From Mobula hypostoma (Eukaryota), in contig NC_086107.1 in the NCBI RefSeq assembly GCF_963921235.1, forward strand, positions 96,970,001 to 97,034,000: a DNA stretch of 64,000 bases, written 5' to 3'. The number at the start of each line of letters is the position of its first letter. Within the stretch, counting starts at the first letter, position 1. Positions 1 through 64,000 of the stretch are shown here, piece by piece. The notes beneath the pieces are model-generated. The model worked only from the letters and a program-made list of their open reading frames with translations. It was not told where the DNA came from and did no database searches. Made by a program: the position numbers and the translations under genes.

Positions 1-350
1 ATGACCTCATCATTCTGTGCCATGGGCGATCATGGTCAAAGACCATGACTGTTCTTGGAAAATTTTTCTACAGAAGTGGCTTGCCATTGCCTTCTTCTGG
101 GCAGTGCCTTTACAAGATGGGTCTCCCCAGCCATTACCAATACTCTTCAGAGATTGCCTGCCTGTGTTTGCATAACCAGGACCTGTGATATGCACCGGCT
201 GCTCATACGGCCTGCTCCCATGGTTTTGTGTGACTCTCATCAGGGGGCTAAGCAGGTGCTACACCTATCCCAAGGGCAACCTGCAGGCTAGTGGAAGGAA
301 GGAGAGCCTTACACCTCCTTTGGTAGAGACGTATCTCCACCCTGCTACCC
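1..350 (-). mobile_element. Copy of the 24380-24692 retroposon
   Basis: agtggcttgccattgccttcttctgggcagtg...ctcctttggtagagacgtatctccacc is the reverse complement of 24380-24692. Confidence 0.7.
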
Positions 351-960
351 AATGTTGTTGTACCAGACCCTGTCCCACATGTGAGTGTTACTGTCGTCAG
401 TAAAGGATGATTTGGTTGTATCTGGTTTTGCAAGCAGTAAGGAGATTACTGATGTGCCGTTCTGCTCTGACCAGTATCTGCCTGCAGACATAGTGCATTG
501 GATCCCTCAGTCCAGGGGTGATTGCACCACCTGCAGGCGTTGCCTGTGATCGAATGAATCAAAGAGAAGCAGTTTGCTTCCAGTGTCCTGTTTCCCAGTT
601 CCAGCTGGAAGCACAAACTCTGAGGGCAGATTGTGGGAAGTGCTGGGAGATTCTGAATCAAGATTTGAAGATTGTTTCACACACAAAATGCTGGAGGAAC
701 TCAGCAGGACGGCTTAAGGGTCTTGGCCCAAAACATCAACTGTACTCTTTTCCATAGATGCTTCCTGGCCTGCTGAGTTCCTTCAGTATTGTGTGTGTCT
801 TGCCTATATATTATGGTCTTATTTCTTGAGTTTCTTGACCTTCATCATCCCTCCCTTCTAATTTCACTTTCTAAGGCCGCAGTCCTTCTCTAAACCACTC
901 ATTCGTCCTGTCTCACTCTCCACGTTTAAGATAAATAAAGGTTAGGTGAGCTTTATTTGT

Positions 961-1252
961 TGACGTATGGCCAAGTGGTTAAGGCGTTCGTCTAGTGATC
1001 TGAAGGTCGCTAGTTTGAGCCTTGGCTGAGGCAGCGTGTTGTGTTCTTGAGCAAGGCACTTAACTACACATTGCTCTGCGACGGCACCGGTGCCAAGCTG
1101 TATGGGTCCTAATGCCCTTCCCTTGGACAACATCGGTGGTGTGGAGAGGGGAGACTTGCAGCATGGGAAACTGCTGCAACCTTGCCCAGACCTGCACCCT
1201 GGAAACCTTCCAAGGCGCAAATCCATGGTCCCATCAGACTAACGGATACCTA
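961..1252 (+). mobile_element. tRNA-derived SINE with the same head as 9198-9480 but a different tail
   Basis: tggccaagtggttaaggcgtt...gtttgagcc...gtgttcttgagcaaggcacttaac. The tail is shared with the 36100-36685 family. Confidence 0.82.
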
Positions 1253-3394
1253 TATTGTCACAGGTACATCGGAACTCCCAGTGAAATGTGTTGCTAGCGT
1301 CAAATCAAATCAGCGAGGATTGTGCTGGGGGGTGGGGGCTATCACTTCCAGTGCCAACATAGCATGCCCCCAACTCACCAACCCTAACCCTAACTGTACA
1401 CCTTTGGAATGTGGGCAGAAACGGGAGCAACCGGAGGAAACAAGCATAGTCACAGGGAGGGGGGCGGGGAGAGACGTATAACCTTCATATACTATAGACA
1501 GTAGCAGGATTGAACCCCAGCCTGTGATCGCTGACAGAGATTGTGCTTACAGTTGGGCTACTGTAACCACACGTTGTCAGCCATCTGAGTATTATCTAGT
1601 ACAGTGTCCCACTTAGTATGTTAATGACCCCATTATAGTGATTATCACACTTAACCACATAAAATAAACTTTTTCATAACCACCCACACATCTCTGACAC
1701 CAGGGATCCCGATCACAATCCGAACTGCCCAGCCTCTGTACCCACAACAGAGCAATGACAGTTGTGGGCAACCTTCCTCTTGCCCATAGTTACTCACTGG
1801 TGGCCTGCTGACAGATGCCCTAGTCTGTGAGAGGTGAACAGAGTATGCCCACAACTCACCAACCCTAACCCACTCCGTGAGGCGGCAGCCAGCTGTCTGG
1901 AGTCCACCGACATGGTCAGACCAGAATCATGGGCTGGAAATCCATAAAAACTGCAGATGCTGGAAGTCTGGAATAAAATCCGTGAAAAACTCAGCAGGTC
2001 AGGCAGCCTCTATGGGGAGGCAAACACAGTTAGTGTTTTGGGTTGAGGGTCCCCATGATATTCAGAGGTGAAGTTGGGTGCCACATCTCTCTGGGCCAAC
2101 ACGAGAAAGCGCATAATGGCTGAGGTAACAGAGAGATGGGGCACTCAGAATCAGGTTTAATATCACCAGCATATGTCGCAAATTCTGTAGTTTTGCTGAA
2201 GCAGTACATTGGAATACAGAGTTTTAAAACTGTAAATTACAGTAAGAAGCATATATAAAAATTAAATGAAATACATAATGCAAGAAGAAAGGGAAACATA
2301 CTGATGTAGTGTTCATGGGTTCATTGTCCATTCAGGAATCTGATAGCTGAGGGAAACAGGGAGTGTGTGTCTTCAGGCTCCTGTACCTCCTCCTTGGTGG
2401 TAGCAATGAGAGGGGATCATGTCCTGGGGGACAGGGGTTCTTAATGATGAAGGCAGCCTTTTGAAGGTATCACCCTCCCCCAGTTACAATGTGAGGATCC
2501 TATCACAAACAAGAGAAAATCTGCGGAAGCTGGAAATCCAAGCAACACGCACACGCAGTGCTGGAGGAAGTCAGCAGGCCAGGCAGCATCTGTGGAAAAG
2601 GGTAAACAGTCGACATTTCGGGCCGAGACCCTTCATGGAGGAACGATGCACTGGGGACTGTGCCGATGCAGTTTGGTGTTAGCCCACTCGAAGAGAGAAG
2701 AGATGTTAAAAGACAAACCAAGCCGATGAGGTGGAGGGTTTCACAGGAGGGGGAGAGAGAGAAGGCAGGCCAAGACCAGCAATGGGAGAGTGAGAGAGGG
2801 GATGGTAAGAGGCGACTTGATAGAGTTTACAAGGTGATGAGACGCCTAGACCAAATGGAGAGCCAGAGACATTTTCCCAGGGCAGAAATGCCTGATATGA
2901 AGGGACGTAATTTTAAGGTGATTGGAGTAAAATATAGGGGGATGTCTGAGGCAGGGTGTTTCACACAGAGTGGTAAGTGTGTGGAACGCTCTGCTAGCAG
3001 AGACGCACAACATGCCATGTAAGCAATCCACTGCACCGTGGGGGTGGGGAGCCCAGTGATGTGGCCAAACAATATCCCGAGATGGACACATCTTACTGAT
3101 ATCAGCCAAGCTCAAAACAGTCAAAGCACGCTCTGCCTCCTGATCCTGATGACAGTCTACTTCAAGACAGCAGCTTTGTGAGAAAGAACTGGGAAAGGTG
3201 GAGAGGTCGTCGGCTGGGCTCACTCCAAACAGCTGTATAATACAGGAGACACATCTGTTCTGATGCAGGCTCTCAAAACAAGACATCAACAATTCCTCTC
3301 TCTCTTTCCCCCTTCACCCCAGAACACCAAAACACAGACTGGTCTGTGCTCTGTATATTACAGAACCCCTGACATGTGTGGGCTGCTGCCACTG

Positions 3395-3396
3395 AG

Positions 3397-3428
<32 letters not shown>

Positions 3429-3512
3429 ACATACACAGACATACACAAACAGACACACACATACACACACACACACAGACATACACACACAGACACACAC
3501 AAACACACACAG
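3395..3512. repeat. (CA)n compound microsatellite
   Basis: Direct inspection. Confidence 0.95.
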
Positions 3513-3914
3513 AATCACAGGGTCAGGGATGTCCCCTGGTATAATCGAGGCGGTCCCCCCTCCCACCCCCAATCCAGAGCAAGGTGTCATCCACGATCGG
3601 GCACTGCAGACTGTCTGCTCGAGGGACTGGAACAAGCTTTGAGGGAGAGACTGAAGTTGGGGGGCCAGCTGCAGCAAGGGAGACGGGGCAGGAGCCGCAG
3701 TTTGGAGCCTCCCATCTACTCCACCCAAAGTTACCGAAATTTGTGTCAAAGACCCATCTTCTATTGGCTTTTGATTCAAGGTCAGTCAGGTTTATTGTCA
3801 GAGGGATACATACCCAGGGCATAGATGCTGTGAAAATTAGCACTTATTGTAGAAGTACAGTGCCTTACAGACCTGACAAACATCAGTTACGTACACTTAC
3901 ATTGATATAAAGAT

Positions 3915-4337
3915 AACTGACTTACTGACCGTTCCACCCCTGACGTTTAGGACAGCAATGAAGGATCTCCATCTCTGGTGGTATTCAGGGCTTCCTTCAT
4001 CATGTCAGTAGCTTCCTCTTGGTTTTCACTGCTGTCAGCCATGCAAGTCCTGGGTGGAGACTCAGGAATACCCTCGCAATCAGATGCAGAAGGACTTTTC
4101 ATTGCTGTTTCAGTAACAATTCTGTTCTATGTGTCAGGTTTGTTAGCCCTGCGTTGAACCCCCGAACCTGGAGGACCGGTAGACCACTCTTAGTCTGGCC
4201 TCTACCCTTTGACCTGTTTGGCATGGATGGCCCTACCAAGAGCCAAAGCATAAAGCCTTGACTCCAGCCAACATAGCACTCTGGGTCATTGAGGCATGGA
4301 AGTCTCCAAACCATGACAAGGTTGTGGTCCTCTTGGA
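3915..4337 (-). mobile_element. Short non-autonomous RTE derivative
   Basis: Reverse-complement homologue of 14389-14805. Confidence 0.82.
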
Positions 4338-5175
4338 TGTCATCTACACACAGTGGGGACAATTTACAGCGGCCAATTATCCCACCAGCCCGGACACATC
4401 TTTGAGATGTGGGTGAAAGAGAGAACAACCCAGGGGTATACCCACATGTTCATGGGAAGATCAGGCAATTTCCACACAGACTGCCCTTGCGGCCAGGATC
4501 AAACCAGGGTCTCTGTAACTGTGAGGCAGCGGCTTTACCAGCTGTGCCACTGTGCCACCCTGCTGCTCTGCCCACAAAAGTAATTTCACCAATGAGCTTT
4601 CCAGCTCGAGGATTGCCTCCCTGTCTGTGCCAGGGACTGAGGGCACAGAGTCCCCACAGTTTTCCCTCTCCCTCCCCTCCCACTCCATCTGAGGCTGCCA
4701 CAGCTGGTGTCTTTACGTCTTTCAATATTACTGTCTAGCGGCAAACTGGAGCCTCCTGAACCGATGCTGTGTCCATCTCTCAAGCTCAGGAAACAGCTGC
4801 ACAAGACTGTCGGGCCTGGTGCTAAATTGGGACAATGAACCTTATACACACTAGTAACTAGCTGCAGCTACCTGCAGCTTGCAGCTTGCCCCCTGCCCTC
4901 GAGGGCACAGGAGGATTCCCATTGGCTGCTGAAAGTAAGTATGTAAGTGCACTCAAAAGATGGAAAGTCTGAGAGCTGCTTTATCAGTGTGCATGCAGTC
5001 TAGAGACAACCTCTTTGCACTCTCTTTCTGTTTGCATCTACCATGCATTTGGATGAGTCCCAAACACAGAAGCAATTCTGCAGATGCTGGAAATCCAAAG
5101 CACCACACCCAAACTGATGGAGGAGCTCAGCAAGCGAGACAGCATCTATGGTGCCCATGCTGGAAATCCAAATCA

Positions 5176-5802
5176 ACACACACAATGCCTCTGAGCAAAA
5201 GGTAGTGGATTCAGCCCAGTACATCACAGGTAAAGCCCTCCTGACCATTCAGCACATCTATATGAAACGTTGCCGTAGGAAAGCAGCATCCATCATCACA
5301 GATCCTCACTACTCAAGCCAAGCTCTTTTCTCACTGCTGCCATCAGGTAGAAGAGAGAAATGTGCATGGCCTGGGTGGTGAGGATCTTTGATGATGGTTG
5401 CTGCTTTCCTTCTGCAAAGTTTCATGTAGATGTGCTCAATGGTTGGGCAGAACCCATCAGGTAGAAGGTACAGGTGCCTCAGGACTCACACCACCAGGTT
5501 CAAGAACAGTTATTGCCCCTCAACCACCAGGCTTCAGAACAGAAGGGGATAACTACACTCATTCTATGTCTGGTCTTACCACAACCAATGGTCTCCCTTA
5601 AAAGACTCTCTATCTTGTTATTTCATGGTCTCGCTATTTATTGCTATTTACTTACATTTGCATTTGCACAATTTGTTGTTCATTGATCCTGTTTACAGTT
5701 ACTATTCTATAGATTTGCTGGGTATGCCTGCAGGAAAAAGAATCTCAGGGTTGTATGTGGTGACATGTATGTACTCTAATAATAAACTTTACTTTGAATT
5801 TT
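5176..5802 (+). mobile_element. Rex1/Babar-like LINE 3' fragment containing an inverted 100-bp insert
   Basis: RRKAASIITDPH..QALFSLLPSGR, with a 3' UTR matching 57885-58150. Confidence 0.8.
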
Positions 5803-6169
5803 TGTACTTTTCAAAAGGCTGGAGGAACCCAGCAGTCCAGGCAGCATCTACGTCCTGATGGAGCGTCTTGGCTGGAAATGTTGACTGTTTACTCTTTTCC
5901 ACAGATGCTGCATACCTTGTTGAGTTCCTCCAGCATTTTGTGTGTGTTGCATCTTGGTGAGTTGTTGTGTGGTTTCCCCAAACGTTGTTTCAAGGCGAAT
6001 GTGCTGTGACAACATAATTACTCGGCAAAATGAGGACAGTCTTCATCCTCTGATCTCTCGCTCTATGTAACAAGAGATGCCTATGTCTCTTTAGCACAAA
6101 GTCAGGTTTTGCATTAGTGTAAGTATTGCAGGTTGAAATTGCAAAACCTCTATATTTACATAGCTTCTT

Positions 6170-6942
6170 CCCAAATCAACAACCTTGCATTCAGCGTCAG
6201 TAAGACAAAGGTGTTGATTGTAGACTTTAGAAAGGGTAGAATGAGGGAACATGAACCAATCCTCATAGAGGGATCAGAAGTGGAGAGAGTGAGTAATTTC
6301 AAATTCCTGGGAGTCAAGATCTCGAAGGATCTCACCTGGTCCCAGCATATCGATGCAGCTATAAAGAAGGCAAGACAGCGGCTATATTTCATTAGGAGTT
6401 TGAGGAAACTTCTACAGATGTACTGTGGAGAGCATTCTGACTGGCTGCATCACCAGCTGGTATGTGGGGGGTGGGGGGTGGTTACTGCACAGGATCAAAA
6501 GAAGCTACAGAAAGGTGTAAAATTAGTCAGCTCCATCTTGGGTACTAGCCTCCATAATATCCAAGACATCTTCAAGGAACAGTGCCTCAGAAAGGCAGCA
6601 TCCATTGTTAAGGACCCACATCACCCAGGACATGCCCTCTTCTCGTTGTTACCCTCAGGAAGGATGTACAGAAGCTTGAAGAAACACACTCGGAGATTCA
6701 GGAACAGCTACTTCCACTCTGCCATCCGATTCCTAAATGGAAATGAACCCATGAATACTAACACACTTCTATTATTTCTGTTTTTATGCTATTTTTAATT
6801 TAACTATTTAATATACATATATATACCTACTGTATTCGATTTACTATTTTTTACATTATCCTGTATTGCATTGTTCTGTTGCTGCTGTTAACAAATTTCA
6901 GGATGTATGCCGGTGATATTAAACCTGATTCTGATTCTGATG
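6170..6942 (+). mobile_element. Rex1/Babar-like LINE 3' fragment
   Basis: ORF 6133-6798 (KTKVLIVDFRK, FKFLGV.IS.DLTWS, DPHHPGHALFSLLPSGR..RS, RFRNSYF..AIR.LN) and tail aaacctgattctgattctga. Confidence 0.88.
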
Positions 6943-7799
6943 CTGAATTGAGGCTGCTTTAAAGTGTTCTTTGAAGGCTCATCACTCCTGGAGGGTAGGA
7001 ACTGCAGTGGATGATTTGTGCACCGTGAGATCCCACAAACAGCAGTGATACCTGTGGTATTGGCTGAGGGCTGCACACAGAGAGAACCCGAGGTCAGGAT
7101 TAAACCCGGGGGTCGGTCTGGAGGCTGTGAGGCAGCGGCTCTACCAGCTGAGCCGCGGAGTCACTTTATGGAGGACGTGGTGCCGACAAGTAGCTCGGGT
7201 TGACCAAGGATGGAATTTGATGGGCGTCATGGTAGCATAGCAATCAGCATATCACTTCATTGTGCAGGCGAGGTGGGTTAGATTCCCACCTCAGTTTGTG
7301 GGAGGTTTGTACATTCTCCCCTTGACCATGTGGAATTCCTCCGGCTGCTCCTGTCTCCTCCCACATTCCAAAGATGTATGGATTAGTAGGGGTTACTATG
7401 CTGTGGGCATGCTACGTTGGTGCTGGAAGCATGGCGACAGTTGCAGTCTACCCCCAGTATGTCGTCAGACTGTGTTGGTCGTTGAAACAAAACAGTGCGT
7501 TTCACTAACAAGAGAAAACCTGCAGATGCTGGAACTTTGAGCAACACACACACAAAATGCTGGAGGAACTCAGCAGGCCAGGCAGCATCTATGGGAAAAA
7601 GTACAGTTGACGTTTCGGCCCGAAACCATTCGGCAGGAAAATCCCAGGGATTTTTAAAAATACATTAACAGAAAAAGGGTAATTCGCAGCCCATTAGGCA
7701 CCAAATCAGTGCCTGAAGCCAGAAGCTGTGGATGAGGTGTTAACTGAGGTGCATTTTACTGTCTATTTCGATGTACTCGTGACAAATAAAGCTAGTACT

Positions 7800-10445
7800 T
7801 GTTTTTGATCAATGGTCAGGCCACCGCAGGTAACCTTCCTGATCTCATTTAAAGAAGTGTCAATGGGGGAGCATTTTGGGGTTAGCAATCATACCTTGGA
7901 AAATTTCACAGTGGCTATGAAAATGCATAAAGGCAAGCTAAAAGCTGAGTGCATGTGTTGTAGGAATATTGTTAGACAGGAGCTGGCAAATAGAGACTGG
8001 GAGCACTTACAACTGAACCTGTGTTCAGGCTGTCGGAGTCCTTTAAAAGTGAAACAGTGAAGCTCATAGTCAAACTGGTGAAAGGCAAGGGCAAGGAACA
8101 CTGGATGTCAAGGATTAACGAGGGCTTGATAATGGGAAAAAGGAAGCAATGAGAAGTTAAAGCGTACTGAAAATGGGAAGTGTCATTCATTTCCTGTCAA
8201 CCACCATATATACAGTGTTTAGCATTATTTTATTGACTTACAATCAATCTATTTTATGTATTTATGTTTATTGTGTTTTTTATTATTGTGTTCTTGATCT
8301 TATTGTGTTTTTTTTGTGCAGTATCAGATCTGGAGTAACAATTGTTTCATTCTCCTCTACACTTGCCTACTGGAAATTACATTAAACAGTCTTGAGAAGA
8401 GTGAGTCTTGGGTGTGTGCTTAAAGAATTATCAGGGTATCGAGGAGCTTGAAATAACTCTGGCAGATCAGAGTGAGGAAAATCCCAGGGATTTTTTTAAA
8501 AAATACATTATCAAAGAAAGGGTAATTCGCAGCCCAGTTTGTACAAAAGGGACAATCAGTGCGTGAAGCCAGAAGATGTGGATGAAGTGTTAAATGACTA
8601 ATTCCCGTCTGCATTCACTAAGGAGAAAGAGATTTTACGTAGAACAGAGCACGGTACACCATGGTAACAGACGCTTCAGTTTGTCAAATCTATGCTGATT
8701 ATGATGTCAATTTTACTCACTCCACTTATCTACACATGGTCTATACCTCCCTATTCTCTGCTTGTTCAAATGTCCAAATGTCTCTTAAACGCTTCCAACA
8801 CCTCCCCTGGCAGCATATTCTGTGTACATGCCATGCCCAGAGAAGAAACTTTGCCTCACAAATCTTCTTTAAACTTTACCCCTCTCATCATCAGCCTCTG
8901 CCCTCTGGCATTTGACATTTCCGCCCCAGAGGAAGGACTATCTACTAGGCCTCTCGTAATTTTATGTGCTAGTGTAGTTGGAGATTTCATTTGGGTACAG
9001 TGAAATTCTAGAACAAGTTAAAAAGGAGAGGCATTTGATGCCTTAGAGGCCTTAGCAATGGATAAATCGTTAGAGATGGATAAGGTATACCTCAGCAAGA
9101 GTGGAGATAGCTGGGATTCGATAGAACTATTTAAATCTCCACTAGTCATAGGTGAGTTGCTAGATAACTGAAGGACATAAAATGTGGTATCAAATATGGT
9201 GTGTGGCGCGTGGCCAAGTGGTTAGGGCGTTGGACTAGCGATCTGAAGGTCGTGGGTTCGAGCTTCGGCCGAGGCAGCGTATGTGTCCTTGTGCAAGGCA
9301 CTTAACCACACAATGCTCCAGTCTACCCAGCTGAGAATGGGTACCAGCAAAAATGCTGGGGGTTAACCTCGCGATAGACTGGTGTCCTATCCGGGGGGTG
9401 GGGGTCTCGTACTCTCAGTCACTTCACGCCATGGAAACCGGCACCGGCCTGATAGGCTACAAGGCTCATGACGGACTTTAATCAAATATAGTACCTTTAT
9501 CCAAGAAGGGATAAACCATGTAATTGTAGGCCAATTACTTTAAAATCAGTAATATAGAAATTATTAAAAAATGTTCTGACAGACAGGATTAATCAACACT
9601 TGGAAAAACGTGAATAATCAGGGATAGTCAACTTGGTTTTGTTGGCGGGAGTTCTTAACCATGTAATTTAATAACTTTTCTGAACCCGTAATGAAGAAGT
9701 TTGCACTTGACGTGGCTTACATAGACTTCAGAAAGGCTTCTGACAAGGTATCATATTGAAGCTGGTTCAAAGGATTAGTGCCTATGGGGTCCAAGCGAAA
9801 TTGGAAGATTGGAGCCAATAATATATTGAAAATAGGGCAGAGAGGGTGATGTGGAGAGTTCCTTTTAAGGATGAAAGCCTGTGCCCAGTGGTGTGCCAGA
9901 GGGATTGGAGTTATACAGGGTGCGGGGTTAGTCACAGACTGCAGGATGTTATTGGTCATCTAGTAAATTGGACCAAGCAGTGCCAGATGGAATTCAATCC
10001 TGAGAAATGTGAGGTGATAGCCTTTGGGAGGACTACGTCCATTGTGAATGATCAGGCCTTGGGAGCATTGAGGAACAGAGAGATTTTGGTGTACGAGTAT
10101 CAGGATTCCTGAAGGAGGCAGCACTGGATGATAGAAAGGTGAGAAAGGCTTATAGGATGCTCTGTTTCATTTGTACAGAATGCAAGAGGAGGGAGGTTTT
10201 AATGCAATCTTACAAAACATTGGTCAGACCATGGCTGGAATAGTACTTCCTGCTCTGGTCAGCAGACTATAGGAAGGATGTGATTGCAGTGGAGAGGGTG
10301 AGGTGGGATTCACTGGGATGTTGCCAGGGATGGAACTTCTCAGTTAGAAACAGAGACTGGATAAGCTGGACTTGTTTAGAGAGAGGTGTAGATAGTGTTA
10401 ATGGTGAGAAACCTTTCCCCGTAGCAGAGGTGACTAAGACTGAAG
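7800..10445 (+). mobile_element. Old degraded CR1 LINE with secondary insertions
   Basis: Remnants of CR1 ORF2 (GEHFGVSNH, DFRKASDKVS, QMEFNPEKCEV) interrupted by a SINE (9198-9480) and other fragments. Confidence 0.7.
9198..9480 (+). mobile_element. tRNA-derived SINE with CORE-like central domain
   Basis: A box tggccaagtgg, B box ggttcgagc, core gtgtccttgtgcaaggcacttaacc, and 9-bp TSD atcaaatat (9189-9197 / 9481-9489). Confidence 0.88.
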
Positions 10446-10450
10446 GAATA

Positions 10451-10457
10451 TACACAA

Positions 10458-10503
<46 letters not shown>

Positions 10504-10558
10504 AAATGCACACACACCACACACACACAACACACAACACACACGGAAATGTACACAT

Positions 10559-10600
<42 letters not shown>

Positions 10601-10801
10601 TCACTCACTCACACACTCAAATGCACATGCACACACACGTACACACATACACACACACACACACACAACACAGGGAAATGTACACACACACACGCACGTG
10701 GGCACACACAAATACATGCACACAATGCACACTTACATATGCACACACTTATACACACACACACACAAACACATACACACGTATACACACGTACACATAC
10801 A
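10451..10801. repeat. (CA)n compound microsatellite
   Basis: Direct inspection. Confidence 0.97.
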
Positions 10802-10842
10802 TGGTTTTTTGCTCATCAGAGTGAAAAGATGAACTAGATCTA

Positions 10843-10975
10843 GACAAGAGAAAATCTGCAGATGCTGGAAATCCAAAGCAAAACACACAAAATGCTGGAG
10901 GAACTCAGCAGGCCAGGTAGCATCTATGGAAAAGAGTAAACAGTCAATGTTTCGGGCCGAGACCCTTCAGCTGGA
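10843..10975 (-). repeat. Penelope-derived repeat copy (others near 676-800, 2505-2640, 5063-5175, 5815-5950, 7507-7634, 15620-15690, 36730-36980, 38465-38585, 54410-54565, 59000-59130)
   Basis: Shared consensus aaatctgcagatgctggaaatcc...acacaaaatgctggaggaactcagcaggccaggcagcatctatggaaaagagtaaacagtc..gtttcgggccgagacccttc. Confidence 0.8.
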
Positions 10976-12477
10976 TCTGGAATGAATACAAAATAAGGTT
11001 TCCTCAGCCCGAGTTTTCTGATGGGAAGCCTAATTGCTGTTGGCACTGATTCGTTTTGTAATCTCAGGTAGTTTATACAACTCTTGCTAGAAGCTGGAGT
11101 TAAGATGAGTTTGTTAACTAGTTCATTCATGGTCGGCTGCACATTAATCTTGTTGACCGGTTGGCTCGGTCAGTTTGCTGGTTGTGAGTTCACCAGTCGG
11201 TTATTCAGGGACCAATGGATTTTTGAATACGTTGGTTGTAAGGTGAAGCTGGTGGTCATCTCAGTCATTACCTGCTTCCTGTTCAGTTTTTGTCTCCTTT
11301 TGCATACCAGCTGATTTGCATCTCTGTACTTTTGTGAGAGCGTGGAGCCCCTCTGAAACTAATTCCAAAAGTGCTGTCTCCCTTTTGCTGCTCTCTGTGT
11401 TTGAGCTCTCCACCAACAATGTTGCCTCTGCTTTCATTCAGAGGTCCCCAGGGCCAGTGCCAGGCAGACAACCAGGAAACAGAGTGACCCGCAGCAGAGC
11501 TTTCTCACCACCTACAGCCGCTGGTGTTAGTGAGCCACCAGTAGTGAGAGCTCAGCAGTGTGGGAACTTAACTCTTCGGTTAACCAGGGAACGGGGGCCC
11601 ACATGCAGATCACTGTTTCAACATCAGCCACCTGTGACTCAGTCCTTGGGTCTATGCAACCACTACTAAACCCAGCACAGAACCAAGATCTGTTAACCAA
11701 GATGACAGGAGCTGTTAGACTCACAGAGTCCTCGAGCAATACAGCAACAATACAGGCCCTTAGGCCCGACAAGCCATGCTGCCCACCCAGCTGGTCCCAA
11801 TTTCCTGTGTTCAGCCCATATCCCTCCACAACTCACCCCTCCATCTACCGAGTGATGAGCTTCTTAAGTGATCATGTCATACCTGCCTCAACCAGTCCCT
11901 CTGGCAACTCGTTCCATACACTCACCACCCTCTGCTTGGAAAAGTTGCCCCTCAAGTCCCTTTTAAATCCTTCCTTCTCGCCCTAAACCGAGGGTGGAGC
12001 GTTACGTAGGAGGGAAGGATTAGCGTGATCTTAGAGTAGGTTAAAATGTCAGCACAGCATCGTGAGCCAAAGGGCTTGTACTCTGCTATAATGTTCTATG
12101 TCCTATGTCCTAGACCTCTAGTTTTCGACTCCCCTACCCTGGGGAAAGGACTGTTACCACCCTCCTTATCTGTGCTTCCCATAATCCACTCTTTCAGCTG
12201 TAGTTGCCTACGTAAGGACTGGGTTTGAAGTGACAGTTTCCTTACGTCACTGGAGAGCAGATTTGGAACCCTCACACCTTTTCAGGTTTTGACTGCGGGG
12301 CTGAGTAAGTTTCCACCGGTTTCCCCAGTCCGTAGTTAAACAAATTATTTCGACCCTACTGATAAACATGCTGCCCGTCAACCTCTCCCCCTTCTTTGTC
12401 GGGGAGTAGTCGATCTCCCTGAGCGGCCTCAGGCGACAGTAAAACAACGCCACGGGGCAAAGCCGCTCCTCGCCGCG

Positions 12478-12725
12478 TCAGAGACCGGGGTTCGATCCTG
12501 ACCTCAGGCGCTGAGTTTGCACGTTCTCCCTGTGACTGTGTGGGATCTCCCGCCCCCCACCAATGAGTGCTTCCCCCACCCTGAAGATGTGTTAGCCAGT
12601 AGGCTGACTGGCTCTTGTAGCTGGCCCTGGGTGGGGATAGCTGGTGGGCATATGAGCAAGAATCACTTACTGGGAAGTGTACGATGGTCGGGGACTGTCC
12701 CAGGTAGTGGCATTGACTCGATGGG
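12478..12725 (+). mobile_element. V-domain SINE (HE1-like); degraded relatives near 1260-1570, 4340-4560, 7225-7400, 16250-16480, 17900-18200, 56480-56750
   Basis: B box ggttcgatcc followed by the V-SINE motif gagtttgcacgttctccctgtgactgtgtggg. Confidence 0.65.
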
Positions 12726-13174
12726 TTGTGGTTGCAAGCTCGAGAGGAGTAGATTAGACACCTGTTTGTGTTGCCAGTTCAATATCACAGCTGGTTGGCC
12801 TGGTACCGGCGAGAGGAACTGCCCGAAACTCTCTGCACACCGATTTCACTTAATACCATGTGGAGCTCCCAAGGAGGATGGAGGTACAGCCCTTGGCGAC
12901 CACAAAAGCACATCCTGTGGTAGAGGCAGGAGGCAAGTCCACCCCAGCACCCTGCTGGCCCCGGGTACAGCTGGTCGGCGGCGTCGCTGCTGTGAAGCAA
13001 AAGGGAAACCTCATCCGCCTGTGCACCACCAGGGATAGCAGCCCTCTCACTGCATGTGGGAAAGGGGGCAGGCATACCCCCGCAGAACTCAGCCTTCCCC
13101 TTTGCGAGCACAAAATCACTTGGTATTATGACCCTTCCTCCTCTGTGTGGTGGACAGTGATGTTGATGGAGGCT

Positions 13175-13877
13175 TGTACATCAGTCACTGAAAGCAAGCA
13201 TTCAAGTATAGCAGGCAGTGAAGAAAGCTAATGGCATGCTGGCCTTCATAACAAGGGGAATTGAGTATATGAGCAAAGAGGTCCTTCTGCAGCTGTACAG
13301 GGCCCTGGTGAGACCACACCTGGAGTACTGTGTGCAGATTTGGTCTCCAAATTTGAAGAAGGACATTCTTGCTATTGAGGGAGTGCAGCGTAGGTTCACG
13401 AGGTTAATTCCCGGGATGGCGGGACTGTCATATGTTGAAAGATTGGAGCGACCGGGCTTGTATACTCTGGAATTTAGAAGGCTGAAAGGGGATCTTATTG
13501 AAACATATAAGATTATTAAGGGATTGGACACGCTGCAGGCAGGAAGCATGTTCCCGCTGATGGGTGAGTCCAGAACCAGAGGCCACAGTTTAAGAATTAG
13601 GGGTAGGCCATTTAGAACGGAGTTGAGGAAAAACATTTTCCCCCAGAGAGTGGTGGATATATGGAATGCTTTGCCCCAGAAGGCTGTGGAGGCCAAGTCT
13701 CTGGATACTTTCAAGAAAGAGATGGATAGAGCTCTTAAAGATAGAGGAATCAAAGGTTATGGGGATAAGGCAGGAACCGGATACTGATTATGGATGATCA
13801 GCCATGATCACAGTGAATGGTGGTGCTGGTTCGAAGGGCCGAATGGCCTACCCCTGCACCTATTGTCTATTGTCTAT
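13175..13877 (+). mobile_element. 5'-truncated young CR1 LINE
   Basis: ORF 13218-13787 is an uninterrupted CR1 ORF2 C-terminus. Tail ctattgtctattgtcta, closely similar to 32892-33523. Confidence 0.93.
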
Positions 13878-14270
13878 AATTAACAGGAAGGTTTACTTAT
13901 CGTCCGCCCCTGCCTGGTTACAATGGCGCAGGGTCACAGAGTCCCATGCTCAGTGGCTGGTTTCAATGGGTTCAAAGTATCAGTGGCTTTTGCCAACTTT
14001 CATTAGAAATCTTTCCAGTGTCCAAAGAAACTCTCTTCAGTGGCCTCCCAAGGTGAACCTGACAATCTGCTTTCTTTTAGAGACAGTAGCGTCTGATTAT
14101 TGTGGAGAGCTAACACGGAAGCAGTTTTTTTTAAAAAAGACTTGTGTGACCAATAAGAAAGAATTGGAGTCCAAGGTCTTCAGAGGGATGGAGCAGATGG
14201 AACAAGGGAACTACTTATAAATGGAGAGAGAGAGAGAGAGAGAGACCAGTTCTGCTGTTTATAGGGACAA

Positions 14271-14346
14271 TTCTGAATTTAATAATATTTATGGGAGCTC
14301 ATCCATTCTAAGAGATGAGCTCCTATAAGTATTATTTAATTCAGAA
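14271..14346. repeat. AT-rich inverted repeat, 33-bp arms
   Basis: Arms 14271-14303 and 14314-14346 have 3 mismatches around a 10-nt loop. Confidence 0.85.
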
Positions 14347-14388
14347 CTTTGATGTAAGTACTGAATTATTAAATTTGTAATCCAAGGA

Positions 14389-14805
14389 CGCCTCCAAGAG
14401 GACCACAACCTTGTCATAGGGTTTGGAGGCTTGCGAGCCTCAATGACCCGGAGAGCTATGTTGGGTGGAGTCAGGGCCTTGTGCTTTGGCTCTTGGCAGG
14501 GTCACCCATGCCAAGTAGGTCAAAAGGTAGGGGCCAGATGAGGAGTGGTCCACCAGTCCTCCAGGTTCTGGGGTTCAGCTCAGGGCTAACAACCCTGACT
14601 GGTCAAGCAAAATTGTTACGGAAACAGCAATGAAGAATCCTTCTACACCTGAGTGCGACGATATTCCCGAGTCTCCACCTGGGGCTTGCATGATTGACAG
14701 TGGTGAAATCCAGGCTACTGACACGATGAAAGAAGCCCTGATCTAGAGATGGAGGATCTTCATTGCTGCTCTAAACGCCAGTGGTGTAACAGGCAGTAGA
14801 AGAAG
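14389..14805 (+). mobile_element. Short non-autonomous RTE derivative (RTE 5' UTR fused to RTE 3' tail)
   Basis: The 5' part matches 30635-30956 and the 3' part (gatggaggatcttcattgctgctctaaacgccagtggtgtaac) matches 26815-26865. Perfect 10-bp TSD aatccaagga (14379-14388 / 14806-14815). Confidence 0.88.
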
Positions 14806-17800
14806 AATCCAAGGATGGCCTGTACTCCAGGGTTGTGCAGAATCTCTCGCTGGTAAACAATGAGAAACTCCAGCAATGACTGCAAACAGTGTGGGACAGG
14901 AGAACACTTCAGAAATAAAAAACCTTATTCCCCTCAGGAGGCCTATGGCCTGCACCAGGATCCACCTCCCCTGTCCCCAGAGAGACAGGCTGCTGTGTAA
15001 CCTCCCACAGAACATTCATCTGCGGTCATGTATCTGCAGCCCAGAAAACCAGCAGAATTCAATAGTTTCCATTTGCAAACTGGCAGTGGAGAGAGTCAGA
15101 AATTTTAAATTCCTGGGTGTTGTCCTAGGCCCAGCATATAGAAACAGTCACGAGGAAAGCATAGAGGAATCTTCACTTCTGTAGGGGGTTAAGGAGATTC
15201 TGCATGTCTGACAAATTTCTGCAGATGTGAAATACACTGACTGGTCACATGGTGGTCTGGCACGGCAATTCAAAAATGCAGGAAGGTAGAACAGCAGACT
15301 CTGCTCAATACACTTCAGTCAGATCCCTCCTCACAACCAATGGTATCTACAGGAGGTGCTGCCTCAAGAAGGCAAGCATCCATCATCAAAGATCCCCACT
15401 ATCTGCACCATACCATCTTCTCACAGGCACCATCCGGCAGGAGCTGCTGAAGCCTGAAGTCCCACACCACCAGGTTCAAGAACAGCTACTTCCCTTCGAC
15501 CATTCAGTCTCTGAGCTAACAAGCACAGCCCTAATCCAGGTTTAGCAACACAATGACCACTTTGCACTAAAATAGACTCTTTAAATTGTGGTTTCCTGTA
15601 AAAACTGTGTATAATTTATAACCTGAAGAATGGTCCCGGCCTGAAACGTCGACTATTAATTCAGTTCCACTCCTCCTGCAATCTGTCTGTGGTGCTCTGC
15701 ATAATTGACTGCTGCTTACCTGTCGCTGTGTATCTGTGAAGCTGCTGCAAGTAAGTTTTATTGCACCTGTGCATTGATGTACTTGTGTATGTAACTATAA
15801 GACGGCTTCGAATTTGTCTTTGAATCACCTTCAAAACGGCTCAGTCCCCAAAATGTGACAACTCAGGAGGTGCCAGCATCATCACCCAGAGGCCGCCTCA
15901 CCCCTCCACGTCCATGGCTGGATCCTGAACCATTATTCCAGAGGCAATCTGTGTACAGCAAGGGCCAACACAGACACATGAGAGAAAAGCCCACAACTTG
16001 TTTCAAGTTCAAGGTCAAGTTTATCGTCATCTGACTGTACATATATACAACCAAATGAAGCAATCTTCTGGACCACAAAACATATATCAATTGGGATTGG
16101 CTGGAGGGCTGGGATAATGCTCGACACAGGAAGACTTCACCGGGTTCCCGTCTATCCACTTGCGACAGTCATAGCATCATCCAACATTCTCAGGCTTCAC
16201 TGAAGGCTCAAGTAATCACAAATGCTCACATCCACAAATGGACCAGAATTCCCCCTGTGACTGTGCCGGTCTCCCCAAGGTCTCTAGTTTCCTCCCCCAC
16301 CCCAAAGGCATGCAGGTCGGCAGGTTAATTGCCTCTATAATGTGACCCTAGTGAATAGGTAAATGGTAGAATCTGGCGCGGGAGGAGGTGGTAATGGGAT
16401 ATGGGGAGATTAATTGGGGGATTAGTGTGGATTTGTGGTTGCCATTGATTTGGTGGCCTGATGGGCCCACTTTCACACTGTCTGACTCTTTTACAACCAG
16501 CTTCATGGCTTTATCATGAATGCTTGGTTCTGTTTCTTAAAGAGACATGTTTGGATTTTTAACCACAGCCTTTGTTCTGAAAATAGAACATAAGAAAGAA
16601 CACTAGAACATAAGAAATAGGAGCAGGAGTTGGCCATCTGGCCTGTTGAGCCTGCTCTGTCATTCAACAAGATCTGGCCATGGACTCACCTTGGAAGGTT
16701 CTGTGTGGTATTCCTTGTGATCTTTGGACAGGAACCTCCCAATGGACTGGTCTACTTTGCACCAATGCTTGTGCTGTACATGAGCTTCTGTCCACGTTGC
16801 TTTGCCTCAGCCATTGACATAACATAGACTCTTAGCCTCACAATCTACCTCGTTATGATTTTGCACCTTATTGTATACCTGCACTTCACTTTCTCTGTAA
16901 TTGTTACACTTTATTCTGCATTTTTCTTGTTTTACCTTGTTCTACGTCAATGCACTGTGTAATGATCTCAGCTGCATGAACTGTATGCAAGGTATCTTGG
17001 TATCTATGACAATAATAAACCAATTCCAATTTCATACTCTTCTACAAACTTAGCACTAGTTCAAGTTTAATTGTCATTCAAGCATAGGGGAATACTCATG
17101 AATACGGCTAAACAAAACAATGTTACTCTGGGATCAAGGTACAAAACTCAATACCAACAGTCATACACAGTACAAAGCACACATAACATGGAAAACACAT
17201 ACAAGATATCAGTAAAATACAGCCACAAAAAAAATAGTCCAAGACCCTAAGTCCATGAATATTGCAGCAGTCTGCAATTGAACACAATATGGCTTGTCTT
17301 CTGCTGAACAAACACTGGGGACAGCACTGACTCTGCCCCTCTCTGCCTCTGGAAGAGCGCACCAACTCTGGCTCCCTTCTCCTGCGTGGCTGTAAACAGG
17401 TGACACCGCGGCTTGAGGGCTAGTCCTCAGTACAACCTAAGCCATGTAGCTCACCAGTAAATCAGTGAATCGGACTTACAGCTTCCACATTAACAATGCC
17501 CAACAGGATCTTGCGATCACAAGAAAAGCTACTAAGACAATCACTCGCTGTTAGACTCCACACCTCCTTCGCGCACTGACCCCTCCCTGATGTAGGCAGC
17601 AACACGATCCGCACCAAATCCAGTTTCTCTGCCAACAAGCAACTCGCCGATGGGGTAGGCCTGTATGACTTCAAGTTCTTAATGTCCAGCTGGGTCTTGC
17701 GATCATAAAAAAAAATTTGAAAACAAAATAACACCTATAGTTGACGCCGTAGAAGCCACTGCGATTGAATGCGCCACCATCTCACCGGGAGTCAGTCTGC

Positions 17801-19329
17801 AGTGTTTTGCTTCCATTCCATGACCTCTGGTTAATTCTCATTCCTGGGCCTTGCTCAATATCTATGGACATTTGAGCCTTATCTAACTTCTTCGTAGATA
17901 TCTTAGAGAGTCAAGGAGTTACAGCAGGGAACCAGGTCTGCTGATTCCACATTGACCAGTACCAGCCATTTACACAAATCCCCCTCTTATTCCACACTCC
18001 AAAAGTTCGCCCCCTAGATTACACTGCTCACCTACAATTCACAGTGACCAATTAACCTGCCAAGATGCAACGTCACAGGACGTGGGAGGAAACAAGAGTT
18101 CCTAGAGGAAGTCCAGTCAGTCACACGGAGTGTGTGTAAACTCCACGCGGACAGCACGGGTCATAGTTATCTCCAGCTGCTGTGCGAACTGTGTGAGGTG
18201 GTGAGGATATTCTGCCCTCAGCACGCTACCAGGACCTCAAAGCACTTGTCCAGAGAAATTAATGACCCTCAACTCTGCTCTATGCTCTGTTTTGCTCAAA
18301 TCTCTGCTGCCTACTCCCTCCTCCACCACTTAGCTTCTTGTGCCTCTGGTTAGGGAGCACAGGAGGCCCAGCTCTGAGCCGTTAGATGACGGGGATCTCA
18401 GAAAGGGTTTGGAGAGCTCCCCTTTCACATTCCATCCTCCAAACCAACAGTGGGTTCGTCTGCAGCCAATCCATAGCCAGCAGAATTTCACACAGCACTA
18501 GGGAATGAAACAGCAGTGCCATGTGTTGAATAAGGACATTGAATGAAATGATTTTTGATGATTAATATTCATTATTGGATGGGAATGGGCCACAGTGTTT
18601 CCTGAAACCAGATTCAATATTATGTATAAACTCTTCTTGGGAACCTGGCTGGAAGCCCAGGAAGAGTTTATATGTCATATATACTGGAAAAGCACTAGGT
18701 TCTCTTTCAGATTCAATATTACTTCTCAAAATGGAAAGCATGGAAAAGATGCCATTGTGGAGGAAGGAATATCTATTGCCGAGTTATAGCACAGCTCTGC
18801 TAGCTGAATGGCCTTAAGATGATAAGACACAGGAGCAGAATCAGGCTATTCAGCCCACCAAGTCATGGCTGATCTATTTTCCCTCTCAACCCCATTCTCT
18901 CCGTGTCCTTCGGCACCCTTACTAATTAAGAACATGTCAACCTCTGCTTTAAATATGCTCAATGACTTGGCCTCCACAGCTGCCTGTGGCAATGAATTCC
19001 ACAGATTCAACACTCACTGGCTAAATAAATTCCTCCTCAACTCTGTTCTAAAGGGACTTCATTCCCTTCCGTCCATGGTCAGATCAGCCATGATCTTACT
19101 AAATGGTGAGCAGGCTCGACGGGCCGGATGGCCTCATCCTGTTCCTATTTCTTATGTTCTTGCTGTATTTTGATCCTAGACTCCCCCACTATTGGAAACA
19201 TCCTCACCTCATCCACTCTCTATAGGGCCTGGCCTTCTCCGTTACAAGCTCATGTCTTACTGTTGAAGCAGCGACTGTATCCGTTTGATGACAGAGCACA
19301 GGTGCACAGTCTTTGCTCCTGTTGGCCCG

Positions 19330-19875
19330 ATGCCAGTGAGTGGAGAGAGAGCCACTTCACACCTGGGGAAGCATCATCAGTCAGTGTAAACTGTCATAAC
19401 GGACAGCAGTACAGCTCGGCAGGAGTGCTCAGCTGATGCTTCAACTGCCATTTTACACCGAACCACTCTCCAAGCTCCTCAGCGTGGCACCATGTCTCCA
19501 GGATGCCCAAACCTGCTGTGGTGGAAGGTCTGGCCTAGTTCTGCTGGGATTCCTCGGCGCTGACTTCCCGCTGTAGGGCGGTGCTTGGGAGGCTGGTTCT
19601 TCCCAGTTACTGTGAGGGGTGGGGAGGTGCCGTCCCACAGTCCCAGTTTCTACTGCACCTTCTCAATCCGCTTCGGGGCTCCAGGGCTCCTGAAGGCGTC
19701 ATGCAGCTTGGCTATCTTAACCATTTCCATCAGGAATCTGGAGGTGCGGACCGTACTAGCGGATCGTCCAGCCACATCAATGATTCAGTTGAAGTCTCCA
19801 GCCAGAGCAACCGCAGGGACGTCACCAGAAGCAGAGGGAGCTATTTGAGAATGGCCGGCTGCTCGCTCCATTGCC
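19330..19875 (-). mobile_element. Internally deleted Tx1/L1-clade LINE remnant
   Basis: Minus frame VALAGDFN*IIDVAGRS...SRFLMEMVKIAKLHDAFRS (APE endonuclease) is joined directly to RIEKVQ*KLGLW...LTVTGKN (post-RT region). Confidence 0.65.
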
Positions 19876-20589
19876 TCCGGTCAGGCAATGCATGCAAATT
19901 ACTTAACCGGAGTCTGGAGTTACAGGACATTTTGTCTGCTACGAGGAGACGCTCTCTGACTTGACAAAATTTGCAGTTCTGATGTGAGTGGCTCCCTTTC
20001 TCAGGGTGTGACGACTGAGTTTTGATTTTGCCTCTGGCTCCCCTGTAATTACTGGTTAATTCACCATGAATAGGTTCAGTGTTCACTTGGATGTATTAGT
20101 CAAATTCCTGTGAAGAGCTATTTTTAAGTTACGCAATGCAGCTGAAAATTTTAAATGAATTCCCGTCGTTCTGCCCTATTCCTCTCTCTACTTCATTCAG
20201 ATGGTCAAATTTTAAACAAAAAGCAACGGAAAAGATTAGAGCGGAGATCCCAGCTTATCCAATCTCTCATAGTTTACGCTCTCTAACCCCACAACATTCC
20301 TTGTGAATCGTTTCTGCACCCTCTCTAGTTTGGCTACATCCTTATAATGAAGTGATCATAGTACTCTAAGTGTGCACACACTGATGTCTGGAACATGAGG
20401 TCCTTGAAGTTAAGCATGCCGGATGCCTGCTTCACCACACCCCCCCCATCTAACTGCATCTTCACTTTCAGGGAGCTATGCACTTGTCTTCCAAGGTCTT
20501 TCTGATTTACAACACACTCCCATGCCTTTGCCAATCCCAACTCTGGCTTAACTTCCCAAAATGCATCACTTTGGACAATAGTGTTGAAT

Positions 20590-21010
20590 AGAACATAGAA
20601 ATCTACAGCACATTATAGACCCTTCAGCTCACAATGTTGTGCTAACCAAGTAACCATCTCTAGAAGTTGCCTAGAATTTCCCTACCGCATAGTCCTCGAT
20701 CTTTCTAAGCTCCATGCACTCATCTAAGAGTCTCTTAAAAGACCCTATTGTATCCGCCTCTACCACCGTTGCTGGCAGTACATTCCACACACCCACCACC
20801 CTCTGTGTGGAAAAATTGCCTCTGACAGCCCCTTTGCCCCTTCTTCCAGGCACCTTAAAACTACGCCCCCTCACGATAGCCATTTCAGCCCAGGGAAAAA
20901 GCCTCTGGCTATCCACACGATCAATGCCTCTCTTCATCTTATACACCTCAATCAGGTCATCTCTCATCCTCCGTCGCTCCAAGGAGAGAAGGCCGTTCAC
21001 TCAACCTATC
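20590..21010 (-). mobile_element. CR1 3' fragment
   Basis: ORF 20671-21000 (LERRRMRDDLIEVYK...FSTQRVVGVWNVLP). Confidence 0.85.
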
Positions 21011-21879
21011 CTCTTAGTTGAACTGAAATCCAGAAAAAGTATTCTAACGTACATGTTCTCGTTTTCTAGGTGTGTCAGTGCTGGGTGAATGACAGATGAT
21101 ATGGCATCAGTCATAGACTGGTTCTGTAGATAAGCATATTGGTGAGTGTCCAGTGTGGCAGAAATGGAAGTTTTGGTATGTGCCATTACCAGCCCTTCAA
21201 AGCACAAGATAATTGTCTGCTGCTGTGACAGAGATTGGCTGCTTAGCAAGAAAAGGGGCAGGTTTTGTGGCTGGCATGGTATTGTATGCTTCGAAGCATG
21301 CATAGAAATTTAGAAAGTCAGGGAGGGAGATGTCACTGGCACAGTCGACACTTTTTCTTTGCGTGGTCAGTAATGCCTTTGAAGCCCAGCCACGTATGCA
21401 GAGGATCATTTTTGGACAGGTGTTACTGAATTTTTTGATCATAGGTGGTCTTTGTCTTGTTGATGTATTTGGTGACATGCCAAATCTGCTCAAATTCCTA
21501 TTGAAGTAGAACCACTGTTATACCTTCATGACTGCATCAATGTATTTGGCTCAGGATAGATCCTCTGGGACGTGGAAGGAAAGCCATGTTTGATTTATCT
21601 CCTTGAGATGTGACTGGTAAAATGGATAAGAGGGAAACCAATGGTGGTCTATTGAGATTGTTAGAAGGGTTTCAATGATATCCCTCACAGGAGGTTGGAA
21701 CATATGCAATTCAAGAACAGTTATTACCCCTCAACCATCAGGCTTTGAACCAGAGGAGATAACTTCACCCAATTTCACTTACAGCATCACTGACCTGTTC
21801 CCACAATTTTTAGATTAGATTAGATTATAAGGACACTTATGGACTCACTTTCAAGGGCTCGTCATTTCCTGTTCTCAAT

Positions 21880-22040
21880 ATTTATCTATCTATCTATCTA
21901 TTTATCTATCTACCTACCTATCTATTTATTTATTTATCTATCTGTCTATCTATCTACCTACCTACCTATCTATTTAACTATCTATCTGTCTATCCATCTA
22001 TTTATATATCTATTTATTTATGTATGTATTTATGTATTTA
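21880..22040. repeat. (TATC)n/(TATT)n microsatellite within a LINE 3' UTR
   Basis: Direct inspection. Confidence 0.92.
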
Positions 22041-22383
22041 TTGTTGTATTTGCATAGTTTGTTGTCTTTTGCAGACTGGTTATTTGTCCGTCCTGTTGGG
22101 TGTGGTCTTTCATTGATTCTAATGTGTTTCTTGGATTTACTTAGTATGCCCGCAAGAAAGCAAATCTCTGGGTTGTAAATGGTGACGTATATGTCTTCCG
22201 AGAATAAACTTACTCTGAACTTTGAAGTAGGGGCAATATACTGGAAAGATGAAGGACTGGTTCACAAATACCAAACAGTGGGAACATTTCTCAGGTGGCA
22301 GGCCACCGGTGATGAGTGGGCATTCATAGGGAACAGGGCTGGGGAGCCGATCATTGGTAATTGAACTGAACAAATTCAATGCC

Positions 22384-24012
22384 ATATAACCGTATAACAA
22401 TTACAGCTCAGAAGCAGGCCATCTTGGCCCTTCTAGTCTGTGCTGAACGCCTACTCTCACCTAGTCCCACCGACCTGCACTCAGCCCATAACCCTCCATT
22501 CCTTTCCTGTCCCTATAGCTATCCAATTTAACTTTAAATGACAATGTTGAACCTGCCTCAACTACTTCTGCTGGAAGCTCGTTCCACACAGCTACCACTC
22601 TCTGAGTAAAGAAGTTACCCCTCATGTTACCCCTAAACTTTTGCCCTTTAACTCTCAACTCATGTCCTCTTGTTTGAATCTCCCCTACTCTCAATGGAAA
22701 AAGCCTATCCACATCAACTCTATCTATCCCCCTCATAATTTTAAATACCTCTATCAAGTCCCCCCTCAACCTTCTACGCTCCAGAGAATAAAGACCCAAC
22801 TTGTTTTACCTTTCTCTGTAACTTAGGTGATGAAACCCAGGTGACATTCTAGTAAATCTTCTCTGTACTCTCTCTATTTTGTTGACATCTTTCCTATAAT
22901 TCGGTGACCAGAACTGTACACAATACTCTAAATTTGGCCTTACCAATGCCTTGTACAATCTTAACATTACATCCCAACTCCTATACTCAATGCTCTGATT
23001 TATGAAGGCCAGCATGCCAAAAGCTTTCTTCACCACCCTATCCACATGAGATTCCACCTTCAGGGAACTATGCACCATTATTCCTAGATCCCTCTGTTCT
23101 ACTGCATTCTTCAATGCCCTACCATTTACCATGTAGGTCCTATTTTGATTAGTCCTAGCAAAATGTAGCACCTCACATTTATCAGCATTAAACTCCATCT
23201 GCCATCTTTCAGCCCACTCTTCTAACTGGCCTAAATCTCTCTGCAAGCCTTGAAAACCTACTTCATTATCCACAACTCCACCTATCTTAGTATCATCTGC
23301 ATACTTACTAATCCAATTTACCACCCCATCATCTAGATCATTAATGTATATGACAAACAACATTGGACCCAGTACAGATCCCTGAGGCACACCACTAGTC
23401 ACCACCCTCCAATCTGACAAACAGTTATCCACCACTACTCTCTGGCGTCTTCCATCCAGCCACTGCTGAATCCATTTTACTACTTCAATATTAATACCTA
23501 ATGATTGAACCTTCCTAACTAACCTTCCATGTGGAACCTTGTCAAAGGCCTTACTGAAGTCCATATAGACAACATCCACTGCTTTACCCTCATCAACTCT
23601 CCTAGTAACCTCTTCAAAAAATTCAATAAGATTTGTCAAACATGACTTACCACGCACAAATCCATGTTGACTGTTCCTAATCAGACCCTGTCTATCCAGA
23701 TAATTATATATACCATCTCTAAGAATACTTTCCATTAACTTACCCACCACTGACATCAAACTCATGGGCCAATAATTGCTAGGTATGTTCTTAGAACCCT
23801 TTTTAAACAATGGAACAACATGAGCAATACGCCATCCCCGTATCTAATGACATGTGAAATATTTCTGTCAGAGCCCCTGTTATTTCCACACTAACTTCTC
23901 TCAAGGTCCTAGGGAATATCCTGTCAAGACCCGGAGACTTATCCACTTTTGTATTCCTTAAAAGTGCCAGTACTTGCTCTTCTTTAATCATCATAGTTTC
24001 CATAACTCCCCT
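22384..24012 (-). mobile_element. CR1 LINE fragment with RT domain, inserted into an older opposite-strand CR1
   Basis: ORF 22806-23810 (SQHGF, DFSKAFD, GVPQGSVLGP, YADD) and ORF 22461-22799. Plus-strand CR1 remnants flank it (about 22260-22380 and 24015-24370). Confidence 0.92.
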
Positions 24013-24379
24013 AATATCTCCAAGTTCCCCAAATGATTTGAGGTGGGTATGGAGAAGAACGTAAGCAAGGTGCAAGAGATAAGGACAAGATGATTTGAGT
24101 GCATGAGAACATGACAGACAGAATGTAATTGTAAAATTGTGAGCTCACCACAAAACAGAAAGCAGAGTATTTTTAAAATGGTGATAGCTTGGGAAACATT
24201 GGTATTCAAAGGGACTGGGAAGTCTTTGTCAACCATTATACAGATGAAACAAGAAATGAAGAACCTTATTGCAATAAAGATTAAGACAGAAGTAAATATA
24301 TCTTACTATACTAGATGAGGTCTTGGTAGGACCACACTTGAAGTATTGTATATCATTTTGGTCTCCTTACAAAAAAATA

Positions 24380-24692
24380 GGGTGGTGGGGTGGAGTTACG
24401 TCTCTACCAAGGAGGTGTAAGGTGCTCCTTCCTTCCGTTAGCCTGCAGGTCACCTGATTAGCTCCATGACCAAGGTCACATGAAGCCATGGAAGCAGGTG
24501 TGGATGGTCATGCGACCACCGACACCAAGCAGGCAATCTCTGAAGAGTACTGATAATGGCTGGGGTCATCCGGCTTGTAAAGACACTGCCCAGAAAAAGG
24601 CAATGGCAAACCACTTCTGTAGAAAATTTGCCAAGGACAGTCATGATCATGGGAAGACCATGACCGCCCACATCATTCGACATGGCACACAA
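24380..24692 (+). mobile_element. Short retroposon with RTE/BovB-like motif; second copy at 1-350 (minus)
   Basis: Contains aaggcaatggcaaaccact, similar to the BovB/Bov-A motif. The reverse-complement homologue spans 1-350. Confidence 0.7.
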
Positions 24693-27157
24693 AGAACAAA
24701 CGAACCAAATAAAGGACAGGCTTGCCTTAGAGAAAGTGCATCCTGTATCATTGGACCTGCTGTATGAGAAACGATTGAGCGTACCAGGCCTGAAGTGTCT
24801 AAAGTTTAGAAGAATGAGAGACGATCTTGAAATTTATGAATTCTTACAGGATGGATGCAAGGAGATATTCCCTCTAGCTCTGGCTCTGGAGTCTAGAACT
24901 TGGTCACAACCTCAGAATAAGAGACAGACAGTTTACGAATGAAATGAGGAGAAATGGAATTTGAATTGGTTTTGTCATAATCATACATATGAGGTAGAGT
25001 GGAAACGTTTGTTTAGGATGTCATCCATACAGATTATTTCATCACATCAGTACATTGAGGTAACACATAGGAAAACAGTAACAGAATGTAGAATGATGTG
25101 CTACAGCTAATGAACAAGTGCGGTTCAGGCAGACATCAAGTATTAGGTCATGACAAAGTAGATTGTGAGGTCGTGCCTATCTTGTGGTATTAGGGGACCA
25201 TTCAATAGTGGGTAGAATCTGTCCAGGAGCCTGGTGGCACTGCTTTCAGACGTTTGTATCTTCTGCCCAATGAAAATAAATTTCCAATCAGAAATCAGTT
25301 TTGGATTGGGAATGGATATTTGGAATTTTCTATCCTGGAGGACTGTGGAGGCTCAGTCATTGATTTCATTCAGAATGGAGAAGGAGAGATTTCCAGATAT
25401 TAAGGTAATGAAGGGAGATGGCATGAGCGAACAGCAATTCCACAGGCGACATCTTTTAGATAGCAAAACTTTCCAATTATTTCACTTTTTGTATGCCTTC
25501 TGCATGTTCTTTTTGTGTTGTTCATGTTATGGAAACTGTTGGAGCCTGTGACATACAGTTTGGAATTCAATCGAAGGATCCAGCGCTCTGCTGTGTCCAG
25601 AGAACAGCCTTGTGGAGATCAGAGATGGTGGGGGGTGGGCGGGGGGGGGACGAAAATGTCCGAGAACAAGCTGACTCGTGGAAAAGACCAGTGATGCGGC
25701 GTGAGGCCATAAGTGACTCCATCTTGAAGCGGCGAGGGGGATTGAAACAATGAGGCGAATGTGGAGGTGGTCAGCGATGGCTTGGCGTGAGGTGGTTGGC
25801 TCCAGGAGGACAGCATTTGGCCCGGATTGGTGGCGTTTGGGCCTGGGTCGGGATCAACGGAGTTTGGACCTGGGTGGGGTGGTCAGCGCTCAGTCCGGGA
25901 TCGACGGTGTTAGGATCCGGGTTGGTGGTCATTCTACAAAAGGACTGAGTTTGTGCGGCTACTCTCCTCATGGGCAGTGAAAAGGCATTTCCTATTTCCT
26001 GATATTTATGTGATTATTGGACGGTATAATGGTTTCCTTCAGTTTTTCAGTGTTTTCTTTGGCAATTGGCGGGGCGGGGGTGGGGTGATCTGTTAATTTT
26101 TTGTGTCTGGGGCGGGTTGGGGATTTGGTGTCACTGTTGTTGTTCTTTTCTACGAGAAAGGGGGTCGGGGATTGTTATGCGTAGAGGATCATTGCTTTAG
26201 TTTCTGCTTTTGCTGCGAGTGAGGGGGAGGGATTTTGAGGTCTGCAAGTTTTGTTTTTTTTATTTTTCATATTGGTTGGGGGGGGTGTGGTAAGTTGATG
26301 TCTTTTCTTTCATTAACACCCATGGTCTTTCTGTATTTCATGGCTACCTGGAGAAAGCAAATACCAGAGTTGTATTGTACGTGCATAATTTGAACCTTTG
26401 AATATGTTATGTTCCTGTGTTTTATTGGATAAGCTCATGTGGTCAAGAAAGGCAGGAGCAATAACCCAATAACTACCAGGTAACTAGAAAGCCTTGAATT
26501 GTAAAAATGTTCTAAGGGAAAGACTGATCTTTCTTTGGCAAGGCGAGAATAGATTCAGGATAGTCATACTTTATACTTTATTGTCACCAAACAATTGATA
26601 CTAGAACGTACAATCATCACAGTGATATTTGATTCTGCGTTGTTCATGGAAAATGTGAATCATTTAGCAGTGGTAAGGCAAGAGTGGGAGTGAACAGATA
26701 GTTTTCAGGTTGACAGCATTAAGTCAGTGAGCTAATCTATTAGAATTAATTAACATGCAACAAACAAACTAGTTACTTCCCCTTACTTTTTTAATGGAGG
26801 TTAGTTTACTCATTTACTACCCATTACACCACTGGCATTTAGGGCAGCAGTGAAGGTCCTCCATCTTTGTCTGTCCTTGGCAATCTTCTCTAATGTGCCC
26901 CAGGAGTGGCTCAGGGTCCTCATATCACCCTCTACCAGACAGCGCCAAGTTGTCTTTGATCTCCCACATTTCCTCCACCCTTCAGAGGTCCAGGAAAGTT
27001 CTGTCTCGATGATGGAGTTGGCCTCTCTTCTTATCACATGCCTAATCCATCTCCACCGTTTCCTCATGATGATCATGGCCATATTTTCTTGGTGACACTG
27101 GAGGAGAAAGGCATTGTTGGAGATACGGAGGATCTTCTGGAGGCTCATAGTACGGAA

Positions 27158-27955
27158 CAATGTTCCCACTAATTTGTAATGACCTGCGTGTACAAAAATC
27201 TTATGCTGTGCAATTTTTTGGCCAGTGGCAAGAACATGTGCACACTGAATTTTATATCTCGAGGTATTCGTTTTAACACTCAGCAAAACACTGTCAATAA
27301 GAACTTTGATCTCTTCTGGGTTTGTTCATTTTCATTCTTGTTCATCTGCCCTCTCACAAAACATATGGCAGGCCTGTAACGGGTAACAAAGGATTTTCTC
27401 GCCAGAGCTTCTTCACATCGTCCATATGTGGTTTGCTTTCTAAGTAATACTTTAAAAAGTCAAATTTCCAAATATCACTCTACTTCTTCCCACTTGCAAA
27501 TTCTCCAGCAACTTTTGCATCGTGACAATACATGCAGACAACACCAGTTTCTGCATTGTACAGAAATATTTCTCATAGCTGCACATTCCTGACCTCATGA
27601 GCTTTTGCTGTTGCAGTTTTTACTGTTTCATTAAGCCATTCCACTTTAAATGAACTAGTAGTTCTTTTACGCTTCATACCCTTTGCTTCTTTGGAATTTG
27701 ACATAGTGAATTAATAACTTCTTCAATAAAAACAGTATAAATAAGCCAGTTCTAAAATCTGCAGACAAATCATCACAAGCTCCACATGGTCAACACCATC
27801 TGCATCAGAAACTGGAAAAGGAGCTATGAGTGTGTACGACTGTGAAATATACTTCACGTGCCAACAAGGTAGAGGGTGACAACCTTTGGTGCACAGTTTG
27901 AACTCCTTTGTGCACTAGTAGCGAAGGATGTGTCTGCACGCACACACACGCATTG
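27158..27955 (-). mobile_element. Internally deleted hAT-family DNA transposon inserted in the RTE LINE
   Basis: Starts caatgttccc and ends cattg. Degenerate 8-bp TSD gtacggaa/gtgtgaaa splits the RTE frame KLSSFHT|MSLQKILRI. The minus frame from ATG 27704 reads MSNSKEAKGMKRKRTTSSFKVEWL...CMYCHD...FASGKK*SDIWKFDFL...SKPH, like the N-terminal zinc finger of hAT transposases. Confidence 0.7.
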
Positions 27956-28579
27956 GTGTGAAATGACGACAGCTTGGCAAGATTGCTCTCTGTCACGTGC
28001 CAGCACTCTGATCTGTACAAGAATGTGGACAGAACGCAGCTCTCATACAGCTTCACCTTGGTGTGGATGTTGTTCTTGGTTGAATCCCATATGTTGCTCA
28101 TTGTGCTGAAGTTGTTGCTAGCTTTGCTGAGCCTGTGCTGGACGTTGTCCTCAGTTCTACCATCTTGCGGAATCATGCTGCCCAGGCAGGTGAATCTGCC
28201 GGTGCTGGGTAAGCTGACGCTGTAGGCCTTATCGGGATGAGGAGACTCTACATTGAGGGTCATGGTAGCAGTCTTTCTTCGACTGACTCTGAGTTCAGCC
28301 TGTTCACCAAAGATACACAGGCATTGAGTTTTCTCTTGCATGTGCTGGTATGCTTATGTGATAGTAATACTAGGTTATCTGCAAAGTCAAGGTCTTCTAA
28401 AGTAGAGAATAGAGTCCACCTAATGCCTCTCTGCTTATCCTTCATTGTTTGCCTCATAACCCAGTCAATCGCCAGGTTAAACAATATTGCTGACATTACA
28501 CGGCCTTGCCTGACTCCTGTCTTAACCTCGAAGCTCAAGTTGCCGCCCCCAGCTGTGCTAGTGAAGTTAACACAGAAAC

Positions 28580-28734
28580 ACGAGGAATTCTGCAGATGCT
28601 GGAAATTCAAGCAACACACATCAAAGTTGCTGGTGAACGCAGCAAGCCAGGCAGCATCTCTAGGAAGAGGTACAGTCGACGTTTCAGGCTGAGACCCTTC
28701 GTCAGGACTAACTCACCAGCAAGTTTGATGTGTG
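28580..28734 (-). mobile_element. Penelope-derived short element inserted in the RTE LINE
   Basis: Same repeat as 56930-57153 with a truncated inverted arm (tcaccagcaagtttgatgtgtg). Imperfect TSD ttaacacagaaac (28567-28579) / ttagcatagaaac (28735-28747). Confidence 0.8.
28673..28710 (-). ncRNA. Minimal type I hammerhead ribozyme motif in a Penelope-derived repeat
   Basis: Minus strand reads UAGUC-CUGACGA-AGG(GUCUCAG)CCU-GAAA-C-GUC^GACUG. Core boxes CUGANGA and GAAA, GUC cleavage triplet, stem I UAGUC/GACUG, stem II AGG/CCU, palindromic ACGU in place of stem III. Confidence 0.75.
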
Positions 28735-31700
28735 TTAGCATAGAAACTCTGGATGAGCTGGTCAATTTTGGAAAGGATCCCATATGATCTGAGAATTTGC
28801 CAGATGCCCTCTCTGTGGAAGCTGTCAAAAGCCCTTTGAAAGTCTGCAAAGTTCACCCATGGTTATCTCTGCCACTCTGTGAACTGTGAACTGTTCACAC
28901 TGTTACGCAGTGTGAAGATCTGGCCGACCAATCTCTGTTCTTCCTATAGCCAGTTTGCCCATTCCTCAAGCACACGTTGACAGCATCTGTAATCTGCTGG
29001 ACAAATCTTTGGCGAGAACCTTGCTAGGCACTGACAAAAGTGCGATGCTACACCAGTTGTTGTAATCACTTAGCACTCCTTTCTTGGGGATCCTAACAAC
29101 AACTCTCTTAGTCCAGTTCTTCGGGATGTCCCCATTCCCAGATGATAGTAAATAGTGTTGCATAATGGCTGTTGTAACTTTTGGTTCAGTCTCGAATAGT
29201 TCGGCATTCATATCATCATGTCCTGGAGCTTTGCTGATCTGTAATGATTTGATCGCAGCAATGATCTCTTCTTTCTTGGGAGGATCTGTGTTAATGTCAA
29301 GGTCTTCTGCTGCCTCTTGTATGCCAGGTTCTTTATTTTGTGGTGGTTTATTCAGTAATTCTCTGAAATACTCTGTCTATCATGCTTCTTGCTCTTCCTC
29401 AGTTGTCAAAAGCAGACTCTTCTTGTCTCTCATGGGACCATTGGACCTGGCCTAGAACTCCCCACACAACAATCTTGAAATATTTTATACATTTTCTTGG
29501 TTACCTCAATTAACTGCTTCTTCATCCTGCACTGCAACTTCGTCCATGTAGATCCTCTTATCCTTTCTTACAAGTCTCTTCACTTTCTTGTTAGCTTCAG
29601 TATATGCTAGTTGAAGTTTCACCTTCAGTCATGTTGACATTACATCTAGCACTTTCTTCTTAATTTTCCATCAAGGCTGTCCATGTTTCCTGCTGTATCT
29701 ACTCGTTGTTCTTTCCAGCTCTGCATTTTAGACAAGCCTGGCTGCTCTCCCTGAAGACTGAGGCAATCTGTTTCCACATTGTGTCAATCCTGTCTACTGA
29801 CACATCATCGTCAAAGTCTTGTAAGCCCTGGAGTCTGTTCTTCAGCTGAAGGTATCTTTGAGCTTCTCAACATCAAAATGTCTTTGCACATGCTTTCTGG
29901 TTCCACTGCTTCTCAGCTTGAGTTACATCACTGCTACAACAAGATGGTGATCATTTCCTCCCTTCACCTTTACGTCCTGCAAGGATTGTCTCCCTGTACC
30001 ATTGATCATCAAATAGTCAGTCTGGTTCTTGTTGCGTCCATTGGGTGAGCACCATGTCAGGTTGTGGATGTCAGGGTCCCTCCCATGACTAGATTGTTCA
30101 TGGCACAGAATTCCACCAGTCTTTCACCATTGTTATTCATCGTTCCACATCCATGACCCTAGTGAACTGTGAGCTGTAATTTCCCACTTGGGCGTTTAGA
30201 TCTCCTGTGACGATTATGTTGTGGTGTGGCGTTAACTCTACCTCCGATTGCAGCTGTTCAGAGAAGATGTCCTTTTCTTCATTGTTATTATTTTTAGTTG
30301 GAACATCACTGTCATGTTCACCTGCTTCCCTTTCAGTCTGACGCTCATCAGCTCATCAGCCTACTCTTGATTGGTTTCCACTCCAGCCAGCACTTCTCAA
30401 TGCCATTCATCAAAATGACAGCTGCACCACCATGATACTGACCATCCTCCCTTCCTGAGTACAAAACTGCCTTTAGTCTGCCAGACCCTGTCCATCTGCT
30501 TTCACACTGACACCCAGTATATGTGTAGGTTGTAACGATGCATTTCTGCAGTTATTTGCGCTAGCTTATGCTATTTTTCGTTCATATATTCTAGAAACCA
30601 ATTCTGTTTTTGGCAATATTCAGGCCTTCCTTCATCATGCCAGTAGCTTCCTCTCAGTCTGCTTTACTATTATCCATGCAAGAACCCGGTAGAGACTCAG
30701 GAACACCATCACACATACAGATGTAGAAGGATTCTTCACTGCTGATTCTGTAACAGTTTTGTTTGACCAGTCCAGGTTGTTAGCCCTAGGCTGAGCCCTC
30801 AAACCTGGAGGACTCTTAGTCTGGCCTCTACCCTTTAGCAAGGGTGACCCAACCAAGAGCCAAAGCATAAAGCCCTGACTCCAGCCAGCATAACTCTCCA
30901 GGTCACTGAGGCACTCAAGCCTCCAAGCTACGACAAGGTTGTGCTCTTCCTGGAGGAATGAAAGTCAGCGTCCCGAACTAAATGACTGAAGTGGTGCCAG
31001 CGGTGGCAGTGAAAAGTTGAGGGGCCAGGCCAAGCTTATGTAACCTCCCGGCTCGGTACAGTCTGGGATGAGGTTCGGTGGGGGACCAAGTGTTCAAGTG
31101 CGCCTGCACACGCACACTGCAGCTTCTGTACAGAATTATTGCCTTGCGGCAACAAAATCAGGCTTAATTAAAAATAGCTATGTACAGCTACTGCTTTAGT
31201 AAAGGGGAAACAATGGGACATTGCTGATCACCGCATTATCTGAATAAAATAAAGAGAAGAATATCTCAAAGACCCTGGAGCAACCTGGGATGTCCTGATG
31301 AGATTGATGGGCACAGACTTTCCCTTCCCTAGAGAGCAACACTTCATCATCTATAAGCATGCTTTGACATACTGCCTCTACTTTCAATAGAACAGAACTC
31401 CCACCCCCCCCTCCCCAATTCCCCAGAGGACCACCTAGGCTTTTCTCAAGATGCCGAGCTAGCACAAATGACTCACAGCGGGAAATGTTGCAAATAACAA
31501 AACTCAGTGAAGCAAGACTGCAACAGACACAAAGGGCAAGACTTCATCTCAGTTCCCACTGGTTCTTAGAACCATTGACTGAACTGTTGGCTCCTTTCAC
31601 ACTATGGTTCTTCTTCAGGAGAGGAAGATTAACAAGCTGAGTCAAATCCAGTTGTAAACAAGTTGCAGTACAGATTACACAGCAATCATCACACCACTCT

Positions 31701-31884
31701 GCTGCTTTGGGCCCGTTACTGCATTTGCTGTTGTATTTATTTTTGATGTGTACACCGTTTACTCCATGAACTGCATGCAGCTGGTGTCTAAACAGCCAAA
31801 GCAATGAATTCATTATCATGTTCAAGTGGAAGCTTGTTCTGAGCTCCAGGGAGCGACTGGAAACGGAACTGATGGATGGGCCCA

Positions 31885-32122
31885 GAGCAACACACACACA
31901 AATCACTGCAGGAACTCAGCAGCGTAGGCAGCATCTATGGAAAAGAGTCAACAGTCGACATTTCAGGCCGAGACGCTGCTTCAGGACTCAAGAAGGGTCT
32001 CAGCCTGAAACTGACGGTTTACTCTTTTCCATAAAGGCTGCCTGCCCTGCCGAGTTCCTCCAGCATTTTGTACGTATGTGTGTGTTGCTTTGGATTTCCA
32101 GCATCGGCAGACTTTTTCATGT
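31885..32122. repeat. Older palindromic copy of the Penelope-derived repeat
   Basis: Forward arm (gcaacacacac...ggaactcagcag...cagtcgacatttcaggccgagac) followed by a reverse arm (gaagggtctcagcctgaaac...gagttcctccagcattttg). Confidence 0.75.
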
Positions 32123-32588
32123 TCGCGGATGGACCCAGGCCAGGGAGTGACCTGGACACCAGGACAGGATTTGTTTTTTAGTTTCAGGATGACTCCATGG
32201 TACAGCTGGTGGAGCTGCTGTCTCTCAGCTTCATCGATGCAGGTTTAATAGTGTCCAGGTGGAGCCTGCATCTTCCCACTGTCACTGAGTGGGTTTCCTT
32301 CAGGTCTTTGTTCCAAGGGTGTGCAGGTTGGTAGTTCTGGCCCTGGGTGTAGAGTGCAGCAGAAATGATGGAGGTGCAGGAATAGGGTATAGGAAAAATA
32401 CATGGGGGGGGGTTGGGATGAGAGTTCTCTGTAAACCAGCTTAGACGCCATGAAAAGAATAGATTCCTTCAATATAACATGGAAAGTTTAAAAACATAGA
32501 TATAGAAAATAAGAGCACGAGAGAGGGAGAGAGATATGAAGGGTCTTGGCCCGAACCAGCGATTGTTTATTCCCCTCCATCGATGCTG

Positions 32589-33648
32589 CAGCCTCCAAGA
32601 GGACTACAACCTTGTTGTAGGGTTTGGAGGCTTGTGTGCCTCAATGGTCCAGAGACCTATGCTGGCTGGAGTCAGGGCTTTATGCTTTGGCTCTTGGTAG
32701 GGTCACCCTTGCCAAGGGTAGAGGGCAGACTGAGAGTGGTCCACCGTTCCTCCAGGTTCAGGGGTTCAGCTCAGGGCTAACAACCCTGACCGATAAAACA
32801 TATGGTAACTGTCACGGAAACAGCAATGAAGAATCCTTCTAAATCTGTGTGCGACAGTATTCCTGTGTCTCCACCTGGGACTTGCATGACTGACAATAGA
32901 CAATAGACAATTGGTGCAGGAGTAGGCCATTCGGCCCTTCGAGCCAGCGCCGCCATTCACTGTGATCATGGCTGATCATCCACAATCAATACCCTGTTCC
33001 TGCCTTCTCCCCATATCCCTTGACTCCGCTATCTTTAAGAGCTCTATCTAACTCTTTCTTGAAAGAATCCAGAGACTTGGCCTCCACTGCCTTCTGAGGC
33101 AGAGCATTCCACAGAACCACAACCCTCTGTGTGAAAAAGTTTTCCCTCAACTCCGTTCTAAATGGTCTACCCCTTATTCTTAAACTGTGGCCTCTGGTTC
33201 CGGACTCCCCCAACATTGGGAACATGTTTCCTACCTCTAACGTGTCCAATCCCTTAATAATCTTATATGTTTCAATCAGATCCCCTCTCATCCTTCTAAA
33301 TTCCAGTGTATACAAGCCCAGCTGCTCCAATCTTTCAACATATGACAGTCCCGCCATCCCTGGAATTAACCCAGTGAACCTACGCTGCACTCCCTCCATA
33401 GGAAGAATGTCCTTCCTCAAATTTGGAGACCAAAACTGCACACAGTACTCCAGGTGGGGTCTGACCACGGCCTTGTACAACTGTAGAAGGACCTCTTTGC
33501 TCCTATGCTCAACCCCCCTTGTTACGACGGTAGCGAAGACCGAGAGGGTGAGCTACTGGCATGATGAAGGAAGCCCTGAACACCACCAGAGATGGAGGAC
33601 CTTCATTGGTATCCTAAATGCCAGCGGTGTAATGGGATAGAAGTAAGT
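32589..33648 (+). mobile_element. Short non-autonomous RTE derivative, split by a CR1 insertion
   Basis: Homologous to 14389-14805 over 32589-32891 and about 33524-33648. TSD atcgatgctg/atagatgctg (32579-32588 / 33649-33658). Confidence 0.82.
32892..33523 (-). mobile_element. 5'-truncated young CR1 LINE
   Basis: ORF 32986-33480 (VRPHLEYCVQFWSP...RMRGDLIETYKI...TRGHSL) and a (ctattgt)n tail. Confidence 0.92.
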
Positions 33649-34554
33649 ATAGATGCTGTCTACCCTGCTGAGACCCCAGCATTGTGTATGTTATTCAGTC
33701 ACAGCGTTATGTGTTTGAAAATTGACTTTACTGTGTGTAACAAGCATTAGTGGCCATTTCTGAATTACTTCACATTGCTCAGGAAGTTTTACCAGGCAAA
33801 TTTAAAGTAACCTTGTTATGTCATTCTGGGAATGTGATAGTACCAATATATATCGCCTTGACAGTCATTATAGAAGTGAAGGTTGCACTTAAACATGGCC
33901 CATAGTCTGAAAATAAACTGAATGTCAATACAGATTTGAGTACTAAAGTGTAACTAATAACCAGCTCCAAGAAGACAAGGCATGATATGGTGTCAGCAGT
34001 TTGGAGAGTAAAACTCCAAATCAAATTAATGAACTGAATGGTGATATTTTCTCTTAAATAAAGAGAAAAGGAAACACAATCCTAATCTGCGATTATGCAT
34101 CCTGAGAGTGTGGAAGTGGCTGGGGTAACCGTAGAGCTGTGCCCCAGGATGATCAGAGTGAAGGTGTTTAGAAGATCAAAGTAGAAGTGTCAGAGCTGGT
34201 GGTTTGAAAAGCATCAGGGATGAAGGGAGTTCAGGGTGGGAGAAAGGAGTCTGCTTCCTTTCAACGGCTGGGAAATAAGCGAGTCAGAGAATAAGAGTTC
34301 CGACAAGATTTTCGAAACGTTCAGAACGCTCTCAGAGCCAAAATCAAATCATCAGATGCACAGGTGTGGAGCTGGGAATCAGGCAAATTGTTGATGAATT
34401 CCTGACAATGCCTAGAACCACACACAGTAAAGGACATGGACAATGGTCAGTGGACTGACTCACCTGGGGTTCGGTAAAGTCAAGGTGTAGAAAGCCGCCT
34501 GGGAAGAAGCAAAGAGATGAACATGATCCTACTCAAAGAACTGACTCCCACACA

Positions 34555-35100
34555 GCCCTGTGCAGGAGTCTGAGGTACATATATACACTAGGGTGTCTCA
34601 GACTTTTGCACAGGACTGTAGTGATTTTATGTATTGCTCTGTACTGCTGCCATACAAAAAAGCAAATTTCATGACATATATGAGCGATGATAAACCTGAT
34701 TCTGATATGGGTTTCTATTGTGGATTGAGAGTGGGAAGGGGGCAAGGAGAGGGGAATCACGGTTGGGAAAAGGGGAAGGGAGAGGGGAGGGAGCAGGAAG
34801 CACCATAGAGACATTCTGTAATGATCAATTAACCAATTGTTTGGAAGCAAATGACCTTGCCTAGTGTCTCAAGGCTAGGTAGGTCTGCACCTGTGCCAAC
34901 AACCCCCTCCCCCACCCCGGCACTCCTTCTCTGCCACCTGTTCCACACCCCTCCCGCGGCGCTCCACCCTCACCATTCCCAACATCCTTTAGTGCTGCTA
35001 GATTTACAAACTAGCTCCATATTGACAAATACAGCACTGTGCAAAAGTCTTGGGCACCCTAGCTATATACATGTGCCTAAGACTTTTACACAGTGCTGTA
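34555..35100. mobile_element. Composite Tc1/mariner-like MITE bounded by two mini-palindromes; partial copies at 38925-39285 and 45575-45690
   Basis: Each end is a hairpin of the type ctgtgcaaaagtctt.ggcac...gtgcctaagactttt.cacag. The right hairpin is TA-flanked, and the interior contains a LINE-like tail (aaacctgattctga). Confidence 0.6.
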
Positions 35101-35260
35101 CAGGAGAGGAAGCAGGGTTGACATAGTTACAAACAAGAATGAAATGAAGCTATCAGGAGCTATGAACACATCTGTGAAATGTGTTTTAATAACCTCAAGG
35201 AGGAGGTGTGTAATACTTAAAAAACACTTGGACAGGTACAGGGATAGAAAAGGCCTAGAG

Positions 35261-35335
35261 CAGGGGTTCCCAACCATTTTTATGCCGTGGACCAATACCA
35301 TTGAGCAAGCAGCCAGCTGACTCAGGTTGGGAACC
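35261..35335. mobile_element. Tiny hAT-type MITE in a CR1 tail
   Basis: caggggttcccaacc...ggttgggaacc inverted ends, right end truncated. Confidence 0.5.
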
Positions 35336-36099
35336 AGAGGGGTATTGGCTAAGTGCAGGCAAATGGGACTAGCTCAGAAGGATGTTTGGGTGAGCACGGA
35401 CAAGTAGGGCTGAAGGGCCTGTTGTATAGCTCCATGAGATGAGTGTGTTAAAGCACAACATGGCGACGCAGCATATAACTCGTTAGACTGGTATCCAGAG
35501 GCCTGGATGAACAATCAAGTCCACCAAGTTCACATCATTTATAACAGTCAATAACCTTGAATTTGGAAAATCATGAACAACCATCCTTGGTAATAATCAA
35601 GATAAATAGTGCTGGACTGTTGTAAAACTTATTTGGTTCACTCATATCTTTCATGGAGGATATCAACAGCCCGGCCCTCTCTGGGCTGTATGTAATTCCA
35701 TTCTCAACCACGAGCTTGACTCTACGAAACAGCCCTGCGAGCCACTTGCGTTCAGTTACTGCCATCTTCAAATTCACTATGACGGTTGAAGACTGCAACT
35801 CATCACCATTTTCTCAAGACCATTGGGAATGCATGAAAGGAAAAGAAGCAACACACACAAAGGGAAAGAAACTTGTTTTACAGGCAGATGCTTCTGTTTG
35901 AGTTCTTACGGGATAGCCCAAGTGCAAGACGGCTAGCCTGCTCACACAAGCCTCCACAAAGAGCTCTGATTATTCATACATCTGTGAAGCTTCTATGAAG
36001 GAAATTTGAATTAATCACTTAGAACTAATAGAATCATTGTGGTCAAAATCAGGATCTGTGGCTAGCGAAGTCTATGGTGACCACTGACCATCTACTTAC

Positions 36100-36685
36100 A
36101 CTGTGACCCCAGTTAGTCAGGGTCAACCACTGTCCTAGCTGTCTAGATATGCAAGCCAGGCCAGTACAATGTGGAGAGCAAGCTGTTGCCCATGTAGCAA
36201 GCTCTCCCTCTCCATGCAACTGATGAACCCAAAGGAACGGTAGAGACCGATACAGTTTGATACCAGTAGCATCACAGGAGTTGCCAGTCAGCATTGAACT
36301 CAATGTAGGACTGTCCGAGGGACTCCAGCTCCGGAATTTTCCCTTGGGGTTTACTTCCAAAGCCTTCCCCATGAGTGGGTATAGCTGCAAGGCGCGAAGG
36401 TTTGCGATTGGAGTTTTCCTCCTCCTGGATGAGCTGCCAACCACGGTTGATGAGCCTCATCTGCTCAAAGCGACTGGTTTTAAGTCACCAGTAACCCGCC
36501 TTTGTCCCTTCTCTTGTCAGTAGAAACAGCTCTGCTGGGCTTAGTAGCTAAACCACACGTGAAGGCCGTGAGAGGGACTTGGTCGTCTGAGGCTATTTGA
36601 GATGTATGCTATTGGGAGCATTTAATAGGTAGTGGGAGCTTATCCCCACTAACTCCCCTGGCTATGAAAACCTTAAGGAACCACC
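36100..36685 (-). mobile_element. About 600-bp non-coding interspersed repeat (probable non-autonomous retroposon); second copy at 48530-49070
   Basis: Two colinear homologous copies, e.g. gagagcaagctgttg.ccatgta.ca, cttctc.tgtcagtagaaa and gtagtggga.cttatcccc...aaccttaaggaac. Confidence 0.75.
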
Positions 36686-37419
36686 TAATTACACTATTCC
36701 CTCAGTAATCCTATTGTATTCCCGGAGAGACAAGAGAACGTAGATGCTGGAATCCTGAGCAAGCGACAAACAGCTAGAGGAACTCTAGCTGGTTGGCAGC
36801 TCATCTTGGAGAAGGAACTCGGGGATGGTTGATATTTCAGGTCGAGACTGCCATCAGGACAGTGTAGAGAGGTGAAAGCCCTGTATAAAGAGGTGAGAGG
36901 GAGAAGGTAGCAGGAGCCGGCAGCAATAAGACTTAGCAAGAATCCTCTAGATTCCAGCACCTGCAGTTTCTTGTGTCTCCATTTTTCTACTCCACTGTGA
37001 AGATATGCCAACTTTGAAGAAGATTTTCTGCATTATTTGATGGGGGTTATATGAGACTCTCTCTCACTGCTCTTCCTCTGTGACTTCTGCATCTCTCTTG
37101 CTCTTTGATCACATTCTTACCAAGACCCATTAGCTATGGTTGGCCTGAGTATCCGGTCGACATTCAGGCCTAGAACCTGCAACCTTTTTGATGGTGGGAC
37201 CACTACCCTCTGGTTCTCTGGGCTGTAGCCCTTGAAGCTGATATGAAACCACCAGCTCAAATATGACAAGACAGGAAATACAAGGCAGCTTTACCAAACA
37301 AAATTCTGTCCTCTAAAAGATGAACAAGAAATAAGATGAAGGAATGCCTTGTGTACAAGTAGAAGGAAGTCAACATTTGAAGGTCCTGCAAAGAAAACCC
37401 AGAATCAAGTTAACATTAC

Positions 37420-37912
37420 TTGCAATACTCTGAGGTATTGAAGAGGGTGTAGAAGAGGTTCACTAGGATGCTGCTTGGTTTAGATGATGTGTGCTATCGT
37501 GAGAGGCTGGATAAACTTGGGTTGTTTTCTCTGGAGCAGTGGATGCTGAGGGGAAATCTGATAGAGGTTCTCAAGATTATGAGAGGCGTAGATAGTGGGC
37601 AAAGAGTATCACTTCTCAGGGTTGAAATGTCTGATACCTCAGGGCATGCATTGAAGGTGAGAAGGGGTAGGTTCAAGGGGGATGTGAGGGGTAAGTGTTT
37701 TACTCAGAGAGTGGTGGATGCCCAAAATGCACTTCCTGGTATGGCGGTAGATGTAAATACATTGGAGGTGTTTGGATGGGCACATGGATGTAAGGAAGAT
37801 GGAGGGATATGGACATGGTGTAGGTAGGAGGGATTAATATTTGGGTGTTTTTGATTTACTTTTTAGCTGGTTCAGCACAACATTGTGGGCTGAAGGGTCT
37901 GTTCTATGTTCT
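37420..37912 (+). mobile_element. CR1 3' fragment
   Basis: ORF 37468-37827 (YRERLDKLGLFSLE...FTQRVV) and a ttctatgttcta tail. Confidence 0.85.
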
Positions 37913-39299
37913 AGGCATTAATAAATAAAACAGGATGCAGCAGAATTCATCTCTGGCCTCCGAACTGTGTCCGGAGTTGTGCCATCAAGATTGAGTGTTA
38001 CAGTGACTAGGACCAGTCATTATCCCAACATGTTAACTTCTCCACAGAGCAATGTGTACATGAAGAAACAGTGACTAACCATCGAAGGAATATTATTAAC
38101 AATTCTTAAAAAAAATTGTGATAGGTAATAACAAAAAATTTTCAAGTAGATCAACTACGGAAGTTGCTGTAAGGAGGCAGATGGAAAAAGCTTTTTTTTA
38201 AAGAGAAAAGATGTGATGTTTTTGCAAGAATGGAGGGTTGAGATCTAGATTGATACAGGAATAGTATGCTTACTGTCATGCATTGCTCACTCTCACTCCA
38301 CATTCTGTGCAAAATCACACATTGTATCCGCCTGCAGCACATGATCTGTACTCTGAAAATAACCCCAGATTCGAGCCAAATTAAGAAACAGTCCTTTGGG
38401 AACAGCAGGATGTAACATTGAAAAATGCAAAAAAGAAATTTCCAAGCATGTTCCAAAAAAATCTCAATGAAGGGTCTTGGTCAGAAACATTGACTTCACT
38501 CCCCTCCACCTGATCTGCTGAGTTCCTCCAGCATTTTGTGTATGTTGCTCAATATTTCAAGCATCTGCAGAATCTCTTATGTCTGTGAACACAGCATTCA
38601 TCCGGTGCAAAGGTTTCTTTCTAAGCATCGTGGGTGACCAAAACCCAGTTTTCCAAGAATCATTGCCAACTTCAGAAGAAAAGTAGGTTTCAATGAACCG
38701 GTGCAGTTGTACAAGGTGCTGGTGAAGCTACATTTGGAGTACTGTGTACAGGTTTGGTCATGTATGATACAAACGACATGGCTAAACTGGAAGAGAGTGT
38801 AGAAAAGATTTACAAGGATGTTGTAGGACTAGAGGATCTAAGTTATAGGGAGAGATGTTGAATCTACCCCCTCTCACCTTCAATGCCATCTGGTATTAGA
38901 CATTTCAACCCTGGGAAAAAATCTTAGGCACATATTCATATCTAGGGTGCCTAAGACTTTTGCACAGTACTGTATTCATGAGCGTGGAGTGGAGAGCAAG
39001 TTTGTCAATCTGATAGGAGCAAAGGAAGTTGGGAGTACCAGGGGTGGGGTGGGGGGGGGGCGCGGTGTTGGAATGGGTGCAGACACACCCAGCCCTGAGA
39101 CACCAGGCAAGGCCATTTGATTCCAAATAATTGGTTTATTGATCATTTCAGAATGTCTCTCTGGTGTTTCCCACTCTATCCCCTCTCTCTTCCCTTTTTC
39201 CAACCATGATTCCCCTCTCCCTGCCCCCTTCCCGCTCTCAGTGCACAATAGATTCCCATATCAGAATCAGGTTTATAATACGTTTGTATAATATGATAA

Positions 39300-40992
39300 T
39301 AATAATAATAATACTTTATTGATCCCAAGTGAGAAATTCTTTCATTACAGCAGCAGCACTTAAAAACACACTTAGCAATGTACAGACTTAACTAATAATA
39401 AATACAGAATAATAATAGTGTAAAAATGGTAATACTTGTAATATAAAAATAGTGTACTGATGTGCATGCAGTACTGTGCAGTAATAATGTACAAAATAAT
39501 AAAATAGAGACTATTGTACTATGATGTGTGCTCTTCTGTCACACAGAGATGACCTGTTGTGTATACTTATTGCATTTGGTAGGAAAGATTTCTGTAACGA
39601 TCCTTGTGACGGTGGGGCTGAATGAAAGGGTGCTCCACTGCTCATTCAGTAGCTCATGGAGCGGATGTGCTGGATTGTCCATAACAGTTTGTTTAGTGAC
39701 CTCCTCTCCGCTACTAACTCAAAACAGTCTGGGTTGTAACCAAGAACAAATCCAGCCTTTTTGATGAGTTTATTTAATCTTTTTGCATCACGAGCACAGA
39801 TGCTGCTCCTCCAGAATAAAGCTGCAAAGAAGACTGCACTCACTACAACGGACTGGTAAAAGATCTCCAGCATCCTGCTGCACATATTGAAGAATCTCAG
39901 CTTCCTTAGAAAATAGACTCTACTCATTCCCTTCTTGTAAACAGCCTTGGTGTTAGTTTTCCAGTCAAGCCTGTTGTCGAGATGAACACCCAAGTATTTA
40001 TACTCCACAACTTCTTATCCCATAATGTATACAGGACTCGTCACAGTCCTCTTGTTCCTAAAATCAATCACCTTCTCCCTGCTTTTGGCCACATTCAGGA
40101 GCAGGTGATCCCTCCCACACCACTCCACAAACTTGTCCACCAGTCCCCTGTACTCCAACTTCCTCATCTCTGATACACCCAACCACCGCAGAGAACTTTG
40201 CAAGTTCTTTGCAACTTTGCAAGTGACCAGACTTAGAGTTGTACTGAAAGTCTGAGGTGTACGTGTGAACAGAAACAGAGACAGGACAGTCCCTTGTGGT
40301 GCTCCAGTGCCACTCACCACCATCTCAGACAGAGAACTACCCAGCCGTACAAACTGAGGTCTGTCTGTCAGGTAGTCAGTAATCCAGGAGATAGTGGATT
40401 TGTCTTCACTCATTCTTTGCAGCTCCTCACTCAGAAGAAGTGGCTGGATTGTACTGAAGGCACAAGACAAACCAAAAAATGTGATTCTCACAAAGCCACC
40501 GGCATCTTCCAGGTGGGAGTTGGTAGGCAAACTGTAGAGGGTCCAATGAAGATCTCACATCCAGTCCAAGGTAAGTTAGGACCAGCCTGTCCAGCATCTT
40601 CATCACATGAGATGTAGGGGCAATTGGTTGCTAGTCATTAAGTTCAGATGGCATCTTGGGTACTGGAACCGAGCAGAAAGTCTTCCATAACACTGTTATC
40701 TTTTCCTGACTCAGACTCCGATTGTAAAGGTGCTGCAAAATACCAGGCAGCTGGCTCGCACAGGCCTTCAGTACCCTGGGGCTAATGCCACCCCGTCCAG
40801 CAGCCCTGCCGTGATGTAGTCTCTCCAGCTGTCTCTTACCCTGACCTGCAGTCTCAGTCAGGCAGGGGGAGGGTGGCCATCCCCATGGAGGCAGGATACT
40901 CCAAAGTTGGGGGCGGTATGGAACACAAGCACTCACCAGAGGAGAGTGGGGAGCGAGAAGGCTATGGGAGCAGGGAGGGTGTGTAGTCTGGG
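39300..40992 (-). mobile_element. Rex1/Babar-like LINE (RT and 3' end), interrupted by the Gypsy element and resuming at 45518-45575
   Basis: Minus-strand fragments ISPRVLKACASQL, FSTIQPLLL, GAPQGTVLS and YKYLGVHLDNRLDW. (aat)n tail near 39295. LFFNRFSMRPP continues beyond the 3' LTR. Confidence 0.85.
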
Positions 40993-41221
40993 TGTGGTAA
41001 ACCATGTATATATGTTGTAACTCGGTTACCTGTCTGGACACACCCCTCTGCTGACTGCCCCTGTGGCTCCTCCCACAGAATCCTGTATAAAGCAGTTCGC
41101 CTTGCCCCTCCCCCTCAGTCTGGGGGCAGACACTCACTGTGGAGGTCGTATTGTACAGTGAATAAAAGCCTTTCAGTATTTTACCAAACCTCAGTCTTTT
41201 GGAGTAATTGAAGGTGCTTCA
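40993..41221 (+). repeat. 5' LTR
   Basis: tgtggtaaacc...gaaggtgcttca with TATAAA at 41086 and AATAAA at 41161. Six substitutions versus the 3' LTR by manual comparison. Confidence 0.95.
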
Positions 41222-41246
41222 ATTTTAACGCTGTACGTTTTAAAAC

Positions 41247-44200
41247 ATGGAATAGGCCCTGAGACCAGAAAAATTAGACCTCAATCCGCAAACACCTGAA
41301 GCTGGAAATGCTTTCGAACTCTGGCTGGCCTGCTTCGAAGCGTATCTAGAGGAGATTAAAGCGACCGACCCCGTAATGAAGCGCAGAGTTCTACTCTCCA
41401 GGGTCAGTCCACGGGTCTATTCGCTGATCAGAGACCAGCCGAACTACGACGGCACAATAAATGCACTCAAAAGACAATACCTGCGGCCGATAAACAGCAT
41501 CTATGCTCGGCCTCGTTTAGCGACACGGCAACAACGCCCCGGGAAATCGAGTGCTGAGTTCGTCCAGGCCCTACAGACGCTCGTGCGAGCCTGCAATTGC
41601 CAGGAGCTGACGGTGGCGCAGCATGCAGAACTCCTAGTGAGAGACGCCTTCGTCACGGGGACCAGGTCAGTGTACGTACGCCAGCGGCTGCTGGAAAAAG
41701 CCGATCTTACCCTAAATTTGGCGATGGAGCTGGCTGATATGTTGGAGGCCGCTCTGCATAACTCCAAGGCTCTCCAGGCACGCGATCCCCCGATGGCCTT
41801 GTGGGTGCCACAGACCCTGCAACCTGCTGGCAAATCGACCTCGGCTGCCGCCAGTCGTGAGTCTGCGAGGTGCTACTTCTGCGGACTGGAGAAGCACCCC
41901 CGGAAACGCTGCCTGGCCCGACAAGCTACCTGCTCCAGCTGCAGAAAGAAGGGCCACTTCGCCAAGGTCTGTAAGTCAAAACCGCGAGCGAGATCGAGCA
42001 GCGCCGTGTGCGAGATGTGGGGGTCGCCATCTTCCCTGCACACTGCCACCACGTGCGAGACATGGGGGCCGCCATCTTCCCTGCACGCCGCCACCACGTG
42101 CGAGACATGGGGGCCGCCATCTTCCCTGCCGCCATCTTTCCTGCACGCCACCACCACGTGCGAGACATGGGGATGGCCATCTTGGTTGGCGCCACCTCCC
42201 ACCGCCTACGACCAATGGGTGCTCACGGGGCACCCCACCACGCCGGACCAAGACAGCGACCCCACCCTGGCTTCCGTGACCCTCGACCAAAGCGCTCCCC
42301 ACCAGCTCGCAAGGTCAATGATGGACATCCTGGTGGAGGGGCACAGGACAAGCTGTCTGTTTGACACAGGCAGCACGGAGAGTTTTATCCACCCGGCCAC
42401 GTTGCAGCATTGTGGACTCATGATACGGCCGGTAAGTCGGAGGGTCACCATGGCCTCCAGGTCGCATACAACAGACATCCGGGGGGGTTGTGTAGCGACA
42501 CTATTGGTGCAGGGCACAGAATATCGGGACTTTACGTTACTGGTCTTGCCTCAACTGTGTGCCCCTGTGCTGTTGGGGTTGGACTTCCAGAGCCACCTGA
42601 AAAGTGTGACAATGAAGTATGATGGGCCCCTCCCGCCAATTACTGTCATAAATCCCCTGTTTTGTAGAGATATGTCACGTACCCCGCTACTGACCACACA
42701 CACACACCGACCCGCGCATCCCACCCAACATCATGCCAACTGCCACACTACCGACACCACTTGCGGCCTCTCCACCCTCAGGATCCCTCCCCCACCGCTG
42801 TTCGCCAACCTGACCCCCGACTGTAAACCTGTGGCAACGAAAAGCAGGAGGTACAGCACGGGGGACAGAGCTTTCATTAAGTCGGAGGTGCAGCGGCTGC
42901 TCAGGGAGGGGGTCATTGAGGCAAGCACAAGTCCTTGGAGGGCGCAGGTGGTGGTTGTTCGGAACGGGGAGAAGAATAGGATGATCGTGGACTATAGCCA
43001 GACCATCAATAGGTTCACGCAGCTCGACGTGTACCCTCTACCTCGCATCGCGGATATCGTTAATCAGATAGCACAGTACAAGATGTACTCGACCATAGAC
43101 CTAAAATCCGCTTACCATCAGCTCCCCATCCGCCGGGAGGACCACCCTTACACTGCCTTCGAGGCAGACGGCAGGCTTTATCAATTCCTGCGCGTCCCCT
43201 TTGGTGTCACGAATGGTGTATCTGTCTTCCAGAGGGCAATGGACCAGTGCCAACTGAAGGCCACGTTCCCATATCTGGATAACATCACCATCTGCGGTCA
43301 CGACCAGCAGGATCACGACAACAACCTCCAAAAATTTCTCCAAGCGGCCAAATCTTTCAACCTCACCTATAACAAGGACAAGTGTGTATTTGGGACCACC
43401 CGACTTGCTATCCTTGGGTGTGTCGTGGAGAATGGAGTCATTGGCCCTGACCCCGACCGTATGCGCCCCTTGTTGGAACTCCCTCTTCCCAATACCCTCA
43501 GAGCCCTCAAAAGGTGCCTGGGCTTCTTTTCATATTACGCCCAATGGGTCTCTAACTATGCAGACAAGGCCCGCCCCCGGTCAAGTCCACCACATTCCCC
43601 CTCTCTGCCGAGGCCCACGCGGCCTTCAACCGCATAAAAGGGGACATTGCCAAAGCAGCAATGCATGCGGTGGATGAGGCCATTCCCTTCCAAGTAGAGA
43701 GTGACGCCTCCGACTTTGCGCTGGCTGCTACCCTCAACCAGGCAGGAAGACCAGTGGCGTTCTTCTCCCATACCCTTCAAGGCCCGGAAATTCGGCACTC
43801 TGCGGTAGAGAAAGAGGCCCAGGCCATAGTGGAAGCTATAAGGCACTGGAGGCACTATCTTGCCGGCAAAAGGTTCACCCTACTAACTGACCAGCGCTCA
43901 GTTGCATTCATGTTTAATAATCAGCAGCGGAGCAAAATCAAAAATGATAAAATTCTGAGGTGGAGAATCGAACTCTCCACCTACAACTATGACATCATGT
44001 ACAGGCCTGGGAAGCTCAATGAGCCCTCTGATGCCCTATCCCGGGGAACATGCGCCAGTGCGCAGATCGACCGGCTATAGGCCCCACATGTAGACCTTTG
44101 CCACCCGGGAGTCACCCGGCTTTTCCACTTCGTGAAAGCCCGGAACCTGCCTTACTCCCTTGAGGAGATCAGGATGATGACCAGGGACTGCCAAGTCTGC

Positions 44201-45213
44201 GCAGAGTGCAAACCGCACTTCTACCGACCCGAAAAGGCACAACTAATCAAGGCCACCCGCCCCTTTGAGCAACTGAGTGTTGACTTTAAGGGCCCCCTTC
44301 CCTCCACCGACCGCAATGTGTACTTTCTTAACGTAATTGACGAGTACTCGCGGTTCCCCTTCGCCATCCCCTGCCCCGACAACACTACCATGTCAGTTAT
44401 AAAAGCCCTGCACAAGCTCTTCACTCTGTTCGGATACCCATGCTATATCCACAGTGACAGAGGGTCCTCGTTTATGAGTGACGAGCTGCGCCAATATCTA
44501 CTGGCTAGGGGAATTGCAACCAGTAGGACCAGAGCTATAATCCCCGGGGGAATGGACAGGTAGAGAAGCAGAATGGCACAGTGTGGAAAGCCACACTCTT
44601 AGCCCTCAGGTCAAAGGGACTGCCGGTCTCCCGCTGGCAGGAGGTCCTTCCTGAGGCACTCCACTCCATCCGCTCCCTGTTATGCACAGCCACCAATGCC
44701 ACCCCTCATGAGCGGCTCTTTTCTTTTCCCAGAAAATCGACCACTGGAACTACCCTACCATCTTGGCTGACGTCCCCGGGGCCAGTGCTGCTCCGGAAAC
44801 ATGCGAGGAGCAATAAATACTCCCTGATAGTCGAGAGGCTTCCCTTACTTCATGCGAACCCCCAGTATGCCTATGTGATTTTACCTGATGGGCGGGAGGA
44901 CACGGTCTCCATCCGCGACCTGGCGCCCGCAGGAGCTCCGGGCCCCTACCCTGAACACTCCGTGGTGACTATTGACCCCGTACCCACTAATGTATGTACC
45001 TACGAGACACCGTGCACCCCAAACCCTATACAGACACCACACGACACTCCCATAACGGGCGCGACGCACACGCACGAGGGATTACCGACGCCTAACGTGC
45101 TGGCACCTGAAGTCAGGCCGGAGCGAGCACAACCGCCATCGCCGGTGCAATCACCGCCGGTGCTACGTCGATCACAGCGACGGACTCGACCGCCTGATAG
45201 ACTTGACCTGTAA
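41247..45213 (+). pseudogene. Gypsy gag-pol polyprotein, disrupted
   Basis: ATG at 41247 (ME*ALRPEKLD..., stop at codon 3) is in frame with ORF 41376-43637. Motifs: two zinc knuckles (CYFCGLEKHPRKRC, CSSCRKKGHFAKVC), protease FDTGS, RT (PFGVTNG, YLDN), RNase H (ESDASD, EKEA), integrase (HPG..CQVC, VDFKGP, HSDRG, NGQVEK). Frameshifts near 43570 and 44530, stop at 44078-44080. Confidence 0.93.
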
Positions 45214-45283
45214 ATATACTTCTTGTAAATATTGTCAGTTACTTCACCCCGCGGGACTCTTTTTTAAAAAAAGGAGGGGTGAA

Positions 45284-45512
45284 TGTGGTAAACCATGTAT
45301 ATATGTTGTAACTCGGTTACCTGTCTGGACACACCCCTCTGCTGACTGCCCCTGTGGCTCCTCCCACAGAGTCCTGTATAAAGGTGTTCGCCTTGCCCCT
45401 CCCCCTCAGTCCGGGGGCAGACACTCACTGTGGAGGTCGTGTTGTACAGCGAATAAAAGCCTTTCAGTATTTTACCAAACCTCAGTCTTTTGGAGTAATT
45501 GAAGGTGCTTCA
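45284..45512 (+). repeat. 3' LTR
   Basis: Direct repeat of 40993-41221, immediately after the PPT aaaaaaaggaggggtgaa and followed by the TSD ctggg. Confidence 0.95.
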
Positions 45513-45699
45513 CTGGGCATGTGGGGGAGGGCACAGCAGGAGGTCTCATGCTGAACCTGTTAAAAAACAACCATCACTCACATATGGCATGATTTTTTTT
45601 GCAGCAGCAATACAGTGCAATACATAAAATTACTAAAGTACTGTGCAAAAGTCTTTGGAACCCTTGCTATATATATATATATATATGTGATCTTTGGAG

Positions 45700-46040
45700 A
45701 TTGAGGGGGCGACCTCATAGAAGAGTTTAAAAATTGTAAGAGGCCTAGATAAGGTAGATGGTAATAAGCTTTTTCTCAGGGGAGGGGTGTCCAAAACAAA
45801 GGGGCAAAGGTTCAGGATGAGAGGGGAAAGATTTAAAAAGGAATTGAGGGACAACTTTTTCACACAGAGGGTGGTGAGTATGTGCCAGAAGAAGTAGCTG
45901 AGGCAGGTGAAGTGGTATTGTTTAAGAAGACTTGCACAGGTACATGGAGGGATATGGCTGAAAGCAGGAATTGGGACTAGATTGGTGGGCGCTGTGGTTG
46001 TCAGGGACTGGTTGGACTGAAGAGCCTGCATGACTCTATG
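45700..46040 (+). mobile_element. CR1 3' fragment
   Basis: gagattgagggggcgacctcatagaag...tttttcacacagagggtggtg, the CR1 ORF2 end and 3' UTR. Confidence 0.75.
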
Positions 46041-46697
46041 CTGGGATAGAACTCCTGCAGGTAGAGTCTCTAATCATCCACCCCCCGCCCCACCTCCCCA
46101 CCTCCCCACCTCACGTCTCTCGTCCTCTCCATCCTGCTGCTGACACCAGAAAGCTCTGTACCCAACCCGTCCAATATCCCGTTATGATGCCTAGATGGTC
46201 CTGACTCCACTGATGTCCTGCCTCTCCAGGAACCTGGCTCTGACTCTCAAGGTCCCCAGTGGAAGCCTCGATCTACACTCCCATCCCTGACCTCTTTGCA
46301 CCTTACTGTCTACCTGCACTGCACTTTTTCTGTAACATGAACACTATTTTCCGTATTTCGTTATTACTTTTTCTTTTGTACTTCCTCAATGTACTTGTTT
46401 GTGGAACGAGCAGAATGAATGACATGCAAAGTATTCTTCACTGCATTAATAATAAGTCAATTACTAATTACCATGATAGACCTGAATTCTATCCAGCCAC
46501 CACACCTTCAGTTCACAATCCCCAGCACCAATTGATCTTAATTCAAATGACAAATTGAACAAACATCTGTTGCCATCTATGAGGAGACCGGTCTATCTTT
46601 GTCTTAGTCTTCGTGTGGTAAGACCTTTCTTAATTCCTCCCTGCTCTGACTCCACCCAATTGATCCAGAGTCCGCAACCAACAAACGTTTGTTTATT

Positions 46698-47075
46698 CTT
46701 CTCTCTCTCTCTCTTCTCATTCTCTCCTCCTCTCTCTCATCTCTCCCCCTTTCTCTCCTCATTCTCTCCTATCCTCTCTTCCTCTCTCTCATCTCTCCCC
46801 TCTCTCTCATCTCTCCTCTCTCTCCTCTCTGTCTCTCTTGTCTCTTATCTCTCCTCTCTCTCTTCTCATTCTCTCCTATCTTCTCCTCCTCCTTTCTCAT
46901 CTCTCCCCTCTCGATCTCTTTTCTCACCTCTCTCATCTCTTCCCTCTCCCTCTCCTCTCTCTTATCTCTCCCCTTTCTCTCTCCTTTCTCACCTCTCTCA
47001 TCTCTTCCCTCTCCCTCTCCTCTCTTTCATCTCTCCCCTCTCTCTGTCCCTCTCCTCTCTCCTTTCCTCTCTCCA
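46698..47075. repeat. CT-rich polypyrimidine low-complexity tract
   Basis: Direct inspection. It explains the Ser/Leu/Pro-rich spurious ORFs here. Confidence 0.95.
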
Positions 47076-48529
47076 CCCATCTATTCCTTCCTCAGTGAAA
47101 TCCCATCTCATATTTTCGATATTTATTGCTTATTTATTCATTATTATTTCTTCCTCTTGTATTTGCACAGTTTGTTGTCTTTAGTGCTGTGGTTGAATGC
47201 TCAAGTTGAGTAGTTTTTCTTTAATCCTGTTATGGTTATTATTCAATAGAATTACTGAGTATGCCCACAAGAAAATGAATCTCAGGGTTGTATATGGTGA
47301 CATTTATGTACTTTGATAGTAAATTTACTTTGAACTTTGAACTCCCCCTCTATATTATATGGAATACAGGTCAGATTTATGTCAGAAACCTTCATAATTT
47401 AACCCTTGGGGGTCCAAATCCCTCACAGCACCCTGGTGTGATGTACACAATTGTGCAAATCTCACCTTTTGCTTCCAGCCTTTCCATTGCAAGGGGCAAC
47501 ATTCCACTAACCTCCACCAGTATTTCCTGATCCCACTACATTTCTGTTATCTATTTTACATGGGTCCACAATCTCTTTGGATCTCTGCTCCATTGTCCTT
47601 TGTTACTACCTGAGATTTGCTCATATCTACCTCTTGGTTCTGTACAGCTGTCTTCACACTTATCTCACGTTAGGGATCCTCTTTGCAATTTCGTGCTCCT
47701 GTCCACACTACTGATAATGCCAGCAGTCATTACATCACAGGCAAACATGTCCTGTTGCTGTTTACTCTGCCACCGGGTTACCTAAGAGGTTCTGGTTGCG
47801 CAGTTACGTACCCTGGCTGGATATTAATAATCTCTGCATTTAGCCAAAGGAGCTCTCTGACCATAGCATCTTTGGATCCGCAGGCACAATGCAAGTGTGT
47901 CAGAAGTAATGAGAGATCACTAGTTGTAATGCAGAAGACCATGCAGCCCATCAAGTCAGTGCTAGCCCCAAGGACAGCAATCCTGCCAATCCCATTCCAT
48001 GGCACTTTCCCCATTGCTTCGTAAATTATTCTCTTTCAGCGCCTATCCTTTGTGATGTGGTGAATTCCAGATCATAGCTGCTCTCTGATTAATAACATTT
48101 TTCTTCACACCTCTCATACTTTTTACCTGTAATCTTCAGCCATGCCCCTTGGGTTCTTGAACACCCTACTAATGAGAACAGATTCACTTGATCCACTCCT
48201 CCAGGCAAGGTCCTGTTCACTTCTTTCTTGTCTCTTCTCAACCCTCTTTGCTGCTGGGAGACAAACCCAGCTATTGCAGTCTGATCTTGTAGCCAAATCC
48301 CTTCAACCGTGCAACACATCCATTCCCTTTTGCCTAACCAACCTCCTAAGCAGCTCAATCATTTTCTTACAGTCCATCTGAAGGATAATACTTTATTTAG
48401 ATATGAAGGTTAAGGTCAACAAAAATAAACAATCTCATTAGGAATTCATTTTTTTCCTCAAGAAACCAAAAGTTACAATTGTAAAAATGCAAAAATCTAA
48501 TTTCACATATTGCAGGTAGAGTTGAGGCT

Positions 48530-49070
48530 CTCCGTTAGTCGGGGTTGGAGATGGATGCTGATTGCAACTGTCTACGTGATATACAAGCCAGAGCAGGACA
48601 AAACGGAGAGCAAGCTGTTGACCATGTAACAGGCTCCCCCTCTTCACACAGCTGATGAACCCAAAGGAATGGCTAGACCAGTACAGTTTGACACCAGTCA
48701 GCGCTGAGCTCAACGTAGGACTGCCTTAGTGACTCCAGCAGAGTTTTCCTCACGGTTTACTCCCAAAAGCCTTCCCCTTGAGTGTGTATAGCCGCAAGGC
48801 AGCGGAGGTTTGAGATCAGAGTGTTCCTTCTCCTAGGTGAGCTGCCAACCATGGCTGGTGAGCCCCATTTGCCCGAAGGTGCTAATAACCCACCTTTGTC
48901 CCTTCTCCTGTCAGTAGAAATGGTTCTACCAGGCTTAGAAGCTAAGTGACACATGAAGGCCAGGAGGTGGTAGTCAGAGGTTATTTGAGGCACACACCAT
49001 TTGGGGACATTTTATAGGTAGTGGGAACTTATCCCCCATACCACCCCCAGCTATAACAACCTTAAGGAAC
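48530..49070 (-). mobile_element. Second copy of the 36100-36685 repeat
   Basis: Colinear similarity to 36100-36685. Confidence 0.75.
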
Positions 49071-49189
49071 AAGACACAGGTACACATATATTTCAATGAA
49101 ATATTTTCTTTTATTCTTTAAAATCTAGAACAGTTTCATTATAATCCACCATCATCCCCATCTCCTCTACTTCCCACACATCTGCCCTC

Positions 49190-50232
49190 ACCTCATCCTC
49201 CCATCAACATAACAGCGATAGGGTTCCCCTTGTCCTTATCTACAACCCCATGAGCCTTCATATCCAGCACATCATTCTCTGTGAGTTCCGCCATCTCCAA
49301 TGGAATCCTACCACTAAGCACACTCCACCCCCTTCCACTCCGTTTTCTGTAGGAACCACTCTCTACGTGACTCCCTTGTCCCTCCCCACTGATCTCCCTA
49401 CTGGCACTCATCCTGCAAGCAGGACAAGCAGTATGCCTGCCCCCTACATCTCCTCTCTCACCGCGGTTCTGGGCCCGAAACCATCTGTCCAGGTGAGACG
49501 ACACTTCACCTGCGAACCTGTCAGGGTCATCTATTGTATCTGATGCTCCCGTTATGGCCTCTGCACCAGAGAGACCTGACGCGGACTGGGGAAACGCTTT
49601 GTCAGTCCACTGCAATTGCTGGATCTCCTGGTGGCAACCAGTTTCGATTTGACTTCTCATTTCCATTCCAACATGTCTACCCATGGCCTCCTCTTCTTCC
49701 AGGATGAGGCTAAACTCAAGTTGGAGGAGCAACACTGGGTATTCCACCTGGGTAGCCTTCAACTTGATGGTTTGAACATCAATCTCTCTAACCTTTGGTA
49801 ATTTCTTCCCCCACCCCTTCTCTTTTTCCATTCCCCAATCTGGTTACCCGCTCATCCCTTTTCTTCTCCTCACCTGCCCATCATCTACTTCTGTTCTCTT
49901 ACTCCTTCCATTTCTTCCAAGGTCCACTGTCCTCTCCTATTGGATTCATTCTTCTTCAGTCTATCATCTCCCAGCTTCTTACCTTAATTCCCCCCTCCTC
50001 CACCCACCCACTTTCCACTTCACCTGGCGTCGTCTACCACCTGGCAGTTTGTACTCCTTCCTCTCCCTCCATCTTCTTATTCTGCCTTCTGCCTCTTTCC
50101 TTTCCAATCCTGTGGAAGGGTCTCGGCCCTGTTTATTCCCCTTCTTTGATGCTGAATGTCTTGCTGAGTTCCTCTGCAATTTTGTGTGTGTGTGGCTTAA
50201 GTTTTCCAGCAACTGCAGAATCTCTTGCATTT
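49190..50232 (+). mobile_element. Penelope-like element 3' portion: degenerate GIY-YIG endonuclease, pyrimidine-rich UTR and terminal pLTR-type repeat
   Basis: Reads HFTCEPVRVIYCI*CSRYGL..RET*RGLGKRF and KLEEQHWVFHLGSLQLDGLN, typical of the PLE GIY-YIG C-terminus. It ends (50100-50232) in the same repeat that is scattered through the window. Confidence 0.85.
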
Positions 50233-51099
50233 ATCATTATAATTTTAAACTTTCTTTTCAGAAGTAGTTCCTTTTATGCTTCCTTCATAGAAAGAGGTCT
50301 AAAATATGAATTGTGGAAATTCACCTGCTGCTCAGCGCACTATATATGCAACACTCCAATGTCACACAGCACCTCTGTAATGGATTCAAAGCCGAACACA
50401 CCACCCACATGATATTACGCATTTAGTGTATGCAACAGAAGACCAGTTTCTACCCAAGATAATACAATGAATATTAATTTGAAAATTAAGCAAAGTTGAT
50501 TTTGGGCAGCAAATGTTATGGTATGGAATTAGCTGGATATTCTACAGAGATTTAGCCAGGATCTTAGGCTTACAGTCAATATTTTCGCTCACATAAAGGA
50601 TTCAGACAAGCTTGCATGTTGTCCATGACTTTCTCTGCAACAGTACTTAATGTTAGCAAACAAGTTCTATTTCAACCAGGAACTCTTATTCAGAGATCTC
50701 TTCCCTCAAACTTAGTTCATGATATCGCGTTCAAGCATTTACCTGCTTTAAATGAAGTCTGTGTGTTTGTATTCTCTCTCCAAAATCATAGAAATAGTAA
50801 AAGATAACAAACTGGCTAAAAACAAACTTGCAGAATGTCATTTGTCAATGAAACAGTAAACTTTATTGTTCATTTCCTAACATATAGTATTAACAATGCA
50901 AGCAAAAAATCGCTTGTAAAATATATTGAAATCAATAGAGCCAGCACATCTTATTCATGACTACAACCTGTAGTTATATTTAGTATCTCCTGCATAGTAA
51001 AATTCCAAGTCACTTCATAGGAGTGATTATCAATTTGACTCCAAGCCAGATAGAAGGATATTGTGCTGATGATTTAAAAAAAACTTTGCCAAAATTGAA

Positions 51100-51330
51100 A
51101 AGGGGGAAAGAGAGAGAGAAGGAGAGAAGGAGGGGAGAGAAAAAAAAGAGAAAGAGAGGAGAAAGTGGCAGAGAGAGAAAGAGAGAGAGAGAGGGAGGGG
51201 GGAGGGAGACAGACAGAGAGATAGAGAAGTGAGAGAGAAAAAAGAGGCAGAGAGAGGAGGAAGTGGGAGAGAGAGTGAGAAGGAGAGAGAGGGAGGGAGG
51301 GAGACAGAGAGGGAGAGAAAGATGAGATAG
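51100..51330. repeat. GA-rich polypurine tract
   Basis: Direct inspection. Confidence 0.93.
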
Positions 51331-54300
51331 AATAACTTTAAAATGACTCAGTGAGCAATAGGTGTGAGAAATAATGGGAATATGGAGAGAATAAAATGAG
51401 TTAGGGTAAATGTGTAAAAGTGGGAACACAAGATGCAAGCTTGATGGATAGCACAGACATGATGGGCCGAAGGGTCTATATCCATTCCGTTTCTATTGTG
51501 CAAAACAGATGCAAAATCTATAATATCATTTCAAAATAAATTAAATGACTCCAGTTCATTTTTCCAGATCTCTAAACGAGTGATGCATCTTACAACTCAT
51601 GCCTCACTGAAAGGACTGAGTGACATTTGCCTTCTAGCAATCTGCAACTTCTCCAGTTATCTGGAGATAATATCACATACCAACAAAACCTGCCTGTTTA
51701 AGGAGCTCATCTTTCCTCGCAATGATTAAAAACCCTACATGATAATTTCTCAGCTCTCCTTTAAGGGTCCCGAATGTCCTTCTGTTGTTTAAAACAAGCC
51801 CTCACTGTCGAGAATAACATCAGGGTTTGTTGTACCAGAAGCTATTTGTGGAGGCCTGGCATAGAGGAGAATGAGATGGCAGAAAGCGTACTGTGACATT
51901 GAATGACGGGCTAACCTCACTCAGCCACCCACTCATGCTACCGTGTTTAAGATGTTGGTTTGAACATACAGGTAGGCTGCTGGTAAATCGACTACAGTTT
52001 TGTTTCTTGGAACGGGCTAAGCTAACACCCCCTCACTACCCACCCCCAACCCCACCCATCTGGCTGGAAGATTTCAACCTATCACCACACAAAGAAGAAA
52101 ATATTTTTTTGGGGCAGATCATTTCTAGCACCGTTCCAATGAGGTCTTCAGCAACCTCTGACTGGTTTCATTACTTCACAATCCTCAATACTCAAGGCCA
52201 TTTCACTCATCCTTGAATAATTGCAAATCAACTACATTTTGTTTTTGAGATTAGATTACAAACACATTTTAGGTATTAATAGAAGAAATATCATAGCCAT
52301 TTATGGCAGAGAAAATGTTACTTGGTCCATTCAGTCAAAGATAGGCAAGTTGTGTTAATCCCACTTCTTCATTCTCAAGTGATGACCCAAGAACTTTTAA
52401 GAGTGGTGAGGTGAGATCCAGACCTCTTGTTTTCTCATCTCCTCACAATCCTTGAATCGATTAAGTTTAGATCTGCCCTTTCTTCTGAGGGGATTAGTCT
52501 TTCCTGTTCTCCCTTCCTGGACCCCTTATTAATTTACTGGCTTCAATTATGTCTCCCCTCAGTCTCCTTTGATCCATGGGAAACAATCTCAAATTTAGTG
52601 CATTTTTCCCCACGTCTATAATTCTCAAGCCATGGCACACCCTCTTAGATCCTTTTTCTGCTGTTGCTGGTGCTTCCTGCAAGTGGTGTCCAATACATAT
52701 CAATTTTGTATTCTCTGTCTCTTCCCTCAGTGTTTCCAACTGTTCTGGCACTGACTGACCTTCCAGTAACTGCATCTAGTCCACTTTTAAGCCGAATAAA
52801 AATTGGTCTTGTGCCATTTTAGAGTTCTTGTCCTTTTCTGTATCAATGCTAACTTATGATCATTGTCTTCCACCTAACCTGAAATTGAGTTTAGCCCTGG
52901 CCCCATCTCTTGTTGTGTTTGCTATGTATGCATTACAGATTTCTACTCCTCCGGTGCCTTGCATTAGTTATTGCACATAATAACATTTGTTGAAAACCCC
53001 CACCATTGTCTTGACTTTGTTAGAAATTTGCATGTATATACTGCTTCCCTTGCTTCCTCTGGCTGGTTAGAACCTACAGCACCCAGCTAACAGTAGGACT
53101 GCCTCTTTTTTTTGTTTTCAGTGTATGCAATATTCCCTATGACACAGTTTCAGTCCTACTTCATTACTTCTTTCCCCTATTTTTATTTTTCCCTGACTAA
53201 TTATCACTAACCACCCTTTCTTGACCAGTATCGCATTACTTGTATCAATTAGCACCTCTTGCTTTCTGCCCAGTCAGATATTTATATGACCATAGGAGCA
53301 GAATTAGGCTATTCAGCCTATTGAGCCTGCTGATCCATTTCCCCTTCAACCCCATTCTCCCCGTAACCTTTCACGCCCTTTTGTTGCCCCGCTCCTACCC
53401 TGCTCTGCTGCTTTATTACTGTTGTTGTTTGTTGGAAAGTCTAGAGAGGTAACCAGGGGTGAAATTGCAAGGTTATTGGTCTGAACTGTTAATTATCTCT
53501 CTTTCCTCACAGATGGAGCCAGAGTCAGAGAACCCTTTGGCCAACTTTTTTGCTCTGTGAGCGGCTGAATATTTCCAAAAGTTTCTGTCTTATTTTAAAC
53601 TGATAACATCTGTAGTGTTTTCTGTTTTGAACAATTTTGTGATTGGTTGATGGGCATTTTAATTGCTTAGAGTACTACAATCCGTGTTCCCTTTTGAACT
53701 TGGCAATTCAACGCGTCTCGACAACTACCCCTTGCAAACCCACATTCCCTCACTGTGGAACAATATTTTTCCACGTGTCATTTCTGACTCTTCTACCGTT
53801 CGTCTTCTTCAATATATCCTGATTATTGACCTCTGCTTAAAAGGGAACATTCTCTCTATATTAGTCAATCTATATCCTTCATGATTATACGTAAATACAT
53901 TAATAGATCTCACCTATGTAGCAAATATTTGCCCTTTGTTGAAGTGCCCTCACTTTGTGCAACCTCTGAATGCCTCTATGAACTGCTAGCTCTGGCATCT
54001 TCACTGCAGGCAAGTCAGACAGAGAACTGAAACCCAAATCACTAATTCCTTGTAATGACTTGCCTGCGATCCAATCTGCCCTTCCCTTAAGTACTGCTGT
54101 TTCTGTCTGTCAGCTTCTTTCATAGTTCAATGTGGCTTAGCCAAGGAAGAATTAAATTTACATTGTAAACCCTTCTCCCACCCTCACCCTGCATTAAACA
54201 TAGACCCAGGTTTCTAGTTACACATGATTTACTATATGAAATATTTTGGACTGTATCAGTCTTAGGAAAGTGTGTGAATTTGGGATTAAAAGTGAAGAAC

Positions 54301-54589
54301 ACTGGAAATGCTAAGTGGAGAGGGGTCTGTGCGAGAGAAACAGAATTAATGATTTAGGTCAATGTGTTTTAATTAGAACCATCAGTCTGAAATATTAGCA
54401 GCATTTAAAATGTTGGAGGAACGCAGAGGGTCAGTCAGCAGCTGTGGAGCGTGATGGGGCAGTGAACGTTTCAAACGAAGACCTAGATACCTGCCAGACC
54501 CATTGACTTCCTTCAGCATTTTGATTGGTACTCCAGATTCCAGCATCTACAGTCTTTTGTGTCTCTGATCTGAAATATTAACTTGTTCC

Positions 54590-55234
54590 TCAGTCTGGCA
54601 TTCATAGCAAGAGGATTCGAGTACAGGAGCAGGGAGGCTCTACTGCAGTTGTACAAGGCCTTGGTGAGACCACACCTAGAGTATTGTGTGCAGTTTTGGT
54701 CCCCTAATCTGAGGAAAGACATTCTTGCCATAGAGGGAGTACAAAGAAGGTTCACCAGATTGATTCCTGGGTTGGCAGGACTTTCATATGAAGAAAAACT
54801 GGATCAACTAGGCTTATACTCGCTGGAATTTAGAAGATTGAGGGGGGATCTTATTGAAATGTATAAAATTCTAAAGGGATTGGACAGGCTAGATGCAGGA
54901 AGATTGTTCCCGATGTTGGGGAAGTCCAGAATGAGGGGTCACAGTTTAAGGATAAAGGGGAAGCCTTTTAGGACCGAGATGAGGGAAAGCTTCTTCACCC
55001 AGAGAGTGGTGAATCTGTGGAATTCTCTGCCGCAGGAAACAGTTGAGGCCAGTTCATTGGCTATATTTAAGAGGGAGTTAGATATAGCCCTTGTGGTTAA
55101 AGGGATCAGGGGGTATGGAGGGAAGGCTGGGGCGGGGTTCTGAGTTGGATGATCAGCCATGATCATACTGAATGGCAGTGCAGGCTCGAAGGGCCGAATG
55201 GCCTACTCCTGCACCTATTTTCTATGTTTCTATA
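54590..55234 (+). mobile_element. 5'-truncated CR1 LINE
   Basis: ORF 54583-55143 is a CR1 ORF2 C-terminus, followed by a (ttctatgt)-type tail. Confidence 0.92.
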
Positions 55235-55910
55235 TTTCCACACCCTCCCCCACCCCCGCCGACCTGCTGAACATCTCGAGCTTTAATCTCCCGTTGTCAG
55301 TGTTTACAGCATTTTGTTATCCTGAAGTTACTTTGGAGGGTGAATATCCATGAAGGTTTCTCCAAAGATATGTCCTAACTGCGGCTGAAGATCTGATGAA
55401 ACTCCAGCGAACCTGACATCTACGTTTCCACTTCACAAAGTCCAGACGGACGATTCGGAAAGCCCTGGAGAAAATGTTGCTCGCTGAAAGTTTTGCGCGG
55501 TGCGTTTACAATGTCTCAAATGTGACTGGTCAGCTAGAGTCATTCAGATTATGTCCATGCTGGGTTGGGGGCTGGCCCCTTCCAGCACTCGCTTGGTGGA
55601 AGACAAGCCAGATGGGGTTCGTCCACGGCTGCACTGGCACGTTGAGATGCTTGTTCTTGCAGAAACATGGTTCAGGACAACATCCCGTGCACTGATGATT
55701 AACAGGCCATGATAATCAGGGACTTGGGCTAATATTATTTTGTGGCTACATGTGCTGTGTGTGACTGTATGTAATGCGTTTTGCCCCTTGGCCCTGAAGG
55801 AATGCTGTTTCATTGAGCTGTATACATGTGTATGGTTGAAAGGGAATTAAACTTGAACTTGATCGTGTGACACCGCCCTAAGGACTTCCCAATTTGATCT
55901 GAAAAGAGAC

Positions 55911-56239
55911 TCAGCATTTGGAATTTTCTCTAGCAACCTGGATAGTTTTGGTGGTGACAAGGACGGTTGCTCCCAGCTCAGTAGCAGGCAATGGGAAGCT
56001 GTGATCATCGGTTTGCTGAGCTCCAAGATTATTTCCAGGCATGTAGTTTTCAGCATTGCCGTTGTGAAGCTCAGAATAAACTGTATTCCTGCTCTCCTCG
56101 GCCTTTACCGGCAAATCTTTGGAAATCTTGTTCATCACTTGAGAATTGCTGTTGTTTTCTTGCAAGCAGAAGCTCTTGTCTCTCGAGGGGCTCCCATTCA
56201 ATTTTTCAAACTCTTCCGGTGCTTCCACGTAAATATTTG
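55911..56239 (-). CDS. TNFRSF13C: Terminal coding exon (cytoplasmic tail) of a BAFF/APRIL-receptor family TNFR (BAFF-R-like; BCMA/TACI not excluded)
   Basis: Acceptor ttttttccag precedes 56239 on the minus strand. The phase-1 exon reads (A)NIYVEAPEEF...DHSFPLPATELGATVLVTTKTIQVARENSKC*. PxPATELG...LVTTKT is the TRAF-binding signature of BAFF-R (PVPATELGSTELVTTKT) and resembles BCMA (FPLPAMEEGATILVTTKT). The symbol is tentative within the TNFRSF13B/13C/17 group. Confidence 0.85.
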
Positions 56240-56929
56240 CTGGAAAAAATAACGTCAAGATCCATATATTATTTGCACACCTCACATTGCTGACTTCTGT
56301 TCTGTTCTTGTCCTTAAAATTCATTTAACTTCCCTCTGCTGGGTTTTGGTCAGTAATGAAAAATAAATCTGGTTTTGGAATCCTATTTACTCTATTAATA
56401 GCATGTTATGCTATACAGTTTTATTGCTTCAAGTTTGGTAAAACTTACACAAACTTTCCATATTTCCTTCCTATATAGGAGGCCATTCAGCCCACTCAGA
56501 CTGTGCTGCTCAGAGAGCAATTCCAATCTCAGTCCCCATTTACTTTCCTGTAATTTATTTTTTCTCTACCTCATTAAAACCGTACCCTTCCCCACCCTCA
56601 ATCAATTCTCACACTGCTCTCTCACATTAGGCATAACCTGCAGTAGGAAATGCATCCAACTACCTGCACATCTTTGAGAATTGGGAGGAAAGTGAAGCAC
56701 CCTGGCTAAATCCATATGGTCACAGGGGAAAGGTGAAAATGGAGCACTGATAGTGAGAAAAGATGTTTAAAAATCAGTCATCAATATTTTTTGAACAACG
56801 TTGAACTCTACTAAACCTAGTTCTTTTTTAATGCAAACACCAGCAAACATTAGCATTCCCCTTTGAAAAATACCAGATGGTCAAGTCAATATCATTAACT
56901 TGAGTAACAAACAACCTCCAAATATCCAA

Positions 56930-57153
56930 CATAAACAACAGGAATTCTGCAGATGCTGGAAATTCAAGCAACACACATAAAAGTTGCTGGTGAACGCAGC
57001 AGGCCAGGCAGCATCTCTAGGAAGAGGTACAGTCGACGTTTCAGGCCGAGACCCTTCCTGACGAAGGGTCTCGGCCTGAAACGTCGACTGCACCTCTTCC
57101 TAGAGATGCTGCCTGGCTTGCTGCGTTCACCAGCAACTTTTATGTGTGTTGCT
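56930..57153. mobile_element. Palindromic Penelope-derived short element (91-bp inverted arms) in the receptor intron
   Basis: Arms 56967-57057 and 57063-57153 have 2 mismatches and a ctgac spacer. Flanking 14-bp direct repeat ctccaaatatccaa at 56916-56929 and 57152-57165. Confidence 0.9.
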
Positions 57154-57384
57154 CCAAATATCCAAGGTCATTGTACCATCTGCTCCAAAATTTAAAGTAT
57201 TGTATTTACTGTATGGAATCAGGCTGCTTTGATACAGCTAACCTTTGCTGCTCTTTATGCTTCATTCACGCCTCCCGATTTCACCCTTCTCCATCTCACC
57301 GTCAACCTATCTATTGATTATTTCCTCTGAGATGTTTCCCATACACTTATCTACCTTCTCCTTAAGTGCATTTGTGTGGTAGGA

Positions 57385-58152
57385 ATGAATCGGAGGTGGA
57401 GAGGGTCAGTAACTATAAATTCCTGGGAGTCACTATCCCAGAGGACCTGCCCTGGACCCATCATATAACTATTATCGCGAAGAAAGCAAGACAGCACCTC
57501 TACTTCCTTAGGTGTCTGTGGAGCTTCAGCATGTCATTGAAAACCTTGGAAAACTTCTATAGATGGCTGGCGGGAAGTGTGCTGACTGGCTGCATTACAG
57601 CCTGGTATGGGAACACCAATGCCTTTGAGCAGAAAATCCTACAAAAGTTAGTGGATTTAGTCCATTACACCATGGGTAAAGCCTGCCCAACCATTGAGAA
57701 CATCTACAGGAAACATTGCCGTAGAAAAGCAGCATCCATCATTAAAGATTCTCACCACCCTGACCATGCTCTTTTCTCGCTGCTGCCATCAGGTAGGAGG
57801 TACAAGAGCTTCAGGACTCACACCACCAGGTTCAAGAACAGTTACAACTCCTCAACCAGCAGGCTCTTGAACAAAAGGGGATAATTAAACTCACCTATTG
57901 AGATGTTCACACAACCAATGATCTCACTTTAAGGACTCTTTATCTTGTTATTTCATGCTCTCGTTATAATGAAATAAAATTTACTTATATTTGCATTTGC
58001 ACAGTTTGTTGTGTGCTTGTGCTCCTTCATTGATCCTGTTTACAGTTACTGTTCTGTAGATTTGCTGGGTATGCCCACAGGAAAAAGAATCCCAGGGTTG
58101 TGTGTGGTGACATGTATGTACTCTGTTTTACTCTGAACTTCGAACTTTGAAC
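57385..58152 (+). mobile_element. Rex1/Babar-like LINE 3' fragment (intronic)
   Basis: ORF 57366-57884 carries the same motifs as 6133-6798. Tail tgaacttcgaactttgaa. Confidence 0.88.
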
Positions 58153-61118
58153 CTGTTGACCATCGAGCACTCTGACAATGCTAAGTGGATTGGGGCTGTA
58201 GAAATCAGTAAGCGGTTGCCCTGGAATATTCTAAGAGTGCTGGAGTTTGTGGGGGAAGGGGCGGCTTGCTGGGAATGGATTATGATATGCTGAGCCCCCG
58301 AGGATGGAAGAGTCAATCAAAACCGGTCTAGTTACAATGAATGAGAGTGATTGTTTTTGCAATGAATGCCTTGACACTAGTAATCACAAGTAGTAAATAA
58401 GGAGACTTGCCAAATTCTATGTTGATCTTAAATAAATCTTGGATCATCAGTGCACCTCCCAGTTCAATCAAACTGGCTGTGCTAATTTCTTCTGGGACAG
58501 GAACTATGGTAAGAAGATTGGGTATTAGACGATGAACAAAGGGCTTGCAATTGCATCTGCAAGGCAAGCTCCTGTTGAGCAGTGGAGCTGCGGAACTGGG
58601 ATTCTCAGTGAGGAGTTCACTCCCCAAGTTGGTTTGGGTTTTGTTCAGTCTGTTCTTTGTCTCTCTCAGGAATCTGCCTTTAAATGGGATGTAGAGAACA
58701 CAGGGTCTCGGAGTTGCGTGGAATGGGCGGATGATAACCCATTTCTTGTCCACCTCAAGGAGTCCCAAGGTGCTTTACTGGTAATAAAGTGCTTCTTGAA
58801 CTGGTATCACTGTTCTAATGTGGGGAGCAAAACTAGTTACACGTGGACTCTCAAAATCATGTGATAATGAACAGGTAATTAGTTTAAATAATGTCAATTA
58901 AGGTCAAAATATTGGCCAAGAGATCTGTTCTCCTACATGAACTGCTGTTTGGCATCTCAGACCCTTCCTATTTATATCACCCAGTTAATCTATGTTCAAT
59001 GAGTCCTGCCGAACAGTCTTGGCCCGAAAAGTTGACTGTACTTTTTTTCCATAGATGTTGCCTGGCCTGCTGAGTTCCTCCTGCACTTTGTGTGTCTTGC
59101 TGGGATTTCCAGCATCTGCAGATTTTCTCTTATTCAGTGCTGCTGGATTGTCCAATTTGACGTATTATTGCAGAGAGGGTCAGAGGTCATGGAAACAGGC
59201 CGCTTGGCTATCACATTCATATTTGGTACTAGGTGCCTCACTTTCAAGGACTCTTCATCTCAGGTTCTCTATATTTATTGCTTATTTATTTATTATTATT
59301 ATTTCTTTCTTTCTGTATTTTCACAGTTTATGTCTTTTGGACACTGGTTGAACACCCAAGTTGGGGCGGTCTTTCATTGATTCTATTATGGTTATTATTC
59401 TATTATGGACTTATTGAGTATGCCCGCAAGAAAATTAATCTCAGGTGACATATATATATATAATAATAGATTTACTTTGAACTTTGAAAATACTCTGCAG
59501 GTAGACAGATAAGGTACAAGGTGTGGTGAACTGAGAGATCAAGAGTTCATCTTGATCGAATAAGAGATCAATTCAAGAGTTTAATATCAGCAAGATAGAA
59601 GCCGTCCTTGTTCCTGATGAAATGTGTTCTCAAGCTTTTTCATTTTCTACTTGATGGGGTTGGGGGGGGTGGGGAAGAAGAGAGAATGCCATGGGTAGGA
59701 GGGCTCTTTGATTATGTTGGTGGCTTTCCTGAGGCAGTGATCAGCGCAGACACAGCCAATGGAGGGGAGGATGGTTTTTGCGATAGACTTGGCTCAGTTC
59801 ACAACTTTCTGCAACTTCTTTGAGTCTTAGGCAGAGCGGTTCCCAAATAGTTTTTTGAAAAGTCTTGTGTCAAATTAATGGGTCACTGCAAGTCTGTAAA
59901 ATGGGACAACTTTTGAGTGCTTTTCAGGAGTCTGTCTGTCTATCCTTTTTCCGAGTCACAAACTATTCTGTAAGAAACTTTGTTTCAAAAATGAATTGAA
60001 AACAAGAGTTACTAGTGCTGACAACTGCTTACTTCCAAGTTGATTCTTGGAGATTTGGATTCACGATCGACTTCTCTGACTCTTGGACAGGATCTGAGAG
60101 TCACTGTCAGAACTTCGCCATTGGGTGGGGTGACCAAGTATGGGTTAGTGGTAATTTTTGACGAAATTGGGGATGGATTTGGGGGAAGGTGACCTGGACC
60201 TAGTTGCCTGGGGGAATGTTAGGGTTGGGGGTCTTTTAGGATTGAGAGGCTGGATTCATTGGAACAACCCTTTCTGAGATTAATGACCATGCTTTCCATG
60301 TAAAAACGGATACCATCCTCCAAAAGCAATTTTGCTTTCAAAATGCCTGAAGATGTTTTAATTGAATGAAAGTGTGTTGAATGCTGCATCAGGCATGTAG
60401 GTGATACATCAATGACAACAGTTTGCAATGTTAGACTTCATTAGGCAGAAGTCCTCTCCTCCATCAAATAAAACAAAGGACGAGCCACAAACGAAATGTA
60501 GGGGATGACAAACTTCTAAATATCTTTATCTCCTGCTCTAGGGACCCGAGCACAAAATATAGGTCGCTGTTGCATCACAGCAGAGGGAGCAACAAAGGAA
60601 TAACTCTACCATCAGAACTCTTTCTGCGACAATGCAGGAAGAAGAAGAGAGCCGGGCAAAGAGCTGACATAAAAGAATACTGCATATCAGAGCAACAAGA
60701 GAAGACATAGTGAATTTAAGTCTAGAACAACATCAGAAGTTAGGAATTTAAAAATCTTTAGAAGAGTTTGGGGTTTTGAAAAGCATCATGGAAATGCAAG
60801 TCTTTCCTTCCTGTGAATAATTTTGTCCTCGTGTCGCTATATTATCTTTGTATGGCTAGATCTTTTGATTATTCGATCTCCGTGCCTTAACTGAACACTG
60901 TTTAGAAAGACTGCTCTTCCCTTAACCACTCCCACCTCACTCTTTAGTGAAGGGTTACTCAGACAAGTGATAGGTTGACCCCTACCAAATGGAATTTTAT
61001 CATTGAACCTTCATGGTGTATACCGGTGCCTCAAAGGAAACTCCTCTTGGTCCATTCTCCTGAAGTAACTGGAAGATCAAACTTGACAAGACTACTATGA
61101 TGAGCCCATTATTCTTAC

Positions 61119-61325
61119 CCCTTTTGGCTGCTGTCTTCCGCCGTTTAACGTGTACTGAGATGAAAACAATGATCATCACCACAATGATGAATACAGTAGA
61201 TATTCCAGCAATACCGTATATGTAATTCAGGGGTAATTGTAATCCTGTGTCACACCTGCAATCGTCACTGATGTCACAACAGTCGTAGTCAACCTGATTG
61301 TGCGTGCTGCTTTGCCTGACTGGAG
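61119..61325 (-). CDS. TNFRSF13C: Internal coding exon (extracellular stalk + transmembrane helix + basic stop-transfer) of the same receptor
   Basis: Branch-like ctaat and acceptor tcttgttacag upstream, donor G|gtaaga downstream. The exon is 207 nt, phase 1-1, and open: PVRQSSTHNQVDYDCCDISDDCRCDTGLQLPLNYIYGIAGISTVFIIVVMIIVFISVHVKRRKTAAKR. It splices in frame (G+CA=Ala) to the 56239 exon. Confidence 0.78.
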
Positions 61326-61411
61326 CTGTAACAAGACGATCAAGTATTAGTCAATGGAAGAAGGTTGGGGGGGGGGTGGTGGCTTGCAATTGTATCTGCA
61401 GGCCAACTCAG

Positions 61412-61723
61412 TGTTATGATATACACCTGACTGTGCCAGCTTCCAGGGTTTAGATACTCGGACTCTTCGGAATATGGAGAGTGGCCTGTAAAGATTCAGG
61501 CCTGCCCCACTAATTAGCGGCCGTGTTTTGGCGCCTGGATTTTAATATTTAAAGAGCACCTGAACTGAGGCTGGGTACTCAGTCATCAGCTCTACTTTGG
61601 AAGCTCGTCTAGTGTCTAGTTTAGAACCCTGTCCTCGTCTCAATCTTGTAACGTGTCTCGATTCTAGTCTCGGATAACTTAGTACTTGGGTCCTAACCAT
61701 ACCTGCCTAGGTCTCTTGTCACA
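61412..61723 (+). mobile_element. Probable solo LTR
   Basis: tgttatga...gtcaca termini, near-TSD ctcag/cttag (61407-61411 / 61724-61728), internal tatttaaa box, 312 bp. Confidence 0.5.
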
Positions 61724-61734
61724 CTTAGCTTTCC

Positions 61735-63960
61735 TAAAATGGTGGCGAATGGGTGTTTTGGAGAATTGCAGGGGAGCCAGTATCCTAGCAGGGAGGTTCA
61801 CTAGCGCTAGTCAAGAGAGTTTGAACTAAAGTAGGAACCAGAGTTGCTGGTCAGTAAGCAGAGGAACTGAGGGGAGGGTAGATGTCTGAAAGGAACAGGG
61901 GCAGGTTAATAATGGGCTGAAGTACATATATTTTATTGCCAGCAGTATCATGGTTTATGCAGATGAATGGGTTGGAGCTATGATGTTGTGGCCATTATTG
62001 GTTGTGAGAATGACACGACTGGCAGATCAGCATTCCTTGGTTTTGATGTTTCAGATGTGATAGAGAGGCAGGTAAGGGAGTCGGAGGGGTTGCATTTCTA
62101 ATCAGGGAGAACGTCGCTGTTGCACACACTGAGGACATGCTGCAAGGCCTGTCCACAGGCAATGTCAGTGGTGCTCAATTGGGAAGAGAGAGAGAAAGAG
62201 AGAGAGAGTGAGAGAGAAAGGGGGAGAGAGAGAGAGAGAAGGAGAGAGGGAGAGGGAGAGAGAGAGAGGGAGAGAGAAAGAGAGGGAGATAGAGAGGGGG
62301 AGAAGGGAAGAGGGGTAGAGCATGAGAGAGACGAGACAGGGGGAGAGGTGGGGAGGGGGGAGAGGGGAAGGGGGAGAGAAAGGGGGAGAAAGAGAGGGGA
62401 GGGAGAGTGGGGGAGGGAGGGAGAGAGAGGGGGAGGGAGGGAGAGAGGGAGAGGGGATAGAGGAGGGAGAGAGAGGGAAAGAGAGAGAGATTTGTAGGCA
62501 GATTACAGGAAGATGTAAATACAAGAGTTGTTCTAATGGGTGACTTTAACTTCCCCAAATTGCTGGAACCTTTTACTGCAAGAGGCAGCATTTCATGGGT
62601 GATTTCAGGAGGGTTTCCTGGAACAGCATGTGAATAATCCCATGGGAGGAGTGGCCATGCTGGACGTGGTGCTGGGAATTAAACCTGGCCAGGTAACTGG
62701 CCTTTCAGTAGGAGAATATTTTGAGAACAGAGATCATAACTTAATTTTTAATTAGTTATGAATAAGGGTATGTCTGGACTCGAGGGTATGCAGGAGGCAA
62801 CCTGCAAGTATTGTTTATGGGAGAGTGCTGAATTGGGGGGGAGGGCAAATCATGACTCTATTAACCAGGAACTGGGGGAGTTAGTAGGGGGGCAGCTGTT
62901 ATCAAGCAAATCCACATCTGTCATGTTAAGGTTGTTTAAAGACCAGCTGATCAGAACACAGAACTAGTGTGTTCTAGTAAGAAGGACCAGGATCACAAGG
63001 CAAGGAAACCCTGCACGATGAGAGAAGTTGTGAGTTCAGTAAAAAAAAACACATATATGTTTAGGGGAAAAAAAAATCAGAGAGGGCCCTTGAGAAATGT
63101 AAAGAATACAGGTGAGAATTCAAGCAGGAGAATAGGAAGTCCCAAAGGGGCCATGAAAATAGGATTAAAGGGAATTCCAGGGCATTTTATGCTTGCATTA
63201 AAAACATGAGGTTATCTAGAGAGAGGATAAGACCAGTCGAGGAAGAATTTGTGCATGGAGTCAGAGGATGTGGATGAGGTACTAAATTGGTGATCACTAA
63301 GAAGGGCAGTGAGGACAATTCAGAACATGCTAATGTGCAAGGGCATTTTGAGATCAAGAGGGTGGTGCTGGATAAATCCCCAAGTCCTGATGAGATCTAT
63401 CCCAGCTTATTAAGAGAGGAGATTGGTGGGTTCTTGATGAAGCTGTTTTGGATCACCACCAGCAACAAATGAGGTCCCAGAGGACTAGGAAGCAGCCAAT
63501 ATTCCCTTTTTCAAAAAGGTTGATCCAGGGAACTTCAGGCCGGTGAGCCTCATTTCTCCTTGTAGGGGTGTCATTGGGAGGATTTTTAGGGATTTATGTA
63601 TATTGGGAACACCATGGCCTGATTAGGGACAATTAGCATGGTTTTTGTACAGGTCATGTCACCTCTTGCAAACTTAATATTTTCTTTTGAGGAGGTGACA
63701 ACCGTGCTTTATGAGGGTAGGACAAAGGATGGTGTTTTTTGTAAGTTATTTTAAGGTTTTTCACAAGGTGGTCCTTCATGGTAGGCTGATCCAGAAGATG
63801 GAATCCACGGTGACTTGGTAGTTTGGATCGGAAATGGCTTGCCTACAGAAGAGAGAAGGGAGGGTAGAAGTGGAAGGGTGTTATAATGGCTGGAGGTCTA
63901 TGATCAGTGGTGTTCTGCAGGGATCAGTGCTGGGACCTCTATTGTTTATGGTAAATATTA
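61735..63960 (+). mobile_element. Old degraded CR1 LINE (endonuclease to RT) in the upstream intron of the receptor
   Basis: Remnants atgggtgactttaacttccc (MGDFNFP), gataaatccccaagtcctgatgagatctatccc (DKSP.PDEIYP) and cagggatcagtgctgggacct (QGSVLGP). Confidence 0.8.
62182..62490. repeat. GA/G-rich polypurine tract within the CR1 remnant
   Basis: Direct inspection. Confidence 0.93.
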
Positions 63961-64000
63961 TAAATAAATAAACATACATACATATACTGCCCTGAAACTC

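Follow-up and report, generated by a model that had tools for sequence, protein, structure and literature searches.

A probable TNFRSF13C (BAFF-R) orthologue with a frame-shifted stalk in the genome of the devil ray Mobula hypostoma

The stretch of DNA analysed here (the window, 64,000 nucleotides) carries on its minus strand what are very probably exons 2 and 3 of a three-exon orthologue of TNFRSF13C, the gene for BAFF-R, of the devil ray (myliobatid) Mobula hypostoma. The features of the gene, with positions in the window unless stated otherwise, are as follows.

G000:C45:97044359..97044299 (window-equivalent 74359..74299), minus strand: exon 1, with start codon and DxL hairpin, outside the window and 13 kb upstream
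61326..64000, minus strand: 3' part of intron 1, exon 1 lying beyond the window end
61119..61325, minus strand: exon 2 of 3, 207 nt, phase 1 at both ends, encoding stalk, transmembrane helix and KRRK stop-transfer
61220..61308, minus strand: stalk segment of about 29 codons, frame-shifted relative to the sawfish and shark orthologues (tblastn, frameshift-aware alignment)
61147..61221, minus strand: predicted transmembrane helix of about 25 hydrophobic residues (translation, with hydrophobicity the sole basis of the assignment)
61135..61146, minus strand: KRRK basic stop-transfer motif (translation)
56240..61118, minus strand: intron 2, 4,879 nt, mostly interspersed repeats (contig depth and RT-like ORF)
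55911..56239, minus strand: coding part of exon 3, cytoplasmic tail of 108 residues plus stop (acceptor AG, homology)
55938..56006, minus strand: conserved 23-residue BAFF-R tail box DHSFPLPATELGATVLVTTKTIQ (identity to reptile BAFF-R, PDB BAFF-R chain matches)
55980..55994, minus strand: PLPAT, corresponding to PVPAT, the TRAF3-recognition motif of human BAFF-R (aligned with the 2gkw_B peptide)

Exon 2 lies between an acceptor AG at 61327-61326 and a donor GT at 61118-61117, and its open frame has a phase that fits both exon 1 and exon 3. The latter follows an acceptor AG at 56241-56240 and ends with the stop codon TGA at 55913-55911. Joined in phase 1, exons 2 and 3 encode stalk, membrane span, KRRK and a tail with DHSFPLPATELGATVLVTTKT at 56006..55944; the two phase-compatible exons with canonical splice sites that a preliminary description had proposed are thereby borne out in coordinates, sites and peptide. 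That description had also suggested a search beyond position 64000 for a DxL-containing exon. This exon, which has two cysteines, was found at window-equivalent 74359..74299; it begins at the first ATG of its open frame and has a GT donor in phase 1. Together the three exons form an open 597-nt CDS of 198 residues. The product is a predicted type III membrane protein, with the hairpin starting at residue 2 and a single span, followed by KRRK, that aligns with the spans of the sawfish and shark orthologues. A Pfam scan detected no domain in the tail, which is without a death domain, as expected of BAFF-R. Contig depth in intron 2 is very high at 56780-58267 and 59012-59569, and an RT-like ORF occupies 57366-57884.

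The stretch is absent from all runs recorded as RNA. In run X15 (organism D), whose RNA nature is a guess, a contig of 163 nt lies on 56119-56241 and has 40 further letters. These letters would fit on the end of exon 2, because the depth of this run in the bin 61058-61243, 1.31, equals the value expected for that placement (6.1 x 40/186); the intron next to the exon 3 acceptor is without coverage in this run. The contig, which comes from another, related species, thus hints at splicing of exon 2 to exon 3.

The similarity of the tail exon to a Pristis pectinata protein (LOC127585656, XP_051899250.1), the nearest orthologue found, is far beyond chance (E 8.9e-47, 81% identity; E 9.4e-49 when the ray's own genome is searched). 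A search with the tail gave 15 passing proteins out of 196 candidates of the longer length class, five of them chondrichthyan (81% and 44-49% identity) and ten sarcopterygian, and 7 of these ten carry the name TNFRSF13C. In the near length class 6 of 9 candidates pass, including 'TNFRSF13C isoform 2 [Scyliorhinus canicula]'. The top matches are sawfish and shark proteins that have no gene name, the catshark one being in GenBank as TNFRSF13C. Neither TNFRSF17 nor TNFRSF13B occurs as a name among the matches of either protein search, and all the named ones are TNFRSF13C, which agrees with the earlier proposal of a BAFF/APRIL-receptor gene in a cartilaginous fish. The gene had also been called hidden, and the protein collection searched indeed holds no matching protein of this species: tail matches from Mobula hypostoma, Mobula birostris, Hypanus sabinus and Hemitrygon akajei are all absent from it, while their Shisa proteins are present.

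Identity to the Pristis orthologue is 81-82% in exon 3 (44-49% for sharks), 66% over Pristis residues 58-92, which cover the membrane span in exon 2 (tblastn), and 65% between the hairpin exon and residues 2-27, with the same exon phases implied; counted from the alignment, exon 2 of the ray is 12 nt longer. In the catshark Scyliorhinus canicula, two TNFRSF13C isoforms are on record (QQV74249.1 and QQV74250.1), and isoform 1 clusters with the RefSeq model XP_038639760.1, labelled 'uncharacterized'. The catshark protein resembles that of the ray in its Met-Cys-Pro start, two-cysteine DxL hairpin, stalk, membrane span and basic stop-transfer, and its tail likewise ends in the FPLPATELG..LVT.KTIQ box, with exon 3 being 44% identical.

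The stalk departs from this pattern. Residues 34-61 of the Pristis protein match the ray only in another frame, at 61307..61218, with 63% identity and a stop inside (tblastn), and when the alignment allows for frameshifts, a +1 shift falls near 61308 and a +2 shift near 61220. The ray stalk differs in frame from that of every one of the four orthologues compared, among them the catshark protein, whose stalk is in the ancestral frame. On these alignments, two compensating indels cause the shift of the stalk. The frame in use is rich in Cys and Asp, with five cysteines, whereas the ancestral frame contains an in-frame TGA. The indels are real and a second species has the same state, because a contig of organism B (another sample, from another study) spans exon 2, covering 60949-61375 with 9 substitutions and 0 gaps. 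The ancestral Thr/Val-rich stalk is thereby replaced by a Cys/Asp-rich one, with hairpin, span and tail left in the ancestral frame.

A gene in decay would be one way to read these shifts: the BAFF-R orthologue of devil rays could be degenerating or already be a unitary pseudogene, with the stalk frameshifts as its first lesions and an open frame that is residual or partly functional. About 29 codons are off the ancestral frame, itself now interrupted by a TGA; 29 open codons in a shifted frame are not unlikely by chance, at roughly (61/64)^29 or about 0.25 by our estimate; and the protein collection is without a model from the four ray species named above. Against this, the second indel brings the reading back into exactly the frame used by span and tail, the length of exon 2 is still a multiple of three, and the 597-nt CDS is open, its ATG, splice sites, DLL and two hairpin cysteines all being intact. 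Moreover, exon 3 contains neither stop nor frameshift at 81% identity to the sawfish, its tail box matches that of a turtle at 23/23 residues, the indel state is shared with the second species, and the related species' contig looks spliced. Decay is therefore improbable in our judgment. The stalk lesion may explain why protein models are missing from the four annotated species of this order. We suggest, tentatively and at somewhat less than even odds, that the BAFF-R of devil rays, and perhaps of stingrays in general, survived a double compensating frameshift and gained a new five-cysteine stalk of about 29 residues beside its one-disulfide hairpin. Should this protein be produced, its odd count of additional cysteines could lead to disulfide-linked oligomers or to a new ectodomain fold, either of which, if true, could alter the triggering of B-cell survival signalling by BAFF. 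The shifted stalk would amount to a small natural experiment in which the stalk sequence is dispensable but the hairpin, the membrane span and the TRAF3 box are not.

In exon 1, the start Met directly precedes a hairpin of the form C-x6-D-L-L-x3-C, which has two cysteines and aligns with the hairpins of the shark, coelacanth, turtle and crocodile proteins. It has the features of a DxL ligand-binding beta-hairpin closed by a disulfide, and would be a minimal form of it, with one disulfide and not two; the second cysteine pair of the partial cysteine-rich domain (CRD; four cysteines in tetrapods) is absent from the ray hairpin. Neither exon 1 nor any of the four sawfish and shark proteins scanned matches PF09256 (BaffR-Tall_bind) at E <= 1, and none of the 150 rows of a genome-wide scan with this profile falls at the locus. 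The sauropsid and coelacanth BAFF-R proteins, with four hairpin cysteines, do score on it (crocodile 27.1, turtle 20.1 and coelacanth 16.8 bits; cut-off 21). According to PMC5360319, the BAFF-binding residues D26 and L28 are conserved, conservation does not extend to C24 and L38 in fish, and the second cysteine pair is likewise not conserved in bony-fish BAFF-R. Rainbow trout BAFF-R, as described there, thus follows the same pattern as the ray protein (D26/L28 kept, C24 not, TRAF3-binding region conserved). With C24 varying in fish BAFF-R as well, the four-cysteine/PF09256 criterion for BAFF-R looks tetrapod-centred. Exon 1 did not match PF09257 (BCMA-Tall_bind, the six-cysteine CRD), nor did the window locus match PF09305 (TACI CRD2).

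The neighbourhood of the gene is that of BAFF-R. On one side, at C45:96902759-96918086 and 108 kb past the 3' end of the receptor gene, are CENPM exons (PF11111; 41.3, 35 and 34.6 bits), and two of the three CENPM loci were compared with the turtle CENPM part of P0008 (best 59% identity, E 5.7e-10). On the opposite side, a Shisa_N exon (C45:97253814) follows at a distance of 209 kb from exon 1; its best non-chondrichthyan matches are in shisa-8 (85-86%), ahead of shisa-9 (74-76%). Receptor, CENPM and SHISA8-type exon are thus linked on one contig (C45), as in the synteny check that the preliminary description had outlined for BAFF-R. In Pristis, and again in Scyliorhinus, the receptor and the SHISA8-type Shisa are on contigs of equal size, and one turtle gene model fuses CENPM with BAFF-R. 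In the ray, CENPM and the receptor are convergent and 108 kb apart, so their local order differs from the plain head-to-tail one of human. By this linkage to CENPM and a SHISA8-type gene, the window gene is marked as BAFF-R itself. It is very unlikely to be a paralogue of the BAFF-R/BCMA group specific to cartilaginous fishes, as opposed to a one-to-one TNFRSF13C orthologue. Such a paralogue would fit the two-cysteine hairpin, which stays below the Pfam BAFF-R model, and the fact that, the last 23 residues apart, the protein resembles tetrapod BAFF-R little. However, besides the synteny, a search of the ray's own genome with the sawfish protein returned only this locus, the BCMA tail and one weak match with four stops; the coelacanth homologue aligns across the whole of exon 3; and bony-fish BAFF-R does not conserve the second cysteine pair either, in the account of PMC5360319 cited above.

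The 23-residue tail box is identical at 23/23 positions to that of Carettochelys TNFRSF13C; identity reaches 96% with the remaining turtle and crocodile BAFF-R listed and 91% with the coelacanth homologue. The Carettochelys, Crocodylus and Latimeria proteins also share the DxL hairpin and type III topology. This degree of identity identifies the ray tail as the standard non-mammalian form of BAFF-R, from which mammalian BAFF-R has drifted. PDB matches to the tail are to BAFF-R only (8zuk_D, E 4.6e-4; 2gkw_B, E 5.2e-3). Human BAFF-R (2GKW, a peptide with TRAF3; 8ZUK) aligns residue for residue over PLPAT-ELG-.T.LVTTKT, including a His three residues upstream of PLPAT, but differs by its PVPAT and at two more positions of the box, and the remaining tail cannot be aligned. 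PVPAT is described as the TRAF3-recognition motif of BAFF-R in PMC2989778 and PMC13586541. The ray tail reads PLPATELG, that is, P-x-P-A-T followed by E-L and not E-E, and aligns with the BAFF-R peptide crystallised with TRAF3. According to PMC5360319, BCMA retains the TRAF consensus (P/S/A/T)-x-(Q/E)-E and BAFF-R has lost it, and the C-terminal TRAF3-binding region is highly conserved. The A-T-E-L of the window tail departs from this BCMA-type consensus.

A separate BCMA gene is encoded on another chromosome (C36), 0.95 Mb from a different Shisa exon. Its CRD at C36:126716191 scores 35.4-35.9 bits on PF09257 (cut-off 27), the only match above the cut-off in the genome scan, and its tail exon, 11 kb downstream of the CRD, reads PATEEG, with the A-T-E-E of the TRAF consensus, in place of PATELG; the membrane exon was sought but not located. 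The ray BCMA shares with the window gene a DLL hairpin of the same C-x6-DLL-x3-C spacing, but has a six-cysteine CRD that passes PF09257. TACI is represented by a CRD2 at C36:87116134 (63.4 bits, the single strong PF09305 match). That this genome encodes BCMA and TACI separately argues that BAFF-R, BCMA and TACI diverged before this lineage. We therefore reject the suggestion of the preliminary description that the tail carries a BAFF-R/BCMA hybrid TRAF motif preserving a condition older than the divergence of the BAFF-R, BCMA and TACI tails, the least credible of the readings considered: the common ancestry of the BAFF-R and BCMA tails is clear (17/19 residues identical between the window and C36 tail cores), and these two cartilaginous-fish tails are closer to each other than the human BAFF-R tail in PDB is to that of the window, but the motif is that of reptile BAFF-R, its L in the position of the BCMA E breaks the TRAF consensus, the synteny is of BAFF-R type and the two other receptors already have genes of their own.

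The ray BAFF-R would consist of a hairpin directly after the Met, a short stalk, one span with KRRK and a 108-residue tail ending in the PLPAT-ELG box. By analogy with the mammalian and trout receptors, trimeric BAFF would bind the DxL hairpin of a receptor presumably expressed in B cells, and the clustered tails would recruit TRAF3 via PLPAT; removal of TRAF3 would stabilise NIK and switch on the non-canonical NF-kB2 pathway, allowing B cells to survive. The analysis brings to light an immune gene without a model in a ray genome and indicates that the three BAFF/APRIL receptors are all present in cartilaginous fishes, already with distinct tails, E-L in BAFF-R and E-E in BCMA, from which it follows that the split between TRAF3-only and canonical TRAF signalling predates that between cartilaginous and bony vertebrates. 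It also corrects a tempting misreading, as the "BCMA-like" residues of the tail represent the ancestral BAFF-R state, lost in mammals. Isoform 2 of the catshark protein skips the membrane exon, and skipping of exon 2 would keep the frame in the ray too because this exon is 207 nt long.

The window gene is a predicted orthologue of TNFRSF13C (BAFF-R) on the minus strand. The two-exon gene of the preliminary description, with canonical splice sites and the peptide given there, proved correct to the base when sites and frame were re-read: in that frame a split codon joins exons 2 and 3, yielding a stalk, a hydrophobic span, KRRK and a 108-residue tail that includes DHSFPLPATELGATVLVTTKT (56006..55944). 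In a protein search the tail exon matched a 200-residue protein of the sawfish Pristis pectinata (E 8.9e-47, 81% identity) and shark proteins (44-49%), so the gene is not a chance reading. A genome search with the sawfish protein identified three places on contig C45, which carries the window at C45:96970001-97034000: the two window exons and an upstream match, located 13 kb upstream of exon 2 and 10.3 kb past the end of the window, which supplies the DxL exon that had been anticipated beyond position 64000.

Exons of the predicted TNFRSF13C gene (window coordinates unless the contig is named)
74359..74299 (window-equivalent; match at C45:97044300-97044377), minus strand: exon 1, 65% identity to sawfish residues 2-27
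61325..61119, minus strand: exon 2, 207 nt, AG acceptor at 61327-61326 behind a pyrimidine tract, GTAAGA donor at 61118-61117
56239..55911, minus strand: exon 3, AG acceptor at 56241-56240, stop codon TGA at 55913-55911

Exon 1 starts at the first ATG of its own reading frame, codes for Met-Cys-Pro followed by C-x6-D-L-L-x3-C, and ends in a GTAGGA donor of phase 1, the same phase that exon 2 needs. Spliced in silico, the three exons give an open coding sequence of 597 nt (198 residues). A search of the 29 kb that the gene occupies gave no second copy of exon 2. Within intron 2, a phase-1 AG acceptor at 58513..58469 (minus strand) is followed by twelve codons, VPVPEEISTASL, nine of which are identical to the ancestral start of exon 2, as represented by the start of the sawfish stalk (tblastn E 2.6). 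This segment is probably a chance likeness, because its DNA similarity to exon 2 is no better than that of 747 of 1000 shuffles, or possibly a very old exon relic.

Fifteen of the 196 candidates in the longer length class of the protein search passed with the tail as query. Five of them, from sawfish and sharks, are without exception named "uncharacterized"; the other ten come from turtles, a crocodile and the coelacanth, and seven of these are named TNFRSF13C outright, the remaining three being a turtle model that fuses CENPM with a BAFF-R tail, a protein with an incomplete TNFRSF name and an unnamed one. In the near length class 6 of 9 candidates passed, including "TNFRSF13C isoform 2 [Scyliorhinus canicula]"; isoform 1 of the same catshark (QQV74249.1) shares a 90% cluster with the catshark RefSeq model. 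No protein named BCMA or TACI was among the matches in either class, the named ones being TNFRSF13C. Likewise, the Protein Data Bank matches of the tail were to BAFF-R alone (8zuk_D, E 4.6e-4; 2gkw_B, E 5.2e-3), the latter, a 24-residue peptide crystallised with TRAF3, aligning over PATELG.T.LVTTKT. A full-length alignment revealed a common plan of D-x-L hairpin, variable stalk, membrane span, basic stop-transfer sequence and invariant C-terminal box. The exon 2 peptide, searched against 1.84 billion representatives, returned a single match, a tandem-repeat open reading frame that was judged unrelated, the likeness being confined to the Cys/Asp stretch. The deposited Scyliorhinus isoform 2 lacks the stalk and membrane exon; an equivalent skip in the ray would stay in frame because exon 2 measures 207 nt, and its product, if it occurred, would have no membrane span.

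The stalk of the ray protein is unusual. In tblastn the sawfish protein aligns with exon 2 in two segments that differ in frame. The open frame carries the counterpart of sawfish residues 58-92 (membrane span and stop-transfer), and the stalk, residues 34-61, corresponds at 63% identity to 61307..61218 read in a different frame, which contains a TGA codon. When frameshifts are allowed in the alignment, a +1 shift falls near 61308 and a +2 shift near 61220. Since shark stalks follow the sawfish frame in the full-length alignment, the state of the ray stalk is derived. The open frame runs continuously from exon 1 through exon 2 to exon 3, so the predicted protein keeps hairpin, membrane span and tail, with about 29 new stalk residues that are Asp-rich and include five cysteines. 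These indels are not an assembly slip, because a 427-nt contig of organism B, a second species from another sample and study, covers 60949-61375, and hence exon 2, with 9 substitutions and no gap. We read them, from sequence comparison, as a probable compensated double frameshift within a low-constraint stalk.

Alternatively, the gene could be starting to decay. A run of 29 open shifted codons is not improbable by chance, and the tail searches returned no receptor protein of Mobula hypostoma, M. birostris, Hypanus sabinus or Hemitrygon akajei, species whose Shisa proteins were present. However, the frame is exactly restored ahead of the membrane span, the start codon, splice sites, cysteines and DLL are intact, and the tail is strongly conserved, all of which speaks against decay. 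No BAFF-R-like protein of skates or of Narcine was returned by the tail searches either, with the Narcine Shisa present; those annotations may overlook the BAFF-R gene systematically or call it non-coding.

Sequencing runs provide a hint of exon 2-exon 3 splicing. No run recorded as RNA was listed as covering the tail exon (window:55700-56300), which counts only as a blank result, and three runs guessed to be RNA with a Mobula hypostoma label contained next to none of the sequence words. Four runs were aligned to 55850-61400. In X15, a run guessed to be RNA from the related organism D, a 522-nt contig lies over 55850-56137, past the stop codon into the 3' flank, and a 163-nt contig aligns to 56119-56241 except for 40 letters. 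The X15 depths of 1.31 in bin 61058-61243 (6.1 x 40/186) and 0.66 in bin 56222-56407 (6.1 x 20/186) are both as expected for a contig in which the end of exon 2 is spliced to exon 3, and X15 does not cover the adjacent intron. Of the 61119>56239 junction proposed in the preliminary description, therefore, one contig and the depth arithmetic fit splicing, but the evidence stays a hint because the junction itself is not among the joints listed. X18 (guessed RNA, organism B) covers neither exon 2 nor exon 3, and X9 (organism C) continues from exon into intron and is DNA.

The exon 1 hairpin departs from the textbook picture of the family in having two cysteines, not four. Neither exon 1 nor any of four sawfish and shark proteins scanned reached the Pfam domain BaffR-Tall_bind (PF09256) at E <= 1; with a cut-off of 21 bits, the same model gave 27.1 for the crocodile protein, 20.1 for that of the turtle and 16.8 for that of the coelacanth. 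A genome-wide scan with PF09256 gave 150 rows, none at the window gene and almost all at profile positions 3-19 or 4-19, a pattern that looks like a repeat. A study of trout (PMC5360319) describes C24 as unconserved among fish BAFF-R proteins and predicts a single disulfide; the one-disulfide hairpin is therefore the fish condition and not a defect of this gene.

In the tail, the 23-residue box DHSFPLPATELGATVLVTTKTIQ is shared without a difference by BAFF-R of the turtle Carettochelys (100% identity); identity is 96% with the remaining turtle and crocodile BAFF-R listed and 91% with the homologue of the coelacanth. It is the human chain in the Protein Data Bank that differs at several of the residues that had looked BCMA-like. 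On this comparison, the BCMA-like residues are the ordinary non-mammalian BAFF-R state. For human BAFF-R the TRAF3 recognition motif is given as PVPAT, preceded by His159 at a distance of three residues and accompanied by a distal contact at T175 (PMC2989778, PMC13586541); the ray gene has PLPAT, and both the His at position -3 and the equivalent Thr are present.

We identified both other receptors of the group on contig C36 of the same assembly. The cysteine-rich domain (CRD) exon of BCMA (TNFRSF17; C36:126716191-126716298) scores 35.4-35.9 bits on PF09257 (cut-off 27), and the terminal exon, with SFPLPATEEGATALVTTKT and a Cys-rich C-terminus, lies eleven kb downstream (C36:126727236-126727307); the membrane exon of this gene was not found by two hydrophobicity scans. 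The CRD2 exon of TACI (TNFRSF13B; C36:87116134-87116247) scores 63 bits on PF09305 and lies 39.6 Mb from BCMA on the same chromosome. The tail cores of the window gene and of this BCMA are identical at 17 of 19 positions, and one of the two differences is the diagnostic one, E-L in the former versus E-E in the latter. According to PMC5360319, BCMA retains the (P/S/A/T)-x-(Q/E)-E TRAF consensus whereas BAFF-R has lost it, the conserved C-terminus of BAFF-R being selective for TRAF3. The earlier reading of a BAFF-R/BCMA hybrid tail, ancestral to the divergence of the BAFF-R, BCMA and TACI tails, is contradicted by the identity to reptile BAFF-R, by E-L in place of the E-E of BCMA, and by the separate BCMA and TACI genes in this genome. 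The three receptors, and the tail difference that separates BAFF-R from BCMA, are therefore older than the ray lineage.

Gene order agrees with the BAFF-R assignment, CENPM and SHISA8 being markers that the preliminary description named for BAFF-R and neighbours of BAFF-R in human. CENPM exons (C45:96902759-96918086, plus strand; PF11111 41.3, 35 and 34.6 bits, all above cut-off) lie 108 kb from the receptor stop codon, and the CENPM portion of the turtle fusion model aligns with two of these three loci (best 59% identity, E 5.7e-10). On the opposite side, 209 kb beyond exon 1, a Shisa_N exon (C45:97253814-97253966) is 100% identical to a Mobula hypostoma protein, and its best non-chondrichthyan matches are to shisa-8 (85-86%) ahead of shisa-9 (74-76%); such SHISA8-type genes are named 'shisa-9-like' in chondrichthyan RefSeq. 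Receptor and SHISA8-type gene are also recorded on same-sized contigs in Pristis and Scyliorhinus. CCDC134 (PF15002), tried as a further marker, gave no match, and neither did its controls. A second Shisa exon (C36:127681077-127681229) lies 0.95 Mb from BCMA; one Shisa_N exon near BAFF-R and another near BCMA suggest that the receptor-Shisa pairs lie on paralogous chromosome segments.

By analogy with the BAFF/APRIL-receptor family, BAFF trimers would bind the DxL hairpin and the clustered tails would recruit TRAF3 via PLPAT; once TRAF3 is lost from the TRAF2-cIAP-NIK complex, NIK would be stabilised and p100 processing would follow, the TRAF3/NIK/p100 pathway being summarised in PMC13586541. 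The family, the motif and the catshark orthologue are already known, the last by its GenBank names, so the gene has been recognised in cartilaginous fish only at that level; a search of openly available papers found none on cartilaginous-fish BAFF-R. Two points are modestly new: one cartilaginous-fish genome is shown directly with BAFF-R, BCMA and TACI, their tails already distinct, and the ray stalk is frame-shifted.

The window also carries several repeats. The pol region of an LTR retrotransposon occupies 41256-45210 (plus strand), with a 793-residue open reading frame that encodes aspartyl protease and reverse transcriptase; open reading frames for RNase H and integrase come after it in shifted frames. 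Of four LINE-type reverse-transcriptase fragments (22809-23843, minus strand; 6118-6795, 54574-55143 and 57366-57884, plus strand), two are beside or inside the receptor gene. Intron 2 also contains repeats at 56780-58267 and 59012-59569 with contig depths up to the millions. Long low-complexity, GA/CT-rich stretches at 62100-62680 (intron 1) and 46480-47210 read as Ser/Leu/Pro or Arg/Glu/Gly repeats in several frames.
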